In this document: piece after piece, positions 1-64,000 of the stretch | How the letters are laid out: the number at the start of each line of letters is the position of its first letter | How positions within the stretch are numbered: position 1 is the first letter of the stretch | Origin: the human T2T-CHM13v2.0 reference genome, Homo sapiens | Length of the DNA stretch: 64,000 nucleotides | Assembly (NCBI RefSeq): GCF_009914755.1 | Contig: NC_060928.1 | Reading direction: 5' to 3' (one strand) | Notes under the pieces: generated by a model | What the model saw: only the letters and a program-made list of their open reading frames with translations | Databases searched by the model: none | Told to the model about the DNA's origin: nothing | Made by a program: the position numbers and the translations under genes

Positions 1-201
1 TTCTTTTTCTTTCTTTCTTTCTTTCTTTTTTTTTTTTTTTTTTTTTGATACAGAGTCTCGCTCTGTCGCCCAGACTAGAGTGCAGTGGCGCAATCTCGGC
101 TCACTGTAAGCTCTGCCTCCTGGGTTCATGCCATTCTCCTGCCTCAGCCTCCTGAGTAGCTGGGACTACAGGTGCCCGCCACCATGCCCGGCTAATTCTT
201 T
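1..201 (-). mobile_element. AluY right arm plus poly-A tail (first half of an Alu split by an insertion)
   Basis: Poly-T/CTTT tract at 1-46, then the Alu reverse complement with AluY-type AAGCTC...GCCATTCTCC. It stops in the A-rich linker at TGCCCGGCTAATTCTTT. Confidence 0.92.
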
Positions 202-1354
202 TTTTTTTTTTTTCTCTTTAAAAACCACTTTTAATTAAAGACTCGATAGAGTAAGCAGAAATTATTTACATTTTTAATAGAAATTTAGTCATACAATGAA
301 AATGCACTCGAACATTTGTTGATACAAAGACAAGATTTATACTAAGAAGTAGTCAAAAATACCAATTTTATTTATTGATTTATTGGAAAAATAATGTATA
401 TCTTGGAGACTGGAGCAGGCTAAGTGACTTGAAAGCTGCAAGAGAGAAAAAAAGGTAGCACATTTAAGCTTTAAATCTTTTAGACAAAAATATCTAGATA
501 GTATGGTTCTGTTTAGAAACTCAAAGATTTATATGCTATATCTTGAAGCAACTAAAGGACATGGTGAACATTTTTCATATGTCACAAAGTGTTTTATATT
601 TTTGCTTTAAGGGACAAATTAGCAATATTTGGAGACTTCACAATAACTTTGTGGGGAGAGCTAGGGCATTTGTAATGAGAAAAATATAGTTTTGCCATGT
701 ATGAAAAAGTAAGTTATAGGCCAGTAAAATGTTTCAGTATCTTGTATACCTAGAAGGACTGCTGTGACAATTGTGCCTGTATAGATCTCATTTATCCTTA
801 AAACCTTCTAGTTTTAAATTGGTACAGACAGTGTCCTTAGTCAAGTAGTACGGTTGGAATATATTTAAATTTTTGTTTATATATTCTGTTTTTGGCCCAC
901 TGCAGAATCTAACAGACAGGTTTTTATAGTTTTCTTTTTTTTTTCAAGGCCAGTATTAAGTAAAATGTAGCAGGTGATCTGATTTTGTATAATTGATAAA
1001 TATTTAGAATGTTAGGTTTTTAGTTAGGAAAAGACCTTATTGATCATCTGCATTTCACCTGCTTTTGCAGATAAAGGACTTGAGACACAGGAAAATTAAA
1101 TATTCTAGTTCCACTAGAAGTGAGCTATCTGACTGTCAATATGTGTATTTCCAATAATCTCTGCTGCACCTTATCTTACAATATCTGTGCTAAAATGTAA
1201 ATGTAACCAGGTAGAGAATTACCATTGACTCACTGTTGATGTGGTTTCAGTAATTCAGCAAACCAGAATCCTGAGTCAAGTATCATGTAGTAGGTAAGAG
1301 AAGAGAGAGGGAAGGAAATCTAGGCATGGGATGTTCAGTCTGTTACTGTAAGAA

Positions 1355-1530
1355 TTGCTCTGGTCTTGGAGACAAAGGGCCTGGGATTCAGTTTTGACAA
1401 TGCCACTTATTAACTGTGATTTTAGAGCAAAACCCTAAATTCTCCAACCTTCAGTTTCTTTATATATGAAATGGGAATAAACATTGTTGCGGTACTTACT
1501 TCTAGGTTAACTGTGAGAATCAAGGCCACT
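1355..1530 (+). mobile_element. MIR fragment inside the retroposed segment
   Basis: MIR core-like CCTGGGATTCAG...GCCACTTATTAACTGTGA...CTTCAGTTTCTT...AAATGGGAATAA. Confidence 0.7.
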
Positions 1531-1544
1531 GTGAGAGTCAGTTT

Positions 1545-1620
1545 CTAGTTTACCAACATTTATTTGCTGTTACTATGTGCTAGGCAATATTGTAGCCTTC
1601 AACAATACAAAGACAATGGA
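1545..1620 (-). mobile_element. L2 3'-end fragment inside the retroposed segment
   Basis: CAACATTTATTTG...TACTATGTGCTAGGCAATATTGTAG resembles the reverse-complemented L2 3' end. Confidence 0.5.
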
Positions 1621-2302
1621 AACTTTTATAACATATTACAAAAGCCTAAAAACTAAGAAGTAATATTTAGCAGGAAGTCTGATTGATATCGTTCATAAAT
1701 ATTTAGAATATTTTTTTTTAATTTGGAAAAGACCTTAGTGTTCAAGAGAGACTTTTGTCTCCTTAGTCTTCAAAGAGATTACAACTTGGAGAGATGATCC
1801 TTTAGGCAAAAAGCCTTATGATATAGTTGATTGAGATTGTCATTATAATAACAGCAGTTTTACAAGCTGTTAACTAATCTAGGATTGAAGAGAGGAAAGG
1901 AATGTCAGCAGTACATCAAAAAGGAAGAATATAATTTTCTTAGAAGTAGAGGAATGAGTGTTTTTTCATTTTTATTATTTTGCTTTAAGCCAGCTGCATT
2001 ATGTGATACCATCTTGTTTGCCCTTCTGCTAGAGACCAAACCACCCCTACCACTGTTTTAGTAAACAAGAGATTGAATAACCTTAGTTCAGTCAAGGATC
2101 TCACCTTTTCTTGCCCTAAAGAGTTATTTGGCTTCATTGAGATTTTGACTGTCAGTTTTAAGATTCATAAATTTCTAGCAGTCTGTGTGGATTATTCTAG
2201 TGTTACTATTTAAGGAAATGATGACCCTCTAGTGACAGGTTTTCTGATTGTAAGCTATTTGCCATTTATAATCCTGCTATATGTTTTTGCACTTATATTT
2301 GT

Positions 2303-2732
2303 GGTGTTTTATGCATTCTAAGATGTCTATTTTTTCATATTTGAACATACCTGAAACTGGGATGCTTCTTTGAATTGATGGACTCAAAATCCATGTTGGG
2401 TAGGTGGTGGTTTTGATGGAGTTGTTATCTGTGCATGTGTGAATGTGGTCATAATGTCAAAGTTTAATTGAGTTATATGCACTTCAGGTATTCTGATGAT
2501 TCCCAAATCCTATGATTTAGGCTTAGAAGGATAAGTAATATATACTCATCTATCTACATGAGAGGCATGGGGCAGAACAGTGGAATATATGATACAGATA
2601 TCCAAAAAATGAAATCTAATTGATAAAAAAGCATTATGTCTTAGTTTAATTGGCAGCCTTTTTGCTTCTAGGGATATATAAATAGTAAACTTATATCATA
2701 TAATGATGGTGCTTTGGATTCATTCATATTTG
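2303..2732. mobile_element. TcMar-Tc2 (MER104/Kanga-like) DNA transposon remnant inside the retroposed segment
   Basis: Left end CATTCTAAGATG...TTTTTCATATTTGAACATACCTGAAACTGGGATG and right end AGTTTAATTGGCAGC...GATGGTGCTTTGGATTC resemble MER104 termini. Confidence 0.55.
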
Positions 2733-3583
2733 GATTCAAAATATTGATGCTGCAGTATTTTATTTTGAGTAATTTGAATGGGATGACTTATGACTTAATG
2801 GAAATTTTAGGAAAGCCTGTTTATGGAAGGTGGATCAAAAGTCATACTTTTAATGATAGATTCTGTCAAGGGATACTTTTAAAGAAAGGTTAAAATCATG
2901 TCTTTTATTCAAATGTAAAAAGAATGGGTATCAAAGACTTTATTAAGCTCATTAATTAATGAGGGGATCAGTAAGATGTTACAAATAATTCAAAGGAGAA
3001 TTTTAAGAGCACACATATATGGGCAATCAAGGATGCTGAAATGAATGTGAAACAGACGCAAAACTGGTTAATAGCCACAGGCCAATTATCCATTTCATTT
3101 CACTGGACACAATTTATTTGCATTTTTATGGAAAAGAATTGTTTGTATTATTCTGTGCCTTACAACTACATGGTTGTAAAGTAGCAGAAAGACAATGTGA
3201 GGCTCATATTCTGACTGACTCAGATAATCTGGAAGGGTATACTAGATAGGACATCCACTAATATTTTGCATATTTCAGTGTTTCACAATTTTCCTGACAA
3301 ATCTTAAAGGTTAGAAGTTTTCCTGATAGACTTTGTATCAAATTTTAATTTCATGGGAAGGGATCATGTTTGTAGATCCCTTAATTTTAAAGCTTTTTTT
3401 TAAGTTTCTCTTTACCCAAAAATATAATCTGGATTAAATTCAATTTACTGACCCAAAGATATAAATGAGAAATTCAAAACCATTAACACTCTAACACAGC
3501 TAGATGGAATGATGAATGATTAAGGGAGAAACCATAAGAAAACATCAGGTAATCATCTTTCTAGCATGGTCTGAATGAAATCC

Positions 3584-3725
3584 TGCCCGGCTAATTCTTT
3601 GTATTTTTAGTAGAGATGGGGTTTCACCGTGTTGGCCAGGATGGTCTCGATCTCCTGACCTTGTGATCCGACCTCCTCGGCCTCCCAAAGTGCTGGGATT
3701 ACAGGTGTGAGCCACCGTGCCTGCC
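3584..3725 (-). mobile_element. AluY left arm (second half of the split Alu)
   Basis: GTATTTTTAGTAGAGATGGGGTTTCACCGTG...GGATGGTCTCGATCTCCTGACCTTGTGATCCG...GAGCCACCGTGCCTGCC continues the Alu from position 201. Confidence 0.92.
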
Positions 3726-3734
3726 TAGATCATC

Positions 3735-3915
3735 ATTCTTCTAAGGAGCATGAAACCTAGATCCCTCGCATGGACATTTCACAATAGGGTTCACACTCCT
3801 ATGAGAATCTGATGCCACCGCTGATCAGACAGGAGATGGAGCTCGGGCGGTAATGCTCACTCGCCTGCCACTCACTTCCTGCTGTGTAGCCCAGTTTCTA
3901 ACAAGCCACAGATAA
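3735..3915. mobile_element. MER1 (hAT-Charlie) fragment
   Basis: AACCTAGATCCCTCGCATG...CACAATAGGGTTC...CTCCTATGAGAATCT...GCTCGGGCGGTAATGCTC matches MER1A/B. Confidence 0.8.
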
Positions 3916-4901
3916 TACCTTGAGGTTTAAGCTCTGTAGATTAGCTTTGACCCTGCTTGTACATTATATAAATATATAAATGGAATCTTATAGTACATAT
4001 TCTTTTGTGTCTGGCTTCTTTCACTCAATACTGTGGAGAGATTCATCCATGTGGAATGTTGCTACACATGTTTATTTCATGGCTACATAGTGTTACATTG
4101 AATAAATATACTAGAATATATTTGTTCTACTGTTGATAGACACTTGAATTTTCTCTAATTTGAGGCTATTAAGAATAACAGTGCCATAAGCACTTTGTAA
4201 ATGTCTTTCAGTTCACATTTGTACACACTTCTGTCAGGCGCAGATCTACAAATGGAATTGCTGGGTGATATGATATGCAAACATACAGCTTTAGTAGATA
4301 CTGGCAAACAGTTTTCCAAAGGGATTATACCAATTTACACTCCCATTAGCAGTGACTTCGAGTTCCAGTTGCTCTGTCCATATCCTTTACAATACTTGAC
4401 ATATGAGTCGTTTTGTATTTTGACCATTTTGTTTGATATGCAGTGGTATTTCGTTTTAGCTTTAATTCGTGTCTCCCTGAAAGTTAGCAAGACTAAATTT
4501 GCCTATCTTAAAATCAAGTTTTCTGTCGTATTGAAAAAATTGATTTTTCTAAGTTCTTGATATACTCTCAATGTGAATTCTTTCTTTGTTATATTTATTG
4601 CAAATAATACCTCTGAGACTTGCCTTTCACTTTCTTAATTTGTCTTGTGATAAACAGGAGTTCTTAATTTTAACGTGGTCTAATTTCTCAATTTCTTAGT
4701 CTTTTCTTTTATGGCTAGTGCTTTTTGTGCTCTGCTTAAGAAACTTTTGCCTACCCAAAAGTCATAAAAATACTAACATTATTTTTTTAGAAACTCTATT
4801 TTTTCTTTCATACTAATCTTCAATTCACCTAAAATGGTATTTAGTATGAAGGAAGGGTTAATATTTTTCACTATGGATATTCTACTGACTCAGCATAATT
4901 T

Positions 4902-5229
4902 CTTTTTTCTTTTCTTTTCTTTTTCTTTTTTTTTTTTTTTTATTAGAGACAGAATCTCACTCTGTCACTCAGGCTGGAGTGCATTGGCACTATCTTGGCT
5001 CATTGCAACCTCTGCCTCCTGGGTTCAAGTAATTCTCATGCCTCAGCCACCCAACATAGGTGGGATTACAGGCGTGTGCCACCGAGCCAGTCTAATGTTC
5101 ATAATTTTAGTAGAGATAGGGGTTTTGCCATGTTTGTCAGGCTGGTCTTGAACTCCTGGCCTCAAGTGATCAGCCAACCTTGGCCTCCCAAAGTGCTGGG
5201 ATTGCAGGCGCGAGCCACTGTGCCTGGCC
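4902..5229 (-). mobile_element. Alu (Sz/J-like), full length
   Basis: Alu reverse complement; TSD TGACTCAGCATAATTT at 4886-4901 and 5230-5245. Confidence 0.9.
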
Positions 5230-5558
5230 TGACTCAGCATAATTTATTTTAAAAAACAGTTTTCCCTTGTTTACAGTAGCAACATGGTAATAAATCAAGC
5301 ATCTATATATGTGTGGGTCTTTTTCAGAATTGTTTTTAACTACATTGGTCTACTTGTCCATGTTTACTCCAGTTCCACAGTTTTAATTATGGTACCTTTA
5401 TAATTTATATTGATATCTTGTAGTATAGGTCCTCTGACTTCGTCTTTTCTTCATCAATATTGTCTGGGTTTTTTTTGTGGCTCTTTGCAATTTCAAGTAC
5501 ATTTTATAATGAACTTGTTAAATTATATGAAACATTCTACTGGTATTATACCTGGTAT

Positions 5559-6186
5559 TGTGAGAAACAAACCTACCTGTCCAAACCCAAAGAATGGACT
5601 CAGAGACCTGGAGAACAGCGAAAGTGAAACTTTTAATGATGCTCTTGCAAGAATTGGGTGTCTGATGTGCAGGCACACACAGCACAGTTTTAACAAGCAA
5701 TTTAACTCCTAGTGTGCAGGTCCCTCTCCCGGTTTTTCATAGGCTGAATACTAGGGGGTCACAATCTTCCTGGACGTCACCTATTGATTGTTGGGCAGGG
5801 GCTTTAGGTGTTTTGTTTGTTTTTAGGGTTGTTTTGCGGCATTTTGTTGCAGCCCACAATGCATTGCAATCCTAGTTAGCTCAGGGGCTCTTCAAGTATT
5901 TACTTATGAGCTAAGTAGCTGGGCAGGCTAATAAAAACAGACAAAACGAACTATTTTGCAGGCTAGTAAACTTTTATCTTAGACTAAACTTCTTTGGTTC
6001 TGGTGAAGGCAAGGAAACAGGGTTGTGGAGGCGGAGTGGGGGAGGGGGAGGCCAACAAGCAGGCATGGGCTATCCAAGCAGGGGCCTAGTATGTTCTGTT
6101 TCTTCTGTAGTTTGCTAACGTAAGTCTATTTAAGGCACTTCGTCTTGGAAATGGACCATGGGCCATTGTATACATTATTTCCTTCA
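5559..6186 (-). mobile_element. ERV solo LTR (ERV1-like, family not assigned)
   Basis: TG...CA termini, 4-bp TSD GTAT (5555-5558 and 6187-6190), minus-strand ATTAAA near 5632, higher GC than the flanking L1. Confidence 0.8.
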
Positions 6187-6733
6187 GTATTGGAGATACT
6201 CTTTATAGAATAATTTAAAAATAATATACATGTTTATGGTATTGAATGTCTTCCTTTTATTTAGGTCTTTTGAAATTTTTTTAAATAATGTTTCATATTT
6301 TTTGTGTAGAGTTTTGCACATTTGTTAATTTATTTCTAGATATTTGGTCTTTTGATATAATTGTTAATGATATAATTTTTAAAATATCATTTTTAATCAC
6401 TTATTGGTATATAAACAGAGATTTTTCATATTGACCTTGAACTCTGTGATTTTTCTAAATTCATTTAATCACAATAATTTTCCTATGGATTATCTTGCAG
6501 CTTGGATATAATACAATCTATAAGTAATGACAGTTTTTCTTTCTAATCTTTATATGTATTATTTTTCTTGCATTATTATACATGCTAGGATCTTTTTCCT
6601 ACCAATGTTAAATAAAACTGTTGTTAATAAGGGGAACCTGTCTCCTTTGCAATGTCAGATAAAAAGTTTTCAATATTTCTCCATTAAATATGATATTTAT
6701 CATAGGTTTTTGAAAATGCTTTTTAAAGGTATG

Positions 6734-7101
6734 TGATATCATTTGGATTTGTGTCCTTACCCAAATCTCATGTCAAACAGGAGAAGGGGCCTGATGGGAG
6801 ATGATTGGAGCATGGGGGTGGATTTCCTCCTTGCTGTTCTCATGATAGTGAGTGAGTTCTCACAAGATCTGATGGCTTAAAAGAGTGTGGCCCTTCCCCC
6901 TTCTCTCTCACTACTGGTCTGCCATGACAAGACATGCTTACTTTCCCTTTGCCTTCTGCCATGATTGTAAGTTTCCTGAGGCTTCCCACCCATGCTTCCT
7001 GTTAAGCCTGCAGAACTGTGAGCCAATTAAGCCTCCTTTCTTCATATATTACCCCTTCTAAGATAGTTCTTTATAGTAGTGTGAGAATGCAGTAATATAC
7101 A
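6734..7101 (+). mobile_element. MaLR solo LTR (MSTA-like)
   Basis: TGATATCATTTGGATTTGTGTCC...CCCAAATCTCATG...GTGAGAATGCAGTAATATACA; 5-bp TSD GTATG. Confidence 0.9.
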
Positions 7102-7429
7102 GTATGAAAATGAATATTTATTTAGATTAAGAAATATGTACCACAAATTATTGGAAACTTAGAGATTTTTCATTTCTTCTGAGGCAACTTTACACAATTT
7201 TCCAGACATGTTAACATATAAATGTTTCTTGGTTGCAACCCACTTTGCTCTCTCTCCAGAATTCTCTACAATCCCCAGCAATTCCTAACACTTATAGGGG
7301 CCTGTGAAAATGAAGGCTTTGAAAACTGGGCCTTATAAACTTCATAATTTCATCTGAGAATTTTTTTTTTACAATTTGGCTGTAGTTTTCCTTCTCTTGA
7401 TGTTAATTCTGAAAACTTTCTCAAGATTA

Positions 7430-10620
<3,191 letters not shown>

Positions 10621-10868
10621 ACATGCCAGCCATTTTCTTATCCTGCTTTATTGAATTTCTTATTTAATTCTTCAGATTGAAAATGATGTTCCTGATTTTT
10701 CTGAGTACCAGAAACATCTGAGAAAGAAAAATATAAATGTTGGAAAGAATATGTTTTGAATCTTTATTATGTAGAGTAATATGCTAAGAGCATTTCATAT
10801 TTAAATATTTTAAAATATATTTTATATTTAAAATTATCTTTAATATAAAATTATCATATTTGTGAAAT

Positions 10869-11716
10869 AGACAACTTCATAGAGCATGCTCTTCATGGGG
10901 TGAAAGTCACCCCATCAAGAAAGAAATACTTTTCTTGAAACTGTGTTTTCACTGTTGACGTTTTTATCTACCAGACAGACTCAAGAATTCTTTGTTAATT
11001 TCCATGAGGGACAAAAGAGGATGTTTAAATATTAGGAAACAAAAAGATGGTTCTTATCAGAATCCATCCTTTTACCCTAAGCAAGAAAGTCTAGTTTTGT
11101 GTTATTTGAAAAATTTTAGAAGATACAATTTTTTATTAACTCATGAAAATCATTTTCTGACCCATGAGGTATAGTTGCTTTGCTCCATTTCTGTATGATA
11201 TTTAATCTGAATACTAAAATAGAAATCATTAATACTTTACTACAACTCCAATGTATTAAACATAGTTATTTTTATCAATATAAAAATGAGTCATATCATA
11301 GTCATGCAGATTTTTATATGTATGATTTGTTCTTTACATTTTCTTTACCTAAAATTCAAAACTCTCTCTATGAAGAATATTTTTCTGTATTCCAGTTGGT
11401 GGATATTTCTTTAAGCTTATTTAATTGGATAAGGGTTAAGGGTGTGATGTTTAAATTACACAACCATCTTGGTTTAAAGTCATGAGGCTTTTTGTGGGTT
11501 TATTTTACAATACCGTACTTTCAAAACTAACAAATCAAGACTTACAGCAGCAATAGGAGGCAAACACTTTTCATTTCTTTCACCAGGTTGCTGAAATATG
11601 GCCCAGTTCCAGCTACTGATCATGCATATTCCCGAGACAACTTCATAGAGCATGCTCTTCACTGGGTGAAAATCACCCCATTAAGAAAGAAAGAATTTTC
11701 TTGGTATTTTCTTGAA
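10869..11716. repeat. Pair of ~70-bp direct repeats 766 bp apart (10869-10939 and 11635-11716)
   Basis: AGACAACTTCATAGAGCATGCTCTTCA is identical in both copies, followed by near-identical GGGTGAAA-TCACCCCAT-AAGAAAGAAA. Confidence 0.9.
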
Positions 11717-12392
11717 GCCATTGACTATGAAAGCACAGCCCTTCCAGTTTTTTAGAAGTTTTAATCATACATCAAGCTCTTATTAGTAACAAAGAAAACA
11801 AAGAAGAAACCTAGCTCTCATTTTCAGGAAGGATGCTTTCAGATGGTCAACATAAAACCACCAAGGGAGGGGCCGCAATGCCAGTACCCTGTGTTAAACC
11901 TGCAGCAGCAGGAAAGGCTGTCAGGTGAGCAGTTAGAGGCAAGGAGATGTTGGGCACTGTATGGTGGGTGACAACCTCGAGACAACTCACCTTACTGTGC
12001 TTATTTTATCTCTCCACATCTTGTATAAGTGACACAAGCATTTGAGTCCGGGGCCCTCTGCTTTTTTATTATGCACAGACTCACTCAGGGAGTGGGAGCT
12101 AAGGAAAGGTTGGAATTAATCAGATACTTCCCCAGACTTTCCTACACCTCTTGCCCAACAGAAGTAGGCAAAGCTAACTCAGACCATGCGGACTGAGTTT
12201 CTTGTTCCATCAGACTTTTAGGTACAAGGTCAAGGTTGGGGGCTAAGCGTGTACAGTGATTGATCTGGGAGACTTAAGGAAAAGTTTTTCTGGAAATGGT
12301 TAATGGGAAACAAGGAGGAATGTCTTGTGTGATAGCAAAGTGGAAGCAGCCAACCAAGGAAGACTTCAACAAGTTCAGAAAAATCTTGCCTC

Positions 12393-12700
<308 letters not shown>

Positions 12701-13113
12701 CTTTCCTCTCTAGGAAAAGACGTGGGAATTCTATGAGCTTCCTACCTCCTGCTGGGCCATAAATGCGATGGTTGGAGCCATCAACCTCTTAACAGGACCT
12801 AGAATAGAATTGCTGAATTCTTTGGTCCCCAATTCCGAGAGTGCCTGAGTCTGACCTTGGTGACAGAAAGAGTCTAATAAAATATGAAACATTAACTATA
12901 GGGAAAAATAGATTAGATGTACATTGTGTGGTGTCAGCTTGGGCTGAAGTTGTGCTTGTACCAGGATACAGACATACCTGCAAGAGGTGAGCCACTGTCC
13001 TCATGAAAGAATGAGAAGTCTCCTAGGAACGGGTTGATCCTAAAGGAAGCTGAAGGCATGTACTCTGCCTAAGAGCAAGGCCTCAGCTGAAAGAAGGGAA
13101 TATAATAGTTTGA

Positions 13114-13528
<415 letters not shown>

Positions 13529-15564
13529 TGCATCCTTCTTGTTGATGGTCTTTCTATGAAACCTCATGATGCCTCATTATTGCTGCTGCATTCTCTACTC
13601 ACCTTAGAATGACAATATCAAAGCTACAGATATTATTACCTGATGCTCCCCAAACCAGCAGCTTTCAAGGTGGCCATAAGACACTTGTTTCATCTTCTCT
13701 TGTGGATTTCATATTTTATCACTTAAGAACCTAGCAAGGCTTCTATCCAGAGTCTCATATAGTCCTTCCACATGACCCCAATAGCATCTTCTCTGTTTCC
13801 ACTTCCTGCATTTCAGGTCCTTTTTAAGTACCTGCATCCTCTTCTATCCAAAAGCAAAGTCCTTATGCAAATCTGCTTATGCGAATTTTCTTGTTTTAAA
13901 CTGCTGTCTCTCCAGTTTGTTAAATGTAACCAAAGACAAGCCTGAAGGCCAACAGTATCCTGTATCACTAGCAGATAATATTGCCCACTTTCACACTGGA
14001 GATTCTGTAGCATAAACATTTGTCGGTATAGTAATTCTTAATCTTCTTAACTAGATTCTTGTGAAACTCATCATAATAGTATGCTACAAGTGTATCTATT
14101 GCCGCTAAAATCTGCAGGATCTGTATTAAGATACATTGCTGTTATTAGTTGTGCTTCATCTTGAAAGAGTCCAATATACTGATTAGGATAAAAGCTAACA
14201 TTTTGCCATGGTGAAAATCTACACCAATTACATAAAATTAAAATGTTTTGTGATACTTGAAGTAACTTTGTAGTGATAGAATAAAAATACATTGGTTTTC
14301 TTTTATGATAAAACAAGAATAAATCCTCTTACCTAAAACTGTTTCCGAGAGAAAAAGAAGCACTTTTTAGTCAGAAATAGATGGTTTAAATCCCCTCATC
14401 ATAATTATGTATTTGCAACTGAAAGCCTAAAATATTTGATGAAAAATAGCCTGATACCATTGCAAACAAAAAACCCAGGCACCCAGAAAGACTGGAGTCT
14501 GCCATAAATCCAGATGCTCTAACAAGTAGCTCAGAGACCTTAATTAACCTCTCTGAGACTTCTATTTCTCCTATGTCGAGGAGCATAAACATGTAAACGC
14601 AGTTTGCGAAGATCAAGTTGAGGTAATGCTTATTATATTTCTGTTACTTGGTAGGACCAAAAAAAGGTAGATATAATTTTTCTAAGTTTTGAATTAAAAT
14701 TGTATGACAAGTGTTTCAAAGCATGTAGCATTACCCTAGTCCTCTTTATTGGTTTTGTACACGTTACATTTTAGTAAATTTAAAGAGGTATAAATTTTAC
14801 TAGAATCATTTCCAGAAACTGGCTTACAATTTTATTGGGGGAGTTTTTGTATCAAAATACTAAAGGCTTGGTTCAGTTGAAAAGCCAACAGGCTCTTATC
14901 ACTTTAGTTTTGGTAAGTGAGAGAAGGGAAGAGAAATATTTCCGATACTATATCATGACAGGTAAGTGATCATTCTGTCTTATTATTATTTGCATAGAAA
15001 TGTTCTTGAAAGCCCATGAAATGGAGACTGGGCAATTTGGCTGCCTCAGCTAATGCAGAAGGGTCCCCTACCTGCTGAAAACAGTTGGAAATGCTAAACA
15101 AAATAGTAAACCATGACACTAAAAATGACTATAGAGAAACTTGATGAAAAGAAGAGAAATCTTTGGATGCCAAAGAAAGAGCTCAAATCAGGATGGGCTC
15201 TGGGAGAGACGTTTTGTCAGAAAACTTCCACATCTCAGGACAAACTGCATTCCTGAAGAACAATGGAAATCCACTGAAAATGAACTCATAATAAAACATT
15301 ATAAACCAGACAGGGAAAAGAGCATCATGAAGAATCAGAAAACACAACATTTTCTCTTAAAAAAGCCTTCTGAAGACTGCAGACAATAAAGCAATCTGAA
15401 AGCGGCTATAAGTATGTTGAAAAACAAACAAAATAATAGGAAAAGGAACATTAGGAAAAAAATGTTTATGTGGTTATGCTTCATTCTTCAGAAATTTCCC
15501 TCATCCACCCCCAGATTTCTAAGTCCTATGGGTTAACAGATACCGTTGTCCCTTTGAAGACACC

Positions 15565-15990
15565 TGTATTAGTTTGCCAGGATTCCGTAATAAAGCACCA
15601 CAGATTGGGGTGCCAGAAGTCCCAGCTCAAAGGGTTTGCAGAGTTGGTTCCTTTGAGAGCTGTGAGGGAGAATCTGTTTCATGTCTGTGCCCTAACTTCT
15701 GGTAGTTTGCTAGAAATCTTTGGTGTTCCTTGGCTTCTATGGTATCATCTTGATGCCTGCCTTCATCTTCCCAAGGTATTCTCCCTGAGTGTGTCAAAAT
15801 TTCTTTTTTTTATGAAGATACCAGTCCTGTTGGATTTGAGGCCCACCCTACTCCTGTATAATCTCATTTTAACTTGTTACATCTGCAATGATCCTGTTTG
15901 CAATTAAGGTCACATTCTGAGATACTTGGGAGTTAGGATTTCAACACATGAATTTTTGGGAAACGAGGCATAATTCAATCCATCGCAACA
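15565..15990 (-). mobile_element. MaLR MLT1 (B/C-like) solo LTR
   Basis: TGTATTAGTTTGCCAGG...AAAGCACCACAGATTGGG...AAGGTCACATTCTGAGATACT...TTCAACACATGAATTTTTGGG. Confidence 0.85.
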
Positions 15991-16549
15991 CCCAAATATA
16001 AATTGACTATTTTTAGAATTTTTCAGTCTTATTAGAATGGTAGAAACACAGAAATCTTCCAACGTCCTCATTCTATGCCAAAATAGAACACTTCAAGTAA
16101 ATAAGAAAGGCATTTTGGATAACCTTTAGGCTTTCAGGCTATGTACCAAAAAGACACCATTAAGAGACAAGACATGCCCCACGGTAAGATAAGAAGATAG
16201 GAAGCTTCTCTACTGCAAACTCCTAGGACTTACCACGTTGCTTTCAAAAAACTTCTTAAAGTCTCTAAGTATTTTCTTGTGTAACGTTATAGATCTGAGC
16301 ACATAATATTTAGAATAAGTAATATATTTAATGTCTTCAAAATAATGAAAATAAATATTTTAAATGTTCTAAAGTTTTCTTTGGGGTCTTGAGATTTAGC
16401 CAATGACCAAATAAAAATATTAATAATGATTTTGTATATTTCGTATAATGCTATCAACCTGCCATCAGCACTGTATAGCACTTTTCCCCAGGGGTTGTTG
16501 TGATTGTTTGTCACTATTTCATCGTTAGTAATAGTACTAATAGAATTTT

Positions 16550-16655
16550 TCTGAAAGAGTTAATGTGGGGGTCAAATAAGGTAACAAATATAAAGCACTT
16601 ACTAGAGTGCCTGGGACAGAGTAACTGCTCAATAAATGTTAACTGTTATTATTAG
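16550..16655 (+). mobile_element. MIR 3' fragment
   Basis: ATATAAAGCACTTA...AGTGCCTGGGACAGAGTAACTGCTCAATAAATGTTAACTGTTATTATT. Confidence 0.7.
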
Positions 16656-18592
16656 AGTATAGAAGGTGCTGCATTTTTAAAAAGCTTCGTGAAGTGTTTT
16701 CCCTTTTTGGTGATATAATTCAGGGGTGCTCCTATGCCATTTTTTCTTCAAGAAAGAGAAGGGTTGGTGCCACCCAAAAAAGAGCTCATGGTGTAGTAAA
16801 GAAGTTAGAAATGTAAACATAATCAAGTCACTTAGATAGTTAGTCTAGGAAGTATGGGGCCACTTCATTTTTAAGAGAAAAGGTTAGACTATAATAATGT
16901 ATCTGGATACATCGGCTCTAAAGGAGAAGGAAAACGAAGTTGGAGAAGGTTCCTCTGATGGTCTGCCTTTTCTGTATGAAGTATGGGGCAAGATCATTGG
17001 TGGGAAATTAAAGATGGGAGTGGAGTAGAGTATTTGAGAGGGGTAAAGTGTTGGAACTACTCCACCCAAGAATACAAATGTGAGCTGAATGGAGTCAGTA
17101 CTGAGTCCAACTGAACACAAGGTCTAGTTGAAGCCATCATTTTGTAGCTGAAGCCAGTAAAAACTGTTGTTTTATTTTACTCTCCTTTATCATTTCTATT
17201 CTATTTTAATGTTATCCTATTTTATTTTATTTTATTTGACGTAATTGGTTGAGGCATAGCTGATCATTGTATGGGCACAAGCTAAGAAGTGACTGATGGC
17301 ATCCACCCAGGCCAGGATTGAGGCAGAGAGAGGAGAAGAGGGTGAGGGAGCTGATGATGTGAGTGAAGTCACCGACTAACCAGGCAGGAGGGAAGGAATT
17401 GACAGCAGGATGTGCTGATACAGGAAAAACAGGTATCTCCATGGTGGAAGAACAGATATGGCAGCAGAAAGGGGATGAGAGAAATAGGAGGAAAGGTGTT
17501 GCTAAGAAAGTGCTAAGAAGTTGGACCTGGTGCAGTTCCAGGTGGTTGATCTGGGGTTTGGGGTGCAGGGAATGGAATGCTTCCATACAGCCAGGGGACA
17601 GGATAAGGAGATAAAGAGATGAAGGTGAAGGCAAACTGTCAATTTCTCAGTCTCATAGTCCTTGGCTGTGCTCCTGTGTTAGCTGCGATTTCAAAATAGA
17701 TCACTTCCTTTCCTTACTTTACTCTGTCTCCTCTCCATCTCCTACTTGGCATCTTGTGTCTTTTTAAGGTCATGTTAAGAGTTCACTTTCCCAATCAGGA
17801 GAAGCACAGAAACATAAATCAATGTACTTAATGCATGTTTCTTTCTTTCTCAAAGACTTGCCTAAATAAAACCTTACAATTTATTTTAGTTAACAAATTA
17901 AATGTTGACTTTTAAAAACATAGTATTTGTGCTTTTTAACCCTCAAAGAACTTTACACTTATTAAGGTCACTCTTTTTAACACTCCTAGAGTCTTTGAGT
18001 TGAACATACATGTTCAAAAGATTAACACAGAGGGTGAGGATGTTTGGCTATCAGATGCAGTTTTTAGCTGTAATATCTGGCCTTTGAGATAGTATTGCTC
18101 TGGCCATGTCTGAAAGCCAGGAAATAATTATTTCTCTTCCACTTTCTGTCAATGGGGAGCTATTATTACCCCCTTCAGTGTGAACTCATTTAGGACTACA
18201 CAAATAAAAATTATTAATAATGGTTAATTATCAGATTAGAATTTCAAAGGGGAAAAATAATAGTAGTTTCCTCTGAAATTCACAAGCCAACTAAAGCCAT
18301 TCCAAGCTTCCTGAGGCCCCTTCTCTCCTCTGTTTCTTATTTCCTTTCATCCTTCCCTCTTCTTCTCTTTGGATTTCTCTCTTCTTATTTATTTCTCTGT
18401 ACACAGGGTATTTTTACTCCCCTCAAGTTCTCTTCATTGGTGCCACTCTTCTTACATACCTGGCTCTTTTTTCTTCACCTTCTGATTTTCCACCTTTTCT
18501 TTTTCCTGCTTTCCCTTTTCTTACTTTACCATTTCCTTTTTTTTAAATTTCTGAACCAGTTGGGAACAAGATTTTTTTTCTAACTAATTTCT

Positions 18593-18720
18593 CCCTTCCT
18601 TCCTTCCTTCCTTCCTTCCTTCCTTCCTTCCTTCCTTCCTTCCTTCCTTCCTTCTTTCCTTCCTTTCTTCTTTCTCTCTCTCTCTTTTCCTTCTTTTTCT
18701 TTCTTTTTTTCTGCTTTTTC
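18593..18720. repeat. (TTCC)n microsatellite and pyrimidine tract forming the tail of the adjacent AluJ
   Basis: About 14-15 CCTT units followed by a CT/T-rich tract. Confidence 0.95.
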
Positions 18721-19031
18721 TGGGGCTCACTCTGTTGCCCAGGTTGGAGAGCATTGGCATGATCATGGCTCGCTGCAGCCTCAACCATCCAGGCTCAAGC
18801 AATCCTTCTACGTCTAGCTCCTGAGCAGCTGGGACTACAGATGTGCTCCACCACAGCTGGCTAATTTTGTTTGTTTATTTATTTATTTATTTGTTTACTT
18901 ATTTGTTTATTTATTGAGACAAGGTCTCACTATGTTGCCCAGGCTTGTCTCCAACTCCTGGACTCAAGTGACCCTCCTGCCTTCACCTCCAAAAGTGCTA
19001 GGGTTACAGGTGTGAGTCACCGCACCCAGCC
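18721..19031 (-). mobile_element. AluJ with a (TTTA/TTTG)n linker expansion
   Basis: GCTCGCTGCAGCCTCAACC..., GGTCTCACTATGTTGCCCAGGCT and ACTCAAGTGA are AluJ-type. Confidence 0.88.
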
Positions 19032-19861
19032 TATCATTTCCTTCTACAACATCGACACCCCCTTGTCCTGTCCTCTGGTCACATGGTGGCACTGCATTCC
19101 TGACCCAGCCCTGGGATCAACCCCTCTATGCTCACTTTTACTTTTTATTACTATAGCAACAACAAGGGCTATTATTATTAATTAAAATTTATTGAACACA
19201 TACCATGTGTCAGGCAAGTAGATTACTTTCTGTTTAGAAAATGCCATCACAAAGGGGACAGCACATGCAAAAGACAATGATCTGAATCTGCAAGTGGGGA
19301 AAAAACTAAAATGGATTTTCAGTTGTTTGAAATAAAATTCCTTGCCATCGGCATTTGCTCAATATTGATAAAGGGAAGATTCAGGTCCCTTTGTAAGAGA
19401 GAGAGGGAAAAAACAGAGACATCGATCGAATCCATACTGTGAAACTATGCAGTAGGTATTGACCCATCATTGCTCTCAAACAGTGGAAAAAGACTGAGAT
19501 GAATTTGCTTTGTGGAGTAGCCAATCACTCAGGTGGCTGAGTCACAAACAAGATTTAATATCTGATTGCTGCACAAAAATGTCTACAAAGAAGCTCCTGT
19601 GGAAGATATTTTTCCTCACCCATTCAAGGTTGCAGAGGTAGTTCTCTTTGTGATTTGTGAGTGGTGTAGGAGTGTGAAGAGTATAAATTAGAGAAGAATA
19701 TAAGGAAGTTTGCTGTGTGTTTAGCAGGAACTGCAACCTAAGAGAATCAAGATCCTGCAGCCGAGAAGAGAACTGGGATCCAAAAGGTCACATTAAAACA
19801 GGTTAAGTGTTTGCAAATCCCAATTACAATAGGTGCCGTTAGCTATTAAATCTTATTGATC

Positions 19862-20168
19862 GGCCAGGCGCAGTGGTTCATGCCTATAATCCCAGCATTT
19901 TGAGAGACTAAGGCAAGCAGATTGCCTGATGTTAGGAGTTTGAGACCAGTCTGACCAACGTGGTGAAACCCCGTCTCTACTAAAAATACAAAAAATTAGG
20001 CGTAGTGGCGTGCGCCTATAATCTCAGCTACTCAGGAGGCTGAGGCAGGGGAATTGCTTGAACCAGGGAGACAAAGGTTGCAGTGAGCCAAGATTGCGCC
20101 ACTGTACTCCAGCCTGGGTGACAGAGCGAGACTCTGTCTCGAAACAAAAACAAAAACAAAACAAAAAC
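19862..20168 (+). mobile_element. AluS
   Basis: GGCCAGGCGCAGTGG start, (AAAAAC)n tail, degenerate TSD AA(T/C)CTTA(T/C)TGATC. Confidence 0.9.
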
Positions 20169-20417
20169 CTTACTGATCAAATAGCTAAGAAATAAAGAAT
20201 TTCCTCCATTCTTTGCTGAGGTGGGAAGAAACAGCTGCTGGAATGAGTTTGCAGATGGGGAGAAAAGTGGTTCTTAAAAACTCAGGAACTATGGTGTACC
20301 CTTTCGTGTGCCGATTAAAATGAAAACATGAATCCCGGTCTTCCCTGGCCAATGGGAACACTACAGGTGGGGAGAAAGAACCTCTTCTCTTTATGTTTCT
20401 GTAAATCATCCTGCCTT

Positions 20418-20481
20418 ACTTTGAACCCCTGTGCCTTCAAAAAGGGAGGACTTTGAGCCCCTGTGCCTTCAGAAAGGGAGG
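20418..20481. repeat. 32-bp tandem duplication (2 copies, 2 mismatches)
   Basis: ACTTTGAACCCCTGTGCCTTCAAAAAGGGAGG followed by ACTTTGAGCCCCTGTGCCTTCAGAAAGGGAGG. Confidence 0.95.
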
Positions 20482-21055
20482 AAACTGTCCTTAAAAGAGC
20501 TCTGCTATCTCCCTGGAATTTATGTCATGACTATGACATAAAAAATTTGCCCAGTGCTAAAAATTCAGGACATGGCATCTGGTGATTGAGTCACTTACCC
20601 ACACAGGTTAGCAGTAAGACACTCATTCTGTATTTTAGCACAGCCCTGGAGCTCCGGTGGCTTTGTGACGCCATGGCGTGGTCTCAATTTCTGAGCTGCA
20701 CACAGAGCCACTTCTCCTCCCGGGATCTTGCCACTTCCTTGTTTGCACTGCACAGAAAGCACACAGCAGCTACTCACCTTCTCATTTCCTGCAGGTTTGG
20801 AGAATCCTTGTGGTGGGGCTTTTAGTTGTCTCCTTGTTTCTTACAAGTATTTTGTTGACACCACATTATCTTCCTTCTCTGGAACTGGTGTATTCAGGAT
20901 TCCCAAGCCCAGGAAACTTAGTGCTGCTTTTTTTTCCCTTATGGTTACTACTCAGAAGCAAGAGGCAAGAGGCAAGAAATGCATGATTGAGTACCTGCTT
21001 GATTTAGGAGGGGAGAGGAAAAGAAACAGGTTGAATTTTAAAAATGTTATTGAGT

Positions 21056-21350
<295 letters not shown>

Positions 21351-21651
21351 TGTTATTGAGTCACAGTTGTGTCAGAGTTCTCAAAATGCAGAAGCCAGCT
21401 TTCTAATGCTGTGGCCTCTGTCCAGGACAGATATATACCATGCAGATGAGAGAGGACCCAGTGTAGTTCTTAAAAATTTCAGTGCATGAGACCGAACACG
21501 CAACCACCACTTCTCACCATTTCACTCTCTGGCCAATTTGTTGGTTTTGTTGCTGTTGTGACTTCTTGTTAGTGATACAGGCATTTGCCCATACACACCA
21601 TTTTAAGAATTCCTGGCACAAAGAGATGCTTAAGAAATATTACGTGATGTT

Positions 21652-23968
21652 TGATATAGTTTGGCTGTGTCCCCACCCAAATCTCATCTTGAATTATAGT
21701 TCTGATAATCCCCATGTGTCATGGGAGGGACCCAGTGGGAGGTAATTGAATCATGGGGGTGGTTTTCCCTGTGTTGTTCTTGTGATGGTGAGTGAGTTAT
21801 CATGAGAGCTGATGGTTTTATAAGCCTCTGGCATTACCCCTGCTGGCTCTCATTCTCTCTCTTGCTGCCCTGTGAAGAGGTGCCTTCTGCCATGACTGTA
21901 AGTTTCCTGAGGCCTCCCCAGCCACATGCAATTGTGGGTCAGTTAAACCTCTTTTTAAATAAATTACTCAGTCTTGGATATTTCTTCATAGCAGCATGAG
22001 AACAGACTAATACAGTAAATTGGTACCAGGAGTGGGGTGCTACTATAAGGATACCCCAAAATGTGGATGCAAATTTGGAACTGGGTAACAGGCAGAGGTT
22101 GGAACAGTTTGGAGGACTCAGGAGAAGACAAGAAAATGTCAGAAAGTTTGGAAATTTCTAGGGATTGGAGGGCTCAGAAGACAGGAAGATGTGGGAAAGT
22201 TTGGAACTTCCTAGAGACTTGTTGAATGGCTTTGACTAAAATGCTGATAGTGATTTGGACAATGAAGTCCAGGCTGAGGTGGCCTCAGATGGAGATGAGG
22301 AACTCGTTGGGAACTGGAGCAAAGGTGACTTTTGTTATGCTTTAGCAAAGAGACTTGCAGCACTGTGCCTCTGCTTGAGATCTGTGTATCTTTGAACTTG
22401 AGAGAGATGATTTAGAATATCTGGCAGAAAAAATTTCTAAGTGGCAAAGCATTCAAGAGGAAGCAGAGCATAAAAGTTTGAAAAATTTGCAGCCTGACAA
22501 TGCGATAGAAAAGAAAAACCCATTTTCTGGAGAGAAATTCAAGCTGGCTACAGAAATTGGCATAAGTAATGAGAAGCCAAATGTTAATCACCAAGACAAT
22601 GGGGAAAATGTCTCCAGGGCATGTCAGAGACTTTCACAGCAGCCCCTCCTATCACAGGCCCAGAGACCTAGAAGGGAAAAATGGTTTCATGGTCTGGGCC
22701 CAGGGCTCCCCTGCTCTGTGCAGCCTCAGGTCATTGTACCCTGCATCCCAGCCCCTCTAGCTCCAGCCATGGCTAAAAGCGCCAAGGTACAGTTCGGGTT
22801 ATTGCTTCAGAGGGTGCAAGCCATAAGTCTTGGCAACTTCCACATGGTGTTGAGCCTGTGGGTGCACAGAAGTCAAGAACTGGGGTTTGGGAACTTCTGC
22901 CTAGATTTCAGAGGATGTGTGGAAATGCCTGATTGTCCAGGCAGAAGTTTGCTGCAGGGGCAGAGGCCTCATTGAGAACCTCTGGTAGGGCAGTGTAGAA
23001 GGGAAATATGTAGTGGGTGCCCCCACATAGAGTTCCCACTGGGGCACTGCCTAGTGGAGGTGTAAGAAGTGGGCCACCGTCCTCCAGACCCCAGAATGGT
23101 AGATCCACAACGACAGCTTCCACTGCGCACCTGGAAAAATCGCAGACACTCAATGCCAGCCTGTGAAAGAAGCCAGGTTGGGGGATGTTCCCTGCAAAGC
23201 CACAGGTGTGGAGCTTCCCAAGGCCACGGGAGCCCACCTCTTGCAACAGCATGACCTGGATGTGGGACATGGAATCAAAATAATCATTTTGGAACTTTAA
23301 TATTTAATGACTGCCTTGCTGGATTTCAGACTTGTATGGGTCTGTAGCCCCTTCGTTTTAACCACATTTTCCCCATTTGGAACAGGTGTATTCACCCAAT
23401 GCTTATAATTGTATCTAGGAAGTAACTAACTTACTTTTGATTTTACAGGCTCATAGGTGGAAGAAACTGGTCTTGTCTCAGATGAGCCTTTGGACTTGGA
23501 CTTTTGGGTTAATGCTAGAATGAGTTAAGTCTTTGGGGACAGTTGGAAGGGCATGATTTTGTTTTGAAATGTGAGGACATGAAATTTGGGAAGGGTCAGG
23601 AATGTAATGATGTGGTTTGCCTTTGTCCTCACCCAAATTTCATCTTGATTTATAGTTCCCATAATCCCTACATGTCACAGGAGGGACTAGGTGGGAGGTA
23701 ATTGAATCATGGGGGCAGTCTCCCCCATGCTGTTCTCATGATGGTGAGTGAGTTCTCATGATATCTGATGGTTTTATGTGTCTGGCATTTCCCCTGCTGA
23801 CTCTCATTCTCTCTCTTGCCACCCTCTGAAGAGATGCCTTCTGCCATGATTATAAGTTTCCTGAGGCCTCCCCAGCCATGCAGAACTGTGAGTTAATTAA
23901 ACTTCTTTTCTTTATAAATTACTAGACTTGTGTATTTCTTCATGGCAGTGTGAGAACGAAGTAATACA
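21652..23968 (+). mobile_element. Full-length THE1 (C/D-like) MaLR element: LTR 21652-22014, internal 22015-23607, LTR 23608-23968
   Basis: Two similar ~360-bp LTRs (TGATAT/GTGGTTTG...TAATACA), a THE1-int start GTAAATTGGTACCAG, and a 5-bp TSD ATGTT. Confidence 0.95.
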
Positions 23969-25411
23969 ATGTTAATTGTTAATACTTTATTTTTCTGACT
24001 TTTAATTTAAAATTTTTAAATGCTATTTTATTATTATTTTTTGGCCACTGGATTCCCATTCCACTTGAATAGAATAACAAATAGTAGAAATTAAAGTTAA
24101 AAAGTATGTTGAATATTGAATAGAAATTTAATTTTGGAAATATTCATGTCTACAGTTAAATAAGAAGTGGAAGACAGTAAAAAATGAAACAAATGCAGTC
24201 TCTGTCCTTGGTGGGACTGAAGCAGTTCCTGAAAGAAAACTTTTAGTGGTGCCTGTCAGCACAGAACTACAGCTTATGAAAGTCCATGGACATCAAAATT
24301 ATGCAAAGCTTGGTGGAATTTTTGTGTGCAGTTTTTCCTAGAGAGAACAGAAACTATGAAATACAGTCGTAAGGCAGAAAATGAGAGCAAGAGTGATTAT
24401 GTCAGGCAGCTTGCTCTGGCAGAGAGTTAAAGCCGGATGCTCTTTCTACCATGGCTTGTTTGGCTCCCAAGAACTGTGGCTTCTACTGCTTTCTCCCTCT
24501 TCCTTCTCCTGCATCTATTCAGGATACCTAATGCGGTCAAGAGGAACAAGGCAGAAATGAACATTTTCAAATCCTGTGTGGGTATAAACTCTATTCAAAA
24601 CATATTATATTTTAAATACCATTCAGTTGTAAATAATCATAAGAGCACACCTACAATGAAACCATAGATGACTTGAAAGCACCGCAGCAGCCAGCTCTGA
24701 GCTGCAAGGAGAATAGTTGTATAAAATGATTCATTAGCAAAAAGAAATCCCTGCAGGACCCTAGATATAATCCAACACAGGGAAAAATGTGGTTTGGAGA
24801 CTGATATTTTACAACTTCTTCAGGTTCTCAATATTGAAAACAAATGATACAATCAAAAGACATTCTTTCAGATTGCTATGTGCAGTCTCTTCCAGAGGGC
24901 TTGCGAGAGATACTTAACTTACCTTCTGCTCTGAGAGGGAAAGCTGTCTTGTGTGGGTGGCCAAGAAAGGTTATTTGGTGGTATTATATTTCAGGACTTC
25001 TACCAGAGTGATTCACTTACAACTGGCTGGCATAATTATTATAGAGTTTCAGTGATCTTTACGCTGTGTTAACTACAGAATATTGTAATTGCTGTTAGAA
25101 TGAACATGAAATGAACCGTACAATTTCAAAACATACTTAGCTACTTTTAGAAGTGGTGCAAATGAGAGTTATTATGCTTTGAAGATTGCAGGGAGACTGA
25201 CTAAGAGAACTAACAGAGTGGAGAACAGATTAATGGCTGCATTTCTTCATGCTATGTGACCATTAGTGAACTTTCCTTTCTGATATTACCTAATGTCAAC
25301 ATTCCATTGGAGTTCACACATTGCTAGGTGTTTTAGAAAAGACATTGAAGGTGATTTGTTGATATTTCTCCCCCAGATATACTGGGAAGAGGCTTTCTTC
25401 TTTAGAGATCT

Positions 25412-25465
25412 GAATTTCTGAAGTGAAGTCCCTAGAAGGAATTTCTGAAGTGAAGCCCCTAGAAG
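25412..25465. repeat. 27-bp tandem duplication (1 mismatch)
   Basis: GAATTTCTGAAGTGAAG(T/C)CCCTAGAAG twice. Confidence 0.95.
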
Positions 25466-26481
25466 GCTCACCATTCTATTACAGTGGCTCTTTTGCTGCA
25501 CGCTTCCCAGATTTCTCCATCCTCCTGCACTTCTGCTTCTGAAATTTTTCCTCTGATGGAGTTGCCATATCAGTACAGAAGCTGGCATGGTATAGCATGT
25601 GTACCACAGAGAGCACCAGAGCGGTTTATCTTTGGCATGCAGTCTGGGTATCATCTTGTAATCATCCCGTGGGCTTCAGAAACCTCAACTTGACAGAGAC
25701 TTGGCCACAGACCTTCTTCCTTTAGATGCTTGGAGGATCCTCAAGAGAAGAATCAGATTCCCAACCTCACACTTACGAATTTCAAGATGGTGCTTGGTAA
25801 CATCTTTTCTATGTGGTGGCCAGAATGTTGAAAAGTTTGATAAATCTTTACATTCATTCAGTCCCTCTGCACTTGGAAAGAGGAAGAGGCTTGAGTAGCA
25901 GCAGAAAAATGATATGGCCATCCACCATTGCCATGTTTATGTTGTGTTTATTTTCCTTTTCCCACTTTTCCCTCTGGGGAGAAATATGAGCGACTTATTA
26001 CCTAATTCATTCCTGGAAGAGAGTTCTAGTCCTGGAAGCTTGTTTCATACTGTAAAAATAACAAAACTGATCATTCAAAATAATGGAATTAATACCACAT
26101 AAGTTACTTTGCAGTATTCTTTTTGAATTTATTTTTTCCACATGTCGTTTTCCTCCTTTCTCCTGGCTCTGGGTGTCATAAAGTCTGGGTGGTAGAGGTA
26201 AGCGAATCTGCATAGGCATTCTTTATTTCACCAGAGACTTTAGACTTGAGTTTAAAATTAGAACCTACTAAAAAATGTTATTGTGTAGTTAGGGTGAAAG
26301 GGTATCTTTGAAGGGCTTTGAGTGATAAATGCCTTGATATTGGCATTTTCTGAGTGTCAGGGTTGCCCACTGACTCATATGAGAAATTGATGTGGGCAGT
26401 GGTTGTATCATTGAGGGTTTTTTTTTTTTTTTTTTTGTAGCCAGGGAGTCCTTGTTTGCTCTAGTTAAGATAGTCAGAACT

Positions 26482-26881
<400 letters not shown>

Positions 26882-27080
26882 TCACCAGTTACCAGTATTT
26901 TGATGTATTAAATCTTATAAAAAGAAAATTAGTGGTATTGAGTATTTTTAATTTTAGAAAATTAATCAGAATCATAGTGTAAGAGGATTGGAAGGACTTT
27001 AGATTTCATATAATTGAATTATTAGAGACTTGAACAGTTTCTATAGTACTCTGATCAGACAAATTGTCCAGTTTATGGCG

Positions 27081-27378
<298 letters not shown>

Positions 27379-27859
27379 CATCCAGTCTATTTTGAATATC
27401 TTTAGTGATGGGAAATTCATCTCTGCATAGTCTTATTTAATTCTGAGTATTAAATTTTTTAAATTGTGATAGTCAAAAGTTGATTCTCTAGCATATATGT
27501 ATGCTAGCTCCATTTCTTGGGTCCTTGCAGAGCAAATCTAACTACAGTCCTACCATTAATTCCAGATTGCTCTATGCATCTGAGACTTTTAACTTTCACA
27601 CAGAATGTCTCCAGATTTATATGAAAGGGTTATATGGTTCTTTGCAATTCTGGTTTATTTGTCGTTTGCCCAGATGTTGGTGTGGAACAAAATGGCACCT
27701 CCAGTGCCTACATGCTAGATCTTGAATTTTATGATGACAACCTAAGATCAGGAAGGACTGTGGATGAGGAAACATTGATGGGTTTTTTGCAGAGTAGTGC
27801 CATTGAGAGACTTTTATTTTAAATAATCTTTGTGGACTTATGGGGATGGAGTAAAAGAG

Positions 27860-28100
27860 GATATTTTGGAGGCCAAAAACAAGTCAAAAGCTGTTTCAGT
27901 AGGAGGACTTGGATCAGAGCAGGAACAATGGGCATGGAGAAAAGAGACTGGATTTTAGAAATAGTAGAGGATTGAATGTGGCTGGTGATGGAGAAAGAGG
28001 AATCAGAATGACACCAAAGTTTCTAGCTTAGATATTGGGCTATGAAAGACGGTGCCATGAACTAAGAAAGAAAATCCTGAAGAAAGAGCCAGTTTTAAGA
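27860..28100 (-). mobile_element. L2 fragment
   Basis: Purine-rich GGAGAAAGAGGAATCAGAATGACACCAAAGTTTCTAGCTT...GGTGCCAT, typical of antisense L2. Confidence 0.6.
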
Positions 28101-28474
28101 TAAAGATAAAATCTTTCAAACCGTGATTTCATTTAGCCTGTATTCCTCCATCTGCTCTACAAGAATATGATAAGAAAGCTTATGCCAGGATCTATTATTC
28201 ATAGATGCAGTATGTGGCCGTGTTCCCCTGATCTACTAATCTAGTGATTCTATTGGAAAAAGAAAATGAATTTTATTTGACATGACTAGGTATTGGCTGG
28301 GCTTTGCATACCTCTTCTGTACTTCTTTGATCAATATTAATCAACTTAATAAGCACTTGCAGTTGGCAATGCTTTATATGCTCATTGTCTAGTGACAATG
28401 AATTATAGTATGAAGATTTTACAAATGTTTTTCTTTTGTTCCGGTTTGTTTTTTTCTGGTATGAATCCATTTAT

Positions 28475-30620
<2,146 letters not shown>

Positions 30621-31727
30621 TTGGAAGTATCTGCCCACAAGATACTGCTTGGAGGGCTGCTTCTCAGCCTGGGATATGGGCACAGGGATAATTGGCTGAC
30701 TCGAGGGCTTTCCCACCAGGGGTGGCCTGCAGACTATTTCTCAGTCCTGGCATGTGAGCGCAGAGCTGTTCAGATAGCCAAGGAGCATGTCTGTCAGGGG
30801 CAGCACACAGGTCTGTTTCGCAGGCTCTAATTGTGGATACAAAGCTGTTGGGGGGGACTGGGGCTTGTCTGTAGTGGGTGGGGCACTGTGCGGCTGTTTC
30901 TCAGGACCTGGGTGTGGGCACATAGCTGCTCCTTCAACCCAGAAGCATGTTGGCTGCTTGGAGATATGAGGGCTTCTCCCGCTTGGGGAAGGGCATTCAC
31001 CAGTTTGGCTGGCTCGAGGGTGAGTTCACCCTGGGCAGGACTGTTCCTCTGGTTCTAAGTGAGGACAGTAGGAGTTGCCTTCCTTGCTGTGCAAGACCAA
31101 AGTTACGGCTATCCCTGGGCCTAGAATTCGCACTGCTGGGTTTGTGGCAGTCAGTAACCAATGTGAGCTTAGTGGAATGAAGATGGAGTCCCAGTGCAGT
31201 GGCTGCTGACCCCAGAGCAAGGCATACTACAGAGTCATCTCTAGTCTTGAGATAGTGCCACGCTGCAGCAGCTTGGCTCACAGGGCATGGGTGGGGAATA
31301 AGGAGTGCACACTTTGTACTCCTAATCCAGCGCAATGCAGCTGTGAGAATTCTGGGTATCTCTCCAAACTGGGCTCCGGGCTTGCAAGGACTGTGAAATT
31401 CTCTTATAAGGACTGTAAGTGCTTGTGGTCGCAATGGGGGCTGGTGCGGTTCTTCTCCTTACCTTTCCCCTGCAACAGGAAGTCCCTCCTGATTCTGGCT
31501 GGATATGATCCAGGTGGGGAAGATGGGACCGCAGAGGCTGAGTGTCTCCATGCTGTCCTCCCGGACTTTCAATCACCACAGGTGCATCTCCACTACCTCT
31601 CTGCACCCCAGAGTTCTTCCTTTGACACACCATCCAAATCTCATCTGTTTATTTGTTGCCTTGCTTCTTTCTTGTGGGGAGGATGAGCACCAGGTGTCTC
31701 TAATCAGTCATCTTTCTAATGTCCCCC
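30621..31727 (-). mobile_element. L1M-type 5'UTR joined to the L1MA 3' part
   Basis: GC-richer block whose minus-strand start GGGGGACATTAGAAAGATGACTGATTAGAGACACCTGGTGCTC resembles L1M2-type 5' ends (AAGATGGCTGACTAGA). Confidence 0.7.
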
Positions 31728-33329
31728 AAAAGTGTGTTTCTGAGGCAAAAAAAAAGATTTACAGCAAACTAATAACTGAGTTTCCAGTTCTTCGGTCAAC
31801 TACAGCTGAGCTAAAGTCTTAGTTAGCAAAATTTAAAAGTCTGAATTGTTAGGAGATAAGAAATTGTTAATCTGAAATCCAATTTCTACTGTAATTCAGG
31901 GGCACTTTGTTTAGAGGAATGACTGTGTGTAGGAGCATTGTGATAAATTGTAAGGAAATGACACAGCAAACACTATTCTACTAGTGTAATAAAATATTCT
32001 CTACCCTGGTTTTTATAGACAGCCTGTACATAGTATTTATATTCCTTTCCAAGTCACTTATTTACCTGTGATGCTGTTTCCTACTTTTGCTGACAGTTCC
32101 ATTAGTCGGTTAAAAAACATATGGGGTAGAGGAGCTTTTGCAAAAGGTGACTTAAATTAATGGTAAGGTTGATGCTATTTTCCCTTGTTTGACTAGTTGA
32201 ACATTACATGGGTTCCAAACTTAGTGTCTTCCAGTGTGTGGCAGGTTACATCCATGTGTAGAACAAAGCCCGGGAGGGGGGCGACTGCATCAACACAGGG
32301 AGCATGCTCTTTCTGAAAAAACAAAAACAAAAATGAGAAAAAACGCTGCTAACTATTTTGTTGTCATGAGGAGTTGTGGGCCATTATTCATGGAACTTCT
32401 GATATTTCAAGAGAAGTAAAAATATTTTATATGAAGTCTACTGTTTACAAAATATTGTCAATTAATTGATATTAAACAAATACCGTGCAGGCCAAACCAA
32501 ACTAGCCCTCGGACCAGAAATGCTCTATGGGTTTATAGCTTCAACACTGGAACATCTCTCAATATGATCAGTTGTGGATTATATACTTTCACCCTTTTAA
32601 GCACTTATTTTAAGGGTTTAGTGGGGGTCAAGTAGAATATGGTTATTGCTTAACTCAGTTTACTACTGCTACCTAAAACCATGGTTGATATTTAACTGGC
32701 TTTCACTGTTACATTGCGTTACCAAGTATTCATTCTGATTGATTGGTACCATGTGGTCAAAGGGGTTAAAGTTTTTGAACATTATTTCTGCCCCAAATTA
32801 ATAAACAACACTTCTTACTAGCATGATTTAGATATGGGTTTACCTGTACATTGGGAGTTTTTTCCAAGTGTGTTTATTCCAAGCATTGTGGAATTTCTCA
32901 GTTCCTTATAAGACTACCTTACAGACGTAGTTTATAATATTTTCAATAATAATTTGTCAGACTGTATTCTCACTCATTCAATTTTGGGATATTATTTGAT
33001 GACTCCTCCCCAGAAGCCTCTTTTAATGACTAGTCTGACTGACATTTGGTGAAAAAGCAGTAGTTTTCCTTCATCTGTATTCTTCAGAGAATCATGGAAT
33101 AGTAGCTGTCCCTTCCATTTAGGTCTTGCTTTTGATAAATTAATTGATGAATTGTCTTCAGCTTAATATGAATATAATTAGTTCAATTGTCAATTATGTT
33201 AGACTTTTAAAAGAGTGTTCTGAATATGTGATCATATGACATACTATTTGTAACATGCTTTTTTTTCACCCCCAAATAACAATTTACAGGATCTCAATAT
33301 TGAGGCCAGAAGAGATTACATAGAGATTA

Positions 33330-33610
33330 TAGGCTCTGCCTGTAATCCCAGTGCTTTGGGAGCCAAGATGGGAGTATTGCTTGTAGCCAGAAGTTTGAGA
33401 CAAAGCTGGGCAACATAGCAAGACCCCATCTCTACAAAAAATTAAAAAATTAGCTGAGTGTGGTGGTACATGTCTGTACTCCTAGCTACTTGGGAGCCTG
33501 AGGGGGAGGATCACTTGAACCCAGGAGTACAAGGTTACAGTGAATTATGATCATACCACTGCACTCCAGGCTGGGTGACAGAATGAGACTCCATTTCTAA
33601 AGTAAAAAAG
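33330..33610 (+). mobile_element. AluJ, slightly 5'-truncated
   Basis: GGCAACATAGCAAGACCCCATCTCTACAAAAA, GAGGATCACTTGA, TATGATCATACCACTGCAC. Confidence 0.88.
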
Positions 33611-34563
33611 TATATATATTGAAAAAATTGCTTGAAAACTTTGAGAGTAGAAATTATCTTTATAGTATCTAATCTATCCAGTCAAATGAGCTGGCAGTGG
33701 AAGGAGCACTGGACTTAGAGTCGGAAGGCATGGCCTTTTCTCTTTTGCCAATCAATGTGACATTTAGATTTTCATTATTATCATTATCATTATTGTTATT
33801 AAGATTTAAAAAAAATTGTGGGCTAGAAATGTAACTTTCTTCGTGGCAGAATTTTATACTTATTTTTATTTCATATTTGCTCTTCCAACTAAGAAAGAAA
33901 AAAAGTACAGATCTCTGGAGCCTGTAGTGTTTGAAACTTATTAGCTGTGTTTCCTCTGGCTACAGAACTCAAAAAGGAGTTTTTCAAGTTGCATTCAGAA
34001 AAGCAGTCTGTTTTTCTGACCTGCAGTGTTGCTAGTAATTGTAAGCCAGGTGTTACTCTTGGAAAATGAAAGTACTCATTATTTTAAAATAGTATGGTGT
34101 GGAGGGCCAACTGTAAGACCTGGAGCTGTTTGCTGTTTACACACATGTGGACAACTTCTCTGGTCAAAAGTGATAAACAAATGAATCTTTCAGCCTCCAT
34201 TCTTCAGCCTCTCAAATATATTTCTGAAGAGGGCATTGTTCCAGGGTTCTCTCTGAACAACTCCCACCCCTGAAGTTGGAAAGTCTTGACTATTTCAATG
34301 TCCTTCCCTTGCATCATATTGCCTGGGCAGCACGCCCTTACTGTTGTTGCTTTGTTAACTGTTAGATACTGAGCTATATTAACATGAAAGGACATAAGGA
34401 ATCAGAAATGAAGCCTCCAACTAACAATATGACAAAGCTGATCGACCAATACATCTTTGATTTGGTTTTAAGAGGTTGCAGTGGAAGTGGATAGGAGGTG
34501 TGAAATTTCTGATTCCAACTTGAGTCTGATTCTAGCCCGTGCCTTGGGGATGTTTATAAACCT

Positions 34564-34730
34564 GAGAGGGAGGAAAACTGAGGGGGAAAGGAAGAGGGAG
34601 GAAAAGGTAGAGGAAGGGAAAGGAAGAGGGAGGAAAAGGTAGAGGAAGGGAAAGGAAGAGGGAGGAAAAGGTAGAGGAAGGGAAAGAAAGAGGAAGAGAG
34701 AAGAAGAGAAACAGGGAGAGAAGGAGAGTG
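34564..34730. repeat. Purine-rich 32-bp minisatellite: 3 perfect copies at 34591-34686 plus degenerate flanks
   Basis: Unit GAAGAGGGAGGAAAAGGTAGAGGAAGGGAAAG. Confidence 0.95.
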
Positions 34731-34849
34731 CCTGATCCTGATCCATAGTATAATAGCCTCCCTAGCCTGATTACAGTTCTGCTTTTACACTTAACCACTG
34801 CTCTTTTGGGTACTGGGCTATTGAAGAACAATATTCCAAATTTTCTGAA

Positions 34850-35875
34850 AGTTCTTTCCAGCTGAGAGTATCTCTAGGCACTGGCTTAATTCTTTCAAAG
34901 TCTCATGACCACACCCTTGATTTTTATCTTTACCTTGAGGCCAAGTCTTAATGTGAAAATATTTATCTGGCATGAGACAGCAAAGATGAAAAACAACTTT
35001 AGTTTCTATTCTAATAAATTCTAGCATCTCTTAATTCCCCATATTCTCCTTGTAAACTGTGTGTGTGTTTTTGTCGACATTTGTTTCTTTCTTGTAGTAC
35101 TTTATATACAACTAGTAAGAGTCAGCTGATATTTTCAACATTCTGCCTGGAGATCAAGTCCAAAAATTCATAAGGTACATTTTATATCTTCAAGTTATCT
35201 TAAGTGACCAGTTCTAACAGATGTTTCATGCCGACGTAGCATGGGTGATCATTTCTTCGATTTGCTCTAACAGTTGCCTCATCATTTTTCCAGGCTTTGT
35301 TAGTAGTATCATTGACACTTTTCCAGCTTCTGTTTGCTACCTACCTCATCCAAAGCTAATTCCACATATGTCTGTTTTATGCTATGGTAGCACGTTCCTT
35401 ATAGGTACTAATTACCCATTGCCATAATAATGCTGCATAATAAACAACACAAAATGCCTCTTGAAACAATAAAAATTTATTTAGTGCATGAGTCTGTGGG
35501 CCAGCAACTTGGTTCTTCTGGTCTCACATGCATGGAGATGGGTTGCATATTAGCTGCTCTAGTATAACTCATCTGGGATGATTGAGATAACCTGGTTCTG
35601 TTTTACCTTCAGTAGGTTAGTAGGTTAGTCCAGGTATGTGTCACAGCAAAGTCAGAGGATTAAGAGACTGTTAGTGTGAAAGATTTTTTCAAGCCTCTGC
35701 ATGCATCTGCTCTTGTCCTGTTGGCCAAAGCATGTAAGATGGCCAAACTCAGAATCAAAGTGCAAAGAAGTACACTCCTCTATAGTGAGAGGAAATGCAA
35801 AGTCACATGGCAAAGGGCATAGATACAGGAAGAAGTTGAGAGTTGGGCCATTGCTGCCATCAGCCTGCCAAATTA
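34850..35875 (-). mobile_element. Old MLT1 internal fragment plus LTR
   Basis: CCAAAGCTAATTCCACAT...GGTACTAATT resembles the MaLR-int end; TTGGCCAAAGCA...GAGGAAATGCAAAGTCACATGGCAAAGGG is MLT1 LTR-like. Confidence 0.6.
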
Positions 35876-35899
35876 TCTCACCAGTATTTAATATGGGAC

Positions 35900-36692
<793 letters not shown>

Positions 36693-36851
36693 ACAATTGA
36701 ACTCTCATTTTTCTTCTGATTCTGAGTTCACGTTGCATATTTACACTATGCATAAAAACCAGTTCTCAGTATGTATCCCCTTCCTAATTTTCAGGAGTTT
36801 TAACACTAAGGTCTTTTCAGTGCTTATACTGTTTAGGTTCATTAGTAAGAG

Positions 36852-37263
36852 TGTGTCTTTTTGGTTTTCTGTAGCTTATAACAGAATACCTGAAACTGGG
36901 TAATTTATAAAGGAGAGGAATTTATTTCTTACAGTTATGAAGGCTGAGAAACCCAAGGTCGAGGGGCCATATCTGGTGAGGGCCTTCTTGCTGGTGGGGA
37001 CTCTGCAGAGTCCTGAGGTGGTACAGGGCATCACATGGTGAGGTGGCTGAGTGTGGTAGCTTAAGTCTCTCTTTCTCTTCTTATAAAGCCACAAGTCTCA
37101 CTCCCATGAGAACCCATTAATCCATTAATAGATTCATACGTTCATGAGGGTAGAGCTGTTAGGACCCAATCACTTCTTAAAGGCCCTATTTCTCAATACT
37201 GCCACATTGGAGATTAAGTTTCAACATGAGTTTTGGAGGGGACAACCATTCAAAGCATAACAG
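36852..37263 (-). mobile_element. MaLR MSTB/C-like solo LTR
   Basis: ATAACAGAATACCTGAAACTGGGTAATTTATAAAG...TTTCAACATGAGTTTTGGAGGGGACAA. Confidence 0.85.
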
Positions 37264-37594
37264 AATCCTTTAATTGTCATAAGCTTTCCTAATTATTAGC
37301 TTTAGTATGATCTAAGTATCAATTTTACTTTTGTTTTCCAGCTTATAGAAGAATACGACATACAGAAAAATATATATTCTGCAAAGAAAACACAGTTATG
37401 TAGGGAACCTTTCCATCCCCAGTCTGGACCCAGGTAATGGGTCCTTGCTTAGAGGAATATTTCTTCCACTCATATCATCTTTCTTTTTTGTCCCATTTTT
37501 TTTTTGTTTGAATAAAACTCATTTGGACTTTTCCTTTCTTCCACCAATAAAGAAAGAACATTATTGACTTTTAATTATAATTTTAAAAACCCCA

Positions 37595-37885
37595 TTTTTT
37601 TGTGTTTTAGAAACAGGGTCTTACTCTGTTGCCTAGTCTGGAGTGCAGTGGCACAACCACGGCTCACTGCAATCTAGAACTCCTGAGCTCAAGCGATCTT
37701 CCCACCTCAGCCCTCTGAGTAGCTGGGACTACAGGTACATCCCATCACACCCAGCTAATTATTTAGTTAAGAAATGGGTCTTGCTTTGTCGCCTGGGCTT
37801 GTCTTGAACTCCCGGGCTCAAGCAATCCTCCTACCTTAGCCTCCCAAAGTGCTGGGATTACAGACGTGAGTCCCTGTGCCTGGCC
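37595..37885 (-). mobile_element. AluJ
   Basis: ACAGGGTCTTACTCTGTTGCC...GAGCTCAAGCGATC...GGGCTCAAGCAATCCTCC. Confidence 0.88.
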
Positions 37886-37899
37886 ACAAAACATATTTT

Positions 37900-38960
37900 A
37901 AAATCTGTTTACATCTGCCTAGATTTCCAGTTGGTGTTGTAGTCCATTAACTCTTTATTCTGCTACATCCAAACTGCTATTAAATCCATATATCAAATTC
38001 TTAATTTTTGTTACTTTATTTTGCAGTTCTCAAATTTCTATATGATTATTAAGTCTATTCCTTTGATGAAACTCCCCATCTTACCCTCTATTTCCTAAAT
38101 ATTTTAAGCACTTATTTTAATTCTGTGTTGCTAATGACAATATCTGCATCATCTGTGAGTCTTTTCCCGTTGTCGATCTTTTTATGTTGTTCCTATTTGT
38201 TGTGTTATTGCTATATTTTGTATATCTGGTAGATTTTTGTTGAATGCCAGATACTGAATATAAAAAACCAGGGATGATGTGGATTGTGTTATAGCTTTCC
38301 TGAGAGAGTTTGCCCTGTCCTCTGGTTGGAAGCTATAGTGGAGGCAAATCACTTTAATCAAGTAAATGAGAAGACCAAATGCTGGGTTTCAGTCTTCTTA
38401 AGATTGGTTTCCTGGAGTGCTATAGCCCCTAAAGGTCTCGAATGAGAGTATGAAGTGTTCTCTGTTGCTCCTCTCCCTTAGTGAGTCATGGCCTCCAGTT
38501 TTGTCTTCTCAGCACTAAAAGATGTTTAAAAACTCTGATTTGATTTTCAACGGCTGTATGCTTGGCTTCCTAGCCTCTCACTCTAATCAGCTTACTTCAG
38601 AAAATGCTTTTATAGGAAAATGACCTTAGTATTATGCTTACTTTTTCACACCTCTCTTCTCTCCAGGCTTGTACTCATAAATCCTGGCTGCCTTCACAGC
38701 ATCAACCTATAATTTTTTGTCCACCTCGACTTATGAATTATCAAGAGCTCTCTTAGATTATCTGCCTTTTAGCAGGGGCTGAGGATTATTAATATTCCAG
38801 CCTATATTTAGAATTGGCAAATGCCATTAAGGGTAAGTGACATTCAGAATTTGTCTCACCTTTCTACATTTCTCTTCTCTCTGGGATCTTGACACCTCAG
38901 ATTCTTATCACTTTGGAAGCTCTCCCATGCCTTCAAACAAATGTTTTTTTTCTTTTTAAA
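37900..38960 (-). mobile_element. Degenerate L1ME-type 5'/ORF1 fragment
   Basis: Antisense motifs parallel to those at 9500-10600 (TTTTGCAGTTCTCAAATTTC, TGAATGCCAGATACTG, GGAGGCAAATCAC). Confidence 0.5.
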
Positions 38961-40079
38961 TTTTACTTTTCTTTTCTTACTGTTAATCGGTTAAATAGCC
39001 CCCTCTTGCATACCTCTTACATGTACATGTAGTTTCTTCTACTTACTCTTAGGTCAATTTTATTAAATCTGGAGGGAGATAGTAGATTATGAGGACCTAG
39101 GAAGGAGGGTATAATGGACAGATGCCTTGCTTGATCAGCCTCTATTTCTCCTTCTTCCTAATATTATTTATTATTATTATTTGGAAAGCCACTTCTGAGA
39201 AGTGGAAAGCCACTGTCAGTCCTTGTGTTTTTCGGTGGGATAAACCCAGTTTCTGGGGTCTAAGAATGGGAGGTGGGTGGGTAGGTGTGGCAGGCATGCT
39301 ACTCAGGCTGGCCCATGACTATGTTCCATCTCTCCTATCGGAGGGCTTGAGTCCGGGAAAGATATGGGACCCTAGTCAGCCCAAAGAATGTCAGCACTGG
39401 ACTTCTACAAAAGTTAGTGGGAAAGTGATATTGTTTCCACTGAGGTTTCTCAGCTGGTAGATTTAAGGCCAGAGCTGCTAATGGCCTTTTTTGCCTTTGT
39501 ACGTGCAGGACCTGTGAGAGAAAGCCGGGGAAGCAGAACCCTTTGATGGAGACAACAGAGTCAGGACAATATTGTTTAAAACTCCTAAATCCAAACATGC
39601 CTGAAGCTATAAGTTACTTCTGAAATTTAAAAATTTGTAAGTAAATTATTTTTTTTCTCCCTAAGCCACTTATAGCTAAAATAGGCCTGACTATGTGGAG
39701 AGTACCAGTAGGTGTGAGGGAGGGGAGACAGATGAAGTGACATCTCAAGAGAACTCACTGATTTGATTGGCTGGATATAGAGCCTGTGGGAGAAAGAGGA
39801 GACAAAGATAAATGTGAAGTTATTTAAATGGTTTGTGATGCTTTTAACCCAAGGAAAGATATGATTGATGTAGAAACAACTTTTCCTTTTACATATCCAA
39901 TCCACATATAAAAACTTATTTAAATCATAAACTGTAAGGATGGTAAACTAGAAATTTGTAGCTGCTTCTCAGTAGCAAAGTTTTTTCTTTAATTATTGTT
40001 GGCTTAAAATTTTTGATAAGTTATATCTCTAAGGGTATACAAAGTAACTTGTTGAATTTGCAAAGTGCTTTGTGGATTT

Positions 40080-40270
40080 CAAATTACTTTGGAGTCTGTC
40101 ATTTGACCCTCACAAGAACCATATAGTAGGTGGGAGAGTTAACATCGTCCCTTATTTACCAATGAGTGTACTGAGGTACAGAGAGGTTAACATAATTAAC
40201 TAAGGAAACCGAGCAAATATCTTGGAGGGATGGTATGAGAACCCAAATTTGCCAGTCCAGTGCTTTACCA
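40080..40270 (-). mobile_element. MIR
   Basis: CCTCACAAGAACC...TTATTTACCAATGAG..TACTGAGGTACAGAGAGGTTAA. Confidence 0.7.
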
Positions 40271-42304
40271 TATATCATTCAGTTCTCCAATTCCTAGTAA
40301 TTATAGTTACTTATAATCAATGATAAAATTATAGCCAGTGACCAAGTTACCCAGAAACATTCCAAAAATGGCATCAAATTTTCTTTTAAGCATTATAAAA
40401 TATATTTAATCAAGTCAGAGCTATTCTAAAAGAATAATAATAACTAGAACGATCTTGGATGACTGGCTTAGCCAGAGTCCCCATGTAGATCTGAGTGCTC
40501 ATTGTGGGTCATGGCCACTTTCTTATATCTCAAATATCCTCTGCAATTCTGGAAGGGGGAGAAGGTAAAAATAGGAGAGGATTCTGGCTCAAAGGGGGAG
40601 GGTTCTGTAAACTGGAAGTATGACTTTACATGGTGAAACATTTTCTTGCTAGTTATGTAATTCTGATATGCTTTTAACTTCCAGTTCCTAGGAAAGAAGT
40701 TGTTTCAACTCTCATTGGAGGAAGTATAAGGTGATCTCAGGGAAGGCGAGAAGGGCTGGTTGCCTGCCAAATCTATAATCAAGTCGGCTCCACAGTCAGT
40801 TGAGTAAACAGGAGTTATTATATATATGAGAAGTTTTGGCCGGGAAAAAGGTGTAAATAGGTTAAGTAAATTGACAAGGAACAACATATTGGGTCATTAG
40901 TCAAAACTCATCATGTGGTCTACATAACATAAACATCAACATAAATGCAACTCATCTTCCCAAATAGCTACACACTTAATTTTCAAGTGCTCACAAAATG
41001 GAGCTTGATTTCAATTAATACTAAATAGTTTTATGCCATTTCCAAATTTTCGTTTCTTTGTGGGAATGTAGGAAATGTTGAGACTAATGCAAAGACTTTC
41101 TGAACACAAGAAAAGGCTTTACTTTGTATAATTATCTGGTTTGATGTTCTGTTGCTAAGTGAAATAGTGTTTACATCATGTGTTTTCAGAACCAAAACTG
41201 TGTATTGAATTTCATCCAAATCATTTAGTTAAGTCTAAGTTTACAAAGGAAACTAATGATCTGGCTTTATTTCAATGTATTGATTCTGGATTCATGAGCG
41301 TGTGTCAAAACGCGATTACATACTCTCTAATTTCTGTACAAGCTCCCTACCCTAAGCTTACCCCTGCTAAGAAATCCTTGGTGTATTGATTCTTCATTTC
41401 ATCTTAAACTAGTACTTAGGTAAAAATATGATTAGGGCCCTTTTTCTTCACTTGAGAAAAGAGGAGACAATAATTCATGTGATAAATCAATATTATTCCA
41501 AATAAAACCAAAAAGCAAATTCTAGAAAGGGCAAACCAATGTTAGATTTGGACAAGACTTTGTGGAACTTAGGATGATTGAGATCTGTCTAGTGTCTCAG
41601 GTGCCCTCTTCAATTTTGGCAGAGGCAAAGGTGGAAATGGGGAGAGGACTCTGGCTCAAGGTGGAGAGGGGCTTCCACAAATTGGCAAATGTCACTCTAC
41701 ATAGTTTTGAAAACAGAAAACGACCTTGCTTTATAAAATTCTGTGGTTTGATGTTCTGTTGCTTTGTGAAATGCTTTTTAGAATATATATTAGATACCTA
41801 TATATAATTTTATATTATATGATAGGAAGAGGGGCAGAAAAAGAATTGCTTTCTTATCACTAACTCTCTAACAAAATATTTCCTTTCTTACTTCACCTGA
41901 AATTGGGTGCTTAAGGGAGGGGATGGGAAGATGAGGCAGCTTGGAAAGGTCAGGCTGGGGGACAAGACGAGTAGGAAGAAGACAGATGGTGTTTTTCAGA
42001 ATAGATGGCCTCTGATCAGAAGTAGAGGCATCATATTGACATTGCCAAAAAGATGGGCTCTCAAGCTCTCTCCTACTGTAGTTTTAAAAATAAAATATTC
42101 TTGTCTTATACAAATTAGAACATGTCCTAAAAATATGTTGGGTGCTCAGGTGCTGTACTCATAATGCTCACTAGTTAGCAACCTATCTGACACTTTATAC
42201 CTTACTTGAAGGCCCCAATTAAATGCTAATAGAAGTTGCCTTTGATTTTGCTGCAGTTTTGTGTATTTCTTATTTTAATGGAATACTTCATATGTATGTT
42301 TTAC

Positions 42305-42655
42305 TTCAAGTAGGAGGTAGGATGGTTGTCTCCAGAGGGTAGGGTGTGGGGGAGGGAGGGAATGGGGAGCTGTTGATCAAAGGGTACAAAGTTTCACATA
42401 AAGAGGAAGAACAGGTTTTTGAGATCTATTGAATAGCAGGGTGACTATAGCCAATAATAATGTATTTATGTCTCAAAATAACTAAGAACAAATTTGAAAT
42501 ATCTCACCATAAAAAATAATGGGTAATCAAGGGGTTGAATATGTTAGTTTGGTTTAATCATTCCACATTGTATTCATGTAGCAAAACATCACATTGTATC
42601 CCATAAATGTATATAATTGCAATTTGTCAATCAAAAATAATATTAATAATTTAAA
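42305..42655 (+). mobile_element. L1MA/MB 3' end fragment
   Basis: GGGAATGGGGAGCTGTTGATCAAAGGGTACAAAGTTTC...AAAACATCACATTGTATCCCATAAAT. Confidence 0.8.
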
Positions 42656-43134
42656 ATTTTTATTTCTTTGTCTTGACTTTATCCTTCTAAGTAGGAATTG
42701 TACGTATGTCATAGCTAATATTATTTTTTCTTAGTCTTAAAAATATGTCTACAGTTTATCTGTTAAGTATGATGTTTGTTATAAAGTTTTGGTAGTTAGC
42801 CTTTAACAATTTCTTTTTTCATAATTAGGCTTTTCATTTTTGTCCACTTTTTCTTGGGCCAATTCTGGTAATTTATATTGACAATTTAGTATTATATGTA
42901 TAATCATGTAACATATGTTATATATGACAACTTAGAACTTCATATAAAACCAGTTATGTAACTTGTTTCAAATTCATTGTGTTCTTTTATGGATGAGGAT
43001 ATTTTGACTCTCACACACCCAAATACTGCTATATATCCTAGTTGCCTGTTTCTTTTAGGACACCTCTGCTAGTGGTGTACAGAACTTTCACTCTTTTGTG
43101 TTAGAGAATTATGCGCTTATTAATACATTTTGTA

Positions 43135-44612
43135 TTTTTTTGTTTTTATTTTTTTCTTATTTCGATAGCTTTTGGGGTACAAGTGGTTTTTGGTTACATG
43201 GATGAAATACATAGTGGCGAATTCTGAAATTTTAGTGCACTCCTCACCCGAGTTGTGTACATTGTACCCAATATGTAGTTTTTTGTCCCTCACCCCTCTT
43301 CTACCCTCCCCCCTCTTCCACCCTCCCCCTTCTGAGTCTCCAAAGTCCATTATATCACTCTATTTGCCTTTGTGTACTTATAGCTTTGCTTCCACTTATA
43401 AGTGAGAACATACAGTGTTTGGTTTTTCATTCATGAGTTACTTCACCTAGAATAATGGCCTCCAGCTCCATCCAAGTTACTGCAGAAGGCATTATTTCAT
43501 TCCTTTTACGGCTGAGTAGTATTCCATGGTGTGTATATACTACATTTTCTTTATCCACTCATTGATTGATGGACACTTAGATTGGTTCTATATCTTTGCA
43601 ATTGTGAATTGGGTTGCAATAGACATATGTGTTCATGTGTCTTTTTCATATCATGATTTCTTTTCCTTTGGGAAGATACCCAGTAGTGGGATTTCTGGAT
43701 CAAATGGTTAGATCTACTTTCAGTTCTTTAAGGAATCTCCATACCGTTTTCCATAGATGTTGTACTAATTTACATTCCCACCAGCAGTGTATAAACATTC
43801 CACTTTCACCAGATCCAGGTCAACATCTATTGTTTTCTGTTGTACTAATTTACATTCCCACCAGCAGTGTATAAACATTCCACTTTCACCAGATCCAGGT
43901 CAACATCTATTGTTTTCTGGCTTTTTAATTATGGCAATTCTTGCAAAGAGTAAGGTGGTATCTTTTCCTTTGGGTAGATGCCCAGTAGTAGAATTGCTGG
44001 ATTGAAGGATAGATCTACTTTTAGTTTTTAAGAAATCTCCGTACTGTTTTCCATAGAGGTTGTAATTCTTCTTTTCTGATTTGGATGCCCCTTATTTATT
44101 TCTCTGGACTGATGGCTCTGGCCAGAACTTCCAGTCCTGTGTTGAATAGAAGGGGTGAAAGTGGGCTTCCTGGTCTTGTTTCAGTTCTCAGGGGAAACGC
44201 TTTCAACTTTTCCCCATTTAGTATGATGTTGCCTGTGGGTTTGTCATATATAGCTTTTATTAACTGGAGGTAAGTACCTTCTATACCTAGTTTGTTGAGG
44301 TTTTTATCATAAAGCGATGCTAAATTTTATCGAATGCTTTTTCTACATCTATTGAGATGATCACATGGTTTTGTTTTTAATTCTGGTTATGTAGTGTATC
44401 ACATTTATTGATTTGCATACATTAGACCATCCCTGCATCCCTGGGGTGAAACCCGCTTGATCGTGGTGTATTTTTTGATGTGCTGCTGTATTTGATTAGC
44501 AAATACTTTGTTGAGGATTTTTGCATGTATGTTCATTGGGGATATTGGTCTGTAGTTTTCTTTTTTTGTTATGTCCTTTCCTGGTTTGGGGATTAGGGTG
44601 ATACTGGCTTCA
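43135..44612 (-). mobile_element. L1PB 3' portion with internal duplications and a deletion
   Basis: GGGGTACAAGTGGTTTTTGGTTACATGGATGAA is an L1PB 3'UTR; the sequence jumps to upstream ORF2 at ~44065. Confidence 0.85.
43758..43919. repeat. Perfect 80-bp tandem duplication inside L1PB
   Basis: 43758-43837 is identical to 43838-43917. Confidence 0.97.
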
Positions 44613-45075
44613 TTCTCTTATTTCTGTGTGACTGGTATGCAGAGATAAAGGTTTCACCATTTGTACAAATTTGCAGTTTTAATGCGAAATATGTTTTTTA
44701 GCTATTTGATTTTTTCTTTCTTAATAAATTGAATGAGTATACACACACCTATTTTGATGCTGTGTGCATTTAAAACCTCATGTACTTTGTCATTCTAGCT
44801 TTATATTGCAGACTCCCTTACTGTATTGTCTGGACTTACTTCTGCCCACCACCTTGCTTACTCTATAGGCTGGAGGGGTGAATGCCAGGGATGAGGTAAA
44901 ATTTTGGTCATATATATGACTGATTTTTTACAAAGATGAAATTAAAATTATTTCTTTAGGGCCATGTAATATCACCCAAATCATGTTGTTCAAAGAGTAC
45001 AAACTTTCACTTACAAGATGAGTAAGTTCTGGGAATCTAATATGCAGCATGATGACAATAGTTAATAATACTGTA

Positions 45076-45644
45076 CAGATGTTCCTTGACTTACAATGGA
45101 GTTATGTTCCAACAGACTCAACGTAAGCTGAAAATATTGTAACTCAGTGATGTCCCATCTTTTGGCTTCCCTGAGCCATGCTGGAAGGATTGTCTTGGGT
45201 CACACATAAAATACACTAGCACTAATGAAAGCTGATGAGCTAAAAAAAAAATGACAAAAAAATCTCATAATGTTTTAAGAAAATTTACAAATTTGTGTTG
45301 GACCTCATTCAAAGTCATACTGGGCTGCATGTTTCCCATGGGCCATGGTTTTGACAAGCTTGTTGTAACTTACAAATGTATTTAATACACCTAGGCTACA
45401 GAATATCATAGGTTAGCCTAGCCTACTTTAAATAAGCTCAGAACGCTTATATTGGCGTACTTGGGCAAAATCACCTAACACAAAGCCTATTTAGTAATAA
45501 AGTGCTGAATATCTCATGTAATTTATTGAATACTGTACTGAAAGTGAAAAACAGAATGGTTATATGAGTACTTAAAATGCAGTTTCTACTGACTGACTTT
45601 TACACAATCTTAAAATTGAAAAATTTTAAGTAGAGAACTCTCCG
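45076..45644. mobile_element. MER47A-like (TcMar-Tigger) MITE containing a MER30
   Basis: CAGATGTTCCTTGACTTACAATGG start, TTAGCCTAGCCTAC...CTCAGAAC body, TA TSD. Confidence 0.85.
45145..45362 (+). mobile_element. MER30 (hAT-Charlie) nested in MER47A
   Basis: CTTTTGGCTTCCCTG...ACATAAAATACACTA...GCTGATGAGCT...GACAAGCTTG; 8-bp TSD TTGTAACT. Confidence 0.9.
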
Positions 45645-45776
45645 TATTGTATCCTTGAAATCTGCTAAAAGAGCAGGCCTTAAAAGTTCTCACTACACAC
45701 CCAGGTAACTATGTGAAGTGATGGAGGTGTTGACTAACTTGATATCACTTCAGAATATTTACATATATCAAAGCAT

Positions 45777-46381
45777 TGTAACTCAATTGCAGATTCAGTC
45801 ACTCGATGCTTGCCGAGTCCAGTTTACAAGAGTGAGGTCTGATATAAAGAAAGTGACTTTTTAATCCAAAGCTTAGCTTGTGGAAAGAAGTCCAGGCTCT
45901 TGCCTTTAAAGGCACTGCTTCACTTTTGGGGCAGAAAGCCAGAGCTTTTAAAGGGGAACTTGGCATGAATGGCAGGCAGGGAAGGAGCAGTTGGGGGTCT
46001 AGGCGACTTGCTTTGTTGCCTTATCTACCCAGTGGTTGAGCTAGTGCTAGATTGTAAGGTGGCTGTGGTCTGGAGATACTCTCCAGATGGGAGAGAGTTT
46101 CCTGTGGGCAAACTTTAGGTTGTAAATTGACTCTTGTCTCTAGAGGCAATCTTCTGGTGGGAGAGATTTCCGGCTCTGGGGCTTCTAGGTATGCACACAG
46201 TTAGGTGAACTTGTTCTGTAGTGAGTGTCTGGTGAAGGCAAGGTAGAGGTTCTAATTGCATTTCTAAAGAGTTAAGTAGGAAGTGGAGAACACGGGCAGA
46301 GGAGGAAAGAGAAAAAAAGAAAAAAAATTCAAAAAATAACTCATTCTCTTCCTCTTAGGGAAATGGCAGTACTGGGGTACA
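45777..46381 (-). mobile_element. ERV1 solo LTR (MER67-like, family tentative)
   Basis: TG...CA termini, 4-bp TSD GCAT, minus-strand start TGTACCCCAGTACTGCCATTTCCCTAAGAGGAAGAGAATGAG. Confidence 0.75.
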
Positions 46382-46397
46382 GCATCCCATTGTACAC

Positions 46398-46625
46398 AAA
46401 ACTTGTCTAACCCACGGCCCATGAGCTGCATGAAGCCCAGGAAGGCTTTGAATGTGGCTCAACACATTCAAAGAAAGTTTGTAAACTTTCTTTAAACATT
46501 ATGAGATTATTTTGCAGTTTTTGTTTTAAGCTCATCAGCTGTCATTAGTGTTAGTGTATTTTATGTGTGATCCAAAACAATTCTTCCTATGTGGCCCAGG
46601 GAAGCCAAAAGATTGGACACCCTTG
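46398..46625 (-). mobile_element. Second MER30, inverted relative to the first
   Basis: CTTGTCTAACCCACGGCCC...AGCTCATCAGC...GGGAAGCCAAAAGATTGGACACC; TSD (T/C)TGTACAC. Confidence 0.88.
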
Positions 46626-47439
46626 CTGTACACCTTAAATACAGTTTTGTGTTTCAATTTTCCCTCAGTTAAGCTGGGAAAAAATGGCCATACCCAAAAA
46701 TGACACATAAAATAGCTGTGTCAAATTTCTACTTTAATCTTGAATATCTTTCTTTTACAATAAATAAACTTCTCTCACATCATTTTTTAATGTTTCAGAG
46801 TGTTTCATTTTATGGATATTTCAGAACTCAATAAGTTCCTATTTATTTATTTATTTATTTGGACACTGTGGTAGCGTCTAATTTTTGCTAAATCTTGGGG
46901 CACATTCTTAAATTTCAAAACTGGAATTACTGAGTCTAGTGGGTCTTAAGACATATTGTTATCTGCCTCTCAAGAAGGTTTTGACTCACTTTAAATGAAG
47001 TCAAACATCTTCTCCATGTATTTGACATTCAAATATTTTGTATGTGTGATTGTTCTCTTAGCTTATTTGTTGAGTTTTCACTGAGTTAGAACAATTCCTT
47101 GGTTTACTATAAAAAGAGAAAAAATTCATTATGAGCCAAATGGATATTGAGAAATATATTCTGAGTTTTCTCTTTACAGAGGTTTTTGTTTTGTTTTTGC
47201 CTAGAGCATAGGGTTAACTGGACTAATTTACACTTTTCCATTAGCTTTATCTTGTTCAGGATAATATGAGCCAGTTTTCTTAACCCTAATAGGGCATATT
47301 TCTGTTTTTTCTTAACTCATTCTTTTTCTAGTGTATTGCTAAGTTTTCCAATTTAGTTCTTGCCTTAAAAATGACGTTGTCTAACATTATAATTGTAAAA
47401 TACTAGAAAATGGCTTTGTCATTCTTGCTGCAGGCAGTC

Positions 47440-47640
47440 AACGACTCAAGATGACCCCTAGGTTAGCTGGAAATACATCTTGATTGGTACAGATTCCGGT
47501 TTCTAAGTGAATAAGCCGAGAACACACTGAGTGCCTGACGATGTGACATGCTATCATGTCACATGAAACTATCAGAACTTGCTAGGGTTCCAGATCCTGC
47601 ACTAGAAATTCCTCCCACATGAGGGCTTTTTTTTTTCCTC
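47440..47640. promoter_or_regulatory. Candidate promoter/enhancer motif cluster
   Basis: Reverse CCAAT (TGATTGG at 47481), ETS TTCCGG (47494), TGACG, a 24-bp hairpin/palindrome at 47541-47564 and GTCACATGA, with several CpGs in unique DNA. Confidence 0.35.
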
Positions 47641-48249
47641 CTGTGAGAAATAAACCAGAAGAAAGGAGAAGATGGATTTTTGTAATTTAGTTTCATGATT
47701 TTAAGGACCAAATCTCAGCTTTATTTCTCTAGAATAGGAAATAGAGATATCGTTGTCATCTTGTTTTTCTCACTTGATCTGATCTATGATCTGTTGAAAC
47801 TTGATCATCTGTTCTTGCAAGTGAGGTTTTGTTGCTACATTTCTGAACTTCAAAATTAGAAAAATAATATCCTGAAGCTTCTGATACTTACAGTTGAGCA
47901 GACTTTATATTCTGTTTACACTTACCATTTTACATAAATCTTTATGCCTTTTATTTAGAAGACAAGATAAAAATTAAAAGAGAAAAAATATCCCACATAT
48001 ACATAATACCTCTCTATGGACTATTCTTTTGTGGGATAAGGTAGGTGGGAGAATGGGAGAGTAGCAGACCCATTCGAATACAAAACATATAAGTAACTAT
48101 TATTTTTAAATTGGGGCCACTTGGACACCAAGATATTATTGCCTTTTTAAGAGATCCATGTTCTAGAGAACTGATTACCTTAAATAACTCATTTCTGTTT
48201 CCAAGCTTCTACTCACAAATGTACTAATGTCCTAAAGGGCATGAAGGAG

Positions 48250-48309
<60 letters not shown>

Positions 48310-48320
48310 ATATATATATG
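48250..48320. repeat. (TA)n microsatellite
   Basis: About 22 TA units plus a CA/TA flank. Confidence 0.97.
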
Positions 48321-50262
48321 TGGAACAGTGATATAGTAAATATGAACAGTAATATAGTAAATCACTCTTCTTCAAAATATATATAAACAGAGATATAGTA
48401 AATCACTGTTCTTTTATAAACTGGGACCCTATTCTATTTTTTATCCCCATAATAATATATTTTATAACTTCTGTTTAGAATATTGGCAGATAATAAAACT
48501 TGATTGCCTGATTTTCAATTTAAACACTTATCAATCAAATACATAAGTACTTGTTCAGGGTAGAGAAAAGTTAATACTTTATATTATCTATGTAACTCTG
48601 AAAGACAAGAAAGTTTCTGTACATTTACGGACTACAAATATAGAAGTTAAAGGAAATGCCTTCTAGCTGGCGTAATCTTAGGAAAAAAAGCAGACTGAAG
48701 TATTATAAATTGTTAGCAGAAGATGTGTAAAGATATGATCACCTAGATAATATAAATCAATTTTCTATTCTTGTGCTGAAGCCTAGACCCCACACGGCAG
48801 CCTGATGTAATTCCATTAACATGCTTAATTACTTGGCACTTGTATAGCCTTTTTATTTTTACTGTTATCCTGGTAAATCATTCAGAAGAAATAAATTAGC
48901 TTGCCACTCAAAATTAACTACTATGGTGCATTGCTGCCCCACCCCCCAAAAGATGAGTTGACAGCTACTGGGCGTTAATCTAGCCATTTTTTGATAACAG
49001 AGTATCTCTTTGCGCATAGTTATGATGAGAGGTATAAACATTCCAAATGTAATTATCTCAGTCCTTTACAACTTGAAAGTCTAATTAAAGAAAGTTTAAG
49101 ACACTATAAATCTTAAGGAATTAGGTTTACGATGTGGAACCCAGTCAGTCAGAGCTTGGGATTACATTGGAAAGTGAGTATATTGAAAAGGATTGCAGAA
49201 ACATTTCTCTCAGCCAGAATTTAATTGCTCAGAAAACTGAATTTCAGTAAAGTAGATGAAAAGTGGTAGGCAGAGAGACTCAGACCTATGACTGCTGAAG
49301 AAAGAGCTAATTCCATGTCCCTTTTTCTAGATGCCCTGTAATACACTTGTGTCAGTGATAAATGCTGCTTTGCTGTGCTACACCGAGTACAAGGTAGTGA
49401 TAAGACATGACTGGGAAGCAGTTACCAGAGACAAGCAAGGATAGGGCTTTGAATGCATCCTCTGCTGGTGGCTTCTGTAGTTATGCATAAAATTTACTCT
49501 GACCTGTTTACTTTTATAGCCTGTCTTTACTTTGTTTCTTTTAATATTATACATGTTTAGGCTATGCTTTTTCTTTAAATATGTGAGCAAATCTATTGGT
49601 GTAATGTACTCATTACCCTAAAACCTATATTATAATGGACCCGAATACCATAAGGTAGAAGATCAGAAGAAAAAGAAAATGCATACATTTTTATCTTTAA
49701 AACAATTCACTTTTAAGATTATTTTCTTGAAAGGTATACGTTTGATGGAGCTGAATCTAGTTCCTTCAGGCAGATATAATAGGATACAATAGGATAGGAC
49801 TTCTTGGGTAAAAAAGGTGTAGTAATCTGTGAGACTCATGGGAAGGAGAAAGGAAATTATTAATTAATTTGGCTGAGGCCAGGGTAGTAAGCAGATTCAT
49901 TATAAATTCTGGCAGCAGAGGAATACTTGAGAAATGCTTATAAAGTTAGATCATCTATTTTTCCAAGCAAATTCTTCATGTCATTCCACCTTGTAAAAAC
50001 TTTGTGGAAAAGAATAAGCACATGAATGAGCAATGAATAGACTTTGCATTAGATTGGTAATCTTGCTACTAGTACATTAATTTACTTGTATTACTGATAT
50101 TTTAAGATAGGATTTTTACAGATGTTTATATATTTTTTAAAAGCCTATTTTTTTCTTTACCCATTTTCTCAATTTTTTTAACCTCGAAAACTTTTTCCTC
50201 CCTGAGAGAAATACATGGGCTATCTTCAGCATAGAACACAAACTCTGCCTTCTTTTCTCAAG

Positions 50263-50365
50263 TCCAGTGATTCAAGTTTGACACACCACACCACGGTGGA
50301 TGTGCCTTGTCATGACACATCTTCTCAGCAGCACTAGAAGATACATCCAAAGTCCTGTGAGCAAG
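50263..50365 (+). other. Possible non-coding exon
   Basis: Pyrimidine tract CTCTGCCTTCTTTTCTCAAG acceptor and AAG|GTAAGC donor 103 nt apart; stop codons in all three frames. Confidence 0.2.
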
Positions 50366-50977
50366 GTAAGCCTTGTAGCAACCCTTTGATGTCTTTGAAA
50401 AATGCAAAAATGCTCACCGATCAGGAGCAAAGGGGCCAAAAGAGAAGTATTTCCCCCTCACATGTAGTTTTTATTTTTTTAGCGTATTTTTTGTTTTTCT
50501 CTAAATCAAACTCAGACTTACTCTGTTTACACTGAAATACACTGCATAGTGCCATAGGTGTAATCAGACCCAGATCTCAACAATGTGTATGATTGCATAC
50601 CCAGTATAAATAAGGGTTTAATATCAACTCCATCTCTGAGTGAAAATAAATAGCTCTGAAAAGTCAATTCTTCCTATTTTCTTTTACATTTTGCCTTCTA
50701 ATAGCTGTTTTATGTCATTTCCTTTGAGAGCTCTGATACCAAGTTGGAATAGTCCATTATATCCTAGCTCTCAGTCTTTACTGAAAGTTACATGAAAGAA
50801 GAGGCCTTTGCCTGCAATTCAGAATTCTAAATTACCAGCCTTTCTTAATTTCAGGTTGCCCCTCCTGGACATGTTGTAAACTCATGCATGGGCTTTTGAG
50901 TTAGAAAAATTTGTGTTTGGAACTTTTCTCAGCTCTTGGCTTTTCACCTGGCCAGGTTACTTTTAAAGCCACATCTT

Positions 50978-51037
50978 TTTTTATTTTATTTTATTTTATT
51001 TTATTTTATTTTATTTTATTTTATTTTATTTTATTAT
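50978..51037. repeat. (TTTTA)n microsatellite within a MIR remnant
   Basis: About 11 TTTTA units; flanks CCAGGTTACTT... and AATGGGGATAATGAAAGTGCCAGCCTCA are MIR-like. Confidence 0.9.
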
Positions 51038-51704
51038 TTGTTATCTTAAGAATGGGGATAATGAAAGTGCCAGCCTCACTGAGTTATGTTATTTGAATGA
51101 TATAGCCTAGGTGGTGAACCTAGCTTAGGGTCTGTTACCTGGGATGATGGTCAGTGGAAAGCCAAGATTTTTTGTGATGTTTTTGTTTATATGCTGGTAG
51201 CATATAAAGGAGTGTCTCAAGTCCCATCACAGCTTTCAAAGCTCCTCTTCCTTTTGTCTGAGCAATCAGTGAGAAAAGTCTGACAGTCAATGAACTTTAG
51301 TACTGAGATGTGCTTAGAAGGTATGGTCGTTGTTAGGTTTGATAATTATCAAAGAGAGTGATTCACTTCTTAGAACCCTGACCTGCTGCTCTAATGCCCT
51401 AAAAGACTAACCATTACCAATAGACACTTCCCTCTAGTGTGCTTGTCTAATTATATGTTAACTATAATTAACACTTTAAATCTGATAATTCCTACCTAAG
51501 AAAGTATATTACCTGGTGCAGAGCCTGGGCAGAGAGGAAGTGTGCATTCAATATATGCTCATGGTTTATTGAGTAAATCCAGATCTTTCCTTGCTACTGG
51601 GTTAGAACTCTGGGAGCATACCTTTAGGACTTAGCAAATCTGGAAACAGCTGGATATCCTTTGGGGCGATCTGGAACAGCTTGTCATTCTTCATTTCTAC
51701 TAAC

Positions 51705-51860
51705 ATTTATTAGGCTTATGTGTAAGCTCTAGAGTTGGCACTCATAACTTCATTTAATCTTCACACTAGTCCTTTGAGGAACATATTATTCCTATTTTTC
51801 AGATAAGAAATTTGAGACTTAAGCAATAAAGTGACTCACTAATAGCAATAATACTAGTAG
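51705..51860 (-). mobile_element. MIR
   Basis: TTCATTTAATCTTCACA...TTATTCCTATTTTTCAGATAAGAAATTTGAGACT. Confidence 0.7.
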
Positions 51861-52035
51861 CAGCTAAGTTGACTATACTGTGTGAACCTGTGTCACACCT
51901 TAGCTGCTATCTGGATAGTAGCATGCCTTGCCTAGCATGGATTTGGGGTACTAAACTCTGTACATTCGGTTGTCCCCAAGATCCTTCCTTGAGAGCATAT
52001 TATTTAGACCTATTCTTATTTTTAGGCTTGGGCCT

Positions 52036-52421
52036 TGTTGTGGACTAAGTGTCTGTGGTTCCCCCCAAAATGTATATATTGAAGCCCTACCCCATGATGT
52101 GGCTGTATTTGGAGATGCAGCCTCTAAGGAAGTAATTGAAGTTGAATGAGGCGATAAGGGTAGAGTCCTGATCCAACAGGATAATGTAGTTATAAGAATA
52201 GACGCCAGAGAGCTCACCCCCTCTCTTTCTACCATGCAAGGACACAGCGAGAAGATGGCTGTCTACAAGCCAGGAAGAGAGTCCTCACCAGAACCAAACC
52301 CTGCTGGACTTTGATCTTGGACTTTCCAGCCTCTAAAACTGTGAAGACATAAATTTCTGTTGTTTAACCCACACAGGTCTGTGGTATCTGTTTATTATGG
52401 CAGCCCAGTAAGACTAAGACA
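52036..52421 (+). mobile_element. MaLR MLT1A-like solo LTR
   Basis: TGTTGTGGACTAAGTGTC...GATCTTGGACTTTCCAGCCTC...ATGGCAGCCC...GACTAAGACA; TSD GGCC(T/A). Confidence 0.88.
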
Positions 52422-53269
52422 GGCCATCACAAGACGTGAACGTTTTGGACCTTCTCTTGGGCCCTAGTAAACAGAAATCAGGTATGCAAAAGGAGTAAAC
52501 ATATATTTTCCTTTATTTTTATGTTTAATGTGTAAGCCTTAGGTTTTTATTTATTTATTTGCTGAGGACAATCACACTGTGTATGTACAATGTAATTATA
52601 TTGTTGATGAGGACTTACTTAAAATTTTTTAAAAATTCTAATTGATTTCTAGATGTTCAAATGACAAGATAGCATTTATATACCATCAGAACATAAAATA
52701 ATTCAAAAAAATAAATCTATGAAACAATATGTATTATACTGAGAGAAAGAGAGAGAGTGTTGGAAGAATACATATAAATACAATGTGATAATGTGATGTC
52801 TCTGTGAGAATGCTATATGTAATTTTCTTTGTTTTTGTTTATATGAATTTATAATATTTTTACCTTTGAAATATATAAAAGAGAATAAAAGTCATTGACA
52901 AAATCAAAAATAACTCTATTTTTATAGGTGAGTAAATATACATCTTTAACAGAATAGCAAAGAGTTGATGAATGTTCAGAGATATTATATAAGTAACAGG
53001 TAAGAAGTGTCCTTTATCCAGAAGATCTATGGTATTCATTCTCAGTTGCAAATATATATGCAAAAAAACCCACAAATGAAACCAAAACAACTCAGAATTC
53101 TCATGAATGTTGCATAAGTAAATATATTATTTGGAATAAATTTAAATAAGCTACATACAGGATGTCTTTTAGTTGGGTTGCTGAGGGGCCCCCATTTTGC
53201 TTTTCTGATCAGTATTGTAGAAGAGCTTTAGTTTTGTTGAGTCCCTCTCCAGGGAATTATTAGGGTGAT

Positions 53270-53500
53270 GTACTGAGAGATAGAACAGTGGATTTGGAGT
53301 CAGTAGACCTGGATGGAACTCATTTACCAGGTGTGTCATTGAAAAAGTCATTTAAGCTCTCAGAGCTTTAGTCTCCTCATTAGTGAAACTAGCATAACAA
53401 TTCTGCGTCCTTTACATGGTTTCATCAGCATCAAACTAAATGAAATAATATGTGCAAAGGTTTGTGACCCAGAGCACTCTATGCTAATGCTAGCCATCAT
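53270..53500 (+). mobile_element. MIR
   Basis: GGATTTGGAGTCAGTAGACCTGG...AAGTCATTTAAGCTCTCAGAGCTTTAGTCTCCTCAT. Confidence 0.75.
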
Positions 53501-53749
53501 TATTCTGAAGATGACTATTATAATCGAAGTTATATAAATTAAAGAAAAATGACAGAAGTTGTTCCCCTGAAAATGTTAACTCTTGCTACTGTAGTCCTAA
53601 TTATGCTAGCGCAAATCTCTTTAAATATTCTTAATTTCTGGTCTGATCTTAATTAATGGATACCAATGTAGGTACTTTGGATTTTGGGCAGACAGTAAAA
53701 CCTGGGGTTCAGGAACAGCAATGTAAACAGGCTATAAGATTGCAAGTCA

Positions 53750-54560
53750 CAACTTTCATTTATTTGATATTTGTCATGAAAACCTATATAGTGCTTTCAG
53801 TGTTCAAAGGCCTGTGGTTACAGCAGCAAGTAAAACAAAATTCCTGCCCCACCGGAGCTTACAATCCAACGGGAGGAGGGAGAGGGCCAATAATACAGTA
53901 GAAAATGAATATGTAATAGGTCAGTAATGAATATGTGATATGTGAATATGTGATAGAGCAATAAATGTAGTAAGTGCTATGGAGAAAAAATAAAGCAGAA
54001 TAAAGGAAAATTCTGTAGGTCAGATGGGCAGGCAGCAGAATCTGAGATGGAGATTGAAGTGCAGGAAGTTCATTCAGAGTCTTCTGAGGAAGGAAGCAGG
54101 GTTGGGTAGAGAGAGAAGATGGGCTCCGAAGCAGGCACAGTTGGGCCTCTGCCAACTCCATGGGGAACTGGAAAGCAGGGATGGGCCTTCTGATTGCCTT
54201 GACTTGGGGTATGGAGGCCAGGCCTTTATATTCCTGCAATGGCCAGAAATTGGATGCAAGTTGTCCCTTGGGAAGGGGACTGTGACCTTGGTGACATGAC
54301 TTTCCTCTGCTGAGGGCAATTCCCAGAGAGGGCTGACAGTAGTGAGCTTCCAGCCAGTAGCACTGTGTTCATTACAGGGGTGTGTGTGTGTGTGTGTGTG
54401 TGTGTGTCTGGGAGGCAGGAGGTGAGATTGCTTTTTTAAAGGATTATCAAGGGAGCCTCTCTGAAAACATTTTGGGAGTAAATGTGAAGGACATGAGGGA
54501 GGAACCTCATGAAATCTGGGGGAAAGCAAGTAGATATCTGGGGAAAATATTTCTGAGGAA
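53750..54560 (-). mobile_element. L2 3' region interrupted by an old LTR-like insert (~54015-54378) and (TG)n
   Basis: TTCATTTATTTG...CCTGCCCC..GGAGCTTACAATC...AAGTGCTATGGAGAAAAAATAAAGCAG is L2; L2 resumes after 54430. Confidence 0.6.
54380..54407. repeat. (TG)14 microsatellite
   Basis: Direct reading. Confidence 0.95.
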
Positions 54561-54784
54561 GATAATTTTGAACTTCTTTGGATTTTTCATGTGGATTATC
54601 TATATGAGTAATGTCTATGCTCATATATTGCTTTTCCAGTTGTGCTTATCATGGTAGTAGTAATAATAGTAATAACAACAATAATGTCATTTTTATCATG
54701 TAATTGCAAGCTTTGCTTTAGGAACTGATGTAAATCTTTCATAAGATCTTACTAGAGTATTAATTAGCTAATTAGTTAATTTAC

Positions 54785-54960
54785 TTATTCATTCAGTCAC
54801 ACAGTGAGTGTTTATAAATGCCCACTGTATGTCAGTTACTATGCGAGGTGCAATGAACACCATGGTGAGCAGGAGGAGTTAGTCCCTGTGTTTGAAACTG
54901 TTAAGGTGAGGTGACTGACAAATGAAACAGGCAATTAAAAATATAGTGTAAACAGTGGTC
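54785..54960 (-). mobile_element. L2 3'-end fragment
   Basis: ATTCATTCAGTC...TTTATAAATGCCCACTGTATGTCAG..ACTATGCGAGGTGC. Confidence 0.6.
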
Positions 54961-57228
54961 CAGTGTAGTTAAACGAGGTAAGGAAGGTGCAGCAGGGAAA
55001 CACTAAGCCAAAGAAGAAACCAGGTGTATGAATAAATAGGGAATGGTGAAGCTTTCTTTGAATTGGGGTGGGATGGGGTGTGTGGAACAGAGGTGGGCAA
55101 AGTAGGTGAGATAAGTGGCTTTGGAAATGAAACCAAGTTTTGTTTAGTGACCTCTTACATTGTCAGATGGGGTTAAATCCATAAGGGTCTATAAACATTG
55201 GCCTGCTATGTAGAAAACACATGTTTCAATGGCAACTCAGCTGTGGGAGAGGTTTTCATTGCTAACGATGGGCTCCTAGCATGAAGAGATTCAGGTAAAG
55301 CCTGCCTCGAGGAGTGGGCCGGTATCTCTGATGAGAGCTGGCGCAAGCTTGAGTAGTGACAATGGGGAGATCTCCAAAAGTGCCAACTCCTACCACCCAA
55401 CACCCAGGAGAGAATAACTTCTTACTCCCTCCTCACAGATCCTGAGCTGAGCTAAACAACCTCTTCAGTTCTCGCAATCCATGTGTCTCCCCTTCTACTG
55501 CCCCATTCATGCTGAAAAGATGTCACAGGACTGTCTACTTAAAGATTACCTCTCTAAAGCAGAGTTGACTCTATGTATTCTTTAAAGGCAATCCTGTTTT
55601 TTTTTTTTCAACACTGACCCAAGAACACTTGGATATAGACAGCAATATCAGCATGGTCAGAAGGTGGAAATTCCACTGGCTTTCTTGTTTCATTTAACAT
55701 TCTTTGACTTGCGGGTGATACTAAAAACATAAAAATATTATAGAACATTTTCAAAGTCAAATTGCTTTACAAGTCCCTTCAAAATATTTTTTTGTCCTCT
55801 ATGTTCATAGCAATTTTAAAGTGTTAGTCTGTAAAATATTGTATCTACATGTACAGCTTTGTTTTTGATAGTCACTTCTAGAACAGGCTGAAAATCAGTC
55901 AGGAAAATTCAGTAAGACCGATTTGTGGTTTATCCATATGCCTATGTAAACCTGAGATTCTCACATTTGTCACTAATGACAGTCATAAAATAATTAAAGA
56001 CAAATGAGTTAGTATTTTATCATCTCAAATTTCCCTCTTTTCCCTGAACCTTCTTATATTTCTAGAAAATAGTTAGAAGGAAGTCTGACTGAGAACTCAG
56101 GGCTTATTGCTCCAAGTAAAAAGTAGGCTGAAAGAAAAGTTAAGTCATTGAAAATGGTATCTACATTTACTTTCCCTTTTCTTTGTACTCTTTGCTCTTG
56201 ACTTTAAATTCTTTTGATTCCAGAAGGAAGAAAACTTTGCTAATGCTCTGCCAAGCCTCACTTTTCTCTCATGATTAGAAGGTTTGATGTTATCCAGAAT
56301 TACTCATGGAAGATGGAAGAGCTGCAGCATTACAATGAAAGCCATCTTACAACAGCCTGAGTATCTTTTTTTTACCTGAGTCAGGAGCAAAAAATATTCA
56401 TGTATATTCCCTAAAAGGACAAAAAAGGATCCAATGAAAGGGCTAGGTTGTAGAAAGGTAGCATTTTATTGCTAAATGACAACTAAAATCACTCTGTATG
56501 CCTTGTATTGTAAAAGAGAAAATTAAGACCCAGAATAAGATCAAGAGTTTTTCATTGATCGTTATGATATTAAAGAAGTTTTGAAATACGTGGCTAGCTT
56601 TCTCACATCTATGTGCTGATTAGACCTCAGCCAAAGACTTCAGGGGAGCCCTCTGCAAGTTTCTAGAGTTCTTTGTGCAACTTTTTCTCTTGGGTTCTCT
56701 GACTTGCAAACTCAAACCGCCAGGCTTTTCTTAGACTCAGCTCTGCCTCCTCATCTCAGAGAGACCCTACAATGGGGCCTGGGAACCCTCCAGGCTCTGA
56801 GCTGGACAATGGAGCTCACCTCCATTTTGTTTGTTTCCTCTCTCTTGGCAATCACTCTTCTGTGCTACTGATGCCCAGTGTCTGAAATTCATTTTTTTCA
56901 TACCTTTTGTTTGTTTGCTTGGTGTCATTTCCTGCAGGAGGGTAAATCTGGCTGGCTCCTGTTGTTCCATCTGTCCTCCAGCAGCTTCCCATACAGGCAG
57001 CTCACTTCACTTCATTTTCAATTTTAATGACTTCTGTTCTTTATTATGCCTTTTGTCTACTTTTTTTTTTTGATTATTCTTCTTGTTCTTTTTCTAAGTT
57101 CTTGAGTTCATATTTAGTTAGCTTTTAGTCTTTGTAAGTCAATTGCTGAATGTTTTGAAGTTTTCACTTTGTGTTACTTTATATTTTTTAGGCTATTTAT
57201 TAAACTAATCCACGTTCTGAACAGTTAT

Positions 57229-58529
57229 TGCTACTGGAAACCAGTCCCGATCCAGACCCCAAAAGACGATTCTTGGATCTTGCACAAGAAAGAAAGGGTG
57301 AGTCCATAAAGTAAAGTGAAAGCATGTTTATTAAGAAAGTAAAGGATAAAGAATGGCTACTTCATAGGCAGGGAAGCCCCGAGGGCTACTGGTTGCCCAT
57401 TTTTATGGTTATTTCTTGATTATATTGGTACGAACAGGAGGCAAGGAAATATTGGGTAGAAGGGGGCGGTTCCTTGGCAAAGACACCACCCTCAAGCTTG
57501 GAAATCCATGGCCCTAAATTTGAACAGGCATTCCTGTTTTCACACCTTAATGTTGCCTTTTGGCCTGCCATGTCCCCCAATCCTATACCCAAATAAACCC
57601 TAAACCTCAGGCTCCAACAGCAGAAGATCAGAGGAGCAGAAGAGTGGTGCAGCAGAGAAGGAGAGAAGAGAAGGAATGTCTAAATGTCAAGAGGAGTTCA
57701 GCTGGGGACAGTCAGAGAGGAGATAGGCCATGGGACAGCCAAACTCTAGGGGAAAATCATCTTTCCACTCCATCCCCTTTCCAGCTCCCCATCCATCCCA
57801 CTGACAGCCACCTCCACCACTCAGTAAAACCCCCGCATTCACCATCCTTCAAGTCTGTGTGTGACCTGATTCTTCCTGGACACCGGACAAGGACCCGGAT
57901 ACCAGGAGGTCACTGAGCTGATTAACACTTAAGCCATCTGTGGACAGCAGAGCTAAGAGGCAGTGTAACATGCACACTGGGGCTTTGGGAGTTGCAGACA
58001 CCCACCCTTAGATCCTACCATGGGGCTGGAGCCCAAAAGCACTTTCTCCAGCTCTTGCACCTGCCTATGTGCATGCTCTTCCTCCCGTAAGGGGTTTGAG
58101 CTCATGGTGGCCAAACAGACAAACCACACCCCTGTTGCACGTCCTGCAAGTTGGGGGTCAGGGAACTCTCCTGTTTCAACATGTTAAACAAGGGGTGGAT
58201 TATTCATGCCTCCTCTTTTTAGACCATATAGGGTAAATTCTGGACATTGCCATGGCGTTTGTAAATTGTCATGGTGCTGTTGGGAGTGTAGCAGTTAGGA
58301 CAACCAGAGGTCAGATCACCATCTTGGTTTTGGTGGGTTTTGGCCAGCTTCTTGACTGCAACTTGTTTTATCAGCAAGGTCTTTATAACCTGTATCTTGT
58401 GCCAACCTCCCATCTCATCTTGTGACTTAGAATGCCTAACTGCCTGGGAATGCAGCCCAGCAGGTCTCAGCCTTATTTTACCAGGCCCCTATCCAAGATG
58501 GAGACACTCTGGTTCAAATGCCTCTGACA
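57229..58529 (-). mobile_element. MER41A solo LTR (ERV1), split by MER50
   Basis: Minus-strand start TGTCAGAGGCATTTGAACCAGAG..TCCATCTTG; other end CCCGATCCAGACCCCAA; TSD TTAT/TTAC. Confidence 0.88.
57426..58178 (+). mobile_element. MER50 solo LTR (ERV1) nested in MER41A
   Basis: TGGTACGAACAGGAGGCAAGGAAATATTGGGTAGAAG...GGGAACTCTCCTGTTTCA; 4-bp TSD ATAT/ACAT; MER41 resumes in register. Confidence 0.85.
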
Positions 58530-61145
58530 TTACTTCCAAGATGATTCCTTTTTTCATTACGTAGTGGCCCCTTTATCTTTGAAAATGCTTTATCTATCAT
58601 CTATTTTATTTGATATTAATATAGCTACATGAAATTTCTGTATTTTTACAGCCTCTTTACCTATCTGACATGTAATACCCATACAATAAAGAGCATGTAA
58701 GGCACTGATCTTAAGAATAGAGTTTGATAATTTTTTTCTAATGTATACAGCCATGTACCCACCACCCAGATCAAGATAGAGAATATTGCCAGCATCAAAG
58801 GAAGTCACTAGCTTTATTTCAGTTGGTATTTTCCTCAGACATCTTTTTTTTCCATCCCTTACTTTTTACTTATCTATTTATGTTTTAAAGATTTTACTTT
58901 CAAACAGTACGTGACTTTTAGTAAAGTTACAGTACATTGATTGATTGATTGTTACCTTAAAACCCAAGCCACTAAGTATCAACAACATCCTCTGTTCCTA
59001 TTCTCCCCTCAAATAAAAGTAGACTTGCCATATTTGTTTAGAATTTCTGTGTCTGCCAAGGGAGTCTTTAATTGCTAAAACTAAAAGACTCTATCCATAT
59101 TTGCTTTTAGTGCTTTCCTGTTTTTATTTTAGTAACTTAACCTTAATTATGTGAAATATTTTATGTTGTAAAGAATGAGTAGTACAGATCCATTTTTTTC
59201 TTCTTGAGTATCTGACAAATTTTCTGAATACAGTGAAAATCTATCTTTTTATATTGATTTGAAAGCTGCTTTCTTCATGACACTAAATTATTACACGTAT
59301 TTGAATTTACAAATGAATTGTTACATTTCACTTATCTGAATATATATTTCTTTACCCGGAATGTTCTTTTAATTAATGCTTAATATAACTATATATTATA
59401 ATTCCTGGCTGAAGAAGTTCCCACTCATTGTTCTTCATTTTCATAATTTTTCTGACTATTAACACACATTTATTCTTCTAGATGGAGGCTGTTTAACCTT
59501 GGCACTATTGATATTTTGGACTGGATAAATAAAAATCAGTAGTGGGATCCTTCTAATTTCCTCTACTTTCTTTTTGTAGCTCTGTTTGGTGCCCTCAGGT
59601 GGGAATGCTATGTCAACTCTCCAGTACCTTCTTTCTTTTTGGCCCAAAGCAGATATTCTGCAGAGTTTCTTGTATGACGTTGGGTTGTTTCTTAAATTTC
59701 AGAGTAGATTATTGTTTATTCTATACTTTTCTTCATTTAAGCAGATTTCAAATAGATGGAATTTGTAAATATTTTCTCAAGCCTCCATCTTCTCATTTTA
59801 AATTTCTTTAAGAAATATTTAAATTACTATTTTCACTTATCTGTTTTTAATTGCTCTGCTATTGTTTGGTATTTATAAGTGATTTATTATTTTATCCTTT
59901 TTATTAGGTAAGAGATGTTAATGGTGAGTTTGAGATTGATAGGAGCTATTTTGTTAGAAATAAATGAGGAACTGTTGCAAGAATGGACTGTGATTTTTAC
60001 CTTTTATTGAATTGTTTTGGCTTCTTACAGCCTCATGACACTTTCCTTAGTGTTTAACACAAACAACTAAAGTAAAATAACTGCCATTTCTCTCCTTGCA
60101 GTTAAACTGCAAACAGCTCTTTTTATAAGAACTGTGATTGCCTCTAGCAAGCAGTCTCAAGTACTTGATATATCAACACACTATTGCCCCTTTTTTTCAC
60201 ACCTGAAGTTTGTAGAATAAACCACTAAAAATTTCATAGTATCTGAGGAGAATGGATCTCTCCAGATGATGTTTTCTTGCCTGGGGCCAATATGTGCACC
60301 ATAGAGTCAGTCCCCTTTATCTGCCATAAAACTTTGTTTATGAAGCATTGCTTAATCAATCTTCACATGGTAGGACGATACAGGCAAAAGCTGAGGTCTT
60401 GCTATACATCTCTTTCAAAGTTTTCCGTCAAGGCCATTTTGCTTTTAGTCACTTTTTTTTAATATTTTCGGCAGCAGTTATTTATTTCATTTCATTGTAT
60501 TTGACCCATCCAAATGTTTAACATGGTTTTATAAAAGTAACTTTATTTTCAGCTTGTCTGTAGATTCAATTTTCTTGTAGTTGCTGGTATAAGTAATAGG
60601 GAAAAATGTATCAGTCTTATACAATAAAGAAGTTCAGATGAGCGTGTGTGGGAGTGTGTGATATAGGAAGAAGCAATCGGTATATAACAACATATGTCTG
60701 CCTGCTACGCTTTTAATACTTGTTAGAGTTTTAGTTTCTATGAGTATCTTGGAGGTGCTGGAATATATATGCAAATTTCCTTCTAAAAGATTGCACCAAG
60801 TTACATTACCATAACAACAATAAGAATTTACTGCATCCTTAGCACATTGAATATTATATTAGAAATACCACTTTGTAGGTTTCATAGATAATGGATAAAT
60901 TTTCTGTTGTTTTAATTTACGTTTTAAAAGTAGTGAGGTTGAAAATGATGCAATTTGAAATGCATGTGCATAAGAAGTTGAATAGAAGTTTATTGGTCAG
61001 AATGTGGAATGAGTTTTGAACAAGTTAAATGTTTTGAAAAACAGTATGAATGTACTGAATACTTTTGAGGTGTGATCTTCTAATTGCTCTAGCAAATTGA
61101 ATTGGTCATAAGAAAACGTTTGAATTTTTCCGATCAGTCAGTCAT

Positions 61146-62416
61146 TGTATTAGTTCATTCCCATGCTGCTATAAAGAAGTGCCTGAGACTGGGTAATTTA
61201 TAAAGGAAAGAAGTTTAATTGACTCACAATTCTGCGTGGCTGAGAAGGTTTCAGGAAACTTACAATCGTGGCAGAAGGGGAAGCAAACACATTGTTTTTC
61301 ACATGATGGCAAAAGTAAATGGGGAAGCCCCTTATAAAACCATCAGATCTCATGAGAATTTGCTCACTATCATGAAAATAGCATGGGGGAAACTGCCACA
61401 ATGATTCAATTACCTCCCACTACATTCCTCCCACAACACATGGGGATTGTGGGAACTACAATTCAAGATGAGATTTGGGTGGGGACACAGCCAAACCACA
61501 TCACTATGCCCCTGACCCCTCCCAAATCTCATGTCCTCACATTTCAAAACACAATCATGCCTTCCAAACAGTCCCCCAAAGTCTAAACTCATTCCAGCAT
61601 TAACTCAAAAGTCCAAGTCCAAAGTCTCATCTGAGACAAGGCAAGTCCCTTCCACCTATGAGCCTGTAAAATCAAAAGCAAGTTAGTTACTTCCTAGATA
61701 CAATGAGGGTATAGGCAATGGGTAAATGCACCCATTCTAAATAGGATAAATTGGCCAAAAACAGGAGCTACAGGCCCATGCAAGTCTGAAATCCAGTGGA
61801 GCAGTAATTAAATCTTAAAGCATCTTAATAATCTCTTTTGACTCCATGTCTCACATCCAGGTAATGCTGTTGCAAGAGGTGGGCTCCCACAGTCTTGGGA
61901 AGCTCAGCTCCTGTGGCTTTGCATGGTAAACCCCCCCGCCTCGGCTGCTTTCACAGGCTGTCTGTTATCTAGTTCCAAAGTCACTTCTGCATTTTTAGGT
62001 ATCCTTATAGCAGCACCCCACCTCTAGTACCAACTTACTGTATTAGTCTGTTCTCATGCTGTTATAAAAAACTGCCCAAGACTGTGTAATTTATAAAGGA
62101 AAGAGGTTTTATTGATCTACAGTTTTGCATGGCTGGGAAGGTCTCAGGATACTTACAATCATGACCAAAGGGGAAACAAACACATCTTTCTTACATAGTG
62201 GCAGGAAGGAGAAGAATGAGAGCTGAGTGAAGGGGGAAGCTCCTTTATAAAACTATCAGATTATGTGAGAATTTACTCACTATCATGAGAATAGCACAGG
62301 GGAAACCACCGCAATGATTCAAGTACCTCCCACTGGGTTCCTCCCATGACATGTGGGGATTATTGGAACTACAATTCAAGATGAGATTTGAGTGGGAACA
62401 CAGCCAAACCATATCA
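61146..62416 (-). mobile_element. THE1 element with an internal deletion: LTRs 61146-61503 and 62039-62416, internal ~535 bp
   Basis: Two THE1 LTRs (TGTATTAGT...CAGCCAAACCA(C/T)ATCA), 5-bp TSD GTCAT, both ends of THE1-int present with the middle missing. Confidence 0.93.
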
Positions 62417-63689
62417 GTCATTCCACATATTGAGTGATTTCTCTCTTCTATTCAGTATTCTTCCACAGAGAGGGACCCATAGTCATTACCTTCAAGGAAC
62501 CTAAATCCTGGTGTTTTTATGGTTACGGGTGGCATATAATATACAGGTAAGCCAATGTTACAGGATGTTGTGAAACTATTCCTATTCTTCCATAAGTAGC
62601 CACTAGGACCACGGCTGAAACCAAGAGGCACTGATTACCACCTCACTCTAAAGAGAATTACTGAGTTTGTGTTCACTGCTGGGGCCAGATCTCTTTGCAG
62701 GGCTATGTTAGGCTTTACACAATGTGACCCTCTAGTCTGTACAAGGAGAGGAATGCAGAGGGAAAGCGATTCACTGGAGTCTCTCGTCAGTGACCTGGTG
62801 GTGAATATATGGTAATGGGTAAATCCCACTTCACCTAATGAAGAAAAGGAGAAGGATGCACTTCATTCTTAGAATCTAAGCAGGAACAGGAAAGGGAAAA
62901 TCTAGGAGAAAAGCTTACAAAGACTGTAAATGCCTTCAAGAAGGTGAGAGAAACTAATATTTGGTTTACTGTCAGCAGTCTGTTCGGGCGGCATTTTGCC
63001 AATATAGCCCTATCCTAAGGGAAAGGGAATTGTGGTTGGACAACCGAGTTCTGAGAAAGGCAGTGATTGAGCAGCTGAATTCCATCCATTTGGTGGGTAA
63101 GGACCCCAGAGTATTCAAAGTATCAAATGGAATGTGACTGAAGAGTTATCTTGCTGATCTTACCCAGGAGGACTGTCCCCTAGGCAAGGGGACACCAAAC
63201 ACAATGAGGCATGGGATAAGGATTTCGTGATGAGAATCGGGCAGAACTGGAGTTTAATCCTCATGTCATGGTAAGGCCCTCTGAAATTCTCTCTACGCCT
63301 TTGAGAGACTCAGCATTTAGTTTCTGACTCCTAGAGTCCCTTAGTAGCCAGTCAACGTAAGCCAAGTTAGTAGCTACAGCCGTCAGGCACACAATTACAC
63401 CATGAACAGTGAAGTAAAAAAATGTCCTTTCTTTGCTTTCTTCCTCTAATCTCAATCCCAGAGGCATGAAAACCTAGAAAAAAGAAAGTAGCTGTATAGC
63501 TTTCATTTACATATAAGATTGATGTTTTGAAATTTTAATAACAAAAACAACCAGAAAGTTGCCTATCTCCCCAAGATGTTTCTAGGGAATAGGAATAAGA
63601 AATAGGAAAAGTATATTCCATGCAGTATAAGCAAATTTAAAAAATTAATTTTTTTTACCCTACTGAATTGAGACTTGCCAATAACCAGT

Positions 63690-63960
63690 TATACAAATAA
63701 AGAGGCTAGTCCTGGGAGCTGAGTGCTATGAAAAAAATACAGGTAGAAAATGAAAGAGAAATTAATGGGAAGGAGGGAAGAAGACTACAAGCTGCTTTGC
63801 GTTGGGTAGGCAGGGAAGACCTATTTCATTCAATGAAATTTTACTGAGTTTTCCTGTGTTCTAGCCATTATTCTGCGCTCTGAGGATACATCGTAAACAA
63901 AGCAGATAAAAAATACAGTCATCAGAATTTTCCTTGAAGGTGTGAGACAGGAATAATATG
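63690..63960 (-). mobile_element. L2 fragments
   Basis: GAGTGCTATGAAAAAAATACAGG; TTCATTCAATGAAATTTTACTGAG...CTGTGTTCTAGCCATTATTCT...TGAGGATACA. Confidence 0.55.
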
Positions 63961-64000
63961 GAGGCAGTCAAGCAAAGATATGAAGCAAAAAAAGGAGAAA

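What the first reader, a model, noticed from the sequence alone, without database searches (positions are those of the whole stretch)
185..3600. 3.4-kb non-L1 polyadenylated segment retrotransposed into the linker of an AluY
Seen: one AluY is cut in its A-rich linker and resumes in register 3.4 kb later. TGCCCGGCTAATTCTTT is present at both junctions (185-201 and 3584-3600) and includes a non-consensus C, so that mutation predates the insertion. The left junction has a T-tract (minus-strand poly-A) preceded on that strand by ATTAAA. The site CTTT/GT resembles the L1 endonuclease target TTTT/AA. Known: a TSD, poly-A and endonuclease site together are the marks of L1 target-primed reverse transcription. 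Inference: the cargo has no L1/SVA body or ORF but contains MIR, L2 and MER104-like pieces much older than AluY. It is therefore a copy of pre-existing DNA from another locus: a 5'-truncated long 3'UTR or lncRNA retrocopy, or an orphan 3' transduction. ORF-based pseudogene annotation would probably miss it. I do not recognise the source gene.
Basis: partly seen in the sequence, partly recalled or inferred. Interest (0 to 1): 0.8.

Follow-up and report, generated by a model that had tools for sequence, protein, structure and literature searches.

The report
Orphan L1 transduction splitting an Alu
A 3.4-kb stretch of chromosome 7 DNA lying just downstream of a full-length L1 element was copied through RNA into an Alu repeat beside the glycophorin E gene, probably within the last few million years; it is a clean but ordinary example of a known process.

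Summary
An Alu on the minus strand is split by a 3,382-bp insertion. The insertion has exact 17-bp target-site duplications (185-201 and 3584-3600), a 12-nt A-tail (202-213 on the minus strand) and an ATTAAA 16 nt before the tail. The two paralogous glycophorin repeat units carry the same Alu uninterrupted, which gives an internal empty site.

The source is chr7:112773009-112776372, plus strand, with 13 differences in 3,366 bp. It has no A-run at the 3' end, so the copy went through polyadenylated RNA.

The source starts 3.0 kb and ends 6.3 kb downstream of a full-length L1, 98-99% identical to its nearest copies, on the same strand. That L1 has two other offspring:
- a 5'-truncated L1 carrying a 43-bp 3' transduction at chr7:85.96 Mb, which is older (12 differences in 489);
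- a 175-bp orphan copy at chr3:38.70 Mb that used another poly-A site.

Best reading, about 0.75: an orphan L1 3' transduction about 1-3 million years old. Main rival, about 0.2: a retrocopy of an independent non-coding transcript. This is a new member of a known kind, of low to moderate interest.

The parts
1..46 (-). A-rich tail of the host Alu, seen on the plus strand as (TTCT)n followed by a T-run
   Evidence: Read directly.
47..201 (-). 3' part of the host Alu (right arm up to the A-rich linker)
   Evidence: Sequence read. It aligns to the uninterrupted paralogous Alus: window 22-209 matches L017 1193-1381 at 91.0% and L018 1192-1381 at 90.5%. Calling it Alu and placing the break in the linker rests on my recall of the Alu consensus. 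The subfamily (AluY) was not tested.
185..201 (.). Left copy of the 17-bp target-site duplication
   Evidence: Exact repeat of 3584-3600. It is present once in each paralogous empty site.
202..213 (-). Untemplated poly-A tail (12 T on the plus strand)
   Evidence: The chr7 source has TCAAAAGAC... at this point rather than an A-run.
230..235 (-). Poly-A signal ATTAAA, 16 nt upstream of the cleavage site
   Evidence: It corresponds to the hexamer at chr7:112776351.
214..3361 (-). Non-inverted cDNA, a copy of chr7:112773224-112776372 (plus strand of chr7)
   Evidence: blastn identity 99.62%: 11 mismatches and 1 gap in 3,149 columns.
3362..3366 (.). 5-nt filler at the inversion junction
   Evidence: Not present at either source breakpoint.
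3367..3583 (+). Inverted 5' segment, a copy of chr7:112773009-112773225 in the opposite orientation to the rest of the insert
   Evidence: 1 difference in 217. It was found on the opposite strand. It overlaps the non-inverted part by 2 bp in source coordinates.
3584..3600 (.). Right copy of the 17-bp target-site duplication
3584..3725 (-). 5' part of the host Alu (left arm)
   Evidence: Sequence read. Window 3584-4500 aligns to L017 1357-2266 at 95.0% and to L018 1357-2265 at 94.2%.

Best explanation
This is an orphan L1 3' transduction with a 5' inversion. The inferred steps are as follows. A full-length L1 at chr7:112764005-112770034 (plus strand) was transcribed from its own promoter. The transcript ran past the L1's own poly-A signal and was cleaved and polyadenylated 6.3 kb further on, 16 nt after an ATTAAA at chr7:112776351. 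L1 endonuclease nicked the plus strand of chr4 inside the A-rich linker of an Alu, at TTCTTT/GT. The T-rich end primed reverse transcription on the poly-A tail. After the second strand was cut 17 bp away, its 3' end annealed inside the same RNA and primed a second cDNA (twin priming). Joining the two cDNAs left the 5'-most 217 nt inverted, added a 5-nt filler and left no L1 sequence in the insert. What is shown: the direction of copying, the RNA intermediate, the duplication, the empty site, the inversion, the position of the source behind a full-length L1, and that this L1 produced a true 3' transduction. What is inferred: that the RNA started in the L1, and whether the proteins came from this L1 (cis) or another L1 (trans). 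The element is probably inert where it sits, 5.5 kb from the nearest annotated exon.
For: - The source was found and the direction is fixed. The chr4 copy has a duplication, an A-tail and paralogous empty sites. The chr7 locus has no A-run.
- Inversion: window 3367-3583 matches chr7:112773009-112773225 on the opposite strand and abuts the 5' duplication. The two segments overlap by 2 bp in the source. Four of the last 5 nt of the duplication match the source where the inverted cDNA starts.
- A 6.03-kb L1 lies on the same strand 2,974 bp upstream of the first copied base. Its 5' end is complete and it has 14-bp duplications of its own. Pfam finds the ORF1 domains, the endonuclease and the reverse transcriptase.
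- Partnered offspring: chr7:85960472-85960960 holds an L1 3' end, an A-run, 43 bp of this L1's flank including its own duplication copy, a second A-tail and a 15-bp duplication.
- Second orphan copy: chr3:38698050-38698224 equals chr7:112772008-112772182 on the same strand (174 of 175). It has an A-tail, a duplication and an AATAAA at 112772163.
- The field assigns orphan transductions to a full-length L1 when the source lies within 10 kb downstream (passages of bioRxiv 10.1101/179705 and of PMC12350158).
- No splice junction lies within the 3,364 copied bases. No coding-looking frame other than those of L1 was seen in the 20 kb upstream.
Against: - No call shows a transcript starting in the L1. 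No annotation or expression data for chr7 were available here.
- The read-through had to pass 29 AATAAA or ATTAAA hexamers, and 6.3 kb is a long read-through.
- In this assembly the L1's ORF2 carries one stop and one frameshift.
- The partnered offspring differs from the source at 12 of 489 positions, against 13 of 3,366 for the chr4 copy (Fisher p = 1.7e-5). The L1's proven activity is therefore several million years older than this event. That points to mobilisation in trans or to an unusually long-lived source.
- The cleavage site CTTT/G is one mismatch from the TTTT/G motif used in PMC12016303.
- The genome searches score only the best 40 candidates, so the sibling counts are lower bounds.
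Confidence: 0.75

Rival explanations
1. The insert is a retrocopy (processed-pseudogene type) of an independent RNA polymerase II transcript. This would be an unannotated lncRNA or long terminal exon on the plus strand of chr7, probably antisense inside an IMMP2L intron, mobilised in trans by L1 proteins. The upstream L1 would be a bystander.
For: The copy is polyadenylated at a genuine signal and co-linear with the genome, as a 5'-truncated terminal exon would be. The L1's ORF2 is broken in this assembly, and its proven transduction is much older than the chr4 event. Twenty-nine hexamers were bypassed. 5' inversions also occur in processed pseudogenes, 3 of 23 in PMC12016303.
Against: Two independent retrocopies (chr3 and chr4) and one partnered transduction all come from the 6.4 kb directly downstream of one full-length L1, on its sense strand. 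By my rough estimate from recalled counts of full-length young L1s, under 1% of the genome lies in such a position. No splice junction and no exon-like frame were seen. Even on this reading the L1 promoter would be the most obvious driver of the transcript.
Confidence: 0.2
2. The insert is a DNA-level duplication, such as a templated insertion during break repair or a small segmental duplication, with no RNA intermediate.
For: The 5-nt filler and the inversion could in principle arise in replication-based repair.
Against: The copy ends exactly 16 nt after ATTAAA and carries 12 A that the source lacks. It is flanked by a 17-bp duplication at a T-rich nick site. The inverted piece is the 5' end and is adjacent to the rest in the source, as twin priming predicts.
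Confidence: 0.02
3. Two independent half-Alus flank native DNA, so nothing was inserted.
For: None found.
Against: Both paralogous repeat units have one continuous Alu with a single copy of the 17-mer. The intervening 3.4 kb exists at only one other place, chr7.
Confidence: 0

Closest known systems
Orphan L1 3' transductions (Solyom et al. 2012, seen only as a reference-list citation and otherwise recalled; somatic cases in bioRxiv 10.1101/179705; 48 polymorphic germline cases in PMC12350158)
   Same: Unique sequence from within 10 kb downstream of a full-length L1, on its sense strand, retrotransposed without any L1 body. It has an A-tail, a target-site duplication and a T-rich cleavage site. 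The same source also gave a partnered transduction.
   Different: The source L1 is not one of the young, currently active elements. Its nearest copies are 98-99% identical, and its ORF2 is broken in this assembly. The read-through is long (6.3 kb). The insertion sits in a reference assembly and has about 0.4% divergence, so it is not a recent polymorphic or somatic event as far as could be tested.
Twin-priming 5' inversions of L1 insertions (Ostertag and Kazazian 2001, cited within PMC12016303)
   Same: The inverted segment sits at the 5' end next to the duplication. The inverted and non-inverted parts are adjacent in the source with a small overlap (2 bp). There is microhomology where the second primer annealed.
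   Different: Both cDNAs lie wholly in transduced, non-L1 sequence. The inverted arm is short (217 nt) against a 3,148-nt non-inverted arm. A 5-nt filler lies at the junction.
Processed pseudogenes and lncRNA retrocopies
   Same: The enzymatic route is the same (L1 proteins acting on a polyadenylated RNA) and so are the hallmarks.
   Different: There is no intron loss, no coding sequence and no known parent gene. The source lies directly behind a full-length L1.

Membership tests
L1-mediated (target-primed reverse transcription) insertion | Target-site duplication flanking the insert | tested here: met
   17-bp exact repeat at 185-201 and 3584-3600. It is single-copy in the two paralogous empty sites.
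L1-mediated (target-primed reverse transcription) insertion | Untemplated poly-A tail at the 3' end, downstream of a poly-A signal | tested here: met
   12 A are absent from the source, and ATTAAA lies 16 nt upstream.
L1-mediated (target-primed reverse transcription) insertion | Cleavage at an L1 endonuclease motif (TTTT/A, TTTT/G or TTTC/A, as used in PMC12016303) | tested here: inconclusive
   The site reads TTCTTT/GT, which is CTTT/G, one mismatch from TTTT/G. The exact cut is ambiguous by up to 3 nt because the duplication starts with A on the sense strand.
L1-mediated (target-primed reverse transcription) insertion | An empty pre-insertion site exists | tested here: met
   Met through paralogues, not orthologues: L017 and L018. 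Orthologous primate sites could not be reached with these tools.
Orphan L1 3' transduction | Source sequence lies within 10 kb downstream of a full-length L1, on the same strand | tested here: met
   The source spans 2,974 to 6,338 bp downstream of the L1's last base at chr7:112770034. Both are on the plus strand.
Orphan L1 3' transduction | No L1 body in the insertion | tested here: met
Orphan L1 3' transduction | The source L1 is a demonstrable progenitor (other transductions from the same locus) | tested here: met
   One partnered 43-bp transduction at chr7:85.96 Mb and a second orphan copy at chr3:38.70 Mb. The partnered event is older than the chr4 event.
Orphan L1 3' transduction | The RNA started at the L1 promoter | not testable with these tools
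   No expression data or transcript-start data were available. The L1 5' end is complete.
Orphan L1 3' transduction | The source does not overlap annotated exons (rule in PMC12350158) | not testable with these tools
   No chr7 gene table was available. No coding-looking frames other than L1's were seen in 30 kb.
Twin-priming 5' inversion | An inverted 5' segment abuts the 5' duplication and is contiguous in the source with the non-inverted part | tested here: met
   Window 3367-3583 equals chr7:112773009-112773225 inverted. The non-inverted part starts at 112773224.
Processed pseudogene | Intron loss relative to a parent gene | tested here: not met
   The copy is co-linear with 3,364 bp of genomic DNA apart from the inversion.

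The most novel reading that the evidence does not exclude
An old L1 whose ORF2 is now broken, and whose own proven retrotransposition dates to roughly 6-12 million years ago, kept supplying promoter-driven read-through RNAs. These were still being retrotransposed, probably in trans by younger L1s, about 1-3 million years ago. On this reading a coding-dead L1 can remain a long-lived donor of orphan transductions. The chr4 product would be a hominin-specific, possibly polymorphic marker unique to the GYPE repeat unit of the malaria-relevant glycophorin cluster.
Probability: 0.35. Interest if true: 0.45.

Novelty: new member of a known kind. Interest (0 to 1): 0.3.

Why it matters
This is a fully resolved example of L1-driven shuffling of non-repeat DNA. 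It has a source, a product, an empty site, an inversion junction and two sibling events of different ages.

It shows that ORF-based or repeat-based annotation leaves such insertions unlabelled: RefSeq lists nothing at 185-3600. It also adds 3.4 kb of sequence found in only one of the three glycophorin repeat units, where paralogue-specific markers help genotype structural variants.

The age gap between the siblings bears on how long a single L1 locus can keep producing mobilisable RNA. None of this changes current understanding of the mechanism.

Tried and rejected
- **Protein-coding parent:** no stop-to-stop frame above 73 aa overlaps the insert. No non-L1 coding-looking frame was seen in 30 kb around the source. 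A coding gene's 3'UTR is therefore unlikely.
- **More siblings:**
  - An Alu-free query of the first 2.4 kb downstream of the L1 gave only the chr3 and chr7:85.96 copies and a local 94% duplicate (40 of 45 candidates scored).
  - The 3' 2.6 kb of the source gave only chr4 (14 of 14 scored).
  - The 77-bp tag gave only chr7:85.96 (2 of 2 scored).
  - The 4 kb beyond the poly-A site gave nothing close, but only 40 of 7,153 candidates were scored and Alu hits filled the list.
- **Near-identical L1 offspring:** the last 1.2 kb of the L1 has no copy above about 99% among 40 of 5,476 candidates scored. This is not exhaustive.
- **Locating IMMP2L:** a Peptidase_S26 search gave two chr7 minus-strand hits at 112.20 and 112.28 Mb, both below the curated cut-off. 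Placing the source in an IMMP2L intron therefore rests partly on recalled gene coordinates.
- **Literature:**
  - Four full-text searches were sent. One search was an input error that was corrected.
  - Passages were read in PMC12016303, PMC12350158, PMC7325229, PMC4862182, bioRxiv 10.1101/179705 and bioRxiv 10.64898/2026.06.06.730619.
  - Coordinate look-ups in the held supplements of PMC12350158 (3 files) and PMC13174262 (6 files) found no mention of this insertion or its source.
  - None of the 10 papers listed contains IMMP2L.
  - Supplements that were not held, such as full structural-variant call sets, could still list the insertion.
- **Repeat family names** (MIR, L2, MER104, AluY, L1PA2 versus L1PA3): no repeat library was available, so these are untested. 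The L1PA2-like label rests on a recalled 3'UTR trinucleotide diagnostic and on 98-99% identity to the nearest copies.
Full report
**1. What is in the window**

Positions 1-46 are a (TTCT)n and T-run. From position 47 the sequence reads as the reverse complement of an Alu (identification by my recall of the Alu consensus).

The Alu stops at 201 and resumes at 3584. The 17-mer TGCCCGGCTAATTCTTT is present at 185-201 and again at 3584-3600, exactly. With up to 2 mismatches the window holds 3 matches against 0.01 expected, and 0 of 100 shuffles reached 3.

Twelve T follow the left copy (202-213). On the minus strand this reads as a body ending ...ATTAAA, then 16 nt, then A12, then the duplication.

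No stop-to-stop frame overlapping the region exceeds 73 aa. The body is 32% G+C and has no meaningful similarity to a full-length L1 at DNA or protein level.

**2. Empty site**

The window lies at the edge of the three-fold glycophorin repeat. A search with window 3725-6700 found two paralogous stretches, chr4:147365940-147368904 (96%) and chr4:147255967-147258923 (95%).

In both, the Alu is continuous. One copy of the 17-mer, including the non-consensus C, is followed directly by GTATTTTTAG. Window 22-209 and window 3584-4500 align to adjacent, overlapping coordinates in each paralogue.

So the C predates the repeat-unit duplication, and the insertion happened in one unit only, after the duplication. 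[quoted passage not shown]

**3. Source and direction**

The assembly holds the insert body at exactly one other place.
- Window 3361..214 (minus strand) equals chr7:112773224-112776372 (plus strand), with 11 mismatches and 1 single-base gap in 3,149 columns.
- Window 3367-3583 equals chr7:112773009-112773225 in the opposite orientation, with 1 difference in 217.

At the 3' end the source continues ...AAAGAG TCAAAAGAC..., whereas the copy has ...AAAGAG followed by A12. The tail is therefore untemplated. The copy went through a polyadenylated RNA made from the chr7 plus strand. Chr4 is the product, because it has the duplication, the tail and the empty sites.

**4. The inversion**

The 5'-most 217 nt of the insert are inverted and abut the 5' duplication. 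In source coordinates the two arms overlap by 2 bp (112773224-112773225). A 5-nt filler (window 3362-3366) separates them. Four of the last 5 nt of the duplication match the source where the inverted arm starts.

This is the anatomy expected from twin priming. Published rates of 5' inversion are 18.4% (165 of 897) for germline L1 insertions and 3 of 23 for processed pseudogenes (PMC12016303, passages).

**5. What lies upstream of the source**

A 6.03-kb L1 lies on the plus strand at chr7:112764005-112770034.
- Its 5' end is complete and it has an A-tail.
- The 14-mer AAGAACAGGGAAGA flanks it on both sides as a target-site duplication.
- Pfam finds the three L1 ORF1 domains, the endonuclease fold and the reverse transcriptase in its frames.
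- ORF1 is open. ORF2 has one in-frame stop and one frameshift in this assembly.
- Its last 1.2 kb is 98-99% identical to its nearest copies, among 40 of 5,476 candidates scored.
- A recalled 3'UTR diagnostic also suggests an L1PA2-like element rather than the youngest human subfamily. No repeat library was available to test this.

The copied segment starts 2,974 bp and ends 6,338 bp downstream of the L1's last base, on the L1's sense strand.

**6. Siblings**

(a) Partnered transduction at chr7:85960472-85960960. From 5' to 3' it holds:
- a 5'-truncated L1 3' end;
- an A-run;
- 43 bp identical in order to chr7:112770036-112770078, which includes the copy of the source L1's own target-site duplication. 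That fixes the direction of copying;
- a second A-tail;
- a 15-bp duplication.

The tag ends shortly after the first downstream AATAAA, at 21 bp beyond the L1's last base. A search with the 77-bp tag region found only this copy (2 of 2 candidates scored). This is a partnered 3' transduction, so the chr7 L1 was a real progenitor.

(b) Second orphan copy at chr3:38698050-38698224. It equals chr7:112772008-112772182 on the same strand (174 of 175). It has an A-tail, a duplication of at least 14 bp and an AATAAA about 12-15 nt before the tail.

Three independent retrotransposition products therefore derive from the sense strand of the 6.4 kb behind one L1, using three different poly-A sites.

**7. 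Dating**

The chr4 copy differs from its source at 13 of 3,366 positions, or 0.386% (Poisson 95% interval 0.21-0.66%).
- At 1e-9 substitutions per site per year on each lineage this gives 1.9 million years (1.0-3.3).
- At 0.5e-9 it gives 3.9 million years (2.1-6.6). The rates are recalled values.

The partnered sibling differs at 12 of 489 positions, about 2.5%, significantly more (Fisher p = 1.7e-5). Three of its roughly nine L1-part differences are at CpG sites.

The L1's proven own activity is thus several-fold older than the chr4 event. Either the locus stayed competent unusually long, or its read-through RNA was later mobilised in trans. The broken ORF2 fits the second, but it could also have broken recently.

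**8. Weighing the readings**

The field's operational definition of an orphan transduction is met: unique sequence from within 10 kb downstream of a full-length L1, retrotransposed without L1 (bioRxiv 10.1101/179705; PMC12350158). PMC12350158 reports 48 orphan against 878 partnered polymorphic transductions.

Evidence against the L1 read-through reading:
- no transcript-start evidence;
- 29 bypassed AATAAA or ATTAAA hexamers;
- the long 6.3-kb read-through;
- the age gap between the siblings;
- the broken ORF2.

The main rival is an independent plus-strand transcript. Weak Peptidase_S26 exon hits on the chr7 minus strand at 112.20 and 112.28 Mb, together with recalled gene coordinates, suggest the source sits antisense in an IMMP2L intron. 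Host-gene read-through on that strand is therefore not an option.

The clustering of three products behind one L1 on its sense strand is hard to explain if the L1 is a bystander. My odds are 0.75 for L1-driven read-through, 0.2 for an independent transcript, and about 0.02 for any DNA-level route.

**9. Comparison and novelty**

Mechanistically this is a textbook combination of target-primed reverse transcription, 3' transduction with loss of the L1 body, and twin priming. The specific insertion and its source were not found in the papers and held supplements searched. RefSeq annotates nothing there. It is a new member of a known kind.

**10. Not done**

- No orthologous primate sites or human population data could be consulted.
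- No chr7 annotation or expression data were available.
- No repeat-family naming was possible.
- The genome searches score at most 40 candidates per query, so the absence of further siblings is provisional, especially where Alu hits filled the list.

Noticed in passing
L013:1501-1675 (chr3:38698050-38698224): A 175-bp orphan retrocopy of chr7:112772008-112772182 with an A-tail and a target-site duplication of at least 14 bp. It is a sibling of the chr4 insertion. Its cleavage site reads as T-run/G on the bottom strand.
   Followed up: yes
L022:7472-7960 (chr7:85960472-85960960): A 5'-truncated L1 carrying a 43-bp 3' transduction from the chr7:112.77 Mb L1. It has two A-tails and a 15-bp duplication.
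   Followed up: yes
L022:3249-5021 (chr7:85956249-85958021): A second, unrelated L1 3' fragment 2.4 kb from the transduction-bearing copy. Its two arms are in opposite orientation and meet at nearly the same L1 coordinate (about 96.6% identity to the chr7 L1). This looks like another twin-priming 5' inversion.
   Followed up: no
L010:162-314 versus L010:7315-7467 (chr7:112763162-112763314 and chr7:112770315-112770467): A 153-bp stretch 280 bp downstream of the L1 has a 94% identical copy about 690 bp upstream of the L1, in the same orientation. No other copies were listed genome-wide. Probably a local duplication that predates the L1 insertion. Unexplained.
   Followed up: no
window 3350-3375: The 5-nt filler at the inversion junction, together with its neighbours, forms a short inverted repeat (6 nt on each side, 8 nt apart) with the end of the inverted arm. 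This could be a trace of snap-back synthesis during joining, or chance.
   Followed up: no
window 2853-3302: An old dispersed repeat inside the cargo. Thirty-eight other genomic matches at 68-80% identity were listed among 40 of 358 candidates scored. The family was not determined.
   Followed up: partly
window 4896-5232 and 5554-6190: Two adjacent repeat blocks just right of the Alu have many genomic copies at 75-85% identity, often found next to each other elsewhere. The family was not determined.
   Followed up: no
L011:3409-3700 (chr7:112776409-112776700): An Alu begins 37 bp downstream of the poly-A site used by the chr4 copy.
   Followed up: no
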